Assembly (NCBI GenBank): GCA_965207735.1
Contig: OZ242296.1
Coordinates: forward strand, 3,424,001 to 3,488,000
Length of the DNA: 64,000 nucleotides
Direction: 5' to 3'
From: Candidatus Versatilivorator sp.
GTDB lineage: Bacteria > Acidobacteriota > Terriglobia > Versatilivoradales > Versatilivoraceae
Shown here: in pieces, positions 1 through 64,000 of the stretch
Numbering within the stretch: the stretch's first letter is position 1
Layout of the letters: the number at the start of each line of letters is the position of its first letter
Made by a program: the position numbers and the translations under genes
The notes under the pieces: generated by a model
What the model was told of the DNA's origin: nothing
Databases searched by the model: none
The model's input: only the letters and a program-made list of their open reading frames with translations

Positions 1-1287
1 CTGCTCGTCGGCCCACTCGTAGGTGGGACGGCTCATGACCAGCAGTTGGAGGCTGCCAACCTGCAGGACCACCGTGCGTCCCATGGAGACTTCGGCGCCT
101 GCCAGGATGCCCCCCCGGTAACGGAAGCGGCCCTCCGATTTCCGCCGCAGCACGGCCTTGAGCGCCAGGGGCTTGCCCCACTGCGGGTCCAGGCGGTGGC
201 CCACCTTTACGGGGAAACGGCTGCCGGGCTCCCGATGCCAGCAGTCACCGACGGCTTGGGGATCGACCACCATGGCCAGGCAGGGCTCCTCGACCCCGAG
301 CTCGATCAGGTCTCCGACCAGTGCAACGCTGTCGCCGGCGGCGCCGCCCCCGGTGGTATCGGCGGTATCCAGCAGAAGGACGGGGCCTCCCGGAACCCGC
401 CGGCCACGCTCCACCGCGTCGGCCACCGTGAGCGTCTCCACTCGATAGGCCTCGCGCTCGCCCCAGTGCTGGAGAGCCAGCCGTCGGGCCAATTCCCCGG
501 CCAGGGCCTCTTCTCCCTCGGTAATCACCAGCGAACTGCAACCCATTTCCGGAACGTCGATGTAGGCGCCCAGGTTGAAGACCGAGGCCGCCAGGACCTC
601 CGGCCGCGTCTGCTCCATGCGGTCGGCCTGCCGCCGCAGCCTGGCGAAGGCCCCATCCCCCTCGGTGGAGGCGTTGAAGCTGGTCAGAATCAGGGGCAAC
701 CGGGCCAGTGCCATGGCCGGACGGCTCTGCCCCCTGGCTGCCCGCAACAACAGCCTGGCCGCACGTTGACCTGTCCGGAAGGCGTCGCGATGGGGATAGG
801 TATGGTAACCAAGGAGGATATCCGCCGCCTGAACCATGGACCTGGTCAGGTTGCCATGCAGGTCGAGCGTGAGGGCCAGGGGAACCCGCGGGCCGACCAT
901 ATTGCGGAGGGCGAAGGCCAGGTCTCCCTCGGGATCGTCCAGGTCCTGGACACCCATGGAGCCATGGCAAGACAGGAGGATGCCGTGAACCGGCCGGTGC
1001 CGTCGCAACCCTTCAAGCAAGCGCCGCTTCAGGGAGCGGTAGCATTTCGCCGAAAGCGGATTGCCGGAGTTGGCCCGCGCGGCTACCAGCGGGACCACCT
1101 CGACCTGCTCCTCCGACTGGAGGATGGAAAGAAAACCGCCGACTTCAGTGTCCGACCGGCCGAGGGCCAGCAGCTCGGCGCCTTCCAACAGGTAGCCGGT
1201 GGTGCGAAAGAAGTCCAAACCGGCCAGGCCCGTCACGAAATGGTTGGACTCGGATGAAATCTGAGCAACAGCGATGCGCAGGCTCAT
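1..1287 (-). CDS. M81 family metallopeptidase (MlrC-like), 3'-truncated by window edge
   Basis: Absent from the ORF track because there is no stop inside the window. Manual minus-strand translation from ATG 1287 reads MSLRIAVAQISSESNHF...LLSCHGSM...LDLHGN...YHTYPHRD, which are MlrC motifs. Confidence 0.85.
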   Translation of the reverse strand, partial: MSLRIAVAQISSESNHFVTGLAGLDFFRTTGYLLEGAELLALGRSDTEVGGFLSILQSEEQVEVVPLVAARANSGNPLSAKCYRSLKRRLLEGLRRHRPVHGILLSCHGSMGVQDLDDPEGDLAFALRNMVGPRVPLALTLDLHGNLTRSMVQAADILLGYHTYPHRDAFRTGQRAARLLLRAARGQSRPAMALARLPLILTSFNASTEGDGAFARLRRQADRMEQTRPEVLAASVFNLGAYIDVPEMGCSSLVITEGEEALAGELARRLALQHWGEREAYRVETLTVADAVERGRRVPGGPVLLLDTADTTGGGAAGDSVALVGDLIELGVEEPCLAMVVDPQAVGDCWHREPGSRFPVKVGHRLDPQWGKPLALKAVLRRKSEGRFRYRGGILAGAEVSMGRTVVLQVGSLQLLVMSRPTYEWADEQ

Positions 1288-1309
1288 CTATCCCATCCAC
1301 AATCGGGAG

Positions 1310-3034
1310 CTAACGCCTGGAATTGCGTCCCGTCTTTTCGTAGGGGCCGACATCGGGATCGTCGTCCGTCCAGAAGTTCTTGCTGATCAGATACTTGGTC
1401 TCGAGTTCCACGTCGCCGAGCCGAACATGGCCGGTGGCCAGGTCAGGGTCCCGATGGGTGAGGGTCACCTCGAGCAGATTGCTCCCCTGCCTGGGCCAGT
1501 ATTGACGATCCAGCTTGTAGACAAACCAGTAGCCTCCGATCCGCTTGCAGGGGGCGTACATCTTGTACATCTGGTTAATCTTTTTCAGCGCCGATTCCGG
1601 CAGGGTCTTGCCGTTGAGGCTGATGTTCAACCGCTCCCGTTCGTTGACCCCTATGCGCAAGCGCAGCAGAACTTCTCGGACGATACCCTCCCGGTCCCAG
1701 TGCATCAGGTCGTCGGCGATGGTCACCTCAATTTTGGCTGTCTGGCCTGGTTTCAGCTCGACCGGCAGGGTCGGCTGCGCTTCGGAGGCCGGGATGCCCC
1801 GGGTCCCCCCATAGTCCCCTTGGGTCATCACCACATAGAACTTGTCCTTGGGGGCCATGATGTCGGGATGGTCGATCTCTCGCAACTGGGCGTAGAAATC
1901 GGCCCGATAGGGCCAGTTGGCACCCGCGAACCACTGAGCCAGATAGAGCCCGTCGACACCCTGCTGCCAGTAGTTGCACGCCATGGCCCGAGTCATTTCG
2001 ATGGTGGCGCTCAGCAGGCGGTCGGAGCTGACGATGCTGTTGATGGCGGCGAAGGCGCGGCACTCGGACCCCTTGACGGCTTCCACCAGCGGGTGGAAAT
2101 CGGCCATGGTGTCCAGCCGCCCCCAATAGGTCTCCCCCACCAGAACATCGACGATGCCTTGCCGGATCCATTCCCGGTAGTCGAGTCCCAGAGAATAGGC
2201 CTGGTCGATGTCGTTGGGGACACGCAGCACCAGTTCGCGATCAGGGTCGTCGGCCTTCAAAGCCTCATAGACCCTCTTGAGCCAGGCGGTCATGAGGGGG
2301 CGGCCTGCCGCCACCTCGTTGGGATGAAAGAAGTAGGGCCCGGGACTGATGTAGTTGAGTTGGAGCTCCAAGCCGTCGATGGGGTAATTCTTGGCGACCT
2401 CTTCAATCAGCGCGAAGCGCTCCTGGCGCACCTCCTCGTGCTTGAAGTCCTGATTGGTCTTCCCCGGGAACTTCGGCAGATCTCCCCTGGCTCCAATTTC
2501 CAGGTGTCGGTTTTCGAGGCGATATTTCGAGGTGCGCACGTCCCCCTCGATGGAGGAGCCACGCTGACCCTGATTGAGCAATAGGGTGGGATAAAGCAAC
2601 ATCCCCTTGGCATGGGCTCGTTCGCAGCAGACCCCCAGCGGATCGACGCCCCGGTCCAGAGCCCCCCGCACGTTCTGCCCGGCGCGGTGGAAGACGGCAT
2701 GGGTCCACTTGTCCACCGGATCCCCCCACACCTCGCTGACCTTGGTGTCATGAAAGACGGTTCGCCCGTCACCCAGCCCCAGGCAGACGGCCTCCACCGA
2801 AGTGCCCACCAACTCGTCCACCGGCGCTTGGAACTGGCGCTTGGACATGGGCGGCTCGTAGTGATAGACCAGGTCGTGACGGCTGTCGTTGAAGTAGAGG
2901 ATGCGGGGTTTCCTTCTCCCCGAGCTGCTGCGCTTCGCCGCGGGCACGGCTGCGCCGGCCGTCGAGGCGGAAGCCGCCAGGCTGGAAACCAGGCCGGCGC
3001 CAAGAGTTTGCTTTACAAAGTCTCTTCTGATCAT
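1310..3034 (-). CDS. Tat-exported glycosyl hydrolase-like 10 (GHL10/TIM-barrel) protein
   Basis: Twin-arginine signal MIRRDFVK; ILYFND and YPIDGLEL motifs; paralogous to 46996 and 54362. Confidence 0.7.
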   Translation of the reverse strand: MIRRDFVKQTLGAGLVSSLAASASTAGAAVPAAKRSSSGRRKPRILYFNDSRHDLVYHYEPPMSKRQFQAPVDELVGTSVEAVCLGLGDGRTVFHDTKVSEVWGDPVDKWTHAVFHRAGQNVRGALDRGVDPLGVCCERAHAKGMLLYPTLLLNQGQRGSSIEGDVRTSKYRLENRHLEIGARGDLPKFPGKTNQDFKHEEVRQERFALIEEVAKNYPIDGLELQLNYISPGPYFFHPNEVAAGRPLMTAWLKRVYEALKADDPDRELVLRVPNDIDQAYSLGLDYREWIRQGIVDVLVGETYWGRLDTMADFHPLVEAVKGSECRAFAAINSIVSSDRLLSATIEMTRAMACNYWQQGVDGLYLAQWFAGANWPYRADFYAQLREIDHPDIMAPKDKFYVVMTQGDYGGTRGIPASEAQPTLPVELKPGQTAKIEVTIADDLMHWDREGIVREVLLRLRIGVNERERLNISLNGKTLPESALKKINQMYKMYAPCKRIGGYWFVYKLDRQYWPRQGSNLLEVTLTHRDPDLATGHVRLGDVELETKYLISKNFWTDDDPDVGPYEKTGRNSRR

Positions 3035-3142
3035 GGAGTTCTCCTTTCCCAAATCGGTTGGGACATGTGACGGGAAGCCGGTGGAGGACCGCGGTCCCCA
3101 AGGAGGCATCGCCTCCAAGCCGGGGTCTGTCGATCCCGTGTA

Positions 3143-3760
3143 TTACGGCGACTTCATCCTGGTGTCGACCCGGAGGTTGTTGGTCACCGTGAAGACCCCG
3201 CTGACCCCGTTGGCCTTGACGCCGGCCAGGTTCTTGTCTTCCTGGCTGGCGACCAGGCCCACCAGGATGACGTTGCCGTGTTTGACAATGATGTGGATGG
3301 GAAAGATTCCCAGAGGCTCTCGCTGAAAGTAGAGGATCTCGTGCTCGTTGCGAGTAAAGGCTCTCCAGGTCTCACCGCCAAACCCGTAACCGGCCAGGCC
3401 CTGTTCCTTGTAGATAGCCCGGAAGACAGCCATTCGTATGCGGTCGTCGTTGGTTGAGGCGGGTAGCACCTCGATCTGATTGTCCACCTTGACCACGCCT
3501 CCGACTCTGGACACTTCCCGCTCCGCCCAGGTCTTCAAGACGGGTTGAAAGGCGTATCCACCCAGAGTGACACGGTCTTCTTCCAGTTCAAAAACCAGGT
3601 GGTCGAACATGCCGTAGTAAGGAAGCTCCGCCAGCACCTTTTGGATTTTTTCCACCAGTTCTTCCCGGACCGGCTGTTGGAGAAGGGCATGACCGACTCC
3701 GACCCACCACAGCAGAGCCGCCGCCACGGCCACACGAACGAAAGAGCTCGATTGCCGCAT
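3143..3760 (-). CDS. BON domain-containing periplasmic protein
   Basis: Signal peptide; two BON repeats (VTLGG...GVVKVDNQIEV; GNVILVG...GVFTVTNNL). Confidence 0.85.
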   Translation of the reverse strand: MRQSSSFVRVAVAAALLWWVGVGHALLQQPVREELVEKIQKVLAELPYYGMFDHLVFELEEDRVTLGGYAFQPVLKTWAEREVSRVGGVVKVDNQIEVLPASTNDDRIRMAVFRAIYKEQGLAGYGFGGETWRAFTRNEHEILYFQREPLGIFPIHIIVKHGNVILVGLVASQEDKNLAGVKANGVSGVFTVTNNLRVDTRMKSP

Positions 3761-3837
3761 GGTTCCTCCCTGAGATCTCCTGGATGCGGGCCCCACCCTT
3801 GGCGAGCATGCCGGGAGCCACTCTCCCACCGACCGGG

Positions 3838-5097
3838 TCAGTGCACGATCTTGCCGCTCTTTGGCCAGGGCTTCCAGCGCACGGCCTGCAGCGTGTGACC
3901 TCTGCCGTCAGGGCGGCCATTCCTTCCCAGCGCGCTATCGCCCGCAACGGTGACGATGGTCCCGTCCCTGCCGGCCGCCGCACTGCCGTAACCATGGCCC
4001 TTCATCAGGATGTAGACCTCCGGTTCCCAGGTCCCGCCTCCGTCCCAACTGACTCTGGCCCGAACGTCTCCCCCTTCATGGTACGGGTAGCGGTTTTCGT
4101 AGACGGCCACGACCCCTCCCCCGGGAAGAGAGGCCAGGGTGCCGTGAGCCTGGCCGAAGGTCCGGGTCAAGGGCCGGAAGTGGCGCCAGCTGCGTCCGCC
4201 GTCGTCGGAATTCGCCAACTGGATGGTCTTGCCCCCCAAACGGGAGTTGGGAACGCCTCGAATGGCGGCCAACACTCGCAGACCACCCAGAGAAACCAGG
4301 CCGGTCTCGGCGGCGGTGTTTCGGATCAGGGTCGGCTCTCCCCAGGTGAGTCCCTGGTCCCGGCTGCGAAAAAACACTTCGGCGAAGCGATCCGAGTGTT
4401 CCTCCTCCATCCCCGGATTGTAGGCATCCAGAGCCGCCAGCAGGGTTCCGTCTCCCAGGGCGATGATGGAGTTTCCGTCGCCGGCCAGCGCCCGATAGCC
4501 GGGAGGGGAACTGAGTGGACGGCTGCTCTCCCAATGCTCACCTCCGTCCCTGGAACGGGAGACGATCAGGGGACGCAATTCGTGCTCGCCGGCGGTAACC
4601 GCGGGGTTTTCTACCAACTCGGACATCACGGGCTGCATTGTGGTGGCGGCGTGGCACACCAGAATGTAGGTTCCGGCCGCGCCGAAGGCCTGGGCGGCCA
4701 CCGGTTCGCCGTGCGTGTTTGGCAGTCCCTGAAGCCGCCTGCCGGTCCAGCTCCTGCCGTCGTCGTCCGACCGGTAGAGATAGGTGCCGAATCCGGCGTA
4801 GAGGGTTCCATCCTCGGTCCTGACCACCCGGCCGTCCAGCCGCCAGGTGGAACCGGGAACCGGCAACCGCAGGCGTTCCGCCGACAGGGTCCCCAGTTCC
4901 CTGTGCACGGGCCTGAAGTCCCCTTTGCCCGCCATGTCGGTTCCCGGCCTCAGATAGGGCGTGGCCTCGACCACCCGGATCGGATAATCCAGTGAAGGGT
5001 CCGTCCGGCTGCGGAGCGGGTCTTCCTGGGCAGTCAGACGGCCGGACAATAGAATGGCGGCAGCCAGGAAAAGGGGGAGTCGCGTTCGAGAAAACAT
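3838..5097 (-). CDS. BNR/Asp-box sialidase-family protein
   Basis: Signal peptide and repeated SxDxGxxW Asp boxes. Confidence 0.8.
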   Translation of the reverse strand: MFSRTRLPLFLAAAILLSGRLTAQEDPLRSRTDPSLDYPIRVVEATPYLRPGTDMAGKGDFRPVHRELGTLSAERLRLPVPGSTWRLDGRVVRTEDGTLYAGFGTYLYRSDDDGRSWTGRRLQGLPNTHGEPVAAQAFGAAGTYILVCHAATTMQPVMSELVENPAVTAGEHELRPLIVSRSRDGGEHWESSRPLSSPPGYRALAGDGNSIIALGDGTLLAALDAYNPGMEEEHSDRFAEVFFRSRDQGLTWGEPTLIRNTAAETGLVSLGGLRVLAAIRGVPNSRLGGKTIQLANSDDGGRSWRHFRPLTRTFGQAHGTLASLPGGGVVAVYENRYPYHEGGDVRARVSWDGGGTWEPEVYILMKGHGYGSAAAGRDGTIVTVAGDSALGRNGRPDGRGHTLQAVRWKPWPKSGKIVH

Positions 5098-5371
5098 GTC
5101 GGCACCCAAGAGGGAACGGGCAGTGGAAACAGCAGGAATCAGGGCCATCAAAGCCTAGCAGAAATCGGAGTGCCGAGAGCGAAAAAAAGGGGAGTGAGAG
5201 GCTATGGCCCGGTCGGCTCTTGCTTCTCTCTTTTCGCCTGCCGGTGTGCCGGTGCGCGGCCCCTACTGGGATGACTCATAATCGGGCAGGAAAGACTTCA
5301 GGCATTTTCCAAGGGACTGGGTTGAGAGATTCGGGCGGATAAGGCGGCAGCGGTCCCATCCGGTCCCAGCA

Positions 5372-5405
5372 TTGACTTGTGCAGTGAACGGTATTACCGT
5401 ACACT
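5372..5405 (+). promoter_or_regulatory. sigma70-type promoter with palindromic operator upstream of higA
   Basis: TTGACT-17 nt-TACCGT; palindrome AGTG-A-ACGGTA-T-TACCGT-A-CACT overlapping the -10. Confidence 0.6.
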
Positions 5406-5430
5406 TGCCGAACTTGGAGGACTACCACTG

Positions 5431-5742
5431 ATGGCAACCAACAGTATCAAAGTGAACATGACCCCTTCGCATCCAGGCGACTTCATCCGCTCGGAGATCA
5501 TTGAGGAGTTGGGTCTGAACGTGACCAGCGCGGCCGAGATACTCGGAGTCCGTCGGGCGACGCTTTCGGACTTGCTGAATGGCAAGGCCGCACTATCGCC
5601 AGAGATGGCGCTACGCATCGAGAAGGCTTTTGCCGTGAGCATGGACATGTTGCTACGAATGCAGGCTTGGTATGACGCCACACAGATGCGCGCACAGGCA
5701 GACGAAATTAACGTTGAACGTTACCAACCACATCCCGTGTGA
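5431..5742 (+). CDS. higA: HigA family addiction module antitoxin (orphan)
   Basis: HPGDFIRSE...AAEILGVRRATLSDLLNGKAALSPEMALRIEKAF...MQAWYD signature; GGAGGA RBS. Confidence 0.9.
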   Translation: MATNSIKVNMTPSHPGDFIRSEIIEELGLNVTSAAEILGVRRATLSDLLNGKAALSPEMALRIEKAFAVSMDMLLRMQAWYDATQMRAQADEINVERYQPHPV

Positions 5743-5870
5743 AATCTCAGGATGACAACGTGTAAGGGGAGAACAGATAGTTTGCCTCGATGAAAAGGGC
5801 TCCTGGCCCTGAAGCGTTTGCAATTTCCGTACCGGTCCGATAGAGGCACACCAGACAAAAGGAGCGCAAC

Positions 5871-6401
5871 ATGAATCGGTTGTGGGTGCTGGCAGCCTTG
5901 CTTGTAGTCGCAGCGACGTTGAACGCCACTGCGGAACCTCCACCGCAGGCAGTCGATGCGAAGATACTGAACAAATGGCTTGGCGCCTGGAAGTCCCACA
6001 CCCTTCTCAAGCCTGCAGCCTGGTCGCCCACGTCTCAGGAACTGTCGGGAAACTCAAAGTCGGAGTGGATTCTGGACGGCCATTTTCAGGAGACATCCAG
6101 CAAGAGCGACACGCATAAAACGCGTGAGATTCATCGCTATGACGCCGACAGCAAGCGGTATCACAAGTGGACCTTCAATTCCGATGGCTCGCACAGCTTC
6201 TGGATCGGCGATTGGGACGAAGAATCCTCCACCATGACCTGGAAGTACGTCGATTTCGGCGTAGGCATCGAAGGAAAAATTGTGGATCGATTCATCAGTG
6301 ATGGAAAATACCGATCGACGTTGATCTTGAAGGACCGAGCAGGCGCCGTGCTCCTGGATATTCGCGCTGAACATGTTCGCACCGGGAAGCGGGCCCAGTA
6401 G
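5871..6401 (+). CDS. DUF1579-like secreted protein
   Basis: Signal peptide; LGAWKS, SEWILDGHF, YDADSKRYHKWTFNSDG motifs. Confidence 0.7.
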   Translation: MNRLWVLAALLVVAATLNATAEPPPQAVDAKILNKWLGAWKSHTLLKPAAWSPTSQELSGNSKSEWILDGHFQETSSKSDTHKTREIHRYDADSKRYHKWTFNSDGSHSFWIGDWDEESSTMTWKYVDFGVGIEGKIVDRFISDGKYRSTLILKDRAGAVLLDIRAEHVRTGKRAQ

Positions 6402-6454
6402 CGGCTGACAATCGGTTGCAGCCGGAATCATCACTCACACTCATGAATGCTTCC

Positions 6455-7585
6455 ATGAATACTTGTGTTGTCGGAGCCGGAATCTTCGGCATGGCGGCCG
6501 CGCTCGAGCTGCGCCGTCGCGGCCACGGGGTTACCCTGTTCGAACGCGGCCGCATCCCCAACCCCGAGGCCTCCAGCACCGATGTATCCAAGTGCATTCG
6601 CCGCACCAACTACCCGCACGAGACCTACGTGGAGCTGGCGAGCCGGGCGGCCGCCCAGTGGCGGGAGTGGCACGAGCGCACCAGTCGCTCCATCTACTTC
6701 CAGACCGGCCAAGTGATTGCGCTGAGCGGCTTCGGACCGGAGCACCCGTCCCTGACCGGCTGGGAGACACTGAGCCGGCTGGCAACCGATATACAAGAGT
6801 TGACGGTGAAGGAGGCTGAAGAGCGGTTTCCCCAGTTGGTTCTGACCGGCCAGGATCGCCTATTCTACGATCCCTGGGCCGGATACCTGCGCAGCGGCCA
6901 GGCGCTGGAGGATCTGGCGAAGCTGGCTCGGGACTCGGGAGTGACCCTGCGTGAGAAAACTGCAGTGGAAGCCGTGGAGGAGACCGGCGCCGGCGCCAGG
7001 GTCTGCTGGGATTCCGGCCGGCAGGACTTTGACCGGGTGGTGGTGGCGGCCGGCCCCTGGCTGGCGGAACTGCTGCCGGCCATGCGAACCCGGATACGCC
7101 TCACGCGGCAGCAGATGGCCTTCTTCGTTCCCACCGATCCGGCGCCCTTCCGGCGCGGCCGCTTCCCGGTCTGGTCGATCCTTTCCCCCGGTAATCTCTG
7201 GTACGGATTCCCCTACCTGCACGAGGGATGGGTGAAGGTGGCGGAAGACAGCAAGGTGGAGGACACCCGCGCGGACGTCTCGCGTGAACCCACGGCAGAG
7301 TTCCTGGAGTGGGCTCGCGAGTTCGTGGCCCGGTGCATCCCGGCTCTCAGCCGGGGAGAGCTGGCCGGCGGCCGCTCCTGTCTCTACACCAACATGGCCG
7401 ACATGGAGGACGAGCAGTTCGTTATCGATTGGGCGCCGGGGCGCGAACGGGTGCTGATCGCCGGCTGCGGCTGCGGCCACGGCTTCAAGTTCGGCGGCTC
7501 GATCGGGCCGGTGATCGCCGACGCGCTGGAGGAACGGGAGAATCCCCTGGGGAACCTGTTCCGGATTGGAAACCGGTTCCATTGA
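6455..7585 (+). CDS. FAD-dependent oxidoreductase, sarcosine oxidase/SolA-like
   Basis: GAGIFG dinucleotide fold; SSTDVSKCIR; CLYT; GHGFKFG. Confidence 0.85.
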   Translation: MNTCVVGAGIFGMAAALELRRRGHGVTLFERGRIPNPEASSTDVSKCIRRTNYPHETYVELASRAAAQWREWHERTSRSIYFQTGQVIALSGFGPEHPSLTGWETLSRLATDIQELTVKEAEERFPQLVLTGQDRLFYDPWAGYLRSGQALEDLAKLARDSGVTLREKTAVEAVEETGAGARVCWDSGRQDFDRVVVAAGPWLAELLPAMRTRIRLTRQQMAFFVPTDPAPFRRGRFPVWSILSPGNLWYGFPYLHEGWVKVAEDSKVEDTRADVSREPTAEFLEWAREFVARCIPALSRGELAGGRSCLYTNMADMEDEQFVIDWAPGRERVLIAGCGCGHGFKFGGSIGPVIADALEERENPLGNLFRIGNRFH

Positions 7586-7605
7586 GGAAGAAAGGAGTGA
7601 CGGGT

Positions 7606-8607
7606 ATGGACGCCAGAAAGGTCTATGACGAAGCCATCGTGATCGACGGCCTGAGCATCAGCAACTGGGACAGCGATGCCGTCTTCCAGCGCCTGAGGAC
7701 CGGCAACCTCACCGCCATCAACGCCACCGTGGCCACCTGGGAAAACTTCCAGCAGACCATGGCTCACCTGGCCAGGTGGATGCGGCGTTTTCGCGAGCGC
7801 CAGGACATCCTGCAGGTCAAGGAAACGGCCGACATCCTCGCCGCCAAGAAGCAGGGAAAGACCGGCATCATCCTGGGATTTCAGAACGCCTCGCCCATAG
7901 AGAACGAGCTGGACCGGCTGGGGCTGTTCCTGGCCCTGGGGGTGCGGGTCATCCAGCTCACCTACCACGAGACCAATCTGCTGGGGAGCGGCTGCTGGGA
8001 GCGGTTCGACAGCGGCTTGAGCAACTTCGGCGTGGATGCGGTGCGGGAGATGAATAGGCTGGGCATCCTCATCGACCTGTCTCACGTGGGCCCCAAGACC
8101 ACCATGGAGGCCATCGAGATGTCGGAGCAGCCGGTCGCCATCACCCACGCCAATGCCCGCAGCTTCTACAACCACCCGCGCAATAAGCAGGAGGACGCCC
8201 TCAAGCTGCTGGCCGAAAAGGGGGGTGTGGTCGGAGCCACCTCATACACCCCCTTCCTTCCCAAGGGATACGATTCGACGCTGGAGGACTTCGTGGATGC
8301 CCTCGACAACATGGTGGAGCGGATTGGCCTGGACCACGTGGCCATCGGCACCGACTCCACCCACGATCAGCCGCTGGAGTTCTGGCATTTCATCGTCTCC
8401 CAGCAGGGCACCAAGTTCCCCTCCACCTTCGCCGACGGCTCGGTGCCCTACACCGAGATCAACTTTCAGCCCAAGGGGATCGACACCCCGGCCGAGTTCC
8501 CCAACCTGGCCGACGCGCTCGCCAATCGCGGCTACAGCGCCGAAGACATCACCAAGCTGTTGGGTGGAAACTGGCTGAAGCTCTTCGAGAGAGTGTGGAA
8601 TCCCTGA
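7606..8607 (+). CDS. Membrane dipeptidase (M19) family protein
   Basis: GVRVIQLTY, MNRLGILIDLSHVG, ITHAN, HVAIGTD, LGGNWLKL. Confidence 0.85.
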   Translation: MDARKVYDEAIVIDGLSISNWDSDAVFQRLRTGNLTAINATVATWENFQQTMAHLARWMRRFRERQDILQVKETADILAAKKQGKTGIILGFQNASPIENELDRLGLFLALGVRVIQLTYHETNLLGSGCWERFDSGLSNFGVDAVREMNRLGILIDLSHVGPKTTMEAIEMSEQPVAITHANARSFYNHPRNKQEDALKLLAEKGGVVGATSYTPFLPKGYDSTLEDFVDALDNMVERIGLDHVAIGTDSTHDQPLEFWHFIVSQQGTKFPSTFADGSVPYTEINFQPKGIDTPAEFPNLADALANRGYSAEDITKLLGGNWLKLFERVWNP

Positions 8608-8798
8608 AGCGGGTTCCAGCGGGGAAAGGTCACCCACCACAGCGGGTCAACTGGCTACCCGCGTTACGCAGGCCACTGGAATCAGCGGTTGGCAATTCTC
8701 CTGATTACCGGTTCCCGTTTGGCAATTTCGGGTCGATCAAGGGACGAAGCGATCGTCGCCTCAACCTCAGCGAACCAGCCCGCCCTCTTGCAGCACCG

Positions 8799-9011
8799 TC
8801 ACTCACTCCGCCTCACGACAGACCACAAGTAGAGGAGCATGCCGGCACCCACCAGTACCGCCCCCAGGCACAGGAACAGGAAGAATGAAAGCGGATGGTT
8901 CCAGTAGAGGGTGGCCAGTTCGATTCCCAACCCCGATGCGATCAGCAGTCCCGACAGTTGCAACCGCCCGACGAAACCCGGCCTCAAACCCAGCAATCGA
9001 AGAAGGCTCAT
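8799..9011 (-). CDS. Small two-TM membrane protein
   Basis: Two hydrophobic segments; ATG overlaps the stop of the upstream NapC-like gene. Confidence 0.7.
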   Translation of the reverse strand: MSLLRLLGLRPGFVGRLQLSGLLIASGLGIELATLYWNHPLSFFLFLCLGAVLVGAGMLLYLWSVVRRSE

Positions 9012-9625
9012 TGCGTCGCCTCCGGGTCCCATCGCCGGAACCGGTCCAGCTTTGAGACCTCGTGAACCAGGTTGTGACACATCAGACATGACTTTTCACC
9101 ACTGAGCAGTTGCGCCCGGAAAGGTGCATGAACTGACTGCTCCTCATAGGATCTGGCCCCGTCGTGGCACTCCAGACAGGCCCGGTTGTCATAGGGCTCA
9201 TACAACTCTACAGGGGCGGATGCCGAGCCCCAGAAGTTGTGCCACACATGCTTCACGCCGCGGATCTTGTCATCGAGGTCGCCGAACATGGTGTAGTTGG
9301 TGTGGCAGGTGTAACAGGCCCGGTCGGCGGGGATGCGCTTGTTCTGATAGTGGGATGCGGGAAGAAAGCGGGCGTGGTCAATGTACAGACTCTCCCCGTA
9401 GGGTTGAATGATGTGACAAGAAAGACAGAACCGGGTTGTCTTTGCCTGCTCGTAATGTCGTCCGGCGCCACCCAGAAGCAGCAGCCCCGGCAGCACGAAG
9501 AGAGCCAGGAAAGCCAGTATCCTGCCTCCAAGTGTGCCGGTCAAATCGGGCCTGCGGACAAGGAGCCCAACCAGCGCGATTGTCACGACCGCCAGGAAAC
9601 CCAGGCTGATGGCGTAACCGGTCAT
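9008..9625 (-). CDS. NapC/NirT family tetraheme cytochrome c (quinol dehydrogenase)
   Basis: N-terminal TM helices; four CxxCH (CLSCH, CYTCH, CLECH, CLMCH). Confidence 0.85.
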   Translation of the reverse strand: MTGYAISLGFLAVVTIALVGLLVRRPDLTGTLGGRILAFLALFVLPGLLLLGGAGRHYEQAKTTRFCLSCHIIQPYGESLYIDHARFLPASHYQNKRIPADRACYTCHTNYTMFGDLDDKIRGVKHVWHNFWGSASAPVELYEPYDNRACLECHDGARSYEEQSVHAPFRAQLLSGEKSCLMCHNLVHEVSKLDRFRRWDPEATQ

Positions 9626-9649
9626 TGGAACAGGTCCCCGGAGCGTCGA

Positions 9650-10903
9650 CTAGTGGCTCTTGCGCAACTCCTGCGCCAGCATCTTGATCTCGGTCAAATC
9701 CTGCAGCATCTCACTCCAACCATACCAAAGCGCGTAATCGGGATTGTTGTGAAACACACCCTGAAAGGCTCGCATCCGGTGTTCCAGGTGCATCTTGAAG
9801 AGTCGCTGTTCGATCACCGAGGGCGCGTCGTGGAAAGCCAGCAAATCCGGGAAGTTGTAGGCGTAGTGCTCCGGCTTGCGCAACACCCCGTCACGATAGA
9901 GTGCGCCGACAATGCGAATTGCCTCGGCCAACAACCGGTCCGCCTCCCGAATCATTTCGTCGCCCTTCTTGAGCTCCGCTCGCACAAGATTGGCCGAATG
10001 GCATTGCTCGCAAACCTCGATCATGCGGTCACGCTCTGCCTGCCACTCTTCCTGGGTCAGGCGGGCGACGTCCGCTTGCTTGACGGCATCGAGACGCGCG
10101 GTTGGATTCCCCTGAGGGTCCAGGACCCCAAGCGCCTGAAGAATGGTGGTTTGATCCGCCGCCCACTGCGGGTCTTCCGGCAAGGGCAATCGCACGGCCA
10201 GGAATCCCCAGGCGGTCCGAACACCGTGGTCCCCCTGCGGCATGTGACACGTTTGGCAGGTGGGGGCCGCAGCCTCCTCCGGTAGCGTTCCGTTCTGCTT
10301 GAGGAGGTGCCGAACTCCATGCTTGGATGAGGAGTACATTTCCCATTGTGGATGATCCATGCCCATGTGGCAGGTCCGGCATGCCTGCGGTTCCCGAGCT
10401 TCCTTGACGGAAAACAGGTGACGGGTGTGGCAGGCATCGCACGAGGCGAGCCCGAACATCACACCATCCGCCCTCAACTCCCGGATCTCCTCTTCACTCT
10501 TCAGCCCCAGACGATGGCACCCGCCGCAGCCTTTCATGCCTTCGGTCATGGCCATCGGAAGCCAATGCGTCGTCGGCATGGCGTTCATGCTGACCCAGGC
10601 CAGAGCGTGCTTGCCGCCTGCGAACTGCTTCGTCTGGATCGGATGGCATGTGCCACAGACTTCCGGTGTGGCCGTCTTGACCAATGCCACATCGTCCGCC
10701 GTGCGATGCCGGTTTCCATGACAAAGGGAGCAATCCACCCCTTCCGTGCTGTGCCGGCTCAGTTCCCAATCCGTGACGATGTTGGGCGTCGCGTCACGGT
10801 GGCACTCGACACAATCCGACGACGCGCGAGGTGTATCTTTCCCGCTGCCACAGGCTGTCAGAGCCATAACGACCAACAGCAGGCATCCGTGTTTCCAACG
10901 CAT
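9650..10903 (-). CDS. Octaheme hydroxylamine oxidoreductase-like cytochrome c lipoprotein
   Basis: Lipobox LTAC; eight CxxCH; HAO-family motifs CHTRHLFS, CHMGMDHPQWEMYSSSKHG, APTCQTCHM. Confidence 0.85.
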   Translation of the reverse strand: MRWKHGCLLLVVMALTACGSGKDTPRASSDCVECHRDATPNIVTDWELSRHSTEGVDCSLCHGNRHRTADDVALVKTATPEVCGTCHPIQTKQFAGGKHALAWVSMNAMPTTHWLPMAMTEGMKGCGGCHRLGLKSEEEIRELRADGVMFGLASCDACHTRHLFSVKEAREPQACRTCHMGMDHPQWEMYSSSKHGVRHLLKQNGTLPEEAAAPTCQTCHMPQGDHGVRTAWGFLAVRLPLPEDPQWAADQTTILQALGVLDPQGNPTARLDAVKQADVARLTQEEWQAERDRMIEVCEQCHSANLVRAELKKGDEMIREADRLLAEAIRIVGALYRDGVLRKPEHYAYNFPDLLAFHDAPSVIEQRLFKMHLEHRMRAFQGVFHNNPDYALWYGWSEMLQDLTEIKMLAQELRKSH

Positions 10904-11279
10904 TGGTCTGTTTCCTCCTGGTTGCAACAGGATCACAGTTGCCGCCGGCCGGTGTTTCTCCGGAATCGCGATTCTCGCCCTCGACCGGCGATCCGATCTG
11001 CTTCTTTCTATAATATGCCACGCGCCATTGCGCAACTTGACCCGGAACTGGCCCGGGGCGGCAAGCCGTCGCTCCAACCGGAACCCCTCGTCGGAACCCG
11101 GTTCGAATATCAGAATAGAAACGGAAAGGTGGAACAGCGCAAGTCCTTAAATACAGGTCATAAACCACCAGCCCCCGGGCGGTTCAGCGCTCGGGGTGTG
11201 GCGTTCACTGACAGGTTGCCGGACTTGGCGGATGGCCATTGGTCTCACTGGGATCTTCAGGCAAAACCAACCTCAATGT

Positions 11280-12245
11280 TTACTGCCTCACGTATTTGCG
11301 CAGCACCTTGGAGCCGGGCGGGGCTTGGCGTTTGGTGTAGGAAAAGGTGACCTGGCCGACGTAGATGTCTCCGTGGGAATCCACCGCCACCGAATGGGGA
11401 GAGAAAAAGCGTCCCGTGCCGTAGGGATCCTCCTCGCACCACTCGGCCAGGATGGCACCGTCCGCGGCCCTGACGGTCATACGGGCGGCGGGCTTGTCCA
11501 GGCGGGCCTCGCGGCCATACATGAAGATGCCGCCGATTTCGGCCACGCAGAAGTTATGTTCCCGATCCTGGCACAAATCGTTGGGCCACCACACTTCGGT
11601 CCACTGGTCCAGGTATTCCCCATCGGGCGAGAAGATCTGGATGCGCGAGTTCTGGCGGTCGGCCACGTAGACCTTCCCTTCCGGATCCACGTAGACGCCA
11701 TGAGGCTGGTTGAATTGGGAGGGGCCGTCTCCAGGGTCTCCCCAGGAGAGCAGCAACTGACCGTCCGGGCTGAACTTGTGCACCCGGGCATTGCCGTATC
11801 CGTCTGAGACGAACAAATTTCCGTCGGGAGCCAGGGCCACGTCGGTGGGGGTGTTGAAGGGCGGGCCGGAACGCAGGATGGACTGGTGGTCGGTGCCGTT
11901 GTAACCGGTGTCGGCCACGCCGTCGGAGGGAGCCAGGGTCATCAGCAGCTCTCCCTCCGGCGTAAACTTGTGAACCCGGTGCCCGTTGTCGTCCACGCAG
12001 TAAACGGAGTCATCGGGGCCGATGAAGATCATGTGGGGCCTCACGAAGCGCCCCTTCCCCCAGGAGTCCAGATAGCTGCCGTCCCGGCCGAAGATCACCA
12101 CCGGATTTTCGGCGCGGCAGAACGCGTAGACCCGGTCCCGCGAGTCCACCGCGATCCCCGGGACTTCTCCCAGGTCCCACCCCGCGGGCAGCTTGGCCCA
12201 ACCCTCCGCCTCTTCATATGTCAACTGACCGGATCCAAGTTTCAC
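11280..12245 (-). CDS. NHL-repeat peptidyl-alpha-hydroxyglycine alpha-amidating lyase family protein
   Basis: NHL repeats; VSDGYGNARVHKF, VADRQNSRIQIF. Confidence 0.85.
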   Translation of the reverse strand: MKLGSGQLTYEEAEGWAKLPAGWDLGEVPGIAVDSRDRVYAFCRAENPVVIFGRDGSYLDSWGKGRFVRPHMIFIGPDDSVYCVDDNGHRVHKFTPEGELLMTLAPSDGVADTGYNGTDHQSILRSGPPFNTPTDVALAPDGNLFVSDGYGNARVHKFSPDGQLLLSWGDPGDGPSQFNQPHGVYVDPEGKVYVADRQNSRIQIFSPDGEYLDQWTEVWWPNDLCQDREHNFCVAEIGGIFMYGREARLDKPAARMTVRAADGAILAEWCEEDPYGTGRFFSPHSVAVDSHGDIYVGQVTFSYTKRQAPPGSKVLRKYVRQ

Positions 12246-12513
12246 TGGTTTCGTTCCTCCCTGGTTGATGTTGGCCCGCGAGTAACACCTTTACTTACAG
12301 CCTTCACCGGTGAGTAGTCCGGGCCGGAAAGCCCAATACTAGGAGGTTGGCACAGGAGAGTCAACGACGGAGGACCAATGTTTGACACCCGGCGGCGCCA
12401 TCCCCTAAACTCGCCCGCAGCCAGCCCACACTCCATTCGAGGCGCCATTCCGATGTCCGTCGAAGCCTTCGACGGGCGGCAGAGCCTCCCTGGCGGGCCC
12501 ATCGAGGAGGGAC

Positions 12514-13584
12514 GTGATGATCGCCGCCGTTCTCAGACAACTGGGGCGCGCTCTGGAGATCGAGGAGAAGCCCCGGCCCGCATTCGGAGCCGAAGAAGCC
12601 CTGATCCAGGTAATGGCCTGCGGCACCGACGGCACCGACCTGAAGATTGTGGACGGATTCGGCTACAGCCCCGAACTCCCCGCCATCCTGGGCCACGAGG
12701 TGGCCGGCGTGGTCTCCGAGGTGGGAGATCGGGTAAACCAGGTAAAGCCGGGCGACCGGGTGGTGGTCTACAACTTCTCCACCTGCGGCCGCTGCCGCAT
12801 GTGCCGGACCCACCGCGAACAACTCTGTCCCCACATGACGGGGGTCCTGGGAGCCAAGGACCGGGGCGGCCACGCCGAATTCCTGGCCATTCCGGCCCGA
12901 CAACTGGTCCCGCTGCCCGACAACATCCCCTGGCCGGAAGCGGCCGTGCTGGCCGATGCCCGCATCACCGCCCTGCACGCCGTGGACCGGGCCGGAGTGG
13001 GGTTGAATGACCGCATCGTCATCTTCGGAGCCGGGGGTGTGGGCCTCTCGGCCATTCAGATCTCCAAACTGGCCGGCGCCAGCGTCCTGGCCGTGGACCG
13101 GGTCGCGGAAAAGACCGATTTCGCCCTCCGGATGGGAGCCGACTTGGCCATCGACTCCACCCGTGGGGACGTCCAGCAGGCCGTCCGGGAATTTACCCGG
13201 GGGGAGGGAGCCGACGGTGTGATCGACTGCGTCGGGGTGGAGCAGACCCTGGCGGCCGGGGTGGACAGCCTTCGCCCCGGGGGACGCCTCACCGTGGTGG
13301 GCTACACGCCCGAGACCTACGGGCTGAACGGAAAACGGCTGGCGCAGAATGAACTGGAGATCGTCGGCACCCGTTGCGGCCGCCTGCAGGACCTGATAGG
13401 CGCGGTGCAACTGACGGCGGAGAACAAGTTGAAACCCCTGGTCACCCACCCCTATCCGCTGGAGGAAATCAACCGGGCCATGGCGGACCTGAGGGCTGGC
13501 AAGGTGCTGGGCCGAGCCGTCCTGCTGACGCCGGCCGGACGGGAAGCCATGGGACACCCGGCAACCTCGTCCGGGGATTCCTGA
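12514..13584 (+). CDS. Zn-dependent (MDR) alcohol dehydrogenase
   Basis: GHEVAG, CGRCRMC...C structural Zn site, GAGGVG. Confidence 0.9.
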   Translation: MMIAAVLRQLGRALEIEEKPRPAFGAEEALIQVMACGTDGTDLKIVDGFGYSPELPAILGHEVAGVVSEVGDRVNQVKPGDRVVVYNFSTCGRCRMCRTHREQLCPHMTGVLGAKDRGGHAEFLAIPARQLVPLPDNIPWPEAAVLADARITALHAVDRAGVGLNDRIVIFGAGGVGLSAIQISKLAGASVLAVDRVAEKTDFALRMGADLAIDSTRGDVQQAVREFTRGEGADGVIDCVGVEQTLAAGVDSLRPGGRLTVVGYTPETYGLNGKRLAQNELEIVGTRCGRLQDLIGAVQLTAENKLKPLVTHPYPLEEINRAMADLRAGKVLGRAVLLTPAGREAMGHPATSSGDS

Positions 13585-13616
13585 GCGCCGTCCGAGACTC
13601 TACCCTCCATCCCTCC

Positions 13617-14981
13617 TTACCCAACCAGGTGCCCAAGCAGCGTATAGGCAGCCACGCAGAGCGTGAGCCCCCCGGACAGCCACAGCAGCCCGTCGATCCA
13701 GGGTGAGGGACCGATCCCGCGATCCAGCCGGCGGTAGCGCAGGTAAAGAATGGAGCAGGCAATGACGGGCAACATGCCGGTCTGCACCACTCCTCCCACA
13801 ACGATGAGCTGTACCGGCTGTTCCGGAAAGGCCAGGAAGATGGTGGCATAGACCACCGCCCAGAAGACCTGCATGCCTCTTCGCCAGCGGCTCCGCTGCA
13901 GCGGACGGTCTCCCGAGACGAAGCCGAAGACGGTAAGGCAGTCCAGCCCCATGATGGCGTTGGCCGCCACCGAGGCGAACAGGGTGGAGTAGAGAGTAAT
14001 CAAGGCTCCGGTAAGAAAAACCAAGTAGCCCCAGGGACCGAAAATTCCGGTAAAGGTCCCGGAAAGGGTATCGATCATCTGGCCGCCTTCCGGCACCAGC
14101 CCCTGGCGGTGAAGGACGGCGGCGCCCAGGAAGTAAAAGGCAACCGTGATGACGGTGTAGACGCTCATGGCCATCAAGGCATCCAGTTGCATCACCCGGA
14201 TCCAGCCCCTCGCCCGCGCGTACCAGTCCGGCTGGCTGCTGCGGGGTCCGATATGGCGAGCGTATCCCTTTTCCAGGCACCAGTTGGGGTAGGCAAAGAG
14301 ATCGGACGTCCCCACCCCGGTCAGCCCGAAAAGGGCAAATGCCAAGGCCAGCCCCCCTTGCGCCGGCAATTGAAAGGTCAGCCCCTCCCAGACATTTTCC
14401 GGAGACACGGCGTGGCCCGACCATTGCAGGGCCCCTGCCGCCACCACGGTGGTCAGGCTGAAAGCCAACACCATCAGCATGGAACCGCGCTCCACCACGC
14501 CGTAGCCGCCGCTGAGCAGGATTCCCAATGTCACCAGGCAGGCAATGACTCCCCAGGCGGTGACACTCACCTGCGGAAGCAGCAGATGGAGGCACTGAGC
14601 TACCCCAGCGACGATTCCCCCCACCAGGCTGGAGGAAATCAAGGTGCTGCAGAGCCAGCCCCAGACCACCCAGGAGGCTCGCCAGCGGGGACCCGGAATC
14701 CGGTCCACCGACATGAGCGACGAGTCCCCGGATGAGATGGCGTAGCGTCCGATCTCCACCTGCAGAACCACCTTGGAGACGCAGCTCAACAGGATCAGCC
14801 ACAGCGCCGCAAAGCCCAGTCTGGCTCCCAGCGTGGTGGTGACGATCAGCTCGCCCGAGCCCACGATCCCGGCGGTCAGGATGAGAGAAGGACCGACTTG
14901 GCGAAGACGACCCAGGAAGTCGCTGGGAGGGGGCAGGGTCACGGCAGGCCCGCTGTCGGCGGATCGGTGGGTTATTGCCAT
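13617..14981 (-). CDS. Nramp/APC-family transporter (MntH-like)
   Basis: GPSLILTAGIVGSGELI motif; about 11 TM segments. Confidence 0.8.
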   Translation of the reverse strand: MAITHRSADSGPAVTLPPPSDFLGRLRQVGPSLILTAGIVGSGELIVTTTLGARLGFAALWLILLSCVSKVVLQVEIGRYAISSGDSSLMSVDRIPGPRWRASWVVWGWLCSTLISSSLVGGIVAGVAQCLHLLLPQVSVTAWGVIACLVTLGILLSGGYGVVERGSMLMVLAFSLTTVVAAGALQWSGHAVSPENVWEGLTFQLPAQGGLALAFALFGLTGVGTSDLFAYPNWCLEKGYARHIGPRSSQPDWYARARGWIRVMQLDALMAMSVYTVITVAFYFLGAAVLHRQGLVPEGGQMIDTLSGTFTGIFGPWGYLVFLTGALITLYSTLFASVAANAIMGLDCLTVFGFVSGDRPLQRSRWRRGMQVFWAVVYATIFLAFPEQPVQLIVVGGVVQTGMLPVIACSILYLRYRRLDRGIGPSPWIDGLLWLSGGLTLCVAAYTLLGHLVG

Positions 14982-15252
14982 TTGTTATCGCCCCGGTCGG
15001 GCGGGCCAATTTTCCGTTACCGGCCGCCAGAGGTTTCTTGGCAATGGCGGCCGGTGCGGCGAATCTCTTGATTGCGATTTCCGGCAGGACTTGAATGTCC
15101 GTGGCGGCACTGATTCTCACAACGCGAAACCAATTACATTTCCCTCATAGCCTCAGCCACTTTATGGCCGCAAGTCTCTCGAATTTCTCTTGGGCTTTGC
15201 TATCGATCTGCAAAACCTCATCGGGTGCGACCTGGTGAGAAATGCTGTCCAA

Positions 15253-15329
15253 CCACAAAAAGCACAAAAGTCACAAAACGAATTTTTTTATCTCGTTCCG
15301 CTCTTTTTGTGCTTTTGTGCCTTTTGTGG
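15253..15329. repeat. Inverted-repeat element with 9-nt periodic arms (CACAAAA x3 / TTTTGTG x3)
   Basis: CCACAAAAAGCACAAAAGTCACAAAA ... TTTTGTGCTTTTGTGCCTTTTGTGG. Confidence 0.8.
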
Positions 15330-15505
15330 CCATTCCCCGCAACGATCCACCGGCCAACCTCAATTCCACAGTCCGCATCCATCTCCCGTGCTAAGATTCA
15401 ATCAGGGGAGGCGGCTTCCCCCTGATTTCTTCCTCGCCGGAGGAACGGTAGCAGCCGGCGGTCGGACGCCCCGGTCTCCAACCGGGAACCAGTGGAGGTA
15501 ACACG

Positions 15506-16537
15506 GTGAGAAAGACCCTTCAGCTTCCGCGTTTGGAGCCTTCTGAGGAGTCGGTATTCCTGAACCGCCGCAAGTTCGTGGAGACGGCCCTGCTGGCGGG
15601 TGCGGGCACCTGCCTGTTTCCTTCCTTGGGCTGTGCTCAACCGCCTCCACCTCCGGAAGGCGGCCCCCTGTCTGTTCCCTTCAAGCGGCCGGCGGTGTTC
15701 CCCGCCAAGCGCAACGCCGGTTTCGATCCCCCGAACCTCGAACTGACCGACCGCCTGGTGGCGGCGACCCATAACAATTTCTACGAGTTTCTTCCCAATC
15801 GCGGGGGGCCGGTCTGGATATATACCAGCAGGTTCGAAGTGGAGCCCTGGAAGGTGGAGGTGGGCGGTGAGTGTCACAAACCCCGCACCTTCGATCTGGA
15901 CGACCTGTTCGGATTCGAGCAGGAAGAGCGCGTCTACCGCTTCCGGTGCGTGGAGACCTGGGCCATGAACATCCCCTGGACGGGTTTCCCCCTAAGTAAA
16001 CTGCTCAAGGTCGTCGAGCCCACCGGCAAGGCCCAACACGTCCGCTTCATCACCGCCCAAAGACCCGACCAGATGCCGGGACTCAGTGAAAGGCACTACC
16101 CCTGGCCCTATTATGAGGGCCTGCGACTGGACGAGGCCATGAACGACCTGACCCTGGCGGTGACCGGAGTCTACGGGAAGCCTCTGCTCAAACAGCACGG
16201 ATCACCCGTGCGCATCATCGTGCCCTGGAAATACGGCTACAAGTCCCCCAAGTCCATCGTGAAGATCGAACTGGTCGCCAAGAATCCCGGATCCTTCTGG
16301 TCGGCCAAGCCTTACCAGCACGAATACGGCTACCTGAGCAACGTGAACCCCAATGTTCCCCATCCCCGATGGTCCCAGGAATGGGACTACATGCTGGTCG
16401 CCAATGCGTCACCGCGCCGGGGACCTCGCCGTCCCACTCTCATCTTCAACGGCTATGCCGACCAGGTGGGCCATCTCTATCCGGACGAACCCACCGAACC
16501 CCAGCGCCCCCTGAGACGCGGGCAGACTGCCCGCTGA
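15506..16537 (+). CDS. msrP: Protein-methionine-sulfoxide reductase catalytic subunit MsrP
   Basis: Tat motif NRRKFV; NNFYEF, ERVYRFRCVE, WKYGYKSPKSIVKI, NVNPNVPHPRWSQ. Confidence 0.92.
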   Translation: MRKTLQLPRLEPSEESVFLNRRKFVETALLAGAGTCLFPSLGCAQPPPPPEGGPLSVPFKRPAVFPAKRNAGFDPPNLELTDRLVAATHNNFYEFLPNRGGPVWIYTSRFEVEPWKVEVGGECHKPRTFDLDDLFGFEQEERVYRFRCVETWAMNIPWTGFPLSKLLKVVEPTGKAQHVRFITAQRPDQMPGLSERHYPWPYYEGLRLDEAMNDLTLAVTGVYGKPLLKQHGSPVRIIVPWKYGYKSPKSIVKIELVAKNPGSFWSAKPYQHEYGYLSNVNPNVPHPRWSQEWDYMLVANASPRRGPRRPTLIFNGYADQVGHLYPDEPTEPQRPLRRGQTAR

Positions 16538-16584
16538 CAGGACGGCTCCCGCCACCTCGCGAAAAAGGCTCATAGGATAAAGAG

Positions 16585-18834
16585 TTACCGCCCCGTCGGA
16601 AGCGCAGGAGGTTCTTTGTCCGTGGTCTCGGCCTCCACGCCCATCTCCGCCAGGAGTCGGTGGGCGCCGTCCAGGTGCTGCATGATCCAGAGGGCGTAGC
16701 GGATGTCCACGTGAATGGACCGGGTGACGGCCGGAATGAAATCCCAGTCGGCCACGATGCTCTCCCAGTTGCCGTCAAACAGCAGCCCCACCAACTCCCC
16801 GCGTCCATTCAAGGTGGGGGAACCCGAGTTGCCTCCGGTCGAGTCCAGGGTGCTCAAGAAATTCACAGGCACCGAATCCAGCGCTTTCACGTAGTAGCTG
16901 CCGAATTCCCGGCCGCCAATCAGCTTGAGCTGTCCGACAGGGGCATTGAAGGGTTCTTGCCCCGTGTCTTTCTCCAGGATGCCTCGCAGGGTGGTGAAGG
17001 GAAGGTAGCGGATTCCATCCTTGGCCGAGTACCCCTTGACCGTGCCGTAGGTAACCCTGAGGGTCGAGTTGGCGTCGGGATAGACGGACTTGCCCAGGCT
17101 CCGGTTATAGGCAATCAGGGCTTCCATGAAGCGCGGCCGCGCCTGGTCGAATCGACCCTGAAGCTCCTTGTCGCGCTCCTCCCGTTCCATGTCGCTGTCG
17201 TAGAGGCTGACGGCCATTCGGATGAAGGGGTCCTGGCTGGTCTCGAAGTCCCGGGGCGCTGCCTTCATCCATGAAATCCGGGTTTCGAGATCTCCCAGTC
17301 GAGTCTGTCCGTACATCTCGTCCAGGCGCCGATCCAGCTCCGCGTCCTGCAACCCGGTCGGTCGGATCCCGAACCAGTCGTCGAAGGCCTGGACGTGCTG
17401 CTCTGCCGGGAGCTTGGCGTAGTTCAGGACAAACTGGCGCCAGCAGGCACGGTCCACCTCCGGGTCGAAGGTCCGATCGATGCGCTTCAGCCTCTCTCGG
17501 ATGCGGACCAGGTCCCGTTCCTGGTATCCGGGCTCCCGCTGCCCGTCGGGTTTCTGATGCTCTCGGCTCAGGCGGTAGAGTCTGCGGGCGGCTCTCAGCA
17601 ACGCCGACCGGCCTCCGAGAAAATCGTAGTAAAGGGCCGCCTCCCGGCCGGACTGCGACTCGGCCACCAGTTTCCCCAAATCGGCGGCGGCGGTCTTCAA
17701 CCTGGACCGCGAGGCCGGACCGGCTTCGATCCAGGACTGCAGCTCCTGCTCCAAGGCCCTTTTTCGCTCCAGGATGTCACTCTTGGCGAAGCCCTCCAGC
17801 ATCCCCCGGTAATTCTTGATGACGTTGTTCAGGCTGGCCTGCAGCGACGCATACTTGAGGGCCTTTTCTTCCCGGCCGGCCACCGCCCGGTCGATGATGT
17901 CGTGCCACTGCCGGAAGGCCCGAATGCGCCGGGGATAGTCCCACTGGATGACCCCTTCCACCTCGCGGGCCAGGCGGTACCGGTTGGTGCGCCCCGGATA
18001 GCCCGCCACCAGGACCAGGTCGCCGGTATCGACGCCCCGGGTGGAGACTCTCAGGTAATGGCGGGGCCGATAGGGAACGTTCTCTTCGGAATAGTCCGCC
18101 GGCTTTCCATCCGGGCGCACGTAGGCGCGAAAGAAGGCATAGTCTCCGGTGTGGCGGGGCCACATCCAGTTGTCGATATCGCCCCCGTACTTGCCGATTG
18201 AAAGTGCAGGGGCATAGACCAGGCGAACGTCCCGGATTTCCAACTGCTTGATCAACTCATACTCCAGCCCGCCGGAGTAGGCGACCACCCGGCATCGATG
18301 GCCCGGGTCCTGCTCGCACTCGGCAACCAGGGCCTTCTGCCGGTCTTCGATGGCCTGATACCGTTCCCGCCCGCCGGCTCTCTGGGGAACCGCCGCCAAA
18401 ACCGACCGGGTGACATCCTCCACCGAAACCGTGACCAGGACGCGGCTGCCCGGAGCCGCCGCGAGCTCTTGGGACCGGCCGGCAGCCAGAAAGCCCTCCT
18501 CCAGCAGGTTCCGTTCTTCGCTGGAGTTGTGCTGGATGGAGCCGTAAGCACAGTGGTGGTTGGTGATCACCAAGCCCTGGGGCGAAACGAAAGAGGCGGT
18601 ACAGCCGCCCAGCCAGATCACGGCGTTCATGGGATGGCCGGTCAGGTCCGACAGCACCGCGGCGTCCACCTCGGAATTCAAAGCTCTCAGCTTGTCTGAC
18701 AGAGAGGGGAGCTGCCCAGGCCTCCACATGCCTTCCTCTGCCAGGACGATGGAGGGAAATAGCAAGACGGCAAGCAGAACGGGCAGCGCCCAACGCAAGA
18801 GGGATCTGAATCGGCTTACCGGTGTTTCAGTCAT
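16585..18834 (-). CDS. S46 family dipeptidyl peptidase
   Basis: EEGMW, GCTASFVSPQGLVITNHHC, NWMWPRHTGD, DSTGGNSGSP. Confidence 0.93.
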   Translation of the reverse strand: MTETPVSRFRSLLRWALPVLLAVLLFPSIVLAEEGMWRPGQLPSLSDKLRALNSEVDAAVLSDLTGHPMNAVIWLGGCTASFVSPQGLVITNHHCAYGSIQHNSSEERNLLEEGFLAAGRSQELAAAPGSRVLVTVSVEDVTRSVLAAVPQRAGGRERYQAIEDRQKALVAECEQDPGHRCRVVAYSGGLEYELIKQLEIRDVRLVYAPALSIGKYGGDIDNWMWPRHTGDYAFFRAYVRPDGKPADYSEENVPYRPRHYLRVSTRGVDTGDLVLVAGYPGRTNRYRLAREVEGVIQWDYPRRIRAFRQWHDIIDRAVAGREEKALKYASLQASLNNVIKNYRGMLEGFAKSDILERKRALEQELQSWIEAGPASRSRLKTAAADLGKLVAESQSGREAALYYDFLGGRSALLRAARRLYRLSREHQKPDGQREPGYQERDLVRIRERLKRIDRTFDPEVDRACWRQFVLNYAKLPAEQHVQAFDDWFGIRPTGLQDAELDRRLDEMYGQTRLGDLETRISWMKAAPRDFETSQDPFIRMAVSLYDSDMEREERDKELQGRFDQARPRFMEALIAYNRSLGKSVYPDANSTLRVTYGTVKGYSAKDGIRYLPFTTLRGILEKDTGQEPFNAPVGQLKLIGGREFGSYYVKALDSVPVNFLSTLDSTGGNSGSPTLNGRGELVGLLFDGNWESIVADWDFIPAVTRSIHVDIRYALWIMQHLDGAHRLLAEMGVEAETTDKEPPALPTGR

Positions 18835-18902
18835 GACGGCGATGTCTCAACGTTCTGGCCGGCACTTAAGGAGTATAGGCCGTGGGTAGGGGGAAGTGGT
18901 GG

Positions 18903-19922
18903 TCACGACACCCGGCGCACCATGTGCCGCGCCTGGGTGGGGAGGTCCATCTCCGGACTGGGCCCGTGGCGGCGCATCAGTTCCCAGGCACGGTCGGCCA
19001 CGGACTGCGCGATGTCCATCTGATCCAGGCAAGTCCGGGCTTCATCCAGGAATTTGTGGCATTCGAAGAGGCGGTGGCCGGATTGCCAGACGGTGGGGTC
19101 GCCCCGGCGCTGGTAGCGAAAGTCGGCCGAAACCCGCAATTGAGGCGACCGGTTGGGAAGTCCGCAGTGGATCATGTGGGGGTGAAAAATCAGCACGTCG
19201 CCGGCCCGGTAGTCGGACCGCAGCCAGGTCTTGGGCGAGTCGTCGGGAGCCGCCTCGCCGGCCACCGGGACGGCTCCCATTCGAGCCATCTCCCGGGCCT
19301 GGTCGGGGTTCTGCGGGATCCCCAGGTAATTGGAGCCCCGGTACCAGTGCCGGTGCATGCCCTCTCGATGGGAACGCTTGCGGATGGCCAGTCCGCCGGT
19401 GGCCAGGTCGATGTCCATCAAGGCCACCCAGCAGGTCACGAACGCCACCCGAAAATGGTAGCCGTCCTGGTGGGCCGGAGTGACGTAGTCGAAGTGCTGC
19501 CCCCTGGTCTTGGCGGACGTGAGATCCTGGAAAATGATTCGCACGCGGTCGGCGTTCTCCACCCAACTGAAGACCTCGCCGCCAAACAGGACCTCCAGGA
19601 ACCTGAAGAGTCCCCGGTCTTGGATCACCTCGGTCAGCGAAGACAGGTCGCCGATCATGCGGCCGATGGAACCGCTGGGTGTCAGCTCATTGGATTCCGG
19701 CATCCTGCCCGACCACTTTAGCTCCAGTCGCGGATCGTCGACGGCGAAGCCGTGCCGGATGAGCAGTTGGCGAATATCCGATCGCGCCCGCCCGAGGTTG
19801 TCCCGATCGATCAGTCCCCGAACGAACAGGTATCCCTCCGCCTGCAGGCGTTGGGACAAGGCGGCGTGGTCTCTTGTCGAGGCCTCGACCGCTTCGAGAG
19901 GAGTCAAGGAGAGATCGACCAT
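18903..19922 (-). CDS. Phytanoyl-CoA dioxygenase (PhyH) family protein
   Basis: PAHQD, TCWVAL, GDVLIFH..MIH, RVSADFRY. Confidence 0.85.
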   Translation of the reverse strand: MVDLSLTPLEAVEASTRDHAALSQRLQAEGYLFVRGLIDRDNLGRARSDIRQLLIRHGFAVDDPRLELKWSGRMPESNELTPSGSIGRMIGDLSSLTEVIQDRGLFRFLEVLFGGEVFSWVENADRVRIIFQDLTSAKTRGQHFDYVTPAHQDGYHFRVAFVTCWVALMDIDLATGGLAIRKRSHREGMHRHWYRGSNYLGIPQNPDQAREMARMGAVPVAGEAAPDDSPKTWLRSDYRAGDVLIFHPHMIHCGLPNRSPQLRVSADFRYQRRGDPTVWQSGHRLFECHKFLDEARTCLDQMDIAQSVADRAWELMRRHGPSPEMDLPTQARHMVRRVS

Positions 19923-19990
19923 TGGGGTCCGTGACCTCGCGGCGGCCGGCCGTCAGATCATTGGAGTGCGGCGTCCATCGCCGATTCAAA

Positions 19991-20067
<77 letters not shown>

Positions 20068-20075
20068 TCATTGAA

Positions 20076-20840
20076 TCAGCGGCAAGCCGCGGGTGAAAGG
20101 ATTTCCGCCCAGGACTTCAACTCGGAACTCAACTCCAGGGCGGTCTGGTCGAGCTTGAGCGGTGTGATGGAAACGCAGCCGGAGCGGACAGCCACGTAGT
20201 CGGAGTCCCCGTCGTCCGGCAGGTCGCGCGGCTCCAGCTCCTGGTCCAGCCAGAAGTACTTTCTGCCCCGAGGGTCCCGGCTCTCCACGATCAGGTTGGC
20301 GATCGGACAGGTGTCCTGTCGAGTCACCCGAACTCCCTGCCACCCCCCTGCGGGAACGTTCACGTTCAGGATAAAGCCCGGCGGAAGCGGCTTGTTCAGC
20401 AGTTGCCCCGCCAGATAAGCCGTGAACTGGGCCGCCTCTTCAAAGTCGAAGTCCGCCCGCGTCGCCAGCGAGACGGCTGCCGACTGAATCCCGTGCCTGG
20501 CGCCTTCCATGGCCCCCGCCACCGTACCGGAATAAGCGATGTCATGGCCCAGGTTGGAGCCCCGGTTGATTCCGGAGATCACCAGATCCGGCCTGCTGGG
20601 AAGGATGTGGTTCAGGGCGATGATCACGCAGTCCGCCGGTGTTCCCTCCACCGAGTAGCGATCCACTCCAATCTCTTGGTAGCGGATGGGCCGCCAAAGC
20701 GTCAGGGCCTGACTGGAGGCGCTCCTCTCCCCGTCGGGCGCCACGGTAATGACCTGTCCCAGGTGGGCAAGAGAGCGAGCCAGCGAGGTGATTCCTGCGG
20801 AGTGGATCCCGTCGTCGTTGGTCAGTAAGATTGCAGCCAA
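20076..20840 (-). CDS. surE: 5'/3'-nucleotidase SurE
   Basis: [33 protein letters not shown]; likely TTG start downstream of the tRNA. Confidence 0.95.
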
Positions 20841-20860
20841 TGATGGACTCTGAAGAAAAA

Positions 20861-20937
20861 TGGTCGGGACGAGAGGATTTGAACCTCCGACCCCACGCAC
20901 CCCAAGCGTGTGCGCTACCTGGCTGCGCTACGTCCCG
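20861..20937 (-). tRNA. tRNA-Pro(GGG)
   Basis: 77-nt cloverleaf; anticodon arm CACGC-TTGGGGT-GCGTG; CCA end. Confidence 0.97.
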
Positions 20938-20952
20938 AAACCGATTCGGAAT

Positions 20953-21417
20953 CTAACACCTTCGATTCAGGATTGTCAAGATGGCCCGGAGCTCCGACTT
21001 GAGTGTACGGACCCTCTCCGCGGCGCTTTCGGCTGGGGCCGGTGTCGCCTCCGAAGGAGGCCCTCCCGACTCCTCAAGGGGCTCCCGATCGTGCCGGCGC
21101 GGTCCGCCGACAGCAGATCCGGCGGCGAGGGCTTTCCGTGCCCCCGCGATGGTGAACCCCTGGTCGTAGAGGAGGTGCTTGATGGCCAGAACCGTCTCGA
21201 TATCCCGCTTGCGATACATGCGGCGGCCGTTGGGTCCTTTGCCGGGTCTGAGGCGCGGAAACTCCGATTCCCAAAAGCGCAGGACGTAGGGCTCCACCTT
21301 CACCAGCTTCTGCACTTCCCCGATACTGAAAAACAACTTGTCGGGTACTTCGACAGGAGCCTCGGAATCTGCGCTTCCTCGCTGGCGATTCACGAGCTTG
21401 AGAGATCGTTCTGGCAT
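20953..21417 (-). CDS. MerR family HTH transcriptional regulator
   Basis: [11 protein letters not shown]...[10 protein letters not shown]...RRMYR...GFTIAGA; start uncertain. Confidence 0.9.
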
Positions 21418-21591
21418 GATCGGGCCGGCAGTCCTTTCGGGCCTGCGCGCTACTGCAACTTTACTTCATTGAGAACAAAACAGGCACTGAGTCACTCTCC
21501 CCAAGAGTCGAAGTCCCGACCCAATGCGGATGTTTCACAATCGAGAGGCGATGCGGCTTGCCCCCGCAGCCGGCGAGGGATGGCTTGACGG

Positions 21592-22914
21592 CTAGCCCAC
21601 CTTTCTTTCCACCTTGTGCTTCAACACCACCGGAGTGCCCACAAACCCGAAGCGCTCTCTGATCCGGTTGACGAGGTATCGCTGAATGGAGGGGTGAAGC
21701 GGCGACTTCCGAGCCGTGAAGAGCACAAAGGTCGGCGGCGAATCGTGCACTTGAGTCATGTATTGCACCCTGACCTGCCGGCTGAAGGGCACGGCCGTGT
21801 CTCGAAGAGCCTCCCGCTGCAGGAACGCATTCAACACCCCGGTTCCGATCCGGGTGCGCCGTGCCTTGAAGACCTGGTCGATCAGCGTGAGCAGCTTGGG
21901 GACGCGCTGGCCGGTGGCGGCCGAGATGAACACCATGGGAGCGTAGGCCAGGAACCGCAGCCTGGAGCGCACCCGCTTTTCGAAGGCCACCATGGTACCA
22001 CTGTCCTTTTGCATCAGATCCCATTTGTTGACCACCAGAATGGCCGAGGTTCCGACCTCCTGCACGTAGCCTGCGATGGCGGAATCCAGCGACGAGGGCG
22101 CCTCGGTGGCGTCCATCATGACCAGGGCCACATCGCAACGCTGTACGCTCTTGCGCGCCACCAGGACGCTGAGCTTTTCAGCCTGAAGAAAGGTCTGAGG
22201 TCTTTTGCGGATGCCGGCCGTGTCCATGAACCGATAGACCTTGCCGTTGCGGGTGGCTCGGGAATCGACGGCATCGCGGGTGGTTCCCGGAATCGGAGAC
22301 ACAATGGTGCGGGTTTCGCCCAGGATGCGATTCAGCAGCGTGGATTTGCCCACGTTGGGCTTGCCCACGATGGCGACCCGAATCTCTCCGGGCGGCAGCC
22401 GCTTGGTGCGGCCCCGCTTGGGGAGGTGTTTGACCACTTCGTCCAGCAGGTCGCCCACGTTCAAGCCATGGACCGCGGAGACTGGGATGACCGCACCCAT
22501 ACCCAGCTCGGAGAATTCCGGAGCCTGGATCCATTGGCCGGCGCTGTCGCATTTGTTCACGGCCACCACCACCGGCTTGGAGCATTCGATCAACAGCTTG
22601 CCCAGGGACCGGTCGAGGGGTGTGAGCCCGGCGCGCCCGTCCACCACCAGCACCAGGACCTGGGCCTTCCGGATGGCCGTCTCGGCTTGCTCGAAAATGA
22701 ATCCCGGCATTGGATCCCGATCCCCCGGGACCATGCCTCCGGTGTCGATGATTTCGAACTGCCGCCCGCCCCACTCGGCCCGGGCCTCCACCCGGTCTCG
22801 GGTCATTCCGGGCTCATTGCCCACCAGGGAACGCCTCTGCCCGCAGATTCTGTTGAACAGGGTGGACTTGCCGACGTTGGGGCGGCCGATAATGGCAACG
22901 GTAGGCTGGCTCAA
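21592..22914 (-). CDS. der: Ribosome biogenesis GTPase Der
   Basis: Two GTPase domains (GRPNVGKS, GKPNVGKS) and KH-like C-terminus. Confidence 0.97.
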   Translation of the reverse strand: MSQPTVAIIGRPNVGKSTLFNRICGQRRSLVGNEPGMTRDRVEARAEWGGRQFEIIDTGGMVPGDRDPMPGFIFEQAETAIRKAQVLVLVVDGRAGLTPLDRSLGKLLIECSKPVVVAVNKCDSAGQWIQAPEFSELGMGAVIPVSAVHGLNVGDLLDEVVKHLPKRGRTKRLPPGEIRVAIVGKPNVGKSTLLNRILGETRTIVSPIPGTTRDAVDSRATRNGKVYRFMDTAGIRKRPQTFLQAEKLSVLVARKSVQRCDVALVMMDATEAPSSLDSAIAGYVQEVGTSAILVVNKWDLMQKDSGTMVAFEKRVRSRLRFLAYAPMVFISAATGQRVPKLLTLIDQVFKARRTRIGTGVLNAFLQREALRDTAVPFSRQVRVQYMTQVHDSPPTFVLFTARKSPLHPSIQRYLVNRIRERFGFVGTPVVLKHKVERKVG

Positions 22915-23007
22915 GGGAATCGCCTCCGGACGATCTCCGAATTTACCTCAGTATACCGCATTAATAAGGGATGCGACCCGTCTCGGACTTCGACTACAAT
23001 TCGGCTG

Positions 23008-23613
23008 ATGGGAGCGTGGCAAGGCTCCCCGATCCGCGATTGGAACGCCTGGAAGATACCGGTTTTGAGCCGAAAGAGCCTTGACATCGGTTGCGGCCGC
23101 TTCAAGCTTCCCGGAAGCATCGGCCTGGACGTGGCGCCCCTGGAAGGGGTGGACGTGGTCCACGATCTGGACCGGTTTCCCTACCCTTTTCCCTCGGACT
23201 CCTTCGATCATGTTCGGATGTCTCACGTGGTCGAACACATCCAGTCCATCGTTCGGACCATGGAGGAGATTCATCGCATTGCCCGCCCGGGAGCCGTGGT
23301 GGAAGTGGTGACGCCCCACTACACCGACACTTCGTCCTGGCAGGATCCCTCCCACCGCTGGCACCTCAACAGCCGGTCCTTCGAGCACTTCGAAGAGACA
23401 TCCCCGACCAACTACTATTCGAAGGCCCGCTTTGCGGTGGAATACTCCGAGGTCAGGCTGCTCAAGCTCTACCGCTATCTGGGCTTCGAGTTCCTGATCA
23501 ACCTGCAGAACCGCAGTCCCCGCTTCCGCTTCCTGAGAAAGTTCTGGGAGCAGTACCTCTGCACCCTGGTCCGGGGAAAGGTCATGTCCTTCCGACTGCG
23601 GGTGCTGAAGTAG
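23008..23613 (+). CDS. Class I SAM-dependent methyltransferase
   Basis: LDIGCG, SHVVEH, DPSH. Real part of ORF 21616-23613; start is 23008 or 23065. Confidence 0.8.
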   Translation: MGAWQGSPIRDWNAWKIPVLSRKSLDIGCGRFKLPGSIGLDVAPLEGVDVVHDLDRFPYPFPSDSFDHVRMSHVVEHIQSIVRTMEEIHRIARPGAVVEVVTPHYTDTSSWQDPSHRWHLNSRSFEHFEETSPTNYYSKARFAVEYSEVRLLKLYRYLGFEFLINLQNRSPRFRFLRKFWEQYLCTLVRGKVMSFRLRVLK

Positions 23614-23629
23614 CCGGTCCGAGTTCCCG

Positions 23630-24325
23630 ATGGCCCGAACCATGAATAAAGAACTGGCAGTAGTACTGGTGAGCGGGGGCATGGACAGCTGCGTCTGTGC
23701 GGCCATGGCTCTTCAGCAGCACGAGGCGGCCTTCCTCCACGTCTCCTACGGTCAGCGTACCGCCCGCCAGGAATTGAGGGCCTTTCAACGCATCGCTGAA
23801 TTTTACGGAATAGAGAGAACGCTGGCGTGCGAGCTGTCCCATCTGGGCCGGATCGGAGGGTCCAGCCTGACCGACGCCGCCATAGCGGTCGAAGAGGCCG
23901 ATCTGGAGAGCCGGGAGATTCCCAGCAGCTATGTGCCCTTCCGCAACGCCCACTTTCTCTCCATTGCGACCTCCTGGGGCGAGGTGCTGGGCGCCCGTTC
24001 CATATTCATCGGAGCCGTCTTCGAGGACAGCTCGGGATACCCGGACTGCCGCCCCGAGTACTACCGGGCCTTCAACCGCCTGATTGAAGCCGGAACCCGC
24101 CCCGAGACCCGCCTGGAGATCCTGACACCGATCATCCGGATGAAAAAGAGTGAAATCGTTGCGGCCGGACTCAGGCTTGGGGCGCCCCTCCATCTGACCT
24201 GGTCTTGCTATCGGGGCGGGGACATCGCCTGCGGGCGGTGCGACAGTTGCGCCCTGCGGAGACGGGGATTTCGGGAAGCCGGCGTGGAGGACCCGACCCC
24301 CTATCATCATACGGAGAAAATCTAG
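23630..24325 (+). CDS. queC: 7-cyano-7-deazaguanine synthase QueC
   Basis: SGGMDS, YVPFRN, GYPDCR, TWSCY...CGRCDSC. Confidence 0.96.
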   Translation: MARTMNKELAVVLVSGGMDSCVCAAMALQQHEAAFLHVSYGQRTARQELRAFQRIAEFYGIERTLACELSHLGRIGGSSLTDAAIAVEEADLESREIPSSYVPFRNAHFLSIATSWGEVLGARSIFIGAVFEDSSGYPDCRPEYYRAFNRLIEAGTRPETRLEILTPIIRMKKSEIVAAGLRLGAPLHLTWSCYRGGDIACGRCDSCALRRRGFREAGVEDPTPYHHTEKI

Positions 24326-24406
24326 CCCCGGACGGCTTTTTTGCGGTAGAGTTCATCCAAAAGGGAAAGCCTGGGGAACAGGCAGAATCCGTCGCTGGAG
24401 GTTTCC

Positions 24407-25480
24407 ATGAACACAAAGATACGCGCCCTACCGATCTTGGCCATGCTGGCCGTCGCAACCCTGTTGTTGCCGGCTGCCCTTTCGGCCCAGAGCGCCCTCT
24501 CCGGAGAGGTCGTCGGCGAGGATGGAAAGCCCCTGGAAGGGGCCACAATCACCCTGGACCGACTCAAGGTCGAAAAAAACTATAAAGTCACGACCGACAA
24601 GAAAGGGCGCTACTTTATCGGAGGGCTCAGACCGGCCTTCTACAAGGTGGTGCTGGCCATCGACGACCAGCCGGTAGCCCATTACCAGGAGTTCCAGATC
24701 AAGCTGGGAAACGAGAACACGCTGGACTTCGATCTGGCCGAAATCAGAAAGGCGGCCCTGGCCCAGATGACTGACGAGGAAAGAGAGGCCAGGGAGCAGG
24801 AGCGCAAGCGCAGGGAAGCCGCTGAAAAGAAGTTCACCAACATGAAGTCGGCTTTCGACGAGGGGCGAAAGCTTTTCATGGCCAAAAACTATGAGGCAGC
24901 CTCGGTGGCTTTTGGAAGGGCTGCGGAAATCGATCCCAGCCAGCATGTGGTGTTGGGCAACCTCGCCATCTCCTATCAAAGGCTGAGGAAGTATGACCAG
25001 GCCGTCGAGAGCTACCGGAAAGCCATTGCCGCTCTAGCCGACAGACCCGATCCCCTGGCGGAGTCCGAGTATTATTTCAACATCGGCATTGTCTATGGCA
25101 ACCAGGGTGAACCGGAGCTGGCGGTGGAAGCCATGGAAAAGGCGGCCGAACTCGATCCCGGCAGGGCCGGACAGGCCTTTTACAACCTGGGCGTGGTGCT
25201 GAGCAACAGCGGCAAGAACGCGGCGGCCCTGGAGGCATTCAAGAAGGCCGTCGAGGAAGATCCGCGGCACGCCAACGCCCACTACCAGATCGGAATGGGC
25301 CTGGTAGGCATGGCCACATTCACTGCTGACGGCACGACGATTCCCGCGCCGGGCACCGTTGAGGCCTTCGAGAATTACCTGCTGTATGAGCCCGAGGGAA
25401 GGTTTGCCGCACAGGCCAAGGCCATGATCCAAACCCTCTCGGCCAGCGTGCAAACGGAATTCAGCAAGGATGACGAATAG
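24407..25480 (+). CDS. Secreted carboxypeptidase-regulatory-like domain + TPR protein
   Basis: Signal peptide, GEVVGEDGKPLEGA domain, multiple TPRs. Confidence 0.85.
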   Translation: MNTKIRALPILAMLAVATLLLPAALSAQSALSGEVVGEDGKPLEGATITLDRLKVEKNYKVTTDKKGRYFIGGLRPAFYKVVLAIDDQPVAHYQEFQIKLGNENTLDFDLAEIRKAALAQMTDEEREAREQERKRREAAEKKFTNMKSAFDEGRKLFMAKNYEAASVAFGRAAEIDPSQHVVLGNLAISYQRLRKYDQAVESYRKAIAALADRPDPLAESEYYFNIGIVYGNQGEPELAVEAMEKAAELDPGRAGQAFYNLGVVLSNSGKNAAALEAFKKAVEEDPRHANAHYQIGMGLVGMATFTADGTTIPAPGTVEAFENYLLYEPEGRFAAQAKAMIQTLSASVQTEFSKDDE

Positions 25481-25502
25481 TCAGGCGAGGGGGAAACCGG
25501 TC

Positions 25503-26357
25503 TCAGCTTTCCTTGAACTCCACTCCGTCCACTACCCAGTCCAGGCTGCCTCTCTTCAGGATCAACGAGGCTTCCAACCTTGCGAATCCGGTCTCGCCTC
25601 TGGCAGCCAGAAATAGGGTGGTTCCCATGGTCATGCGATCGGTGTCGGTCTGAACCAGCGAGGTGACCTCAAAGGCAACGTAGGCCGGATCTTCCGAACC
25701 CAGCAGGAATTCGCTCATCACCTGCTGATTCTCGAAACGGCTTTGGAACCCCTGCGTCAGCAGTTGGCTGGCTGCTTCAACGTTGCGGTCGATGAGGTGC
25801 CTCATGAATCGCTTGGCCACCATCATGGCGAACTTGGCCCGCTTCTCGCTGGCCACGTTGAAGGGCATGATCGGCCGGCGGGGATCGGACCTGAGGAATT
25901 TGATGTCTTCGGCCACCCAGGCGCCCCTGATCTTCACGAACCGAATCTGCTCGTTGACCCGGCTGCTCACCTGGTTGTTGAGGTCGACCCAGGTGCTTTC
26001 CACCGAGACCTGGAACTTGTCCTTGCCCAGAGGAAATATGGCGGCAGGACTGAAGTCGAAGGCAGCGACCCGCCCGCTGCGCACTCGGATGGAGAGACGT
26101 TTGCCGCGAAGATAGCGCTTCTCCAAACCCGCTGTCATGAGCTTGCGGGCCTCGACGTTGTGCCTCAGCGTCCTGGCGCCCATGAATGCCTTCACCGTGT
26201 TCACCTTGGAAGGGTCAGGCGAACCTTGCGGCAGCGCCGGGAAAGCAGGAATACAGGCCAGGGCGACTCCCAGACAAACCAGGCTGTGGACACCGCGCAT
26301 TTTTGTCTTCACCGCTTTCTCCTCCCGAGCTGACGAGCGACGGATCCTTCCCGCCAA
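25503..26357 (-). CDS. Hypothetical secreted protein (two NTF2-like halves)
   Basis: Signal-like segment, coding-like composition; start uncertain. Confidence 0.55.
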   Translation of the reverse strand: MAGRIRRSSAREEKAVKTKMRGVHSLVCLGVALACIPAFPALPQGSPDPSKVNTVKAFMGARTLRHNVEARKLMTAGLEKRYLRGKRLSIRVRSGRVAAFDFSPAAIFPLGKDKFQVSVESTWVDLNNQVSSRVNEQIRFVKIRGAWVAEDIKFLRSDPRRPIMPFNVASEKRAKFAMMVAKRFMRHLIDRNVEAASQLLTQGFQSRFENQQVMSEFLLGSEDPAYVAFEVTSLVQTDTDRMTMGTTLFLAARGETGFARLEASLILKRGSLDWVVDGVEFKES

Positions 26358-26595
26358 ATTAGTGTACCCCGAATAGCGGCAGGATTCATCTCCCCCGTGG
26401 TGCTTTTCGGATAGAGGAGGAGACGGACGGGGGTTTCCAGCAGAGGCCGTGACCGGCCGGCCGAATTGACTTCAATCGGGTTTTTAGCTTAAATAATTGA
26501 CCTAACAAGCTGCGGGTCAAGGGAATTGCGGGTATCTTCTTCCGCCGGGCGCCGAGCGGTCGGGCGGCCCGGTCGGCTTGCATTTGGAATCGAAC

Positions 26596-27417
26596 ATGAA
26601 CTTGCTCAAACAAGAGGCTGTCGGGAGCGACACGGTCTGGCCCGATATCCGTGAAGATGTCTCCCTCGAAGCAGCGCGCGAGCCTATCCTGGCCAGCTTT
26701 CTGCATTCCACCGTGCTCAACCACCAGAGCCTGGAGGACACGCTCAGCTTTCACCTTGCCGCCAAGCTGACCAGTCCCAGCCTGTCTCCCATGATGATTC
26801 GGGACGTCATCGACGAGGCGCTGAGCGACAGCGCTTCCATTCGAGCCGCGGTTCGAGAGGATCTGAGGGCCTTCCGCGACAGAGACCCCGCCTGCAACAG
26901 CTATGCCGAACCCCTGCTCTACTACAAGGGGTTCCATGCCCTGCAGTCCTACCGCGTGGCCCACTGGCTGTGGACGCAGGAGCGCCATCAGCTGGCGCTG
27001 CTGCTCCAGAACCGGATTTCGGAAGTCTTCCAGGTGGACATTCATCCGGCCGCCCGCATCGGCAAAGGGATCTTCATCGACCATGGGACGGGCGTGGTTA
27101 TCGGCGAGACAGCCGTGGTCGACGACATGGTCTCCATGTTGCACGCGGTGACGCTGGGCGGGACCGGCAAGGAGAGTGGAGACCGGCATCCCAAAGTCCA
27201 CCGCGGGGTCCTGATCGGCGCCGGCGCCAAGATCCTGGGCAACGTGCATGTGGGTGAGGGCGCCAAAGTCGGAGCCGGCAGCGTGGTTCTGAACGATGTC
27301 CCGCCCCACTGCACCGTCACCGGCGTTCCGGCCAAGGTGGTTGGATGCCCGGACGTGGATGAGCCCGCGGTCGAGATGGACCACCAGATTCCCGAGCGAC
27401 CCGGCGTTCAACCCTGA
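26596..27417 (+). CDS. cysE: Serine O-acetyltransferase
   Basis: RDPAC, KGFHALQSYRVAH, VDIHPAARIG, DRHPKV hexapeptide repeats. Confidence 0.96.
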   Translation: MNLLKQEAVGSDTVWPDIREDVSLEAAREPILASFLHSTVLNHQSLEDTLSFHLAAKLTSPSLSPMMIRDVIDEALSDSASIRAAVREDLRAFRDRDPACNSYAEPLLYYKGFHALQSYRVAHWLWTQERHQLALLLQNRISEVFQVDIHPAARIGKGIFIDHGTGVVIGETAVVDDMVSMLHAVTLGGTGKESGDRHPKVHRGVLIGAGAKILGNVHVGEGAKVGAGSVVLNDVPPHCTVTGVPAKVVGCPDVDEPAVEMDHQIPERPGVQP

Positions 27418-27449
27418 TAAACCCGTCCAACACCACAACAGGGGACACC

Positions 27450-28112
27450 ATGAAACATCTGGGTCTTGCCCTTCTGATGGTCGCCTGGCTGGCCTGCGGT
27501 CGTTCATCGGTTCCGGAGGCGGGCTTCGTGCCCCTCTTTGACGGCAAGTCTCTTCAGGGTTGGCAAGCGGTGGAAAAGGTAGGTGAGGGCTACCTGGTGG
27601 AGAACGGAGTCCTGATCTGCCCCGCCGAGGGCGGGGGCAATCTCTTCAGCGAGCGGGAGTACTCGGACTTTGTCCTCCGCTTCGAGTTTCGCCTGCAGGA
27701 AGGTTCCAACAACGGGGTCGGCATCCGGGCGCCGCTGGTTGGAGACGCCGCTTACCAGGGGTTGGAAATCCAGGTCCTCGACAACCACTCGCCCCGCTAC
27801 AAGGACAAGCTCCGCCCTGCCCAGTATCACGGGTCGGTCTATGACCTGGCTCCGGCCAAGCGGGGGTTCCTGAAACCGACGGGAGAGTGGAACCAGGAGG
27901 AGATCCGTGCCGTGGGCCGCCAGATCACGGTGACCCTCAACGGCACGGTCATCGTCGATTTCGATCTGGATTCGGTGACCGACAGCCAGGTTCTGGAGAA
28001 ACACTCCGGAGTGGCGCGGAGCAGTGGACACATCGGATTCCTGGGGCACGGGACCAAAGTCGAGTTCCGGAACATTCGAATCAAGGAAATTCGCCGGGAG
28101 TCCGAGCTGTAA
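27450..28112 (+). CDS. DUF1080 (3-keto-disaccharide hydrolase) family protein
   Basis: LFDGKSLQGW, NNGVGIR, EIQVLD, GHIGFLGH, FRNIRIKE. Confidence 0.9.
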   Translation: MKHLGLALLMVAWLACGRSSVPEAGFVPLFDGKSLQGWQAVEKVGEGYLVENGVLICPAEGGGNLFSEREYSDFVLRFEFRLQEGSNNGVGIRAPLVGDAAYQGLEIQVLDNHSPRYKDKLRPAQYHGSVYDLAPAKRGFLKPTGEWNQEEIRAVGRQITVTLNGTVIVDFDLDSVTDSQVLEKHSGVARSSGHIGFLGHGTKVEFRNIRIKEIRRESEL

Positions 28113-28195
28113 GAGGCTGCCAGCGGCGCACGAGCCCGGTAGTGCAGGGGCCCGGCTTGTCTGAAACAACCGACAAACGACAAAAGAAAAAAGAC

Positions 28196-28755
28196 TTATC
28201 CACGAAGGGCCACTAAGGCGCGGGAGAAGACTCAAGAGGGATGGGGCGAAGGTCGGCAAGGGGGTCAAGGAAGGACACAAGACAAAGAGGATTTGTCCGC
28301 GGAGGAGCAAGTGGGGGCGCTTCCCACTGCATCGTGATTTACAGGGATTATTAACATCGATGTACAGGATTCACAGGATTCTTCAGGAAACGGCCAGCTT
28401 CTAATGCCGGGAATCCGCAAATCCGCACCGGATCACCGCCCGAGTTGGCTTCTGGTGCAGGAAGCTCTCGTCCTGTTAATCCTGTGCATCCTGTGCATCG
28501 ATGTTCAATGGGTAGAAAATCGTGCTAACCGAACAGGGTCCTTGTTCCCGACCGGCTATGAAGATTCCTTGTTTCACTCTAAAGGAAAACGGCGAACCAC
28601 GAATGGACACGAAGTCATACCAGGGTAGCAGCGTTGCAGAAGCATTGTGGTGCCGCTTCTCGTTCGAGTGAGTCCACCTGCATTCGTGTGAATTCGTGTC
28701 CATTCGTGGTTCGTCTTTATTCAGCGATCGATTGTTTTTCCTCGTAATGATCCGC
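28196..28755. repeat. Composite intergenic repeat containing two periodic inverted-repeat elements
   Basis: 28-bp IR at 28353-28380/28478-28505; perfect IR at 28594-28613/28693-28712; homologous segments at 32961-33105, 48797-49179, 57292-57580. Confidence 0.8.
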
Positions 28756-28837
28756 ATGGCAGGGCGGGAGACCGGCTAATGTCCTCCCCGGGCGCCGGTC
28801 TGCAGTCCCATGCTCAACGGTCTGAAAGAGTCCCCCA

Positions 28838-29620
28838 TTGTCTGCCCCTGCCAAGGCTCCGGAACGCTTTCTGGGACGGGTCGAATACTATCGAAAGTAT
28901 CGGCCCGGCTACCCCGAGGGCCTGCTCGAATGGCTGAAGGAACTGTCGGCCCTGAAACCTTCCCACCGCGTCGCCGACATCGGCTCCGGGACGGGCCTGC
29001 TGGCGGAGCTATTCCTGCGGCAGGGCTACCCGGTGGTGGGTGTCGAGCCCAATCCCGAGATGCGGCGGACGGCTGAATCTCACCTGAAGCGCTACCCCCG
29101 CTTCCGGACCATCGATGGGCGAGCGGAAGCCACCACCCTCGGCAGCCGGTCGGTGGATCTCATCGTCGCCGGCCAAGCCTTCCACTGGTTCCCGATCGAC
29201 CGCACCCGAGAGGAGTTCCAACGCATCACCAAACCTCCGGCCTGTGCGGTCCTGGCCTGGAACCAGCGCAAGACCGAAAGCACGGGGTTCCTGAGGGCCT
29301 ACGAGAAGTTGTTGCTGCGGCACGGCACCGACTACGCCCGGGTTCGCCACCAGAACATCGGCCAGCCCCAACTGCAGGCTTTCTTCGGTCCACAAGCAAT
29401 TCACAACAAGACTCTGGCCAACTCTCAGGTCTTCGACCGGGAGGGCCTCATCGGGCGCACCCTCTCCTGCTCTTTCGTGCCGTTGCCCGGACAGCCGGGC
29501 CACCGGTCCCTGATGCGGGCGCTGGACCGGATTTTTAAGGAGTGGCAGGTCGAAGGAAGGGTTACCTTCGAATACGACACCCTGGTCTATGCCGGAAGGC
29601 TACACCCCAACCCGCGGTGA
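28838..29620 (+). CDS. Class I SAM-dependent methyltransferase
   Basis: YRPGYP, VADIGSGTG, AGQAFHWF. Confidence 0.9.
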   Translation: MSAPAKAPERFLGRVEYYRKYRPGYPEGLLEWLKELSALKPSHRVADIGSGTGLLAELFLRQGYPVVGVEPNPEMRRTAESHLKRYPRFRTIDGRAEATTLGSRSVDLIVAGQAFHWFPIDRTREEFQRITKPPACAVLAWNQRKTESTGFLRAYEKLLLRHGTDYARVRHQNIGQPQLQAFFGPQAIHNKTLANSQVFDREGLIGRTLSCSFVPLPGQPGHRSLMRALDRIFKEWQVEGRVTFEYDTLVYAGRLHPNPR

Positions 29621-29768
29621 CTCGGCCAGCCCGGGGGACTGGCCCGGGAATGTATACTAACCGGCGCCTGGCGACGCCCCGGTAACACGCAGTGACACCC
29701 GCTGCCGGGCCAAAACGCCGAGCCTGTAGGCACTCCCCATCTCCCGGTTGACCCGGGATCTTAGTCCC

Positions 29769-31151
29769 ATGACCGACTCGTCACCCGCGAACCGGACGGA
29801 AACGGATCTCGAACGTCTGGACAAGCAGACCCTGTGGCACCCCTTCACTCAAATGAAGGAGTGGATGGAATCTCCTCAACTGGTGATCGAGCGGGGCCGG
29901 GGAGTCTACTTGTACGACACCCGGGGAAGGAAGTATCTGGATGGAGTCTCTTCCCTTTGGGCCAACATTCACGGCCACTCCCACCCCCACATCGTGCGGG
30001 CCATCCGCCGCCAACTGGACCGCCTGGACCACAGCTCCCTGCTGGGGCTGACCAACGCTCCCGCGGCGCAACTGGCCGGTAAGCTGGTCGAGCTCACGCC
30101 CCCGAACCTGACCCGGGTCTTCTTTTCGGACGACGGAGCCACGGCCGTGGAGATCGCCCTCAAGATGTCGTTCCAGTACTGGAGAAACCAGGGGCGGCAA
30201 TGGGACTCCAAGAAGACGTTCGTGGCCTTCTCCAACGCCTATCACGGGGATACCCTGGGGTCGGTGAGCGTGGGTGGGGTGCGGCTCTTCCACGAGGTCT
30301 TCCGGCCTCTTCTTTTCCCGACCATCAGGGTCCCCTATCCCTATTGCTACCGATGCCCGCTGGGAAAGCAGCCGCCGAACTGTGAGATCGACCAGCTCCG
30401 GGAATTCGAACAGGTGCTGCGGACCCGCCATCGCGAGATCTGCGGCGTGGTGGTGGAGCCCATGATTCAGGGGGCGGGGGGAATGGTGCCCATGCCCGAT
30501 GGCTTCCTGGGGAAACTGACCGAGCTGACCCGGCGTTTCGGGGTTCACCTGATCCTGGATGAGGTGGCAACCGGATTCGGCAGAACCGGCAGGATGCTGG
30601 CCCTGGAACACGAGGGCGTCCAGCCCGATTTTCTGGCCCTGGCCAAGGGAATCACCGGCGGCACGCTGCCATTGGCGGCCACCCTGACCAGCGAGGAGAT
30701 CTTCGAGTCCTTTCTGGGGGAGTACGAGGAGTTCAAGTCCTTTTTTCACGGACACACCTACACGGGGAATCCGCTGGCCTGCGCGGCCGCCCTGGCCAAC
30801 CTGGAGGTCTTCAGCAAGGAGAAGACTCTGCAGAAGTTGCAGGGGAAAATCACCTATCTGACCAAGGCGCTGCGGCGCATGTGGGAACTGCCCTGCGTCG
30901 GGGACGTGCGACAACTGGGGTTCATGGCGGGAATCGAGCTGGTGCGGGATCGCGGCAGCAGGCAGCCTTTTCCGCTGGGACGCCGCATGGGACACCGAGT
31001 GGTTCTGCAGGCCCGGCGGCGCGGCGTCCTCCTGAGGCCCCTCGGCGACACCGTTGTGCTGATGCCCCCGCTGTCGATCACCCGGCCCCAATTGAAAACG
31101 CTGGTGGAGGTTACCTACAATAGCATCCAGGCCGCTTGGGAAGAGGAGTGA
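29769..31151 (+). CDS. bioA: Adenosylmethionine-8-amino-7-oxononanoate transaminase
   Basis: LWHPFTQM, YHGDT, DEVATGFGRTG, AKGITGG, HGHTYTGNPLAC. Confidence 0.93.
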   Translation: MTDSSPANRTETDLERLDKQTLWHPFTQMKEWMESPQLVIERGRGVYLYDTRGRKYLDGVSSLWANIHGHSHPHIVRAIRRQLDRLDHSSLLGLTNAPAAQLAGKLVELTPPNLTRVFFSDDGATAVEIALKMSFQYWRNQGRQWDSKKTFVAFSNAYHGDTLGSVSVGGVRLFHEVFRPLLFPTIRVPYPYCYRCPLGKQPPNCEIDQLREFEQVLRTRHREICGVVVEPMIQGAGGMVPMPDGFLGKLTELTRRFGVHLILDEVATGFGRTGRMLALEHEGVQPDFLALAKGITGGTLPLAATLTSEEIFESFLGEYEEFKSFFHGHTYTGNPLACAAALANLEVFSKEKTLQKLQGKITYLTKALRRMWELPCVGDVRQLGFMAGIELVRDRGSRQPFPLGRRMGHRVVLQARRRGVLLRPLGDTVVLMPPLSITRPQLKTLVEVTYNSIQAAWEEE

Positions 31152-31186
31152 CCCCGGTCCACCAAGCGCATAGAGAATGAGGCAAT

Positions 31187-32227
31187 ATGAAATTCATTTG
31201 GAGAACACGTCTGGCGCCGCTGTGTTTGCTGTCGGCTCTCGCCGCCTGCCAGGCGCCGGATGAGCCTGAAAACGCGGAACGCCGCCTGCGCAACCTGCGT
31301 CAATTGACCTTTGGAGGGGAGAATGCCGAAGCCTACTTCTCCTCCGACGGTCAGCGCCTGATATTTCAAGCGACCCGCGACGGCGGCCAGTGCGACCAGA
31401 TCTTCGTGATGGGCACCGACGGCAGCGGCATCACCCGGGTCAGCAGCGGCAAGGGCCGCACCACCTGCGCCTATTTTCTCAAGGACAGCCAGCGCTTCGT
31501 CTACGCCTCGACCCACCTGGGCAGTGAAAATTGTCCGCCTCGACCCGACTTTTCCCGGGGATACGTGTGGGCCGTCTACCCCGACTACGACATATTCCTC
31601 TCCGATTTCAACCAGGGCCTTACCCGCTTGACCGACACGCCGGGCTATGACGCCGAAGCCACCCTTTCTCCCGACGGAAAAAAGATCGTATTCACCTCCA
31701 TGAGGGATGGAGACCTGGAGCTTTACTCCATGAACACCGATGGGTCGGGGGTCCAACGGCTTACCCACACCCTCGGTTACGACGGGGGCGCCTTCTACTC
31801 CCCCGACAGTCAAAAGATCGTCTACCGCGCCTCGCACCCCACCGATGAGGCCGCCAAAACCAAGTACCGGGACCTGCTGAGCCGAAACCTGATCGAGCCC
31901 AGCCAGCTCGACATCTTCGTGATGAATGCCGACGGCAGCGACCGGGTTCAGGTGACCCGCAACGGCGCCGCCAACTTCTGTCCCTTCTTCCATCCGGACG
32001 GCCGGCGGATCATCTTTGCCTCCAACCTGGGCGACCCCAGCGGCCGCAACTTCGATCTCTACCTGATCGACATCGACGGAACCAATCTGGAACAGGTCAC
32101 CTTCGACGAGACTTTCGACGGATTCCCGATGTTCTCCCCGGACGGGAAGCAACTGGTCTTCGCCTCCAACCGCCACGGAAAAGTTCGCGGCGAGACCAAC
32201 GTCTTCATCGCCGACTGGGTGGAGTAG
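31187..32227 (+). CDS. TolB-like PD40 beta-propeller lipoprotein
   Basis: Lipobox LAAC; repeated SPDGK/PD40 motifs; GENAEAYFS. Confidence 0.88.
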   Translation: MKFIWRTRLAPLCLLSALAACQAPDEPENAERRLRNLRQLTFGGENAEAYFSSDGQRLIFQATRDGGQCDQIFVMGTDGSGITRVSSGKGRTTCAYFLKDSQRFVYASTHLGSENCPPRPDFSRGYVWAVYPDYDIFLSDFNQGLTRLTDTPGYDAEATLSPDGKKIVFTSMRDGDLELYSMNTDGSGVQRLTHTLGYDGGAFYSPDSQKIVYRASHPTDEAAKTKYRDLLSRNLIEPSQLDIFVMNADGSDRVQVTRNGAANFCPFFHPDGRRIIFASNLGDPSGRNFDLYLIDIDGTNLEQVTFDETFDGFPMFSPDGKQLVFASNRHGKVRGETNVFIADWVE

Positions 32228-32247
32228 GCCCGACCGTTAAACGACCC

Positions 32248-32859
32248 TTGGCTCCTTCTCCGCAAGCCGATTTCCTTCCCCGATCTTTCTTCGACCGCCC
32301 CACCCAAACGGTCGCCCGTGAGCTGCTGGGTTGCCGTCTCGTTCGAAAGCTGGGCGGGACCCTGCTGGCGGCAACCATCGTCGAAACCGAAGCCTACATC
32401 GGCGAGAAAGATCTGGCCTGCCACGCCAAAGCGGGCCGAACCCCGCGAACCGAGATCATGTACGGCCCCCCGGGATTCGCTTACGTCTACTTCACCTACG
32501 GAATGCACTGGATGCTGAATCTGGTCACTGAGGCGGCCGGCTTCCCGGCGGCCGTGCTCATTCGAGCCCTCGAGCCGCTAGAGGGGATTGCACGCATGCA
32601 GGAGCTCCGAGGCGGCAAGCCCCTGTCCCAACTGGCCAGTGGTCCGGCCAAGCTGACCCAGGCCCTGGGGATCGCCCGGGGAGAAAACGGGCTGGACTGC
32701 TGCCGTCCCGACTCACCGCTCACCCTGGCCCGAGGGGAAGAGGTGCCGCCCTCCTCTGTAGTGGCGACGCCCCGCATCGGCCTGGGGCAGACACCCGAGC
32801 CCTGGTTGTCCAAGCCTTGGCGATTTACCATCCGGGGGAATGGGTTTGTCTCGAGGTGA
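32248..32859 (+). CDS. mpg: DNA-3-methyladenine glycosylase (MPG)
   Basis: IVETEAY, AYVYFTYGMH, AVLIRALEP, GPAKL, PRIG. Confidence 0.94.
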   Translation: MAPSPQADFLPRSFFDRPTQTVARELLGCRLVRKLGGTLLAATIVETEAYIGEKDLACHAKAGRTPRTEIMYGPPGFAYVYFTYGMHWMLNLVTEAAGFPAAVLIRALEPLEGIARMQELRGGKPLSQLASGPAKLTQALGIARGENGLDCCRPDSPLTLARGEEVPPSSVVATPRIGLGQTPEPWLSKPWRFTIRGNGFVSR

Positions 32860-32960
32860 GAAAAATGGGGAGTCACGGAAGCCGGGCCGCCAGGTGAAGG
32901 CTGATACGGAAGCGGAGATGCCGGACCGGCGCCGAGGATCGATATTTTTTTCCACTATGA

Positions 32961-33105
32961 ACATCGATAGACAGGATGAACAGGACGAGAGGGGGCTGCA
33001 CGAGAAGCTGGCTTGGCAGATGATCCGGTGTGGGCCTACGTATGCCCAGGATTACAAGACACCAGACTCGTAAAACCAAATCCTGTATATCCTGTCTATC
33101 GATGT
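32961..33105. repeat. Periodic inverted-repeat element (ACAGGAT-type), inverted relative to the 28353 copy
   Basis: ACATCGATAGACAGGATGAACAGGA / TCCTGTATATCCTGTCTATCGATGT (23/25); interior homologous to the 28353 copy. Confidence 0.8.
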
Positions 33106-33309
33106 GAACTTAAAACATCGTCCCGAGGGGCAGTGCTGTGGGTTCAACCGGAGCCATGGCTGAAACATGCCGGCTCCGGCGCTTCCAAACCGACCATTCG
33201 CAAGCCTGTCCTCTCACCGCCGATACAGGTTACAATGGGGCCGCCCAACCGCCGCCACCGCGGTTCGCGGCCACCGACCCATGCCGGTCGACACTCGCCG
33301 AGGAGTTCC

Positions 33310-34251
33310 ATGCGCATTGCCATCGTGATGACCCCTATTTCCGATCACCACCTCCGACTGGCCGGCCAGGTGGGGGTCTCCGACGTGGTCATTCGCTATC
33401 CGGGACTGGAATATTCCGAACTGGCCGACCAGAAAGCTCGAATCGAGTCCTTCGGACTGGGGGTCTCGGTCATCGAGGGCTACCTGCCCATTGAGGACAT
33501 CAAGCTCGGGGGACCCCAGCGCGATGCCGAGATCGAGCAGATGAAGATCCTGATCCGCAACATGGGGCGAGCCGGGATCGGCCTGCTTTGCTACAACTTC
33601 ATCGCCGGTGGCGACTGGGCCAGGACGTCGGTCAACGAAAAAGGGCGCGGAGGCGCCCTGGTCACCGGCTTTGACCTGAGCGAGCTGCCGCAGGCCACTG
33701 CCTCGAAGGCGGGCCTGCCCTCGGCCGAACGCCTCTGGGAGAACCTGGACACCTTTCTGGAAAGAATTCTGCCCGTGGCCGAGGAGTGCGGGGTCACGCT
33801 GGCCATGCATCCGGACGATCCCCCGATCTCCAACTTCCAGGGTTTTCCGCGCATCATGAACAGCGTGGAAGGCTTCGAACGACTGGTCGGCCTGAGTTCC
33901 AGTCCGGCCAACGGCATCTGCTTCTGCCAGGGGACCTTCGCCGAAATGGGAGTGGATATCCCCTCCTCCATCCGGCGCCTGGGACCTCACATCAAATACG
34001 TCCATTTCAGGGATATCCGGGGGACGAGCAGCCGCTTTGTGGAGACCTTTCACGACGAGGGGCAGACCGACATGGTGGAAGCCATGCGGGCCTACCGCGA
34101 CATCGGTTTCAACGGCCCCATGCGGCCGGACCACGTTCCGCAACTGTCGGGCGAAGAAGCGGGCGAGGCCGGCTACACCACGCTGGGCCGGCTTTTTGCC
34201 GTCGGGTACATGCGAGGGTTGATGCAGGCCGTCGGTGAGAGTTCGGCCTGA
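33310..34251 (+). CDS. uxuA: Mannonate dehydratase
   Basis: CYNF, LWENL..FL..ILPVAEE.GV.LAMHPDDPP, HFRD, MRPDHVP, GRLFAVGY. Confidence 0.92.
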   Translation: MRIAIVMTPISDHHLRLAGQVGVSDVVIRYPGLEYSELADQKARIESFGLGVSVIEGYLPIEDIKLGGPQRDAEIEQMKILIRNMGRAGIGLLCYNFIAGGDWARTSVNEKGRGGALVTGFDLSELPQATASKAGLPSAERLWENLDTFLERILPVAEECGVTLAMHPDDPPISNFQGFPRIMNSVEGFERLVGLSSSPANGICFCQGTFAEMGVDIPSSIRRLGPHIKYVHFRDIRGTSSRFVETFHDEGQTDMVEAMRAYRDIGFNGPMRPDHVPQLSGEEAGEAGYTTLGRLFAVGYMRGLMQAVGESSA

Positions 34252-34338
34252 TCCGATACCGCTACAAACGGGAAGACTCGGCCGTCTCCGGTGCGGGTCG
34301 ACCCTGAGGGCAAGCCTTGTTGCGTTTGCATCCCCGCC

Positions 34339-34947
34339 ATGATTAAGGTGATCTGCCTGGATATGGGCAAAGTCATCATCGACTACGACCCGACCATTCC
34401 GCTGGCCTCGCTCGGCGCACGCTCCCAACTGTCATTGCCGGAGATCAAGCAAGTCCTGACGGATAGGGAACCCCTGTTGCTATTCGACCGTGGCCACTAT
34501 TCCCGATCCGACTTCTACCGAACCATGTGCGCCCGCCTGCGGCTGGATGTCTCCACCGAGGAGTTCGAACAGCTCTGGACATCCCTGTTCCTGCCCGAGC
34601 CGCTTCTGGCGGAGTCCTTTCTGCTCAGCCTGAAGCGCCGCTACCGGCTCCTGATGCTCTCCAACGTGAATGAAGTCCACTTCGAGTTCATTTGGAAAAA
34701 CTATCCCCTGGTGCGCCATATCGAGGATCGGCTGCTGTCCTATGAACTGGGCTGCCTGAAACCGGAGCCCTCCATCTATCGGATCGCCATCGATCGAGCC
34801 GGAGTCCTCCCCGAAGAAATCTTCTTTGCCGACGACCGGCCGGAAAACGTCGAGGCCGCCCGGCAGGCCGGAATTGTAGCCACCTGCTTCCAGTCCGAGC
34901 GGCAGCTCAAGCTCGCCCTGGGCCGGGCCGGGGTGGTTGTCGAATGA
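34339..34947 (+). CDS. HAD family phosphatase
   Basis: LDMGKVI, LSN, KPEP, FADD. Confidence 0.88.
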   Translation: MIKVICLDMGKVIIDYDPTIPLASLGARSQLSLPEIKQVLTDREPLLLFDRGHYSRSDFYRTMCARLRLDVSTEEFEQLWTSLFLPEPLLAESFLLSLKRRYRLLMLSNVNEVHFEFIWKNYPLVRHIEDRLLSYELGCLKPEPSIYRIAIDRAGVLPEEIFFADDRPENVEAARQAGIVATCFQSERQLKLALGRAGVVVE

Positions 34948-34989
34948 AGGCGCCCGGTTGAGCACGCCGGGCCGCCACCACAGGTTGAC

Positions 34990-35739
34990 TTGCGATTCCT
35001 GATCCTGGCCGACATCCACGCCAACCTGGAGGCGCTCGAGGCGGTCCTGGAGCGGGCCAGGGGTCAATTCGACCAGGTGATTTGCTGCGGCGACCTGGTC
35101 GGCTACGGCCCCGATCCCAACCAGGTGACCGAGGCGGTGCGGCAACTGGGTCCGGCGGTGATGGTTCGTGGCAATCACGACAAGGCCGCGGTGGGACTCA
35201 CCGATCTCTCTTTGTTCAACCCCTTGGCCAGAAGCGCGGCGCTCTGGACCCAGACTCAATTGTCGGAAGAGAATCGGCGCTACTTGCTGGCGATGCCCCG
35301 CGGACCGGCGGAGGGGAGCGGATTCACGGTGGCTCACGGGTCATTGCTGGACGAGGATCAGTACCTGCTGAACCTGGAGGACGCGCTGCAGAGCCTGAGC
35401 CTGGCGGCCCACGGGCTGACCTTCTTCGGACACACCCATGTTCAGGGTGGCTTCGCCTGGTTCAAGGATCAGAGGGCCGGGCCGTTGAATCCCGATCTGA
35501 GGAAAGGGGCTGCAGAAAGCCGGCTGCTGCTCGATTCGGAGAACCGGTACTTGATCAACCCCGGGGCGGTGGGGCAGCCCAGGGACGATGACCCGCGGGC
35601 GGCCTTTGCGGTCTTTGATCAGGAGAAGGCGCTGCTTTCCTACTTCCGGGTGGAATACCCGCTCGGGCGGGTCCAGCAAAAGATGAGAAAGGTCGGGCTG
35701 CCAAGCTACCTGGCCGACCGGCTGGCCCAGGGATGGTAG
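34990..35739 (+). CDS. Metallophosphoesterase family protein
   Basis: DIHAN, GDLVGYG, RGNHD, GHTH, NPGAVGQPRD. Confidence 0.92.
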   Translation: MRFLILADIHANLEALEAVLERARGQFDQVICCGDLVGYGPDPNQVTEAVRQLGPAVMVRGNHDKAAVGLTDLSLFNPLARSAALWTQTQLSEENRRYLLAMPRGPAEGSGFTVAHGSLLDEDQYLLNLEDALQSLSLAAHGLTFFGHTHVQGGFAWFKDQRAGPLNPDLRKGAAESRLLLDSENRYLINPGAVGQPRDDDPRAAFAVFDQEKALLSYFRVEYPLGRVQQKMRKVGLPSYLADRLAQGW

Positions 35740-35762
35740 CCCGGCGTCGTTTGGCCGATCCC

Positions 35763-36200
35763 CTACCGCAGGCCGACCCCGCTGACCTGGACCTCGGGAA
35801 CCACGTAGTTCCAGTCCCGGGGCAGGTTTTCAAAGGCCACCTGAAACTCGGCAACCTGCTGCGGAGCGATCCCGCGCTCACCCCCGTACTCCAGGGCCGT
35901 ACGGGCTTCCTTCAAGACCACCTGGTCGAGGGAATCCTTGAAGAAGAAGGTCAACTCCACTTTCCGAATGGTACCCTCCCCGTCGTTGGTCAGCGATCCC
36001 TCCACGTAGAAGACCTCGTCCCCCAGGAAGTTCTCCCCCTTGGCCAACCCCAGACTGGAGAGAGTCACCCGGTCCCTGTAGGCCTCCTCCCGAGCCGCTG
36101 TCTCCGGGTCGGCGGGGGGGCGGCTCGCGTCCCCGCAGCTCGCCGCGGCCCACAAGAGTAGCAGGGCTAACACCGCTGGGAATCGACGTTTGGCAGACAT
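35763..36200 (-). CDS. FxLYD/DUF3426-like lipoprotein
   Basis: Lipobox AASC; VEGSLTND...LTFFFKD motif. Confidence 0.65.
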   Translation of the reverse strand: MSAKRRFPAVLALLLLWAAASCGDASRPPADPETAAREEAYRDRVTLSSLGLAKGENFLGDEVFYVEGSLTNDGEGTIRKVELTFFFKDSLDQVVLKEARTALEYGGERGIAPQQVAEFQVAFENLPRDWNYVVPEVQVSGVGLR

Positions 36201-36335
36201 GGCCGGAAAGTAGCACAGCCGTTGGGGGGTGTCAAACCTAGCCTGAACCTAGCCTGAGGCTGCCCCAAAGGCGGGCGCACGACCAAAAGATCTGATAGAG
36301 TCGGGAAGAAGCCCCGTAAGAATCCGGCGCGAATC

Positions 36336-36603
36336 ATGGCTACAAAGCGACTGCCTGGATGGCCGGCCATGTTTGCAACGACAGCCTTGCTGCTGCTCGG
36401 TGGGGGACCGCTTCGTTCACAACAGCGCGATCCCGCGAATGCGCAGGGACTCGGTATCGGCAACCCCCTTGCTCTTTCGGGTGGGTCTGCTGGTAAGCCT
36501 GACTCCACGCCTGGTCTTGCGAGGCGGGTACTCGCACATTCTCGGTTACCTGGATACGCCCGCCTCCCGCTCTTTCGAAACGGGAATCGGATTTCGTTTC
36601 TAG
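36336..36603 (+). pseudogene. Frameshifted small outer-membrane beta-strand protein
   Basis: Signal peptide in one frame; beta-strands ending GIGFRF in the next frame; the two join by removing one C from the C5 run at 36464-36468. Confidence 0.5.
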
Positions 36604-36613
36604 CCTGAAAACG

Positions 36614-37393
36614 ATGAAGGCGACACTCACCGGATTGCGTGGCTTGATGCTGGACCTGGACGGCACTGTCTACGAGGACAACCGCCTGATCCCCGGAGCC
36701 GCCGAAGCCATCGCCGCCCTCAGGGAGCGCGGGTTCCGGCTTCGCTTTGTGACCAACACCACCAACAAGCGACGAGAAACCATCCGGGACAAGCTCCATG
36801 TCCTGGGCATCGAATCCGATGCCTCGGAGATATTCACGGCTCCGGTGGCAGCCAGCCTGATGCTGCGGCGTCATCCGGAGGCCCGCTGCTGGGTGGTCAC
36901 CCGGGGCGACTCCATCCAGGAGTTCCAGGGCCTGAGACTGGACGAGGACCAGCCCGATTTCGTAGTTCTGGGCGATCTGATGGAAGGGTTTACCTTTGAG
37001 CTGCTCAACCGCGTCTTTCGCAAGCTGATGGACGGCGCGGAGCTGATTGCCATGCAGAAGAACCGCTACTGGCTGACCCGGGGGGAACTCACTCTGGATA
37101 TGGGGCCGTTCGTTGCCGCCCTGGAGCACGCCACCGGACGCATGGCCCGGGTGGTGGGCAAGCCCTCGCGGGAATTCTTCCACCTGGCGCTTTCGCACCT
37201 CGGACTGGCCCTGTATCAAGCGGTCATGGTGGGGGACGACTGGGAATCCGACATCGCCGGCGCCCAGCGCGCGGGCCTGCGAACGATCCTGGTCCAAACC
37301 GGCAAGTATCAACCCGCAGACGAGAAAAATCTCGATCCGCAACCGGACGGCGTCATCGAAGGCCTCGGCCGCCTGCCGGAGATCCTGGCTTGA
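36614..37393 (+). CDS. HAD-IIA hydrolase (LHPP/TIGR01458-like)
   Basis: DLDGT, FVTNTT, VVGKP, MVGDDWESDIAGA, TGKY. Confidence 0.92.
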   Translation: MKATLTGLRGLMLDLDGTVYEDNRLIPGAAEAIAALRERGFRLRFVTNTTNKRRETIRDKLHVLGIESDASEIFTAPVAASLMLRRHPEARCWVVTRGDSIQEFQGLRLDEDQPDFVVLGDLMEGFTFELLNRVFRKLMDGAELIAMQKNRYWLTRGELTLDMGPFVAALEHATGRMARVVGKPSREFFHLALSHLGLALYQAVMVGDDWESDIAGAQRAGLRTILVQTGKYQPADEKNLDPQPDGVIEGLGRLPEILA

Positions 37394-37649
37394 CATAGAC
37401 GACTTTAAGGCCGTTCCCCATGGGTCCGCTGGTCATGTCGCCAAGCCCAACCGGCGCAAGCTCATTATTCCTCCCACCACCAACACTGCCAATTCGCCGA
37501 ACGACGGCGACGCCTTCGGCAACTGGAAGGGTAAATGTGCACGATTGAGAGCATTTCCGGGACCACGCTTCGTGACCAACCGGGCAAAAGGAAACAAATC
37601 ATCCTGGACTGAAGGTGCCGATCATTCAGTGTGCTAATGGCGTGAAATA

Positions 37650-37700
37650 TTCGCTGTTAGCGAAATAAGTCTTGACTTCCAGCTCCGAAATGTTTATTTT
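37650..37700 (+). promoter_or_regulatory. Retron promoter with upstream palindromic operator
   Basis: TTCGCT-GTT-AGCGAA (37650-37664); TTGACT (37672)-17 nt-TATTTT (37695). Confidence 0.65.
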
Positions 37701-37729
37701 CAAGATGTTTGGAAAATACGGAAGTAAAA

Positions 37730-37970
37730 GTCATCACACCCTGGGTTGGCTTCGGTCAACCCGAGGAGGGGAAACCCTCTACCGCTTACTGCAGCAATCA
37801 CCCTCTCTCCTCAGTGGTGGTCGCTGAGCGAAGCGAGACCCAACCAATGACCCGTTGGGTCTCTGACACATTTGGATTTAGCTGCCACGTTCCGTCTTTC
37901 TGTTGGTGATGACCTCATTCCGCAATTCGGCGGGTGAGCAACAGAAAGGAGGTGAGAAAATGCTCTCACT
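37730..37970 (+). ncRNA. Retron ncRNA (msr-msd) with extended translational-control leader
   Basis: Flanking IR GTCATCAC (37730-37737)/GTGATGAC (37906-37913); UUCG hairpin 37743-37762; GAAA hairpin 37765-37780; branched msd-like stem with hairpins at 37810-37828 and 37835-37863; lies upstream of the retron RT. Confidence 0.8.
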
Positions 37971-38127
37971 GGGAACCAAACCGTGGCGGCGGCGACCGAA
38001 GAGCGGGGGTAAGCAGTGTAGATGGCTACGTAATCCGCGCCTGCTTCGGACAGCTATCCTTATAGGCATCTGGGCCTATCGTCTATGGAGGATTTGCCGG
38101 GCGCTTAATGGTATTTTCGGAGGCTAG
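37960..38127 (+). CDS. 55-aa cationic amphipathic peptide, putative retron effector/toxin
   Basis: Strong SD AAGGAGGT at 37946-37953; ATG 37960; 13 R/K and no D/E; hydrophobic C-terminal half. Confidence 0.7.
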   Translation: MLSLGTKPWRRRPKSGGKQCRWLRNPRLLRTAILIGIWAYRLWRICRALNGIFGG

Positions 38128-38168
38128 GTCGCTTTCCACTGTGTCAAATTACAACCGGATTGGTAAGG

Positions 38169-38504
38169 ATGGCTGTTGACGTACTATCAGAAGCACTTCG
38201 GCTGATTCGAGTGTTTCACGATGTAAAACAAAAACAATTGGCGGAACAATTGGGTATCTCGAAGTCGTATCTTTCAGAGATCGAACGAGGTAAGAAAATA
38301 CCCTCCATTGAGGTCATTCAGAAATACGCCGCTGAGTTTCAAATGCCAGTTTCGTCCATTCTTTTTTTCGCCGAGCAGTTGGTCGACCCAAACCGGAAAC
38401 CTCCAGATGCCGACCGTGTAAGAGGAATCATTGCCGGAAGGGTCATCAGTTTCCTGCAGTTCATCGAAGCAAAAGCGAAAGAACATGCCGAAGAAGCGCA
38501 CTAA
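38169..38504 (+). CDS. XRE/Cro-C1 HTH protein (retron-associated)
   Basis: EALRLIRVFHDVKQKQLAEQLGISKSYLSEIERGKK; overlaps the RT start by 20 nt. Confidence 0.9.
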   Translation: MAVDVLSEALRLIRVFHDVKQKQLAEQLGISKSYLSEIERGKKIPSIEVIQKYAAEFQMPVSSILFFAEQLVDPNRKPPDADRVRGIIAGRVISFLQFIEAKAKEHAEEAH

Positions 38505-39375
38505 ATGCTACGCGGAGCAGGATAGCCCCTTCTATAAGCTCCGCTCGAAGGCGAAACTTGCAAATCTTCTCTTTCTCAACGTCGATAAATTAGAGTTTCT
38601 TGCGGAATCCGAGGACCTATACTTCGATTTCCCCAAGAAGAAAATGAGTGGCGGTTTCCGCCCGATCAGTGCGCCGCGTGCCGATCTCAAGATTGTACAG
38701 AAGAGAATTGCAGACTTGCTTCAACGCATCACTCCGCCGGATTATCTGTTTGCGCCGGTTTGCGGGCGTTCTTATGTGGACAATGCCAAGCGGCACTTGG
38801 GAGCCAGCTCAGTTCGACACCTAGATATCGAGGATTTCTTCCCGAGTTGCACCGCAAATAAAGTCATATGGTTTTTTCGAAAGCGAATGGAATGCTCCCC
38901 GGACGTTGCAGTACTCCTTCGTGGCGTTGTCACAAGGCGTGGTTCGTTGCCACAGGGCAGCCCATGCAGTCCGATACTAGCGTATCTCTGCTATGTGGAT
39001 ATGTGGGAAGAAATTGAACGCCTAGTAGGCGAGAGTAGTTGCCAACTGAGTGTCTACGCCGACGACCTGACAATTTCAGGAGAAATGGTCCCGGAGAGTC
39101 TTATTTGGGAAATAAAACAAATACTGTTCCGACACGGTTTCCGACACAAACGCAGCAAGGAACGGAGCAAGATATACAAACCTACAAAGATAACCGGTGT
39201 AATCCTCAATGGAAACCAGCTTCTCGTGCCGAACCGGCAGCACCAGAGACTCTATCAAGTTCGTCAGAAGTTGAAGGTTTCCCGCTCGCCTGAGCACCGC
39301 AGGCAGCTTAAGGCACAACTGGTCGGGCGAGAATCACAGTTCCGCCAGATTGTCGGAACTCCGCAAAGTCAGTAG
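38485..39375 (+). CDS. Retron-type reverse transcriptase
   Basis: Region X NAKRH, LDIEDFFPS, LPQGSPCSP, YADD, region Y ITG; 296 aa with no maturase or RNase H domain. Confidence 0.93.
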   Translation: MPKKRTKCYAEQDSPFYKLRSKAKLANLLFLNVDKLEFLAESEDLYFDFPKKKMSGGFRPISAPRADLKIVQKRIADLLQRITPPDYLFAPVCGRSYVDNAKRHLGASSVRHLDIEDFFPSCTANKVIWFFRKRMECSPDVAVLLRGVVTRRGSLPQGSPCSPILAYLCYVDMWEEIERLVGESSCQLSVYADDLTISGEMVPESLIWEIKQILFRHGFRHKRSKERSKIYKPTKITGVILNGNQLLVPNRQHQRLYQVRQKLKVSRSPEHRRQLKAQLVGRESQFRQIVGTPQSQ

Positions 39376-39649
39376 ACCCACCACGGGACTCTTGCTCAAC
39401 TGGCAAGAGAAGAGTCCATAAATAGCAAGTACTCTCCAACCGTGGACTAATCGACAAGAAACGAGGATATTGGTGTCGCGACATGTTTGCGGCATTGGCC
39501 GCTCGAGGGACAATGCGTCCCACCGCCGGTCCGCGTTCCGTCCGGTTGAGCTCCCAGAAATCAGCTTCGCCAGGATATGCTATCCTTTCCACCAAAAACT
39601 TCCTGGCTAATGAAGTGCTGGCATCATCTCCGATGAGAGACTGTGCAAG

Positions 39650-40831
39650 ATGAATCCTGAAACGAGTCCGTTCAGCCCCGGACAACCCGTGCCGATTGAG
39701 TTTTTTATTGGGCGCATCCGTGAGGTCGAGCGTCTGCGGGGCATGGTAAGGGCTAGTACACAAGGCAAATTCCGAATCGGATTTGTCAGCGGAGAACGGG
39801 GCATCGGCAAGAGTTCCCTGGCGTCGTTCGTGCGCTACCTTTCAGAGCACGAGAGCCAAGTCGCAGGATGGCATGTCTTTCTCGGCGGCGTTGAGGATTT
39901 GAATGAGATGCTTCGAAGGACCTTCGATCGCCTGCTGAAGGAAAGCATGGACAAACCCTGGCATGAGCAAATCAGGAACTTTTTTGGAAACCACGTGCGT
40001 CAAGTGGGTCTGTTCGGGGTCACTTTGGAGTTGAATCTCCAGGAAAGCGACTGGTCAACGCTCGCCCATGATTTCGTGCCGACCGTCAGGCGGCTTCTGA
40101 ACGAAATCAAGGACCAGAAGCGTGCGCTATTTCTCATCCTGGATGACATCAACGGTCTCGCGGGTTCCGAAGTTTTCGCCAACTGGCTGAAAAGCACCGT
40201 GGACGAGATCTCCACGTCCCAACAGAAAATGCCTCTCTGCATTCTAGTTGTCGGCCTTGAGGAGAGGCGCCAGGAGCTGGTGTCGAAGCAACCGTCTCTT
40301 GCGCGCGTCTTCGAGTTGATCGACATCGCCCCCTGGTCTGACGATGAAGCCATGGACTTCTACCGGAAGTCATTCGACGCCGTGGGCGCTAAGGTTGCCG
40401 ACAGCGACATGCGCCAACTCGTCCGATTCACCGGCGGACTTCCTGTTCTGGCCCACGAGATCGGCGACGCCGTCTGGCGCACGGCCGAGGGTCCGGAAAT
40501 CGAGTCAAAAGAAGTATGGGAAGGAATCTTGACCGCAGCCGAGGTGATCGGCCGGAAACTGCTGCAACCCCAAGTGTTCAGGGCAATTCGCAGTGAGCGT
40601 TACCGATCCATTCTTCGAAAAATGTCGGGCGCGCCCCGGATGAGCTTTGGAAGATCAGAACTCATGGGACGTCTGTCGGACAACGAAAGAAAGGTCATGG
40701 ACAACTTCCTGCGACGCATGAAACGGCTCGGAGCGCTGGAAACCGATCCCGAGGTCAAAGGTGGATACCAATTCCCCAACCTCCTCCACATGCTTTATTT
40801 CTGGATTGAATCCCAGCGGATTTCCCGATGA
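39650..40831 (+). CDS. AAA/STAND-like ATPase with C-terminal winged helix
   Basis: SPFSPG..V...FIGR, Walker A GERGIGKSS, Walker B FLILDD, TGGLP. Confidence 0.85.
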   Translation: MNPETSPFSPGQPVPIEFFIGRIREVERLRGMVRASTQGKFRIGFVSGERGIGKSSLASFVRYLSEHESQVAGWHVFLGGVEDLNEMLRRTFDRLLKESMDKPWHEQIRNFFGNHVRQVGLFGVTLELNLQESDWSTLAHDFVPTVRRLLNEIKDQKRALFLILDDINGLAGSEVFANWLKSTVDEISTSQQKMPLCILVVGLEERRQELVSKQPSLARVFELIDIAPWSDDEAMDFYRKSFDAVGAKVADSDMRQLVRFTGGLPVLAHEIGDAVWRTAEGPEIESKEVWEGILTAAEVIGRKLLQPQVFRAIRSERYRSILRKMSGAPRMSFGRSELMGRLSDNERKVMDNFLRRMKRLGALETDPEVKGGYQFPNLLHMLYFWIESQRISR

Positions 40832-41144
40832 ATGTACTCGTTGCCTGCGATCAGGGAAGTGCTGCTTTACCCCTTTGACAAACTCGGCTTGGTTAGCTCC
40901 ATTAGCGTCTGCTCCTTGTCGAATACCAGGGCGCGCACATTGCCGACAGCTCGGATACTGCTGAGAAGCGGACCGTTGGCGAGCTCTGGGAACGGAAAAG
41001 CGACGGTAAGGGCCTCTTTCTTGTCGCAGAAAATACGCTGGGCGGAAGGGATGTGCGCCAGCAGCTTATCGACAAGGTCAATCTCGCCTGAACTCCCGAG
41101 CCTCTTTCCCTCCCGGCGTAGCGTATCGGACTCTGGAAGACTTC

Positions 41145-43841
41145 ATGCGTGAGACTCTGCTTAGCTACCTGCCCGAGTTTCTGGACCGCGGCGAGGACAC
41201 GGCGCTTATGGGCCGGTCCGGGCTGCGGACCGACTACTGGTCCTATGGCAGGCTGGCCCGGACTTCCTTCCAGGTGGCCCGGGAACTGGGCTCACGGGGA
41301 CTCGGCCTGGGGGACCGACTGCTGTTGCGGGAAGACAACTCCCCCGAATGGGTGGCCACCTTCCTGGGGTGCCTGATGCGTGGGGTGGTCGTGGTTCCCC
41401 TGGATGTTCAGAGCTCTCCCGAGTTCGTGGCCGGCATCGAGCACCAGACCCAACCCAAGCTGGTTCTTGGAGGTGGCCCCGGCGCCTCACTTGATGACCT
41501 CCAGTCGCCGGTGGATTCTGTCGCGGCTCTTTGCCGACGCGCGACCGCACAGGTGCCGACTCCCGACTGGAGTCATGCCGGCAAGGTCACTGCCGACCAC
41601 CTGGCCGAGATCGTGTTTACCTCGGGGACCACGGCGGCGCCCAAGGGGATTCGACTCACCCATAGAAACTTGCTGGCCAATCTGACTCCACTCGAGACCG
41701 AGATCCGGAAATATGTCAAGTGGGCGGCTCCGGTCCATCCCATCCGCTTCCTGAGCCTGCTGCCACTCAGCCATGTCTTCGGCCAGATGATGGGCATTTT
41801 CGTGCCGCCTCTGCTTGGTGGCCAGGCTCTCTTTCTCAATACCCTCAATCCCTCTGAGATCATCTCGGCCATTCGCCGGGAGCGGATCTCGATGCTGGCC
41901 ACCGTTCCCCGCATCCTGGAGCTGCTGCGGGACAAGATCGAGCGGGACGAGGCCGCCCAAGATAGCCGGCCCCCGCTGGTCGAGCTTTTCGAGCGCAGCC
42001 ACGGTCATCACTGGCTGCGTCATTGGTGGACCTTTCGCCACGTCCGCCGCCGATTCGGCTGGAAGTTCTGGGCTTTCCTTTCGGGAGGCGCAACCCTCGA
42101 TTCCGGCACCGAGGAGTTCTGGAAGAGGTTGGGCTATGCCGTCATGCAGGGGTACGGAATGACCGAAACGGCGGCCGTCATCAGCCTTGCCCACCCCCTT
42201 CGACCCGGCCGCGGCTCGATCGGCAAACCCATGCCCGGCCAGGAAATCAAGCTGGACGAAGGGGGAGAGATCCTGGTGAGAGGCCGCAACATCTCGCCCG
42301 GCTACTGGGGGGCGGAGGATGCGCCCCTGACCGACGAGGAGGGTTGGCTGCGAACCGGGGACCTGGGCCAACGGGACGCCAGGGGAAACCTCTATTTCCG
42401 CGGCAGGCGCAAGGAGGTCATCGTCACCTCAGCGGGCTTGAACGTCTACCCCGCCGATATCGAAACGGTTCTCAACCGGCAACCCGAGATCGGCGCCAGC
42501 GCGGTGGTGGGAGTGAACGGAGCGCAGGGCCCCGAACCGGTGGCCGTGCTCATCCTGAGAAGCCCGGAGGCGGACCCTTCCACCGCGGTCCAACGCGCCA
42601 ACCAGCACCTCAGCCCCTACCAGCAGATCCGGCACTGGGTGGTCTGGCCCGAGCGCGATTTTCCGCGGACGGCCACTCAGAAGGTACGCAAGCGGGACCT
42701 GGTCCGGTTCGCGAGCCGGCAGGGAGCGGAACCGGGCGGTCAGGCTGGAGAGGAGCAGGGAAGCCTGCTGGGCGAAATCCTGACACTGGTCGAGGGCATC
42801 ACCGGGACCTCGCCGCGGCGGCGGGACCGCGAAGCCAATCTGACCTCCGATCTCAAGCTGGATTCCCTGGCCAGGGTCGCGCTGATCACCCAATTGGAAG
42901 ATCGCTTCCGGATGGACCTGGACGAATCCAAAGTCACCGAAGCTCTTACTCTGGGTGACCTGGAAAGGCTGCTCCGCCGCCCGGACGGTCTACCGGAGGC
43001 CGGCCGGGGCGAGGCGGCTCCTCCAAGTCCTGAAACCGGTGGCGACCCGCGGGCTCCATCGGGACCACGCCCGGACCCGGGCTCCTCGCGGTCGCACCCG
43101 GAAACTTCCGTCAGGCCCTGGCGCCCTTATCCCTACCCCTACTGGTCCTTGAGGCGGCCCGCCACCTGGATGCGCTTCCTGTTCCAGCACTGTCTCATCT
43201 GGCCGCTCACCCATTTGCTCTGCTGGACCCGGGTGCGTGGACGAAGACACTGGCGCGGACTTCGGGAGCCCGTGCTGGTGATCGCCAACCACGTGACCTT
43301 TTTCGATCCGGCGCTCGTCCTGGCCCGAATGCCCTGGCGCTACCGGAACCGCCTGGCTGTTGCCATGATCGGAGAAAGGCTGAGGGACTTTCGATACCCG
43401 CCGCCTGGGCGCGGGCTTGCCCGCTTCAGCGACTACCTGGCCTACGGCGCGACTGCCGGCGGGTTCAATGCCTTTCCGCTGCCCAGGCAAACCGGGTTCC
43501 GGCGCAGCTTCGACTACGCCGGGGAGGCCATGGATCGCGGCTACAGCGTCCTGGTTTTTCCGGAGGGATCACGCACCAGGGATGGCGAAATGCAGCCCTT
43601 CCAGGCTGGAATCGGGCTGCTGGCGGCCGGTCTGGGTGCCCCGGTCGTCCCCGCCAGGATCGAAGGATTGTTTGAGCTCAAGAAAAGGAGATTCGGAGGA
43701 ATCCGCTGGCCCTTCACCCGGCCCGGTCAGGTTTCCGTCACCTTCGGTCCACCGCTGCGGCCCTCGCCCTCGGACTCTCCCCAGGACCTGACCCGGGAGT
43801 TGGAGAAACGGGTCAGAGGATTGAGTCGCCGAAAGGCCTGA
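41145..43841 (+). CDS. Acyl-CoA/AMP-binding + ACP + 1-acylglycerol-3-P acyltransferase fusion
   Basis: FTSGTT, GYGMTE, LRTGD; LDSL phosphopantetheine site; ANHVTFFD and VFPEGSRT PlsC motifs. Confidence 0.9.
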   Translation: MRETLLSYLPEFLDRGEDTALMGRSGLRTDYWSYGRLARTSFQVARELGSRGLGLGDRLLLREDNSPEWVATFLGCLMRGVVVVPLDVQSSPEFVAGIEHQTQPKLVLGGGPGASLDDLQSPVDSVAALCRRATAQVPTPDWSHAGKVTADHLAEIVFTSGTTAAPKGIRLTHRNLLANLTPLETEIRKYVKWAAPVHPIRFLSLLPLSHVFGQMMGIFVPPLLGGQALFLNTLNPSEIISAIRRERISMLATVPRILELLRDKIERDEAAQDSRPPLVELFERSHGHHWLRHWWTFRHVRRRFGWKFWAFLSGGATLDSGTEEFWKRLGYAVMQGYGMTETAAVISLAHPLRPGRGSIGKPMPGQEIKLDEGGEILVRGRNISPGYWGAEDAPLTDEEGWLRTGDLGQRDARGNLYFRGRRKEVIVTSAGLNVYPADIETVLNRQPEIGASAVVGVNGAQGPEPVAVLILRSPEADPSTAVQRANQHLSPYQQIRHWVVWPERDFPRTATQKVRKRDLVRFASRQGAEPGGQAGEEQGSLLGEILTLVEGITGTSPRRRDREANLTSDLKLDSLARVALITQLEDRFRMDLDESKVTEALTLGDLERLLRRPDGLPEAGRGEAAPPSPETGGDPRAPSGPRPDPGSSRSHPETSVRPWRPYPYPYWSLRRPATWMRFLFQHCLIWPLTHLLCWTRVRGRRHWRGLREPVLVIANHVTFFDPALVLARMPWRYRNRLAVAMIGERLRDFRYPPPGRGLARFSDYLAYGATAGGFNAFPLPRQTGFRRSFDYAGEAMDRGYSVLVFPEGSRTRDGEMQPFQAGIGLLAAGLGAPVVPARIEGLFELKKRRFGGIRWPFTRPGQVSVTFGPPLRPSPSDSPQDLTRELEKRVRGLSRRKA

Positions 43842-43873
43842 AACAACCGAGCGCTATCCGCAAAGGACACCCA

Positions 43874-44079
43874 CCCGGGAGCGCGGGCGTCCCGCCCGCC
43901 TTCTCTCCCTTTGGCTACCGCTGAGTTTTCCAGCGATGCGGCAGCCGGCCATCCTGCCGGCGGGAACCGCCTGGGTCCGGCCGAAGGAGAGCCATGGCGC
44001 CGGTGCCGGTCGATCCGGGTGGAGGAGATGGGCGAGGCCGCGGGAAGACTTGTGCGGGCGGGACGCCCGCGCTCCCGGG
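43874..44079. repeat. Inverted pair of 26-bp REP-like palindromes
   Basis: CCCGGGAGCGCGGGCGTCCCGCCCGC (43874-43899) and its exact reverse complement (44054-44079). Confidence 0.85.
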
Positions 44080-44178
44080 GGGCTTCATCTCCTGACAGGG
44101 TCACACCAGGGACGCAAAATTGCAGGAGCATTCCGGCACCGCACGGACAGTCAGGGCCGTGGGCCGCCGCGAGGGAAT

Positions 44179-45297
44179 TTACAGCTTGCCGGCGATGGCC
44201 TCGGCCATCTGAAGGGTGGTGCTGGCGCCTCCCATGTCGTAGGTCCGCACCCGGCCTTCGCGGATGACTTCTCCCACGGCCTCCTCCAGCCGTTGGCTCT
44301 TGTGATCCTCGGACAGGAAGTCCAGCATCATTTTGGCCGCCATAATGGTGGCGATAGGGTTGACCTTGGACTGCCCCACGTATTTGGGCGCCGAGCCGTG
44401 GGTCGGCTCGAAGACGGCCAGCCTCTCGCCGATGTTTCCGGAGCAGGCAAACCCCAGTCCGCCTACCATCTGGGCGCACAGATCCGAGACGATATCCCCG
44501 AACAGGTTGGGCGCGACCAGGACGTCATAGTCCAGGGGGTTCTTGAGCAGCCACATGGCCATGGCGTCCACGTTGGCATGGTCCCAGGCGATCTCCGGGT
44601 AGGAAGCCGCGATGCGCCCGGCCGCCTCCAGGAACAGCCCGTCGGTGGCCCGTACCACGTTGGCCTTGTGCACCACTGTCACCCTCTTGCGACGGTGGTC
44701 TCGGGCAAACTGGAAGGCAGCCCGGATGATCCGCTCCGAGCCCTTGCGGGAATTGATTTTGCAGGAGATGGCCCACTCGTCCGGAGCCAGTCCCTTGAAG
44801 GGAGCAAAGGAAGGCGAGATCTCCTCCAGCAGACGGGACAGTCTCTCCGGCACGGGATGAAATTCCACGCCGGAATAGAGATCTTCCGTATTCTCGCGAA
44901 AGATGACCAGATCGATTGCTTCTCGAACGTTGAGGGGATTGCCGGCAAAGGCCCGGCAGGGTCGCAGGCAAACGTAGAGATCGAAGAACTGGCGCAGGCG
45001 CACGATGGGGGAACGATAGACCAAGCCCTGGCCGCGGAGCCGCGGCGCCAGTTCCTGCCCGGCTTCTCGCGCCGGCTTGGAGGTGATGGCTCCGAACAGG
45101 GCGGCATCCACCTGCTTCAACAGGTCTATGGTGCGGCCGGGAAGCGGGTCTCCTTCCCGGCGCCAGAATTCCCAGCCAATGTCGCCCGGAAGATACTCCG
45201 CATCCAACCCTAGACGATCCAGCACGATCCGGGCGGCCTCCAGGACCTCTCCACCTATCCCGTCTCCCGGCAGCCAGGCGATCTTGTATTTGGGCAT
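44179..45297 (-). CDS. Isocitrate/isopropylmalate dehydrogenase family protein
   Basis: PGDGIG, RENTEDLY, HKANV, NLFGDIVSD, FEPTHGSAP. Confidence 0.93.
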   Translation of the reverse strand: MPKYKIAWLPGDGIGGEVLEAARIVLDRLGLDAEYLPGDIGWEFWRREGDPLPGRTIDLLKQVDAALFGAITSKPAREAGQELAPRLRGQGLVYRSPIVRLRQFFDLYVCLRPCRAFAGNPLNVREAIDLVIFRENTEDLYSGVEFHPVPERLSRLLEEISPSFAPFKGLAPDEWAISCKINSRKGSERIIRAAFQFARDHRRKRVTVVHKANVVRATDGLFLEAAGRIAASYPEIAWDHANVDAMAMWLLKNPLDYDVLVAPNLFGDIVSDLCAQMVGGLGFACSGNIGERLAVFEPTHGSAPKYVGQSKVNPIATIMAAKMMLDFLSEDHKSQRLEEAVGEVIREGRVRTYDMGGASTTLQMAEAIAGKL

Positions 45298-45310
45298 GCA
45301 CACTCCATAA

Positions 45311-45477
45311 TACTACAGATATAGTATATTATTGGCGCATCAGGCGCCAGCTAATCCTTGGATTACAGGACGGCGAAACCGACTACCCGCTTTATCTACT
45401 ACTATACTAGTTTATATGGCTCCTTGGTCCTCCCCGAACCGGCGTGTCGTCCACTGCAATCTACTAGAATAATAGTA
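45311..45477. promoter_or_regulatory. Three TACTA-N6-TAGTW palindromic boxes
   Basis: At 45311-45326, 45397-45412 and 45462-45477 in an AT-rich upstream region. Confidence 0.6.
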
Positions 45478-45552
45478 GATTCTCGACACCCCCCTCCAGG
45501 ACGGCAAAGCGCTTGCCCTCCCGAACGGCGTTCCGGCCGCGGCTTTCCGCCT

Positions 45553-46671
45553 TCAGCCCAGAAACCGTTCGATACCCACCTTGTCCAGGGGAATGCGGGG
45601 CTTTCGCCCCAGGACCAGATCCACCAGGACTTTCGCGGTGGCCGGCGCCTGCATGATGCCGGAGCTGGAATGGCCGGCGGCCCACAGAAAGCCGGCCGCG
45701 GCCCGCGGATCCGGACCGATAATGGGCAAGGCGTCGGGAGAAGCCGGCCGCAGCCCGGTCCAGATGTCCAGCATGGCCTGCTCCATGAGCCCCGGAAGAA
45801 CCGTGCTCACCACCCCGGCCAGATAGCTCAATCCTTGCGGTGTGATTTGCCTGCGGAACCCGATCTCCTCGTGAGTGGCTCCCACCACCACCCGCCCGTC
45901 CGGCCTGGGGGTGATGTAGCCGTAGCGGCCCCAGCGGTGGAGCGTGTGGCGCAAGCCGAGCGCGGGCCCCTCCAGCGACATGATCTGACCGTGATCGGGA
46001 GTGATGGGAACCGTGAGACTCGAATCCAGCATGCCGGCCCAGGCGCCGGCGGCGTTGATCACCCAGCCCGCGCCCAGCCGCTCTTGGCCGGACCGCACTC
46101 CCGTCACCCTGCCGCTGTCCCAGGTCAGGGAGGTCACCGGCCAGCCCGGGCGCATCTTCACACCCTTCAGCCGGGCCGCCCTGGCGATGGTGGCCGTGTA
46201 GTTGCGGGCGTCCAGAAACCGGCCTTCCGGGTGCAGGATCGCCGCCTCCAGGTTCTCCGGGAGCGACGGCTCCCGGCGCCGCGCCTCCGACCCGGCCAGG
46301 ATCTCCAGGGCTACGCCGGCCGCAGCCTGCTGTTCAGCGTCGGCGCTGGCCTCGGCGGCTTCCGCCGGACTCAGCGCCAGCGTCATGCTCCCCCGGCCGC
46401 CGTAACCCATCCGGCGCCCCGTTTCTTCGAACAGTGCCCCGTCGAGCTGGTCGTAGAGCTGCCTGGAGAGAAGCGTGGCATGGCGGAACCAGGGATCCCC
46501 CCGGGGATGGCTGGAGGGGCCGATGATGCCGGCCGAGGCCCAGGAGGCTTCCCGGGCCACCGGCCCCTTGTCCACCAGAGCCACTTCAAGCCCTTCCGAC
46601 CTCAAATAATAGGCGGCGCTGCAGCCGATAGCGCCTCCACCGATGATCACCACGTCCGGCTGCCTGGCCAT
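45553..46671 (-). CDS. Glycine oxidase ThiO-like FAD oxidoreductase
   Basis: IIGGGAIG, ASWASAGII, YITPR, WTGLRP. Confidence 0.85.
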   Translation of the reverse strand: MARQPDVVIIGGGAIGCSAAYYLRSEGLEVALVDKGPVAREASWASAGIIGPSSHPRGDPWFRHATLLSRQLYDQLDGALFEETGRRMGYGGRGSMTLALSPAEAAEASADAEQQAAAGVALEILAGSEARRREPSLPENLEAAILHPEGRFLDARNYTATIARAARLKGVKMRPGWPVTSLTWDSGRVTGVRSGQERLGAGWVINAAGAWAGMLDSSLTVPITPDHGQIMSLEGPALGLRHTLHRWGRYGYITPRPDGRVVVGATHEEIGFRRQITPQGLSYLAGVVSTVLPGLMEQAMLDIWTGLRPASPDALPIIGPDPRAAAGFLWAAGHSSSGIMQAPATAKVLVDLVLGRKPRIPLDKVGIERFLG

Positions 46672-46995
46672 GGGTCCGGGCCCTTTCCCGGTCGGGACCG
46701 AGCCGTTAGAAACCGGCGTCTTCCCCGGGGATTCTCTGTTAGAATGGCTGTCCTTTGCGGTTCAGACAGACCTTCAAGATTGCCGGCAGCCGGGCGGAGC
46801 GGCTTTGCACGCCGCCAACAGTTGCGGGTGGACAGTCCGGGGTTCCCGACGGGCCGGCCACTCCGGCCTGCCCGTGTCCAGCCGGGCAGCCCCTGACACG
46901 TCCACGTGCAGCCGGTCCGGCAAACAGAGTGAGTCAAACACGAAAGCCAAGTCCAATGCAAGCCGGCCAACCCATTAATTCAACCAGGAGGATGC

Positions 46996-48756
46996 ATGCC
47001 TGACAGGAAAGATTCCGTTCCCAACCTCTCGCGCCGCCGGTTCATGCGAACCACCGTCCTGGCAGGCACGGCCCTGGGTCTTAACTCCGCGGCGCCCGGG
47101 TCCGCGGCGCCCGGGTCCGCAGCCGCCACTCCCCTGAAAAAGGCCCGGCGACCCGGAAAGTCCTTCACCGGAAAACGGCCGGAAGACTATCGGGTGGTGC
47201 TGCAGGACATCGGCGACCCCCTGCTGCGCATGCCCTGGCCACCCACCCCCGAGGGCCTGGTGGAAGGTTCGATCGGGGCGCTGAAGGACTCTGCCGTCAG
47301 CATGTACGCCTTCGGCATCAACCACGCCGGGGGCACCACCCACTGCTCCAAGCTCTACCCCATCATCGGCGAAGAACAGCCCGTCCTCAAAAGCGGCAAC
47401 ACGCTGCGGATGATGCAAGCCGTCCAGCGTCTGTGCGAGGCAGGACACGACCCCCTGACGCTCATGTGCGACGGCGGGCACAAAGCCGGCCTGGACGTGT
47501 TCCTGCGCCTTCGCATGAACGATCACCACGACCGCTGGGGCGACCGGATCGGCCTGGACAAGCCTTCCCGACTTCCCAAGGACCATCCGGCCGAGCCCTA
47601 TTTCTACACGCCCAAGTGGAAACGGGAGCACCCCGAGTGGTTGATCGGAGATCGCCATGCTCCCTATCCCGACACCAGCTTCCAGTACATGCAGGCCAGC
47701 GCCGGCAACTACGCCATCGGTCCTTATCGCGACCTCATCTTCAACCTGGCTGCAGAGACCCTCACCCAATACGACTTGGACGGGTTCGAGCTGGACTTCT
47801 TCCGGTCCCCCTTCCTCTTTCCCATCTATGAAGCCTACGTGCAGCGCCACGTGATGACCGAGCTGATCCGCCGCATCCGCCGGGTTGCCGACGAGCAGGC
47901 GGCCAAGCGAGGCCGGCCCATCTTCCTTTCCGCCCGGGTCCCGGCCACCGTCGACCTCTGCCTGCGCATCGGGATCGATCTGCCGGTCTGGTTCCAGGAG
48001 GGGTTGCTGGACATGGTGGTGGTCAGCAACGGACTCTCCCCCTTCAGCACCCCTTGGGCGGAGTTGTCCGGGTTGGGCGCCAAGCACGGCATTCCCGCTC
48101 TGGCCTGCTTTACCCATGCCCGGCCCACCCGGGAAGGCCGGGAATCGCTGCGGGCGGCCACCCACCGCGCCTTCTCCTCAGGGATCACGGGCATCCAGTT
48201 CTGGAACTACTTCTACCGCATGCCCCACTACCACCGGCCAGGAGAAAATCCCCTGGACCTGAGCTTTACCCACGATCTGGTCGATGCGGACCTGGTGAGA
48301 AACGGTCCCAAGAAATACCTGCTGGACGGCAGCCCTCACACCGGGAGCATATTGACCGGGACTTTCGGCCACGCCGAGTGGCCCGGACAGACTCCGATGA
48401 TGATCGGACTTTCCACCGACGGCATCGGCCACCGGGTGGCCTTCGACATCGCCGACGACCTCGGCCGGTCCAAGCCCCAGGGGTCTCCGCGGGTCTGGAT
48501 CCGCATCGTGGATCTGGCTCCCGAGGATCGATTGGAATTCGCCTGGAACGGCAAGCCGATTCAACCCGATCCCAAAGCCTTTGCCGGAATCATCCTGAAG
48601 GACAGCCACGAATTCGAGTTCGAGCTCGATCCCGCCGACGTGCGGCCCGGCGAGAACCACCTGGAGATCAAGCTGCTGGAGCGGCACGCCCGGCTCGATC
48701 CCTACGTTACCCTGGTGGACGGGCGTTTGAGCATCCCCGAATTGAAGGGCGCCTGA
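46996..48756 (+). CDS. Tat-exported GHL10-like hydrolase
   Basis: SRRRFM Tat motif; LRMNDHH; YDLDGFELDFFR. Confidence 0.75.
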   Translation: MPDRKDSVPNLSRRRFMRTTVLAGTALGLNSAAPGSAAPGSAAATPLKKARRPGKSFTGKRPEDYRVVLQDIGDPLLRMPWPPTPEGLVEGSIGALKDSAVSMYAFGINHAGGTTHCSKLYPIIGEEQPVLKSGNTLRMMQAVQRLCEAGHDPLTLMCDGGHKAGLDVFLRLRMNDHHDRWGDRIGLDKPSRLPKDHPAEPYFYTPKWKREHPEWLIGDRHAPYPDTSFQYMQASAGNYAIGPYRDLIFNLAAETLTQYDLDGFELDFFRSPFLFPIYEAYVQRHVMTELIRRIRRVADEQAAKRGRPIFLSARVPATVDLCLRIGIDLPVWFQEGLLDMVVVSNGLSPFSTPWAELSGLGAKHGIPALACFTHARPTREGRESLRAATHRAFSSGITGIQFWNYFYRMPHYHRPGENPLDLSFTHDLVDADLVRNGPKKYLLDGSPHTGSILTGTFGHAEWPGQTPMMIGLSTDGIGHRVAFDIADDLGRSKPQGSPRVWIRIVDLAPEDRLEFAWNGKPIQPDPKAFAGIILKDSHEFEFELDPADVRPGENHLEIKLLERHARLDPYVTLVDGRLSIPELKGA

Positions 48757-48796
48757 CGGCCGGGGGCTCCTTCCCACAAGCAATCAAGGAAAAGAG

Positions 48797-49179
48797 TTAT
48801 CCACGAAGGGGCACGAAGAACGACGAAGGGCCACTAAGGGGTTGGAGAAAGCTCAAGAGGGATCGGCCAAGGGTCGGCAAGGGAGAAGAGCTTTCCAACA
48901 AGGGCGCTAAAGGATCTGTTGGGGGGGCAAGAGATGAATCGGCGAAGGGATTCCAAGGGGTTGGAAGAGACTCGAAAGGGATCCGTGAAGGGCCACCAAG
49001 GCCCCTGTGGTTTCCCAGAAACAAGCGCTCGATCATCGAGCCAGCCAGTTTCCTGAGCGGCAGCTTCTCGTTCTGTTAATCCTGTCTATCCTGTGCATCC
49101 ATGTTCAATTTGTAGAAAACCGGTTCAACGGGACATGGTCCTTGTTCCCGATGGGCCATGAAGGTTCGTCGTCTCACTC
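48797..49179. repeat. Second copy of the composite intergenic repeat
   Basis: Shares TTATCCACGAAGGG...CTCAAGAGGG...GGTCGGCAAGGG and CTGTTAATCCTGT...GTCCTTGTTCCCGA with 28196-28580. Confidence 0.75.
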
Positions 49180-49223
49180 ACGTACGATCCGCCCGGCAGG
49201 GCGGGGATTGAACTCGTCCGTCA

Positions 49224-51431
49224 ATGTCGTTTCGACTGAACAGCAATAGCCGCCGTCAACTCCTGCTGGCTCTGCTGCTGATTGGCCTGGCAGCCTTCTG
49301 CCATCGGCAGGAAGCGCCGCCGGATGCCAATCCGGCCAGGGCCCCCGCCGCCCTCCAGGACCTCTACGGCATCTTCAGCCATGAGATCAGACCCGAGGCG
49401 GTCGGCAACGTCTACCAGGCGGTGGGCAATCGCTTCCAGTTGGAGGGAAAGCTCTACGCCGCGGTCCTGAAGGCCCTCAATGCCTACGACATCCTGCAGG
49501 AGACCACCCGCCTGCCCGAAGCCGACCGGGAACGGCTGCTGCCCAGAAGCCGGCAGGAAGCCAGCGAGGCGTTTGCCGCTCTGAAAGAATCCCTGGACTG
49601 GCCCCGCATTCGGATCGAGGTGGGTGCTGAGGAATTTGCGCTCCAGAGTCTTCCCCAGCTCGACCTTTACCGGGAAATCCCGCAGCCGATTCTGCTCACG
49701 CTTCACAACTCCACTTCCGAGACCAGAATGCTTTCTCTCGGGAGTTCCGGTCTGAGGCTGGAGGTGGACACCCTGGAGGTGGCTCCCTCGGCCACCCGGC
49801 ATCTGCTGGCCCAAATCGATTCCCCCGAGACCGGGGAGGGTGCGGCCTGCCTTTCAGTGACGTCCGAGGGAAGGAGCGTGACCTGGCGCCTCCCCTTCCG
49901 GGTCGCGGAATCCGGTCTGCTGGAGGGGCGGCTGGTGGAGTCTGAGGGCGGCGTCCCCACCATCGGCCGGATTCGAGTGACTGACGAGGAAGGGCGTTAC
50001 CGAGCACCACTCGAGGCCGGCTACGGTTTGGTTCTGCGTCCGCGGAGGGATCCCGCCCGCTGGAGCTATGCTTCAGGAAACTTCCGCCTGCGAGCCCCGG
50101 CCGGCAAGATCCGGATTTCCATCCGGCGCGGCCTGGAATATCTACCCATCGACGAGGATCTCGATCTGGAGGCCGGTCAGACCCTGCGTCGCACTTTTTC
50201 GCTCAACCGGTGGGCAAACATGGAGCGGGAGGGCTGGCATTCCGGAGACACCCACATCCACATGCTGGATCCGCCCAGCGCCCTCTTCGAGATGCAGGCG
50301 GAGGACCTGCGGGTCGGCAATGTCCTCGTGCTGGAACATATGGGAAAGACCTACTCCAGGGAGCACTTCCGGGGCGAGCTGGACCCGATTTCCGATCCCC
50401 GGCACCTGGTCTACTACAACCAGGAGTACCGCAACCAGACCCTGGGCCACGTCAGCCTACTCAACCTCAAGAAGCTGGTGGAGCCCATCTCCACCGGCGG
50501 ACTGGCCGTTCCCGAGACCACCGTTTACCGCTATTCCTACCTGAGACCCTCCCGCAAGGGGTTCCCCCGCCACGGCCAGGCCGGCTGGCCCGACGCCCTG
50601 GTGCTGGACGCCATGCGGGAAACCCACCGGCAGGGAGGGTTGGTGAACTGGGCCCACCTGCGTCCTGCCCAACTCGAGTTCCCCATCGACATGGTCTTCG
50701 GCGGGATCGACACCGCCGACATCCTGACCCACACCCGGTTGCCGCAAACCCTGAAGCTCTGGTACGACCTGTTGAATTGCGGCTTCCGCTTGCCCGCCAC
50801 TGCAGGAACCGACCGCATCGCGCCCGAGGAGCCGGTGGGGCATCAGAGGGTCTACGTCAAGCTGCACGGCCCGCTCACCTACCCCGCATGGATGGAAGGA
50901 CTGCGCCTGGGCCGCTCCTTCGTGACCAACGGACCCATGGTGAGCCTTGCGGTGGACGGCCGGGGGCCCGGAGAGACATTGACGCTCAGCAACCCCAAGG
51001 TCCTTCGCATCCAGGCCCGGGGGCGCTCCCTGCGGCCCTTTGAGCGGCTGGAGATCGTGGTCAACGGGAAGGTGGCGGCCAGCGTTCCGGCTCAAGAACA
51101 GGGCCGCCGCGCGGAACTCAGTCTCGATTATCCGGCCGACCGGAGCCTGTGGATTGCGGCGCGCTGCATGGGGGGATCCCCCGAAGAAGCCTCCATCTGG
51201 ACCCATCCCCTGTTCGCCCACGCCAACCCGGTATATATCGACTATCCGGGAAGGGACCTGGCTGAGGCCGAGAGCGCATGCTATCTGCTCGACTTCCTGA
51301 AGCCGCTGGAGAAGTGGGCTCGCGAGGAAGCCTACTTCGAGAACCCGGCACAGAAGGACCGGGCTCTGGCCACCATCCGCCAGGGCATGGATTTCTACCG
51401 CCGCCTGTGTAACGGCGAAGGCAAGAACTGA
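49224..51431 (+). CDS. CehA/McbA family (PHP-like) metallohydrolase
   Basis: GWHSGDTHIH, NQEYR..LGH, WAH, WYDLLNCG...AGTD, GRSFVTNGP. Confidence 0.85.
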   Translation: MSFRLNSNSRRQLLLALLLIGLAAFCHRQEAPPDANPARAPAALQDLYGIFSHEIRPEAVGNVYQAVGNRFQLEGKLYAAVLKALNAYDILQETTRLPEADRERLLPRSRQEASEAFAALKESLDWPRIRIEVGAEEFALQSLPQLDLYREIPQPILLTLHNSTSETRMLSLGSSGLRLEVDTLEVAPSATRHLLAQIDSPETGEGAACLSVTSEGRSVTWRLPFRVAESGLLEGRLVESEGGVPTIGRIRVTDEEGRYRAPLEAGYGLVLRPRRDPARWSYASGNFRLRAPAGKIRISIRRGLEYLPIDEDLDLEAGQTLRRTFSLNRWANMEREGWHSGDTHIHMLDPPSALFEMQAEDLRVGNVLVLEHMGKTYSREHFRGELDPISDPRHLVYYNQEYRNQTLGHVSLLNLKKLVEPISTGGLAVPETTVYRYSYLRPSRKGFPRHGQAGWPDALVLDAMRETHRQGGLVNWAHLRPAQLEFPIDMVFGGIDTADILTHTRLPQTLKLWYDLLNCGFRLPATAGTDRIAPEEPVGHQRVYVKLHGPLTYPAWMEGLRLGRSFVTNGPMVSLAVDGRGPGETLTLSNPKVLRIQARGRSLRPFERLEIVVNGKVAASVPAQEQGRRAELSLDYPADRSLWIAARCMGGSPEEASIWTHPLFAHANPVYIDYPGRDLAEAESACYLLDFLKPLEKWAREEAYFENPAQKDRALATIRQGMDFYRRLCNGEGKN

Positions 51432-51487
51432 CCGGACGGCCGCCTTCGACTCTTGTGGCCCGCTGCCTCAACTATCCGAGGAATCCC

Positions 51488-53674
51488 ATGACCCCCTCAG
51501 CCAAACTCAGCCTGATCCTGCTGATCTGCCTGACCGTTGGTTCCTGCGCCCGGTCCACTGACGGCCCGACCCCAACGGGAAACGATGGGGCGGGAAACTG
51601 GAAACGGGACCAGCGCAGCTTCGTCTACCTCTCGGAGAGACGCGCCCGCTATGCCGGGATCACCCGCACCGCCGAGGGCCGGCTGCTGACCCTGTTCACC
51701 CACCAGACGGCGCAACAGGAGCGGGACGGCTCGGGAGATCTCCAACTGGTGCGCAGGACCCGCGACGGGGATTGGTGGTTTTATCCGGAGACGATATTCG
51801 AAGGCCGCCAGGGAGAACCCCGGGCCATGGGCACCCTGACCACCCTGGAATCCGGCCGCATCATCGCCCCCTTCGCCGAGCTGAACGACGGCGCCGCCGG
51901 CAGCCGGCTGCGGATGCTGGCTTCCGAGGACCACGGCGAAACCTGGACAGCCAGTGCGCCCCTGGGGACCCACCCCCTGACTTGGGCCATGCCCTATGGA
52001 AGACCCTTCGAGGCGGGCGACCGGGTGCTGATGCCTGTCCACGGGGCCGTCAGCCAGGAAGACCTGGCGGCCACCCGACTGCAGACGGGCCTGCTGCAAT
52101 CCACCGATGGCGGCAAGAGCTGGGGGGATTGGATGCCGATTGCGGTTCCCGGCCCGGAGGCGGACCTCAGCTACGAATTTCCGGCGGTGCTGCCCCTGAA
52201 GGACGGGACCTGGCTGGCGGTCCTCACCCAGAGGCAGTTGAAGAAGCGTCCCGGGCTGCCCCTGGACATTCCGCAGACGCTGGTGCGGTCCTACAGCACC
52301 GACCAGGGCCGGAGCTGGACCCGACCCGAGCCCCTGTGCGTCGGCTCCTGGGCCAGCCTGACCCCCATGGGCGACGGCACGGTGGCCTGCTCCTTCGCCC
52401 TCTGGTCGGCCTGGGGCAGCATGGAAGTCATGTTCAGCGACGACGGCTTTCGAACCATCGGCCACCGGACCCCCTTCGTGGAACACAACTGGCTGCCGGG
52501 CTTTGGACCCAGCGGTTGGGGCGGAGGCTGGGCCCGGGATCCCATTCCCCTGCCGCCGGTGGTCCCCAACCTGCAAGGGGACTGGAAGGCCGGCCACTAT
52601 GGGTTTTCCTCCGGCTTGGCTCTGGACGAGGACCGCTTGATGCTGGTGCTGGGACAGCGGCAAAAGGGAAGCGGCTACACCGACCCTCCCCACGAAGTGA
52701 ACCTTCCCATCGAGAAGGAGCGGATCGAGACCATTGTCATGAAGCGGGTGCAGAAGCCCGCGGCCCCGGCCGCCGAAACTCCCCGTGCCCATGGTGAGCC
52801 GGACGGGCAATGGTATCTGGCCGAGAGATGGCCCGAGGAGGAGTGGCGCCGGAAAGTCGGGCAGCCGCCCAACGACGTGACCCTGGTGCTCAAGTCGGGG
52901 CGCTGGATACGCCTCACCGCCCAATACACCGTTCCCCACCAGCACGGACCCGGCAGAATCCTGGGGCGGGAGCGGGGCTACTGGGTCTGGAAGTCGATCG
53001 ACGGCCTCCACTACCGGACGCACCTGCAAGGCTCCTATTCCGATGATCAGGGGAAGACCTGGAAACAGGCCAAGGTGGAGGACCCGGTGCCGCTGGCCGC
53101 GGCCGTGCACCTGGGGGGTGTGGCCTTTGAAGAGCCGGATGGAACCCTGGTGGCTCCCGTCTACGGCTACCTGAACCAGGACGACATGTCGGTCTCCCTC
53201 TACGTCTCCGCCCTGGTGAGGTCCCACGACGGAGGCGCATCCTGGAGCGACTGGAGCATCATCGCCTTCGACCGGAAGGACCGCTACACCGCCTACAGCG
53301 AGACCCAGGTCATGGCCCTCTCAGATGAGACCTGGGTGGCCTTTCTCCGCAGCGAAAACCGCAGCTACGTCCCGGTAATGAGGGCCGTCATCTCCCGAAC
53401 CCTCAGCACCGACCGGGGAAGGACCTGGAGCCCGCCCCAACCCACTGCCGCGGCCGGTGTGACGGCCGGACTGCGGCTGCCGGACGGAGGCATTGCCCTG
53501 TCGGCTCAGAACACCTGCGGCTGGGGGCTGGCGGTCACCTACAACTACGGCCACACCTGGAACTACGTGCTGCCTGCCACCTACTTCTCGGCCCGGGCCG
53601 GCGTGATCGACGACAAGTCCTTCTGGCTCCACGACGCCCACGGGGGGATCGTGTCCATCTACCGCAGGCCCTGA
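51488..53674 (+). CDS. BNR/Asp-box sialidase-family lipoprotein (two propellers)
   Basis: Lipobox VGSC; multiple SxDxGxxW boxes. Confidence 0.8.
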   Translation: MTPSAKLSLILLICLTVGSCARSTDGPTPTGNDGAGNWKRDQRSFVYLSERRARYAGITRTAEGRLLTLFTHQTAQQERDGSGDLQLVRRTRDGDWWFYPETIFEGRQGEPRAMGTLTTLESGRIIAPFAELNDGAAGSRLRMLASEDHGETWTASAPLGTHPLTWAMPYGRPFEAGDRVLMPVHGAVSQEDLAATRLQTGLLQSTDGGKSWGDWMPIAVPGPEADLSYEFPAVLPLKDGTWLAVLTQRQLKKRPGLPLDIPQTLVRSYSTDQGRSWTRPEPLCVGSWASLTPMGDGTVACSFALWSAWGSMEVMFSDDGFRTIGHRTPFVEHNWLPGFGPSGWGGGWARDPIPLPPVVPNLQGDWKAGHYGFSSGLALDEDRLMLVLGQRQKGSGYTDPPHEVNLPIEKERIETIVMKRVQKPAAPAAETPRAHGEPDGQWYLAERWPEEEWRRKVGQPPNDVTLVLKSGRWIRLTAQYTVPHQHGPGRILGRERGYWVWKSIDGLHYRTHLQGSYSDDQGKTWKQAKVEDPVPLAAAVHLGGVAFEEPDGTLVAPVYGYLNQDDMSVSLYVSALVRSHDGGASWSDWSIIAFDRKDRYTAYSETQVMALSDETWVAFLRSENRSYVPVMRAVISRTLSTDRGRTWSPPQPTAAAGVTAGLRLPDGGIALSAQNTCGWGLAVTYNYGHTWNYVLPATYFSARAGVIDDKSFWLHDAHGGIVSIYRRP

Positions 53675-53719
53675 GCCGGCGCTTCTCACCCGCTGCGCCG
53701 CTCGCCCCAAACCCTGGCA

Positions 53720-54498
53720 CTGCATGGAGACAGATTATTGTAATGATAGTCGCCAGGCGGCAGCCTGGAGCTCCAGTAAGCCGCCAAGGCGGCGGCAGCA
53801 GGTAGCCGTGGGCGTAAGCCCATGGAAAACTAAGCGCTTACGTTGAGCCGCGTAGGCGGCGGCAGCAATCCCCCGGCCAGGAATGCTGACTAGGTCCGCA
53901 GGCCGACCTCAGGCAGCCGGCGAGTACCTGACCGTGAGCCAGACCCCGCGCAGCCTCAGCCCGTCCCGGCGCCTGCCGCCCTTTTCAACCCGGACCTCCA
54001 GCCGATTCATCCCCTGGCGGACCCTTGCCGCTTGAACCGGACAGCGCTGGGGACGTTGTTGAATTGCTGGAATAAGTTGTAAAGAGTGCGTAGGAAACGC
54101 CATTGAATCAAAGCAATGCAGGGGCGGCTCATCGAAGTTATTCCAGTAATTCAACAACGTCCCCAATTCACGCTGCGTGGAGACAGATTATTGTAATGAT
54201 AGTCGCCAGGCGGCAGCCTGGAGCTCCAGTAAGCCGCCAAGGCGGCGGCAGCAGGTAGCCGTGGGCGTAAGCCCATGGAAAACCAAGCGCTAGCATTGAG
54301 CCGCGTAGGCGGCGGCAGCAATCCCCCGGCCAGGAATGCTGACTAGGTCCGCAGGCCGACCTCAGGCAACCGGAGGGTACTTGACCGTGAGCCAGACCCC
54401 GCGCAGCCTCAGCCCGTCCCGGCGCCTGCCGCTCTTTTCCACCCGGACCTCCAGCCGATTGATTCCCTGACGGACCGTTTCCGCTTGAACCGGGCAGC
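53720..54498. repeat. ~326-bp imperfect direct repeat (53720-54045 / 54173-54498)
   Basis: Each copy has REP-like AGCCGTGGGCGTAAGCCCATGG and the last ~45 codons of the GHL10-like gene. Confidence 0.9.
54049..54164. mobile_element. MITE with 27-bp terminal inverted repeats
   Basis: GGGGACGTTGTTGAATTGCTGGAATAA / TTATTCCAGTAATTCAACAACGTCCCC (26/27); AT-rich and too short to encode a transposase. Confidence 0.8.
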
Positions 54499-56011
54499 CA
54501 AGGCGCTCCAGGTCTTCCGGAGCATCCTCCCCGGCGGGCTCGCCGGCTTCAAATGCCAGCTCCTCTCCATTGAGGCGGCCAGCGACCCGTTCCCCAAGGC
54601 TAAGGCCTTCCACCTCCAGCTCCAGGCGGACCCCGGCCGGCCGGCCCGAGCGCCCGGCGGCCTCCAGGTCATCGCCCACCGGCAGCTCAACCGCGGCGGC
54701 CGGCCCCGGATTGCCCCGGCTCAGCTCCAGGGGAAGCTGGCCCGGGTGGCTGGCGATGGCGTAGGGTCCGATGTCCTGGATGTAGTCCACCCCGAAGCGC
54801 TTGTCCCGAAACTGCAGGCTTGAGGCCGACTGAATATCCTCCAGAAGCCCGTAGGCATCGGGTACCGGCCGGCCGTAGGCCAGCATGGGCACCTGGCGGT
54901 AGTGGTAGTTCCAGAGATAGATCCCGTCGGCTCCGGCCGAGAAGATATTGGAGGCCGCACCCCGCATGGTCTCATCCGAACCAAACACCTTCAGGCCGCA
55001 GTTGATGCAAGGGTAGACGGGAACCTCGTGGCGGTGCCCCAGCGTCACCAGCTCCCGGGCCGGATTGGTGAAGACCGTGTATCCCCCGCCGATCAGCATC
55101 CGGTCCACCCAACCCTGCTTGAGCCAGGTCTCCACATCCAGACCGATGCCATTGCAGGCCGCCAGGGTCCCCGGAACCCTGACGCCCAGAAGCAGGGGCC
55201 TTTGACGGGATTCCGACACCTTCCTCACAATCCGGTGAGCCCCCTGGATCAGGTTGTTCATCAGAGCCGCTCCCGCTTCCTCCTCCCCGGGCTTGAAGTA
55301 CCAGGGCATGCGGAAGAAGTTCAGGTCCACCCCGTCCAGGTCGTAGTTCTCGGCGGTGTGACGGACCCACCACAGCCGGTCCTCCCGCACTTCCGGTATG
55401 GCGAAATTCAGGCCGGACCACCTGGCCGCCTCCAGGGTGGTGAAGGGGCTTCCCTTCTGGCTCTGCTCTCCCAGCAGCCACTCCGGATGGGCCACCTTCG
55501 GGGGATAGACCAGCTTCCCTTCAGGCATCCCGAAGGCATCGTGGGTGTCGTTCATGCGGATCGACCCGAAGACCTCCAGTCCGTGGCGGTGGATGCCCTC
55601 GGCCATGACGGGCGTCGGATCGTGGATGGCCTCATTGAGCGGCCGGTCCTGCTGCTGGGTCTGCCAGTAGCGGGTCTGTCCGGGACCCTGGGCGATGCCC
55701 CACATGATGCACCAGGCGATGCTGTCCACCGGCGTCCCCAGGATGGGCTCGAGGCGCAGCCCCAGAAAAGCCTCGGCTCCCTTGGCCGCCTCGGGGTCGT
55801 AGACCAGGTCCCCGTCGTCATCCAGGATCAGCCGCCGCCCGCGTTCCACCGCCCTGCGCCGCGCCTGCTCGAGCCCCTCCTGCCTCCCCGCGCAGCCCGG
55901 CAGTCCGGCCAGCCAGGAGCCTCCCGCCAGGGCCCCGGCCGTCCCCAGGAAACGCCGGCGAGTCAAAGCCGCCGGCTTCCGCCCTTTTACGATTCCGTCA
56001 TCGATCCTCAT
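54362..56011 (-). CDS. Tat-exported GHL10-like hydrolase lipoprotein
   Basis: TRRRFL Tat motif; ILDDDGD, IRMNDTHD, YDLDGVDLNFFR; GGAGGA RBS before ATG 56011. Confidence 0.75.
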   Translation of the reverse strand: MRIDDGIVKGRKPAALTRRRFLGTAGALAGGSWLAGLPGCAGRQEGLEQARRRAVERGRRLILDDDGDLVYDPEAAKGAEAFLGLRLEPILGTPVDSIAWCIMWGIAQGPGQTRYWQTQQQDRPLNEAIHDPTPVMAEGIHRHGLEVFGSIRMNDTHDAFGMPEGKLVYPPKVAHPEWLLGEQSQKGSPFTTLEAARWSGLNFAIPEVREDRLWWVRHTAENYDLDGVDLNFFRMPWYFKPGEEEAGAALMNNLIQGAHRIVRKVSESRQRPLLLGVRVPGTLAACNGIGLDVETWLKQGWVDRMLIGGGYTVFTNPARELVTLGHRHEVPVYPCINCGLKVFGSDETMRGAASNIFSAGADGIYLWNYHYRQVPMLAYGRPVPDAYGLLEDIQSASSLQFRDKRFGVDYIQDIGPYAIASHPGQLPLELSRGNPGPAAAVELPVGDDLEAAGRSGRPAGVRLELEVEGLSLGERVAGRLNGEELAFEAGEPAGEDAPEDLERLGCPVQAETVRQGINRLEVRVEKSGRRRDGLRLRGVWLTVKYPPVA

Positions 56012-56020
56012 GGGTCCTCC

Positions 56021-56041
56021 GGTATCCAGCATGTATCGCAT
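56021..56041 (-). pseudogene. vapC: 7-codon vapC stub (MRYMLDT)
   Basis: TGATG-coupled to vapB; canonical VapC N-terminus, then an abrupt loss of PIN sequence. Confidence 0.7.
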
Positions 56042-56274
56042 CAAAACGCGACTCGGCAGCCATCCGTCAACTCGGGACGGTCGGCCATGAAATCCTCCCC
56101 CACGGGAGGCGCTTCCTCGGCATAGGATGTCCACGTCTTGCGAAGCGGCGCAATGACCAATGCCTCACCTTCCTTGCGGATTATCACCTCATCCACACCC
56201 TCGAACCGAAACGCTTTCGGAATTCGAACGGCCTGACTGCGACCGTTGAAAAACAGCTTGGCGGTAGCTTGCAT
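56041..56274 (-). CDS. vapB: VapB/VagC (AbrB-type) antitoxin
   Basis: TAKLFFNGRSQAVRIPKAFRFEG. Confidence 0.92.
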   Translation of the reverse strand: MQATAKLFFNGRSQAVRIPKAFRFEGVDEVIIRKEGEALVIAPLRKTWTSYAEEAPPVGEDFMADRPELTDGCRVAF

Positions 56275-56540
56275 AACCACTCCTCGACTCGGACTGACAC
56301 CGTAACTGCATCGCAGCCTATATCACAGGAATTTGCCAAAGAGCAAAAAGACGCAAGAAACCGCTCTGAGAAGGTTGGCAAGACTTCTTCGCGTCTTCAT
56401 GCGCACCACACGCCTGGAGACCGTATGGAGAACAGGGAGAACAATTGATCCGACTGCCCGGAGCGGATTATTTGCTTTATGACCCGGTTCATGGCATAAG
56501 TAAATAAGAAAATCGTCAAGTACGAAAAAGGTATTGTGAT

Positions 56541-56810
56541 ATGAAAAAAAACAAGGACACCTCATCCAGGAAAGGCGGATTGGATCTTGTGAGGGTCCGG
56601 CGGGCAGGGCAGATTACGCTGTCCCGCAAGGTGCGGGAAGCCATGAATCTGGGAGAGGGCGACTACTTGGAACCCCGGTTCACGGAAGGCGGTGTCTTGC
56701 TGCGGCCAGTGAGTGTACGCTCTCGGGAACCGTCGGCGGCTCAGGAAGCGGAGATTTTGGATGTAGTGAACCAGGAACGCCGGAAGTATGCCAAAGAGCG
56801 CCGTCATTGA
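56541..56810 (+). CDS. AbrB/MazE/SpoVT family antitoxin
   Basis: GQITLSRKVREAMNLGEGDYL. Confidence 0.88.
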   Translation: MKKNKDTSSRKGGLDLVRVRRAGQITLSRKVREAMNLGEGDYLEPRFTEGGVLLRPVSVRSREPSAAQEAEILDVVNQERRKYAKERRH

Positions 56811-57219
56811 TACCTCCGTTTTGGTGAGTGCCTTTCTGTTTCGGGAGAGTGTGCCTGGACGGGTCATTGAACTTGCTGAGCGGAACGTTTACACCCTTTA
56901 TCTTTCCCCGATTTTGATGGAAGAAGTGACGCGGTCACTTCACCATCCGCGCCTGCAAAAGGCCTATGGGTATGCGGACGCGGATGTGCGAGTCTGGTGT
57001 CACACTTTGAAGACAATTGGGACGGTGTGGAAAAAGGCATTGCCGGACATTGGGTCTGTGTGTCGTGATCCTGATGATGAACATGTGATCGCGTGCGCGC
57101 ATGTCGTGGGTGCGTCGTGGATAGTAACAGGCGATCATGACTTGCTTGACCTTGAGGGGTATAAGGGAGTGCGAATCGTGTCTGCCCGAACGTTCCTGGA
57201 AGAAATGGCGGTTCTGTAG
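56788..57219 (+). CDS. PIN-domain putative toxin
   Basis: AVIDTSVLVSA, CRDPDD, IVTGDHDLL; overlaps the antitoxin. Confidence 0.9.
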   Translation: MPKSAVIDTSVLVSAFLFRESVPGRVIELAERNVYTLYLSPILMEEVTRSLHHPRLQKAYGYADADVRVWCHTLKTIGTVWKKALPDIGSVCRDPDDEHVIACAHVVGASWIVTGDHDLLDLEGYKGVRIVSARTFLEEMAVL

Positions 57220-57544
57220 TCCTGAAACAAACGCCTGCGCCTGGTGGCTGGAAACCGGTTCATGGTCGAGCATGGGCAGATTGTTGATTCACATCGATGT
57301 TCAATTTATGGTCCTTCTCGATGGATCTGCCCAGTCGCGGGGGGCGGGCGCCCGGCCCGCAGGCAAACGGGAGTCTCCCAAAGGGGACAAGCCGGCTTTC
57401 AGAGAAATCGCCCGCCGGATACCCCCCACCGCACCATCGGGACGACACCAACGGGACAAAAGTGCAGAAGCATTTTGGCGCCAGTTGTCGTTGAAGGAGG
57501 TCCATCAGCCCTCGCGCCTATTCGTGTTCATTGGTGGTTCGTCT

Positions 57545-60705
<3,161 letters not shown>

Positions 60706-60709
<4 letters not shown>

Positions 60710-60981
60710 TTGCCTGTTTTTTCAATGAAGGGAATCGGGCGATGGGATCTTCGCTCCGGCACCTCCAGATTGGTGCCGCGCGGCACGTTCTCTACGAGCC
60801 ACTGGCCGAGAGGCTTGCGGGGCCGCGTTTTTTCCTCCCACACCCTCGCGGGCACCGCCACGAAGGGCTTCCGGGTACCGATGCGCTGCGGCCCCTCTTT
60901 CTCGGCCAAGCGCAGGACCTCGGACAGACGGGCCTTGGCCTCGGCGACGGTCCAGACGCGGTTGGGGGCGGTCTTGTTTAC
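60706..60981 (-). CDS. Phd/YefM-type antitoxin (orphan; non-canonical GTA at the expected start)
   Basis: [25 protein letters not shown]; AGGAG SD 7 nt before GTA at 60981; stop overlaps the hsdR GTG. Confidence 0.75.
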
Positions 60982-61063
60982 GGTTACGCTCCTGAGCGGA
61001 GAATATGGTCCAGTATTAAAGAGTGAGGAGAGCGATCTTGGACACGGGATCCGGTGATATTAG

Positions 61064-63147
61064 CCCATCTTTAACACGGCTTCCAAGTATACGTTTATTA
61101 TCAACAGGTTACAAAAGGCTCAACGCGCAAGTGGCACTACAAACGCGTTGAAACCGGAGATTTTGGAGGAATCAGACGATCATCTTGCGGATCCCTCCAG
61201 GAGAGGGATCGATGCCCAGGGCGTCGTAGATGGCCCTCTGATCGGGTTCGGCCCGTGTGGCCTTGCGGACGTGCAAGGTCCGCCCGTCCTGACGCCGGAA
61301 GGTGACCGTGACCCGCTGCTGTCCTTCCAGGATGCGCCGCAGCGTGGTCCAACTGGAGGCCTCGCCGCGCTGCTTGAGGCGTTTGCGGATGACCTGCACC
61401 AGTTGATAGGCGATGACCGTCAGAAACAGGTGACCTTCCGAGCGCACCGGCTTGTGATGATAGATGGGCCGCAGGCCCAGCTCGGACTTCAGGGAGCGAA
61501 ACACCGCTTCCACGTCGGTCAGAGTCGTGTAGGTACGCCAGAGACTTTCCTCGTCCCAGTCAGTCTGGTTGCTGCGCAGGCAGTAGACCCCCGGATGGGT
61601 GGCCATCGAGCCCTGGCGGGGACGGTGCTTCCATCTCAGCGCTGTCGCCTTGCGGCCGCTCTCGTCGGTGAGGACCTCGATGCTGTAGTGTTGCCCCACC
61701 CCGCGGCTCTGTTCCTTCAGCCGCCCGATCCTCTCCCGGACCTTCTCGACGCCTTTGTGAGTCCGCGGCCGGGAAAGCCCCTCGGAGAGTCGGGTGAGCC
61801 CCTGCTCGAAGCGCCGGCTGAAGCGCTCCACGATGCCCTTCTCCTTCTCAGCCCGCTGCTGTGAGCGGCAGTAGAGACGCACTTCCTGCCCGTCGTCGGA
61901 GATCTCCTTGTGGAGCTGCAGCTCGGCCTTGGAAGCCGTCTCCACCGTCACGGCCGCCTCGGCATCGAACTGCCTCCGGCCCTGGCGGCTGGCCACCAGG
62001 TAGCGATACCCTTCCTCCCTCAACCACTGGATCCGGTCCTCGGTCGCCACCCCCCGATCCATCACCACCAAGGCTCCCCGGGGCGCCTCCAGCGCCTCCA
62101 GCATCCCCTCCAGGGTGCGGGGCTCATCCACCCTACCGGCAAAGACCTCCGAGCGGCGCACAAACCCCGCCCCGTCCAGCACCAACCCCAGCGTCAGCAG
62201 CCGACAGTCGCTGCGCTTGTCCTTCGAGTGGCCCCGCTCGGCCTTGGGCTGATGGCTGGCCGCCCCTTCGAAGAAGGTGTTGGTCAGATCGAACAGGGTG
62301 ACGGTCGGCTCCAGATCGAACAACCCCATGGCCCGGGTGAAGAGGTGACGCTCGATGGCCTCCCGATGCTTCATCAGCGCGTCCGAGGCCCGATACATCT
62401 GCATCAGACTCAGGCTCTCGAAGTCAACCTCCAGCAACTCGCCCAAGCCGCTGCGCCGCCTGAGCCAGCCCCAGGTGGCCCTCTCCGAGCCCGGTCGGGC
62501 CAGACGGCCTACCATGGCCCCCAACGCCGCTGCCCGCATCGGTCCGTTCAGCCCTAACTCGGTCAGCAGATCCCCCAGCCCCAACTGCTCCAGCGCCCAG
62601 CAACCGACCTGCTCCACCCCCACGCTGCGCGGACGTGTCAAGGCCACCGAATCCACCTCGACCGTCTGCAGGTCCTCTGAGGCGGCCTCCCCGCCAACGC
62701 CGGTCACGTCGGCTTCGCCCTCAAGCAAGCGCTGGGCCATGCGTTGGGCTTCCTCCTCCAACGGGGTGGAAGCCACCGGCAAGAGAGGCAACTGACCGGT
62801 GAGGATCTGATCGAGACGGCGGCACAACAAGGGCCAGTCCTCACGGGGGATCGAGAAGTGTCGACCGAGGTTGAGGAGGGTCTGCTGGCGGACCTTGCCA
62901 CTGACGCGATGGGAGCGGACGAGGCGGTGGGTGAAGTAGGTCTGTCCGGAATGGAGGCTGCGGGTCTGGGTGCGTCGGATGAACATGGGAGGGACGCTAC
63001 CAGAGGAGAGAGAGGGGGTCAAGCCCATCCCATACGATTATGGCACTACATTCACCTCCTCAACCAAGAATCAACAACTTACGGGTGGTTTTAGGCTAAA
63101 ATGGGGGTAAAATACCTCAAATCGGCCGTTTCTTTGTTAAAGATGGG
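61064..63147 (-). mobile_element. IS1634-family insertion sequence
   Basis: 13-bp TIR CCCATCTTTAACA/TGTTAAAGATGGG; TTAG direct repeats at 61060-61063 and 63148-63151. Confidence 0.9.
61172..62986 (-). CDS. IS1634 family DDE transposase
   Basis: LFDLTNTFFEG, GHSKDKRSD, VVMDRG, VEAVFRSLKSELGLRPIYH. Confidence 0.93.
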   Translation of the reverse strand: MFIRRTQTRSLHSGQTYFTHRLVRSHRVSGKVRQQTLLNLGRHFSIPREDWPLLCRRLDQILTGQLPLLPVASTPLEEEAQRMAQRLLEGEADVTGVGGEAASEDLQTVEVDSVALTRPRSVGVEQVGCWALEQLGLGDLLTELGLNGPMRAAALGAMVGRLARPGSERATWGWLRRRSGLGELLEVDFESLSLMQMYRASDALMKHREAIERHLFTRAMGLFDLEPTVTLFDLTNTFFEGAASHQPKAERGHSKDKRSDCRLLTLGLVLDGAGFVRRSEVFAGRVDEPRTLEGMLEALEAPRGALVVMDRGVATEDRIQWLREEGYRYLVASRQGRRQFDAEAAVTVETASKAELQLHKEISDDGQEVRLYCRSQQRAEKEKGIVERFSRRFEQGLTRLSEGLSRPRTHKGVEKVRERIGRLKEQSRGVGQHYSIEVLTDESGRKATALRWKHRPRQGSMATHPGVYCLRSNQTDWDEESLWRTYTTLTDVEAVFRSLKSELGLRPIYHHKPVRSEGHLFLTVIAYQLVQVIRKRLKQRGEASSWTTLRRILEGQQRVTVTFRRQDGRTLHVRKATRAEPDQRAIYDALGIDPSPGGIRKMIV

Positions 63148-63151
63148 TTAG

Positions 63152-64000
63152 TCATGTAGAACGATCTACAACGAATGGCTGCCGACCGGCAACTTCGGTC
63201 ATTTGTAGATGTTTCGCCTTGAAAAACTTTATGAGCGCTTGAGCGTACTTGTCCATAGGCTCCAAATCGACGATCACTGATAACTCCTGGCCTGAGCAGG
63301 TCAAAGCCACTCCTGACAACTCAAATTTTTGGTTTACAGTACGTTTGGCTGTAGGTAACAAGACCCAATATCGGCCCTGAAAACTGAAGGGATAACGTAC
63401 CATCTTCGGCCTAGTTTCGTCCGAAAACACCCCGATACACGCCCTGCAGTCAAACCAAGAATTATAATCGGAGATTATGAGCCCATGCTCGTTGAGCACG
63501 TTGAGGTTGCCAAAGTCGAGTCCGTATTCTTGCAGCGCATTGCTTGCTGCATTACTGCCCAATGAAGGAACTCTGGCATCAATGAACTGATTCTCATCCA
63601 GTCTGATTGATACACAGGCAGAGCACAGCGTTCTAAAAAGGGCAGCGGACGCCCGATCAAGATTTTTCAGAATGCTTAGAGTTTTGATGGACGTGCTTCT
63701 GGGCCGTTCAACCTCGCCAGCGAGTACTTTCGCCCAAAGTGTTTGCATCTCGCGCGAAGATACATCTTGTATTTCGCTAAAGAACCGAGCAGTCCAGTCG
63801 TGATCAGGCTCTTGATTCGGGACGTCTTTTCCCCCTAGCTGCGCGGCAGCTTGCCTCACGACCGCTCCAATATTTCCTTGTCTCTTCTCCTCTTGGAATT
63901 GAATTCTCTGGTTCACCGTCTCGGCAATGGTCAACTGTCCCCGTATGGCTGTGTTTGAGGGTGTTAGTCTCTCGCGCGCGTCCGCTTGTGCGATTGCGAT
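63152..64000 (-). CDS. DUF2806 domain protein (5'-truncated by window edge)
   Basis: DWTARFF...VSSREMQTLWAKVLAGE...SIKTLSILKNLD; frame open to the window end; lower GC. Confidence 0.85.
   Translation of the reverse strand: MAIAQADARERLTPSNTAIRGQLTIAETVNQRIQFQEEKRQGNIGAVVRQAAAQLGGKDVPNQEPDHDWTARFFSEIQDVSSREMQTLWAKVLAGEVERPRSTSIKTLSILKNLDRASAALFRTLCSACVSIRLDENQFIDARVPSLGSNAASNALQEYGLDFGNLNVLNEHGLIISDYNSWFDCRACIGVFSDETRPKMVRYPFSFQGRYWVLLPTAKRTVNQKFELSGVALTCSGQELSVIVDLEPMDKYAQALIKFFKAKHLQMTEVAGRQPFVVDRST

Follow-up and report, generated by a model that had tools for sequence, protein, structure and literature searches.

A complete type VI retron cassette in an acidobacterium, with a small-protein gene inside a predicted conserved RNA fold

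A complete type VI retron cassette is located on the forward strand of the window (the whole stretch of DNA analysed, 64 kb), and it likely works like Retron-Vpa2 of Vibrio parahaemolyticus, a reading to which we give a probability of about 0.6. The order of its parts, RNA, small protein (SP), helix-turn-helix protein (HTH) and reverse transcriptase (RT), is the one given for type VI by the Retron-Vpa2 preprint. Retrons of this kind have already been described (bioRxiv 10.1101/2025.10.22.683967; bioRxiv 10.64898/2026.04.27.721009), and the acidobacterial locus is an added member. The main features are as follows; positions are those of the window.

37420..39520, + strand: retron cassette, the insertion/deletion unit (ends approximate, within ~25 nt)
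37650..37664, no strand: palindrome TTCGCT-GTT-AGCGAA, with the -35 box 7 nt further downstream
37672..37700, + strand: sigma-70-like promoter TTGACT-17-TATTTT (9/12 consensus matches; predicted transcript start near 37707)
37707..38146, + strand: predicted hybrid RNA (hyRNA), composed of msr-msd-like leader, riboregulator, SP coding sequence and back-folding 3' tail (ends predicted)
37960..38127, + strand: SP (by ORF conservation and position), 55-aa small protein, predicted toxin
38169..38504, + strand: type VI retron HTH protein of the XRE/Cro family, 111 aa (PADLOC HTH_VI, Pfam HTH_3)
38485..39375, + strand: type VI retron reverse transcriptase, 296 aa (PADLOC RT_VI, Pfam RVT_1, motifs)
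39650..40831, + strand: P-loop ATPase, 393 aa (Pfam AAA_16, ATPase_2, nSTAND1)

A complete type VI-like retron had been proposed in a first-pass annotation of the same DNA, and the PADLOC search suggested there assigned RT to RT_VI and HTH to HTH_VI. Judged by profile score, the RT belongs to the type VI clade (clade 3 in the classification of Mestre et al. 2020 as used by PADLOC): RT_VI is matched at 1.3e-93 with 311.4 bits over model positions 1-272 of 279, and the second-best PADLOC model, RT_III-A, with 151.6 bits. All solved-structure matches of the RT (12/12) are retron RTs; NCBIfam retron models are matched as well, all below their cut-offs. The translation carries the NAxxH (as NAKRH), YADD (residues 191-194) and ITG motifs named in the annotation, and the catalytic YADD site is intact. 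Residues N100, A101, Y191, D193 and G238 are invariant in 37 homologues, and H104, A192 and T237 show at least 90% conservation in the same set. Relatives at E <= 1e-20 number 898, nearly all metagenomic. The HTH protein matches HTH_VI at 9.9e-32 (107 bits) and Pfam HTH_3 at 8.8e-14, and 22 columns are invariant in an alignment of 28 homologues. Its start is most likely ATG 38169, as in the homologues (TTG 38160 is the alternative), and its ORF overlaps that of the RT by 20 nt, as expected from the XRE-HTH gene overlapping a 296-aa RT that had been annotated. An Rfam scan of 37000-41500 at E <= 1 gave no match, msr family included.

The 55-aa ORF of the first-pass annotation is present at 37960-38127, with a Shine-Dalgarno sequence (AGGAGG, 37948-53) 7 nt ahead of its ATG, and is kept in 33/36 related loci at 49-70 aa with the family pattern RRR...W..WLRNPRLL...YRLWR. 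According to hydropathy, SP has a hydrophobic core at ~27-43 and an amphipathic C-terminal helix; the net charge over residues 1-30 is +10. Codon changes suggest a moderate coding signal: among single-base changes in nine close pairs, 61 are synonymous and 72 non-synonymous, a synonymous share of 46% vs 26% expected at random; between the two closest loci the counts are 1 and 7. No match was obtained for SP in Pfam or PADLOC. Because none of 30 family members matched the PADLOC SP_VI models at E <= 1, the protein is called SP for its position and conservation and not after a named cluster. A protein atlas search gave a best score of 0.84, under the meaningful level, and a predicted complex of HTH (28-row alignment) with SP (30-row alignment) scored 0.00, which has no bearing either way. 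A second retron in the same genome does match a PADLOC SP_VI model.

The RNA part of the cassette is composed of the following elements.

37730..37737, + strand: 5' element a1 (GUCAUCAC), with complementarity to DR1 and DR2, the two direct repeats
37742..37780, + strand: hairpins P1 (UUCG loop, 37742-63) and P2 (GAAA loop, 37765-80), msr-like part (covariation)
37784..37834, + strand: P3, branched stem with conserved base and variable top (base helix, 2/4 pairs compensated)
37835..37863, + strand: P4, perfect 10-bp hairpin (37835-44 with 37854-63) with DR1 in its loop (pair map)
37846..37852, + strand: DR1, AAUGACC, in the P4 loop
37866..37876, + strand: H6 5' arm, pairing with the 3' tail at 38135-38144 (6/8 pairs compensated)
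37881..37889, + strand: H7 5' arm, pairing with SP codons 8-11 at 37982-37990 (7/9 pairs compensated)
37896..37953, + strand: riboregulator, with anti-RBS arm (37896-905), inner hairpin and 3' arm (37939-48) running into the Shine-Dalgarno sequence (9/10 pairs compensated)
37906..37913, + strand: DR2/a2 (GUGAUGAC), in the internal loop of the riboregulator (covariation)
37908..37914, + strand: DR2, GAUGACC, in the same internal loop
37991..37997, + strand: H10 5' arm, its partner at 38127-38133 being the final stop-codon base plus GUCGCU (4/7 pairs compensated, 3 invariant)
38127..38146, + strand: conserved 3' tail (GGUCGCUUUCCACUGUGUCA), forming the 3' arms of H10 and H6 (alignment, fold)

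The leader, estimated at ~240 nt in the first-pass annotation, has 253 nt from the predicted start at ~37707 to the SP start codon and folds better than its shuffles (z -3.1 for 37700-37965; z -3.6 for 37700-38165). In the consensus fold obtained with RNAalifold on 16 loci, 67 pairs are conserved and 94.6% are paired vs 37-51% in slid controls; 44 pairs have compensatory changes on both sides vs 11-20 in slid controls, and the observed pairing values were reached by none of 500 shuffles. These comparisons show leader, SP gene and 3' tail to be one conserved RNA fold, extending past the SP start codon to ~38146. The absence of a conserved leader structure in homologues had been named beforehand as grounds for rejecting the retron, and such a structure was found. 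Its individual elements were likewise recovered as annotated: the flanking 8-bp inverted repeat (GTCATCAC at 37730-37 with GTGATGAC at 37906-13), the cUUCGg and GAAA tetraloop hairpins, with changes on both sides of 6/6 pairs in P1 and 4/7 in P2, the branched stem and the perfect 10-bp hairpin. From locus to locus the middle of P3 changes both its sequence and its length. Retron-Vpa2 has a long stem, and by this analogy P3 is a candidate for the main template of DNA synthesis. Of the 11 bases of the SP ribosome site, 8.9 are paired on average across 28 loci, and the start codon, here in the loop of the hairpin at 37952-69, is in a hairpin loop in most of them. H10 encloses the remainder of the SP gene.

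Three of the elements co-vary with each other, namely a1, DR1 and DR2. The stretch common to DR1 and DR2 has a mean length of 6.1 nt and changes in step across 28 loci; the a1 core varies over the same loci (GUCAUC, GUCGUC, GUCUUU, GUUCUC, UCCUU, GUUACU), and both repeats shift to match. The a1/a2 pairing crosses H6-H9, and the conserved pairings therefore cannot all form as a simple nested fold. A candidate helix P0 (ACGGAA 37718-23 with UUCCGU 37890-95) also crosses a1/a2; its CGGA/UCCG core is widespread and a few changes in its flanks are compensated, but its support is weak. No conserved G was found at the canonical retron priming position, beside H6 or after a1. A pairing of the HTH start region with the SP coding region, in the form of a 13-nt inverted repeat (38050-62 with 38164-76), was rejected: 25 other loci do not keep it, and it does not exceed shuffled controls. 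An 11-nt perfect inverted repeat (37546-56 with 37958-68) lies upstream of the promoter; ~0.7 such repeats are expected by chance (estimate).

The annotated promoter corresponds to TTGACT-17-TATTTT at 37672-37700. The sequencing runs listed as containing this stretch are DNA or unclassified runs, none of them RNA. By chance alone, 4 kb would contain about two promoter-like sites of this quality; a TTGAnn box recurs at the equivalent position in most relatives, 7-8 nt past the palindrome and followed by a TAnnnT box 16-18 nt further, and 16/29 loci reach a promoter score of at least 8/12 by a crude automatic pick. The palindrome is the sole match in the window at <= 1 mismatch (0.11 expected by chance). 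A 6-N3-6 palindrome of the TTCGCT-N3-AGCGAA family precedes the -35 box in 26/27 related loci; outside that position, 14 sites of the family were counted in 147 kb. Both half-sites are changed jointly in two loci (L044 and L063, TTCACT/AGTGAA). The palindrome reads as a DNA site because of its fixed 3-nt spacer, its conserved half-sites and its position before the -35 box, and on this conservation it is likely the operator of the HTH protein.

The mechanism proposed for the locus follows Retron-Vpa2, for which a translationally repressed small toxin within the RNA is described in the preprint text (Zhang et al., bioRxiv 10.1101/2025.10.22.683967); this is the Vibrio type VI retron with a repressed toxin to which the first-pass annotation had referred. 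By homology, the hybrid RNA (~37707-38146) would be a single transcript, RT, HTH and hybrid RNA would form a complex, and SP would be a toxin held untranslated. Phage infection would lead to accumulation of reverse-transcribed DNA copied from P3 and P4 (~37784-37863); the DNA strand made from DR1 in the P4 loop would base-pair with DR2 in the riboregulator loop (37906-14), the anti-RBS helix would open, the toxin would be made and the infected cell would be arrested. Since a1 (37730-37) has the sequence of this DNA strand, it would keep one repeat of the pair occupied while the RNA is at rest. The HTH protein may also bind the palindrome at 37650-64 and so control the operon promoter, as its conservation suggests. 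A more specific version, which we put forward tentatively and with some doubt, takes the type VI hybrid RNA as a three-part switch (a1, DR1, DR2) and the HTH protein as a DNA-binding autoregulator. In this switch a1 would be a built-in RNA copy of the reverse-transcribed DNA loop, occupying one direct repeat at rest; once DNA synthesis has passed through P4, one partner would be gone and a DNA strand would compete for the pairing, so that the riboregulator would open only on DNA accumulation, and in parallel the HTH protein would set transcription through the TTCGCT-N3-AGCGAA site. From homology only, we infer that the cassette may act in anti-phage abortive infection.

A sequestered ribosome site does not prove translational control, because Retron-Sen3 of Salmonella enterica (cl2075 lineage) has one and is nevertheless described, in the text of its preprint, as making SP and DNA constitutively and controlling the toxin post-translationally (Garcia-Rodriguez et al., bioRxiv 10.64898/2026.04.27.721009). 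The acidobacterial locus could work in that way, with SP and single-stranded DNA constantly made, the HTH protein as an antitoxin contacting SP, and the toxin released when RecBCD activity is lost in infection; we regard this as rather unlikely. The order SP-HTH-RT is the same, the HTH proteins are of the same family, and Retron-Sen3 combines its buried SP ribosome site with long-range pairing that flanks SP, as is seen here. The tree of the Toro group has several type VI sublineages, and the mechanism may therefore differ by lineage. What weighs on the other side is that the loop direct repeats, tied to DNA-dependent derepression by the Retron-Vpa2 authors in their text, co-vary here, and that SP has 55 aa as in Retron-Vpa2, not 79 aa, and matches no PADLOC SP_VI model. 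The two mechanisms can coexist and are not mutually exclusive.

Two further alternatives concern the surroundings of the cassette. Homology with two genomes of the same genus (G401 and G402) breaks off at 37393-37419 and restarts at 39520-39526; the cassette ends showed neither a target duplication nor an att-like repeat. The 2.1-kb unit is present in 3/14 genomes of the genus and its RT is frameshifted in one of these congeners, relatives are located on plasmids, and the site is a variable hotspot between two housekeeping genes, with different content among 12 same-genus genomes with a readable site. Such mobility and patchy occurrence are typical of defence genes. An alternative is that the cassette is mainly an addiction module of a selfish, toxin-antitoxin-like kind, or a passenger decaying in the hotspot, with no current role in phage defence of the host; in its favour are the variable hotspot, the frameshifted RT, a GC content 13 points under the genome value and the seven non-synonymous changes to one synonymous change between SP and its nearest copy. 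This explanation is nonetheless improbable: the source genome and a congener (G409) have the three ORFs undamaged and each of the conserved RNA helices preserved, the RT active site is intact, and the experimentally tested type VI retrons Vpa2, Eco12 and Sen3 are reported to confer defence. The lower-GC insert of the first-pass annotation is seen as GC ~0.48-0.55 over 37250-41000 vs ~0.61-0.68 on either flank, and the low-GC stretch (37.4-41.1 kb) consists of two independent modules, the retron cassette and the ATPase. The ATPase is on the same strand, 274 nt past the RT and in the same low-GC stretch, and its domains (AAA_16, ATPase_2, nSTAND1) might invite the view that it is the effector of an RT-plus-ATPase system instead of a type VI retron. 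Synteny contradicts this, leaving it a highly improbable reading: three congeners (G402, G408, G401) carry the ATPase (78-99.5% identical) at the site without a retron, among the loci tested (L009-L116) the syntenic congener L028 is the only one with the ATPase after the retron, and the ATPase matches no PADLOC model.

RT_VI is matched at E <= 1e-40, a threshold that also lets in other retron types, in 20/401 sampled genomes of the phylum. The remark of the first-pass annotation that such systems are little described in this lineage holds loosely, but is qualified by these matches and by a metagenome survey whose text places type VI among the taxonomically broadest retron types (PMC13712802). 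Among the retron types, type VI alone had no known mechanism before the two preprints appeared in 2025-2026, and each of these rests on a single example, from an enterobacterium or a Vibrio. The present locus belongs to a large, mostly metagenomic branch and shows far outside Proteobacteria the published RNA layout, in which the template RNA contains a toxin gene, the ribosome site is buried and direct repeats are paired. The comparative set renders the proposed step in which DNA opens the riboregulator as precise base pairs (a1, DR1, DR2) and indicates where the HTH protein likely has its operator. In the host genome, the unit is a small mobile, putative defence cassette in a variable hotspot.

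Compared with Retron-Vpa2 as described in the text of its preprint, the locus has the same operon order (RNA, SP, HTH, RT), and its predicted hybrid RNA has ~440 nt vs ~470 nt. In both, SP is 55 aa long and hydrophobic towards its C-terminus. The basic front and hydrophobic to amphipathic rear of SP fit the published description of SP toxins; residues I39, F43 and F45 of the Vpa2 SP are in register with the I-Y-R-L-x-R-x motif of the SP family found here, a consistency of numbering only. Three features of the published RNA have covariation support here: three arms from a central node with the 3' end wrapping back (H6, H7 and H10), ribosome site and start codon in stem-loops, and a direct repeat shared between a template-part loop and a loop of the riboregulator. 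The host differs, a Vibrio there and an acidobacterium here. Element a1 and the palindrome before the promoter are added relative to the Retron-Vpa2 text; neither was found in the text of the two preprints, whose figures or supplements may show them.

Likenesses to Retron-Sen3, again according to the preprint text, are the SP-HTH-RT module, a structured RNA, with inverted repeats at its termini, no more than ~280 nt from the SP start, the SP ribosome site in a stem, long-range pairing flanking the SP gene with one arm just past the stop codon (here H10 and H6), and covariation within the SP coding region. Its SP has 79 aa with an N-terminal extension vs 55 aa here; relative to the cl2075 cluster (~79 aa), SP was compared by length and models only, with no PADLOC SP_VI match. 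Set against this lineage, the palindrome reads as a DNA site, and a common origin is possible.

With the canonical retron Ec86 (Retron-Eco1) the locus shares the NAxxH, YADD and VTG/ITG motifs of the RT and an inverted repeat (a1/a2) round short hairpins, followed by a longer variable stem. It differs in that a conserved priming G is not recognised at the expected place and no Rfam family is matched, in that the effector gene lies inside the RNA, and in that the logic published for type VI, as given in the preprint texts, is inverted, the DNA switching the toxin on.

The retron belongs to the type VI family. With the PADLOC models, the reverse transcriptase (RT) was assigned to RT_VI (1.3e-93, 311 bits; runner-up RT_III-A, 152 bits) and the helix-turn-helix (HTH) protein to HTH_VI (9.9e-32, 107 bits), which bears out the type VI architecture of RT plus HTH read in the first-pass annotation. 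The retron RT motifs named there (NAxxH, YADD, ITG) are found in the translation as NAKRH, YADD and ITG; 37 homologues show no variation at N100, A101, Y191, D193 and G238 and almost none at H104, A192 and T237. Pfam matches are RVT_1 for the RT and HTH_3 for the HTH protein, each of the 12 solved structures matched by the RT is a retron RT, and RT matches to the NCBIfam retron models all fall below the model cut-offs. The elements lie in the following order; SP denotes the small protein, a predicted toxin.

37650-37664, first element in plus-strand order: 15-bp palindrome TTCGCTGTTAGCGAA
37672-37700, plus strand: sigma-70-like promoter, TTGACT-17-TATTTT
Promoter to SP, plus strand: leader, 253 nt
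37960-38127, plus strand: SP ORF, 55 aa, strong AGGAGG in front
38169-38504, plus strand: HTH gene, alternative TTG start at 38160
38485-39375, plus strand: RT gene, 296 aa, overlapping the HTH gene by 20 nt

The genome is a single 5.26-Mb contig, and the insertion site is flanked by a HAD-hydrolase gene (36614-37393) and an acyl-CoA ligase/acyltransferase gene (from 41145). These two genes are 63 nt apart in four of 12 same-genus genomes; the others hold varied inserts. Homology to two same-genus genomes (G401 and G402) ends at 37393-37419 and returns at 39520-39526, which makes the retron a 2.1-kb cassette; no repeats were seen at its ends. Its reported lower GC is confirmed, at about 0.48-0.55 at the retron vs about 0.61-0.68 on both sides. 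At the retron's place, G402 carries a 485-aa ORF (L129:832-2289; hydrophobic front, long pentapeptide-like repeat run, no PADLOC match), which is another cargo of this hotspot. An 11-nt perfect inverted repeat (37546-37556 with 37958-37968) connects the SP start codon with sequence ahead of the promoter; chance alone would give about 0.7 repeats of this kind in that stretch.

The retron type is present in three of 14 genomes of the genus, one copy being frameshifted. In G401 (L032:2947-3892; 78% identical), the RT reading frame breaks near residue 95 into two overlapping parts, owing to a frameshift or else to an error of assembly; SP, HTH and RNA look intact. In a large protein collection, 898 RT relatives were found at E <= 1e-20, the best 120 of which are 61-100% identical and almost none named. 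Species genomes supplied nine related loci and metagenomes 80 more. RT identity is 83% in a Candidatus Versatilivorator MAG (Acidobacteriota, Terriglobia) that shares flanking genes with the window; 78% in a Terriglobia MAG; 56-63% in MAGs labelled Alphaproteobacteria, Roseibium, Gammaproteobacteria, Arenicellales and Pseudohongiella (all Alpha- or Gammaproteobacteria) and in a Candidatus Azophilus MAG; and 40-47% in plasmid-borne relatives from Alphaproteobacteria and one cyanobacterium. Two plasmid relatives have a 55-aa ORF annotated 'hypothetical protein' and a TIR-domain gene after the RT, which suggests a second effector in some members of this branch. On Roseobacteraceae plasmids (L140:2411-3376 and L141:2411-3376; RT identity 46-47%), the TIR-domain gene lies 20 nt past the RT.

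The SP ORF is conserved. When the window's SP was used to seed an iterative profile search, a homologous ORF of 49-70 aa was found in 33 of 36 loci with upstream DNA; the loci lacking a match are L048 (only 357 nt of upstream DNA), L035 (RT frameshifted) and L046. Family members begin with a segment rich in arginine and have in common a W..WLRNPRLL motif and a hydrophobic helix containing YRLWR; the SP of the window has a net charge of +10 over residues 1-30, a hydrophobic part at around 27-43 and an amphipathic final third. Single-base codon differences in nine close pairs are 61 synonymous and 72 non-synonymous (46% synonymous vs 26% expected under random changes), a coding signal that is real but moderate; the coding bases are additionally constrained by RNA pairing. 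Searches of Pfam and PADLOC gave no family for the window's SP, and 30 members of its own family gave no match to any PADLOC model at E <= 1.

The flanking 8-bp inverted repeat, UUCG and GAAA hairpins, branched stem and perfect 10-bp hairpin of the first-pass annotation are all present in the sequence, and the leader structure is conserved in homologues. In an alignment of 16 loci, from 270 nt upstream of the SP start through 40 nt past the stop, RNAalifold predicted 66 pairs, 45 with compensatory changes. The curated fold (67 pairs) consists of these pairs plus the a1/a2 repeat and the P3 base, minus 11 short or isolated pairs, nearly all inside the SP coding region. In this fold 94.6% of cells are paired (37-51% with partners slid by 1-3 columns) and 44 pairs are changed on both sides (11-20 with partners slid), and none of 500 shuffles equalled the observed value on any measure.

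37742-37763, plus strand: P1
37765-37780, plus strand: P2
37784-37834, plus strand: P3, conserved base, variable top
37835-37863, plus strand: P4
37866-37876 with 38135-38144, plus strand: H6, 3' tail folding back
37881-37889 with 37982-37990, plus strand: H7, leader paired to SP codons 8-11
37896-37905 with 37939-37948, plus strand: H8/H9, anti-RBS helix, continuing into the Shine-Dalgarno sequence
37952-37969, plus strand: start-codon hairpin, AUG in loop
37991-37997 with 38127-38133, plus strand: H10, closing the remainder of the SP gene; its 3' arm begins at the last base of the SP stop codon

Across 28 loci, a mean of 8.9 of 11 ribosome-site bases are paired in the local fold at the SP start (mean z -2.6 vs mononucleotide shuffles; below -2 in 20 loci).

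In Retron-Vpa2 of Vibrio parahaemolyticus, 7-nt direct repeats are described, one located in a template-part loop and the other in a riboregulator loop, and a DNA copy of the first is proposed by its authors to pair with the second, freeing the ribosome site (10.1101/2025.10.22.683967, main text). Corresponding elements here are:

37730-37737, plus strand: a1, GUCAUCAC, 5' element complementary to DR1 and DR2
37846-37852, plus strand: DR1, AAUGACC, P4 loop
37908-37914, plus strand: DR2, GAUGACC, riboregulator internal loop, directly abutting the anti-RBS arm

At least eight versions of the a1 core occur across 28 loci, and both repeats change to match. Complementarity of a1 extends on average over 6.4 nt with DR2 and 6.0 nt with DR1, falling to 5.2 and 4.4 nt when a1 is swapped in from another locus. 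The flanking 8-bp inverted repeat was identified as this a1/DR2 pairing; because it crosses H6-H9, it is a pseudoknot or an alternative conformation. The Vpa2 DNA product is described in the same text as a 63-nt long stem and an essential 23-nt 5' hairpin, by analogy with which P3 plus P4 is the candidate template here; no priming G was identified in the RNA alignment.

Within the 64-kb window there is a single TTCGCT-N3-AGCGAA palindrome (0.11 expected). A 6-N3-6 palindrome at equal distance from SP, 7-8 nt upstream of the TTGAnn box, is found in 26 of 27 loci, and with two mismatches in the remaining one; 14 of this family lie elsewhere in 147 kb. Since the spacer is fixed, the half-sites are conserved and two loci change both halves together, the palindrome reads better as a DNA site bound by an HTH dimer than as an RNA hairpin. 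It lies upstream of the predicted transcription start and is likely, from its conservation, an operator for the HTH protein.

By homology with Vpa2, the RNA would be a single transcript, RT, HTH and RNA would form a complex, and trigger-dependent DNA would open the riboregulator so that a toxic SP is made. Conservation at these loci suggests that a1 may stand in for the DNA in cis and that the HTH protein may act as a regulator that binds the operator. The main competing reading, also compatible with the sequence, is the mode of Retron-Sen3 of Salmonella enterica, in which SP and DNA are made constitutively and the HTH protein is a protein antitoxin; the two modes may coexist.

Downstream lies a P-loop ATPase gene (39650-40831, plus strand, 393 aa; Pfam AAA_16, ATPase_2, nSTAND1) without a PADLOC or solved-structure match. 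It was rejected as part of the retron: it is a separate gene, found without the retron at the same site in three congeners (99.5% identical in G402), and of the tested loci (L009-L116), L028 alone has it together with the retron. In genomes of the genus it recurs at the hotspot whether or not the retron is there, and it may be a defence or regulatory gene not yet described. Another retron, a distant relative, is found in the genome at C1:4.58 Mb (L002, C1:4581547-4585416; RT 30% identical), with an upstream ORF (887-1159), HTH (1188-1502) and RT (1465-2427). Its RT lies at the type V/VI border (RT_V 234 bits vs RT_VI 226 bits; HTH_VI 88 bits), the 90-aa upstream ORF matches PADLOC SP_VI (2.7e-6) and the upstream 670 nt have a fold z of -5.6; an IS-like transposase ORF lies directly downstream on the opposite strand. 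Fifteen RT ORFs of 442-459 aa with weak RT_VI matches are scattered on the chromosome (e.g. L003-L008); 12 share one identical RT_VI score, and a mobile group II intron present in multiple copies probably accounts for them.

Retrons of this kind are already known from two preprints (10.1101/2025.10.22.683967; 10.64898/2026.04.27.721009), the main texts of which do not mention an operator, a palindrome or autoregulation. The main text on the Vpa2 hybrid RNA describes a central node from which three arms extend, with the ribosome site and start codon in the second, the remainder of the SP gene in the third and the 3' end paired back (10.1101/2025.10.22.683967); the window's RNA has this layout. 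The present retron belongs to a large branch not studied so far, has a host from an unusual phylum, and adds two details, the a1 element and the conserved palindrome.

Follow-up and report, generated by a model that had tools for sequence, protein, structure and literature searches.

With modest confidence we propose that an 11-bp helix between positions 37895-37905 and 37939-37949 of the window (the whole 64-kb stretch of DNA analysed here) is the RBS-sequestering stem of a Type VI hybrid RNA (hyRNA) riboregulator, which, together with a hairpin around the AUG, would silence a small protein (SP) until msDNA accumulates. The locus is a Type VI retron with the order ncRNA, 55-aa SP, HTH gene and reverse transcriptase (RT). 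In terms of the classification of Mestre et al. 2020, it has an RT of the RT_VI clade, an upstream HTH gene, an upstream SP ORF and an ncRNA with a1/a2 and msr/msd. Its genes and upstream signals are as follows.

37650-37664, + strand: palindrome TTCGCT-gtt-AGCGAA, read from the sequence, just 5' of the -35 box
37672-37700, + strand: promoter-like site (TTGACT, 17 nt, TATTTT) with 9/12 consensus matches
37960-38127, + strand: SP ORF of 55 aa (net charge +13), basic in its N-terminal half and ending in a hydrophobic helix
38169-38504, + strand: Cro/C1-type HTH gene (HTH_VI 8.8e-32, HTH_3 8.1e-14)
38485-39375, + strand: retron reverse transcriptase (RT_VI), 296 aa (PADLOC RT_VI 1.3e-93, matching positions 1-272 of the 279 in the profile, runner-up RT_III-A 5.9e-45; RVT_1 2e-17)

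The HTH gene lies directly upstream of the RT gene and overlaps its start. The RT has 898 homologs at E <= 1e-20, and SP-HTH-RT synteny was found in 72 sources, the window included; a small ORF homologous to SP occupies the same position in 72 sources, again counting the window, and is absent in 5. SP matched no Pfam or PADLOC family, a profile for SP being nonexistent, and is predicted to be the toxic effector. The palindrome is likely to be the operator for the Cro/C1-type HTH protein. Most of the 58 homologous upstream regions seem to have a (T)TCGCT..AGCGAA-like palindrome aligned with it, and the -35 motif CTTGA is aligned across homologs; from the sequence, the hybrid RNA is predicted to start near 37707. 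A downstream AAA_16/STAND ATPase (39650-40831) was considered as a part of the retron and rejected because it is common only to the window and its closest relative, L178. The window's genome carries a second RT_VI locus (L183).

The ncRNA and the start of the SP ORF contain the elements below. A4 denotes a MAFFT-only, unfitted alignment drawn from 58 distinct full-length sequences, from which L018, L041, L082 and L117 were removed for a 5' gap or truncation; L115, a truncated duplicate of L037, was likewise left out.

37719-37723, + strand: element A (CGGAA), partner of A'; conserved motif with compensatory cases
37730-37737, + strand: a1, GUCAUCAC, able to pair with a2/DR2 over 8 bp and with DR1 over 5 bp, by covariation and partner swap
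37742-37780, + strand: msr-like stem-loops SL1 (37742-37763) and SL2 (37765-37780), by folds and covariation
37784-37834, + strand: long variable hairpin, seen in folds, its sequence and length varying among A4 homologs
37835-37863, + strand: 10-bp hairpin whose loop (37845-37853) holds DR1 (AAUGAC, 37846-37851); 99.2% paired, 7/10 pairs covarying
37864-37876, + strand: IR1 (UGACACA..UGGA), pairing with IR2 in the MFE fold
37881-37889, + strand: 5' strand pairing over 9 bp with SP codons 8-11 (37983-37991), by folds and compensatory changes
37890-37894, + strand: A' (UUCCG), abutting the anti-SD strand on its 5' side; no variation in A4 at C37892 and C37893
37895-37905, + strand: anti-SD strand, UCUUUCUGUUG, by sequence, folds, covariation and partner swap
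37906-37913, + strand: a2, which is direct repeat DR2, GUGAUGAC, forming a bulge of 8 nt that separates the anti-SD strand from the inner hairpin
37914-37938, + strand: riboregulator inner hairpin; 91.6% paired, 9/9 pairs changed on both sides
37939-37952, + strand: 3' strand of the SD helix, CAACAGAAAGG (37939-37949), and the SD AAGGAGG (37946-37952) that it overlaps, by sequence and covariation
37951-37970, + strand: start-codon hairpin with the AUG (37960-37962) in a 6-nt loop, by folds and homologs
38135-38146, + strand: IR2, just after the SP stop codon; MFE fold, conserved

A preliminary description of this DNA had claimed perfect pairing between CTTTCTGTTG (37896-37905) and CAACAGAAAG (37939-37948), and these are exact reverse complements; a U37895-G37949 wobble extends the 10-bp match to the 11-bp helix. 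The positions it gave for the SD and the ATG also agree with the sequence, as does its placement of the AUG in the loop of GTGAGA (37952-37957) and TCTCAC (37964-37969). This hairpin and the SD helix both occur in the MFE folds of the 470-nt and 251-nt transcripts, which have z-scores of -4.2 and -4.4 (0/100 and 1/200 shuffles, respectively, fold as well). The pairing had further been said to cover the SD through a G-U and a C-G extension, of which the first stands and the second is doubtful. The C-G extension (C37892/93 with G37951/52) appears only when the hairpin is folded alone; in the long folds both G residues pair in the AUG hairpin, and CC37892-93 belong to the conserved UUCCG element, for which CGGAA at 37719-37723 is the better-supported partner. 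Of the SD, the helix therefore covers only the AAGG; the final GG is taken up by the AUG hairpin, with A37950 left unpaired in between. For the SD as a whole the mean P(unpaired) is 0.21, and for the AUG in its loop the value is 1.0. Blocking or removing the anti-SD strand in silico raises the SD value to 0.65-0.71; in these nested-structure thermodynamics, blocking 37784-37863, a2 or a1 leaves it at 0.21.

In an alignment fitted to a covariance model (A3), the SD helix is 94.2% paired across 56 distinct homologous sequences, with both sides changed at 10 of its 11 pairs, which bears out the pairing first described; none of 500 shuffles scored as high, and slid controls were 39-51% paired. The figure on A4 falls to 69.9% because the register slips. 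A partner swap that needs no alignment gave -15.1 kcal/mol for own and -8.9 kcal/mol for foreign partners, the own partner being in the top 10% in 41/53. Such strong covariation argues for selection on the pairing itself. The position of the anti-SD helix relative to the SD and a2 is conserved in homologs, the SD core has a median P(unpaired) of 0.13 (below 0.3 in 52/56), and the start codon lies within a local hairpin in 54/56. Blocking the anti-SD strand across homologs lifts SD accessibility to a median of only 0.40.

A covariance model of the element (R1) detected it in 62/78 family sources and in 0/15 loci with other retron RTs. The 16/78 family sources missed at E <= 0.01 include L022, L090, L096 and L097, which are cut by contig ends, and L093, which is without an HTH hit; by eye, single-sequence folds contain an equivalent helix in L021/L095, L026/L112, L028, L032, L099, L100, L106, L110 and L111, also missed by R1. 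The model found nothing credible in the Vibrio loci, L183, L180 or L181. The inspected loci with fused RTs of 570-660 aa are of other retron types and served solely as negative sources (L045, L046, L048, L050, L054, L057, L059, L061, L064, L066, L069, L072 and L077); the remaining loci with RTs of at most 37% identity (the rest of L045-L080, and L121-L160) fall outside this inspection.

The a1/a2 assignment of the preliminary description also held, as GTCATCAC (37730-37737) and GTGATGAC (37906-37913) covary. On A4 the a1-a2 helix is 88.2% paired, with both sides changed at 4/8 pairs, and the partner swap favours own over foreign partners (-8.5 vs -5.7 kcal/mol). There are 15 variants of the 6-nt a1 core, which is fully paired with DR2 in 45/53 and with DR1 in 35/53. 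Pairing of the a1-DR1 core amounts to 92.5%; the 5-nt DR1 core is identical to that of DR2 in 31/53, and the cores change together across clades. Because a2 lies directly 3' of the anti-SD strand, the SD helix and the a1/a2 helix cross, in keeping with the pseudoknot or alternative fold that had been suggested for them. On A4 no conserved G stands directly 3' of a1; one first comes close to invariance 6 nt further along, where SL1 begins. The 470-nt MFE fold also pairs a1 with GAUGGCU at 38168-38174 (the HTH start), which was rejected as unconserved: among 12 of the 53 loci, only the window (7 bp) and L011 (6 bp) have a comparable match.

The surrounding helices outline a closed architecture. 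The A/A' helix would close the msr-msd domain, and it shows compensatory changes in L013 (AUGGA/UCCAU), L035 (GUGGA/UCCAC), L017 (GGGAA/UUCCC) and Vibrio (GGGAU/AUCCC); the partner swap does not discriminate here, as the two sides hardly vary. Pairing reaches 84.2% in SL1, where 8/9 pairs covary, and 99.1% in SL2, where 4/6 do. The helix of 37881-37889 with 37983-37991 closes the riboregulator arm; its compensatory examples are GCUGCCACG/CGUGGCGGC, GUCGUCGUU/AACGACGAC and GGCGGCGAUG/CAUCGUCGC, and its partner swap gave -15.6 kcal/mol for own vs -12.2 kcal/mol for foreign partners, with the own partner in the top 10% in 21/52. Within the arm, the inner hairpin has the loop AAUUCG in the fold, and a conserved GCAAU (37921-37925) spans its stem-loop boundary. 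The motif TCGCTTTCCAC.TGTGTC after the SP stop is conserved in 12 homologs compared, and the IR1-IR2 swap discriminates weakly (own -13.2 vs foreign -11.1 kcal/mol).

This layout resembles that of Retron-Vpa2, a Type VI retron of Vibrio parahaemolyticus for which Zhang et al. (bioRxiv 10.1101/2025.10.22.683967, October 2025) describe a 'hybrid RNA' (hyRNA) riboregulator. According to the main text of that preprint, the RBS and AUG lie in stem-loops, and SP is translated only when msDNA accumulates. The full-length msDNA gives one band of 80-90 nt, and sequencing put its length at 86 nt; it consists of a 63-nt stem-loop and a 23-nt 5' stem-loop with a 7-nt direct repeat and ends at this repeat-bearing hairpin, and its 5' 23 nt are lost unless RecBCD is inhibited. 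The 86-nt msDNA supplied in trans, with the native RT present, was enough to turn on SP translation, and the 5' stem-loop with the repeat was essential. The RNA elements through which msDNA acts are, in the authors' words there, still to be defined.

The window and three Vibrio Type VI loci share with Vpa2, as its main text describes it, the ncRNA-SP-HTH-RT operon, a direct repeat present in both the msd hairpin loop and the riboregulator loop, and inverted repeats that would tie the 3' end, after the SP ORF, to the ncRNA; in the window folds, as in Vpa2, the RBS of SP and its start codon each lie within a stem-loop. In the three Vpa2-like Vibrio loci (RT_VI 1e-100 to 1e-106; SP 47-55 aa), single-sequence folds pair the anti-SD UUCCU.. 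with ..AAGGAA; a 7-nt bulge, GGGCGAA or GGACGAA, recurs in the loop of an msd hairpin, and the repeat is matched by a1 (CGCC or CGUC). The window differs from Vpa2 in coming from another clade, its RT being 35-38% identical to Vpa2-like Vibrio RTs and ~30% to other Vibrio Type VI RTs. Its repeat is AUGAC, whereas that of Vibrio is GGGCGA, and its helix extends over no more than the 5' half of the SD, whereas the whole SD is covered in Vibrio. At the window, one of the published 7-nt direct repeats is a2 and the other sits in the loop of an msd hairpin; a1 complements both. This complementarity is not mentioned in the consulted main text of 10.1101/2025.10.22.683967, figures and supplements aside, nor in the consulted text of a second preprint, on Retron-Sen3 (10.64898/2026.04.27.721009).

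That second system, Retron-Sen3/cl2075 (Garcia-Rodriguez et al., 10.64898/2026.04.27.721009), is described in the preprint text as an SP-HTH-RT module with the SP RBS in a stem, a long-range IR1-IR2 pair flanking the SP ORF and alternative conformers of an extended transcript, all of which recall the window; unlike at the window, the Sen3 RBS pairs in a basal stem made from the ncRNA termini. By the same text, Sen3 makes its ssDNA and SP constitutively and exerts control post-translationally, the HTH protein neutralising SP without RT or ncRNA. The ssDNA is RecJ-sensitive and hence debranched, which indicates that Type VI ssDNA can be trimmed in vivo. The SPs of the Sen3/cl2075 lineage are larger than that of the window, and the term 'direct repeat' is absent from the preprint text.

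For the window we propose the following sequence of events. By analogy with Vpa2, the RT would copy the msd from about 37863 back to about 37784. The hairpin at 37784-37834 is likely to be the core of the msd template, as the counterpart of the 63-nt Vpa2 stem-loop, and homology with Vpa2 makes the hairpin at 37835-37863 the likely msd 3' end; from the base of the latter to the anti-SD strand downstream there are 31 nt, and the corresponding gap is ~30 nt in the three Vibrio loci. When folded, a hypothetical msDNA of 80 nt forms a 10-bp hairpin at its 5' end and a long hairpin, and the loop of the former, GGGTCATTG, would reproduce the a1 core in DNA. The SD would most likely be released through a trigger at the a2/DR2 bulge, where either the msDNA loop might dock or a1 might do so after msDNA hybridises to DR1; copying of the anti-SD strand would be a less likely trigger. 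Several considerations count against our proposal. A loop-bulge contact of 6-7 bp is unable by itself to melt an 11-bp helix, in line with the unchanged SD pairing when a2, a1 or the msd is blocked in silico, and a1 in cis, with 8 bp to a2, should outcompete a DNA loop with 6 bp. The partial cover of the SD, its limited gain in accessibility across homologs, the lower pairing of the helix on A4 and the case of Sen3, whose SP is constitutive with a sequestered RBS according to the preprint text, weigh in the same direction.

It is conceivable, if rather improbable, that these interactions form a single device. In such a scheme a1 would be a cis 'key' with two alternative locks, DR1 and a2/DR2, and the loop of the msDNA 5' hairpin would be its DNA mimic. 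Reverse transcription would remove or cover DR1 and send a1 or the mimic to a2. The a1/a2 helix would stack on the SD helix or compete with it, setting RT priming against the anti-SD strand, and cDNA initiation and RBS unmasking would become one event with positive feedback.

The preliminary description had proposed that reverse transcription is the ON switch for toxin translation. This agrees with the Vpa2 experiments as given in the main text of 10.1101/2025.10.22.683967, where the ON-switch idea is already in print, and the general idea is therefore not new; the trigger it had named, copying of the anti-SD strand, is unsupported. On that route the a1/a2 helix would prime, the RT would start at G37905 and copy the anti-SD first, cDNA and RNase H would free the SD in cis, and unbound msDNA would pair with the anti-SD strand in other transcripts. 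We consider this unlikely. It draws strength from the covariation of a1/a2, from the abutment of a2 on the anti-SD strand without a spacer, as at a canonical template start, and from the rise in SD accessibility once the anti-SD strand is blocked or removed. The observed msDNA 5' ends may moreover be trimmed ends, because Sen3 ssDNA is debranched and Vpa2 loses its 5' 23 nt without RecBCD inhibition, as the two preprint texts report, and the Vpa2 trans experiment was carried out with the native RT present. Weighing against it, a placement of the anti-SD strand at the msd 3' end, to be copied first, is unsupported, the Vpa2-homologous hairpin having its base 31 nt away. In the Vpa2 main text the msDNA is a single band of 86 nt, to which a start at a2 would add ~40 nt, and that 86-nt species, without an anti-SD complement, sufficed in trans. 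A conserved G directly 3' of a1 is also absent.

Regulation of this general form is familiar from type I toxin mRNAs such as hok, tisB and aapA1, in which the SD of a toxic peptide is paired with an upstream anti-SD and the transcript is inert until it is remodelled or processed; RNase processing activates these transcripts and antisense RNA represses them. The activator proposed at the window is instead DNA reverse-transcribed from the same transcript. In canonical retrons (e.g. Retron-Eco1/Ec86; general scheme in PMC7736814), a 5' a1 and a 3' a2 flank the msr stem-loops and the msd stem-loop, and the template begins directly 5' of a2. The window has a covarying a1/a2 pair like these retrons; unlike them, it has its a2 inside a translational riboregulator, with a second a2 copy in the msd hairpin loop, and no G directly after a1. 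The msDNA 5' end of Vpa2, as mapped in the main text of its preprint, likewise departs from the canonical arrangement in lying away from a2.

The helix could alternatively belong to a regime like that of Sen3, in which the RNA is a scaffold for an RT-HTH-RNA complex and damps SP translation, SP is constitutive and low, the HTH antitoxin restrains it, and the helix is no switch. We regard this, too, as doubtful. The text of the Sen3 preprint (10.64898/2026.04.27.721009) does report an SP that is constitutive with its RBS in a stem, and at the window occlusion of the SD is no more than partial and the AUG is fully exposed in its loop. Set against this are the direct-repeat riboregulator layout shared with Vpa2-like Vibrio loci, an RT closer to the RTs of those loci, and an SP whose 55 aa match the 47-55 aa of Vpa2-like Vibrio and fall short of the 75-79 aa of clusters cl2075, cl2760 and cl3272, as given in the part of PMC7736814 consulted. 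The strong covariation of the SD helix also speaks for selection on the pairing itself. Chance complementarity, or a generic mRNA hairpin without a regulatory role, is hardly credible: 62/5000 dinucleotide shuffles of 37710-37975 (266 nt) do contain a perfect inverted repeat of at least 10 bp (loop 3-60 nt), of which the 64-kb window has 5 distinct examples, 2 of them in the ncRNA, but compensatory changes at 10/11 pairs in 56 distinct homologs, the partner swap and the conserved position already contradict it.

Compared with the usual retron, Type VI retrons work in reverse, in that the reverse-transcribed DNA of Vpa2, by its preprint's main text, turns the toxin on instead of keeping it off. 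The window locus would be a further hyRNA riboregulator, from a different clade, and no new kind of system. Together with ~56 distinct relatives it provides a deep comparative set from another clade, which pins the SD-sequestering helix by covariation and identifies the riboregulator 'loop' repeat as the retron a2 and a1 as a third element that complements both published repeats. The open mechanistic question is thereby reduced to a few compensatory-mutation experiments.

An Rfam scan of 36500-41500 (E <= 10) matched no retron RNA family; its sole match, a luteovirus BTE at 18.3 bits against a gathering score of 45, was rejected as chance. Sponge metatranscriptome contigs from four runs of one study, 90-97% alike, cover 37728-38285 and give a weak hint of expression. 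One 574-nt contig from an RNA library spans all of 37728-38285, which as a contig cannot prove a single transcript. Such contigs are absent over 37500-37727 and 38286-39500, a lack of cover that proves nothing, and the ends of contigs at 37833/34 and 37862/63 could reflect points where strains diverge.

We propose that two RNA structures keep the SP message, which encodes a 55-aa small protein and predicted toxin, silent: a helix pairing its ribosome-binding site (SD) with an upstream anti-SD strand, and a hairpin enclosing its start codon. The following elements and the evidence below support this reading well.

37672-37700: promoter-like site; predicted RNA start near 37707
37719-37723 with 37890-37894: CGGAA/UUCCG pairing, among those listed as covarying or conserved
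37730-37737: a1, GUCAUCAC
37835-37863: msd hairpin, with direct repeat DR1 in its loop
37864-37876 with 38135-38146: IR1/IR2 pairing, reaching past the SP stop, likewise listed as covarying or conserved
37881-37889 with 37983-37991: 9-bp helix of the ncRNA with SP codons 8-11 (Arg-rich CGN codons), covarying across homologs
37895-37905: anti-SD
37906-37913: a2, GUGAUGAC, also direct repeat DR2
37946-37952: SD, AAGGAGG
37952-37957 and 37964-37969: GTGAGA and TCTCAC, flanking the ATG at 37960

As the preliminary description had claimed, CTTTCTGTTG (37896-37905) reads directly as the exact reverse complement of CAACAGAAAG (37939-37948), and the AUG sits in the loop of GTGAGA/TCTCAC. Of the helix extension claimed with them, the wobble pair U37895/G37949 holds, but C-G pairing as far as 37892/93 is doubtful: these bases are part of a conserved UUCCG that has a better partner, and the start-codon hairpin takes up the last GG of the SD. 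Both hairpins are present in the minimum-free-energy folds of 470-nt and 251-nt transcripts, whose z-scores are -4.2 and -4.4 (an equally good fold arose in 0 of 100 and 1 of 200 shuffles, respectively). The 64-kb window contains only five distinct inverted repeats that are perfect over 10 bp or more and have a loop of 3-60 nt, two of them within the retron RNA, and one of that size appeared in 62 of 5000 shuffles of 37710-37975.

The SP ORF (37960-38127) is followed by a Cro/C1 HTH gene and then by a 296-aa reverse transcriptase (RT), which score 8.8e-32 and 1.3e-93 against the PADLOC profiles HTH_VI and RT_VI; the locus is a Type VI retron. PADLOC had nothing matching the 55-aa ORF or the AAA_16 ATPase downstream, and no Rfam family matched the ncRNA. 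The AAA_16/STAND-like ATPase gene (393 aa, 39650-40831) lies directly downstream of the retron and is not a general retron partner, being common only to the closest same-genus relative (locus L178, 84% identity). On the upstream side, a perfect palindrome, TTCGCT-gtt-AGCGAA (37650-37664), adjoins the -35 box, and a (T)TCGCT..AGCGAA-like palindrome aligns at the same place in most (uncounted) of 58 homologous upstream regions; it looks like a putative operator for the retron HTH protein.

Two collection scans, with 80 loci kept from each, underlie the comparative evidence; RT homologs numbered 898 at E <= 1e-20. In 72 sources, counting the window, the HTH gene has an SP-like ORF before it; five lack one. 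A covariance model of the riboregulator, R1, was built from 26 sequences; it matches 62 of the family's 78 sources and no locus among 15 whose retron RT is of another kind. In an alignment of 56 distinct sequences fitted to the model, the anti-SD/SD helix is 94.2% paired, with changes on both sides at 10 of 11 pairs; none of 500 shuffles reached the observed score, and slid controls were 39-51% paired. Pairing of the helix drops to 69.9% on an unfitted MAFFT alignment, owing to slips of register. Since one alignment is model-fitted and the other slips, an alignment-free partner-swap test was added: anti-SD strands pair with their own SD strand at a mean of -15.1 kcal/mol, versus -8.9 for foreign partners, and the own strand ranks among the top 10% of partners in 41 of 53 loci, while three negative-control element pairs gave no difference between own and foreign. 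Across the 56 homologs the median P(unpaired) of the SD core is 0.13 (below 0.3 in 52), rising to 0.40 when the anti-SD is blocked in silico, and the start codon lies within a local hairpin in 54.

The wider architecture was scored on an unfitted 53-sequence alignment. Here a1 and a2 are 88.2% paired, with four of eight pairs changed on both sides, and the msd hairpin is 99.2% paired. In the fold, a2 forms a bulge of 8 nt that follows the anti-SD strand on its 3' side with no spacer, and its core recurs in the msd hairpin loop; these two copies are evidently the direct repeats published for Retron-Vpa2. Complementary to both repeats, a1 varies together with them across loci (a1/loop repeat/a2: GUCACU/AGUGA/AGUGAC; GUUCUC/GAGAA/GAGAAU; GUCCUC/AAGGA/GAGGAC); full pairing of its 6-nt core is seen in 45 of 53 loci for the a2 repeat and in 35 of 53 for the loop repeat. 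No mention of this three-way relation was found in the text, figures and supplements apart, of either Type VI preprint (10.1101/2025.10.22.683967; 10.64898/2026.04.27.721009). Because the order is a1, anti-SD, a2, SD, the a1/a2 and SD helices cross, as had been described; given the zero spacer, they could form either a stacked H-type pseudoknot or alternative folds. Some of the further pairings also cross mutually, resembling the alternative conformers described for Retron-Sen3, and because the 9-bp helix covaries, RNA pairing places a constraint on some of the SP coding sequence. The minimum-free-energy fold of this locus shows a further partner for a1 in GAUGGCU, which spans the HTH start codon (38168-38174, 7 bp); as a general element this was rejected, not being conserved in 12 homologs examined.

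The system is of a known kind. According to the available preprint text, Retron-Vpa2 makes a ~470-nt hybrid RNA in which msr-msd is joined to the toxic SP coding sequence, its RBS and start codon lie in two stem-loops, and SP is translated only upon accumulation of msDNA, the reverse-transcribed DNA, which is 86 nt long and active in trans (Zhang et al., bioRxiv 10.1101/2025.10.22.683967). Thus the earlier idea of reverse transcription as the ON switch for a masked toxin is already published for a relative and is not itself new. This msDNA needs its 5' 23-nt stem-loop, which bears one member of a conserved pair of 7-nt direct repeats; in the proposal of Zhang et al., the msd repeat, copied into msDNA, pairs with the riboregulator-loop repeat, the elements involved being, per the authors, still to define. 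We found no later mechanistic paper on hyRNA, or on a retron Shine-Dalgarno, in the literature. Garcia-Rodriguez et al. (bioRxiv 10.64898/2026.04.27.721009) assign Vpa2 to a taxonomically broad 'Large' lineage. Among 285 Vibrio genomes, seven full-length HTH_VI matches were found, three of which (L163, L164, L166) are SP-HTH-RT loci (RT_VI 1e-100 to 1e-106) whose RNAs fold with the same layout as the window RNA: an anti-SD strand UUCCU.. pairs with ..AAGGAA, a 7-nt bulge (GGGCGAA or GGACGAA) follows directly and recurs in the msd hairpin loop, and a1 (CGCC or CGUC) matches the repeat. With these RTs the window RT shares 35-38% identity, and with other Vibrio Type VI RTs ~30%. Two other Vibrio HTH_VI loci, L168 and L169 (genomes G257 and G067), have a 72-aa small ORF and a 379-aa RT and are a different Type VI sub-lineage.

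The a2 bulge, at the top of the helix, is the most likely place for release of the SD to begin. When folded, a hypothetical 80-nt msDNA carries a 10-bp hairpin at its 5' end, and the loop of this hairpin, GGGTCATTG, repeats the a1 core as DNA; this loop could dock on a2, in line with the proposal of Zhang et al., or the msDNA could cover the loop repeat and so free a1 for a2. How docking would lead to melting of 11 bp is a step that this proposal does not explain. A serious, if improbable, rival is a regime like that of Sen3, which, in the text of its preprint, also has a sequestered RBS, with IR1-IR2 pairing around the SP ORF, and in which ssDNA and SP are constitutive and HTH control is post-translational (10.64898/2026.04.27.721009). 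The preliminary description instead took the anti-SD for the msd 3' end, copied first by the RT and thereby freeing the SD, which we consider unlikely. This route would work physically (with the anti-SD blocked or removed in silico, SD P(unpaired) is 0.65-0.71), but known msDNA would stop short of the anti-SD: the end of the 86-nt Vpa2 msDNA lies at the foot of the hairpin with the repeat, by homology 37863 here, 31 nt before the anti-SD (~30 nt in the Vibrio loci), and blocking 37784-37863 leaves SD P(unpaired) at 0.21. That msDNA also sufficed in trans. Three points leave the route some probability: native RT was present in the trans experiment, the 5' end of the Vpa2 msDNA is shortened by 23 nt except when RecBCD is inhibited (10.1101/2025.10.22.683967), and Sen3 ssDNA is reported as debranched and RecJ-sensitive (10.64898/2026.04.27.721009). 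The original observation is confirmed and its interpretation partly supported, and what is new in this riboregulator is one useful structural detail.

Of 31 related genomes, 5 have RT_VI matches, the window's among them, as do 4 of 13 others within the genus; two same-genus relatives have the same riboregulator. The window's genome carries a second, different RT_VI-type RT (L183, G000:C1:4583047-4583916, E 9.5e-67), at which R1 has no match. Four sponge metatranscriptome runs from a single study yielded contigs, 90-97% alike, that map on 37728-38285, only on the predicted hybrid RNA; one of 574 nt covers the ncRNA and the SP ORF and reaches into the beginning of the HTH gene, weakly hinting at abundant hybrid RNA. 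Several of the contigs end at one or other side of the base of the 37835-37863 hairpin; instead of RNA ends, these may mark branch points between strains.
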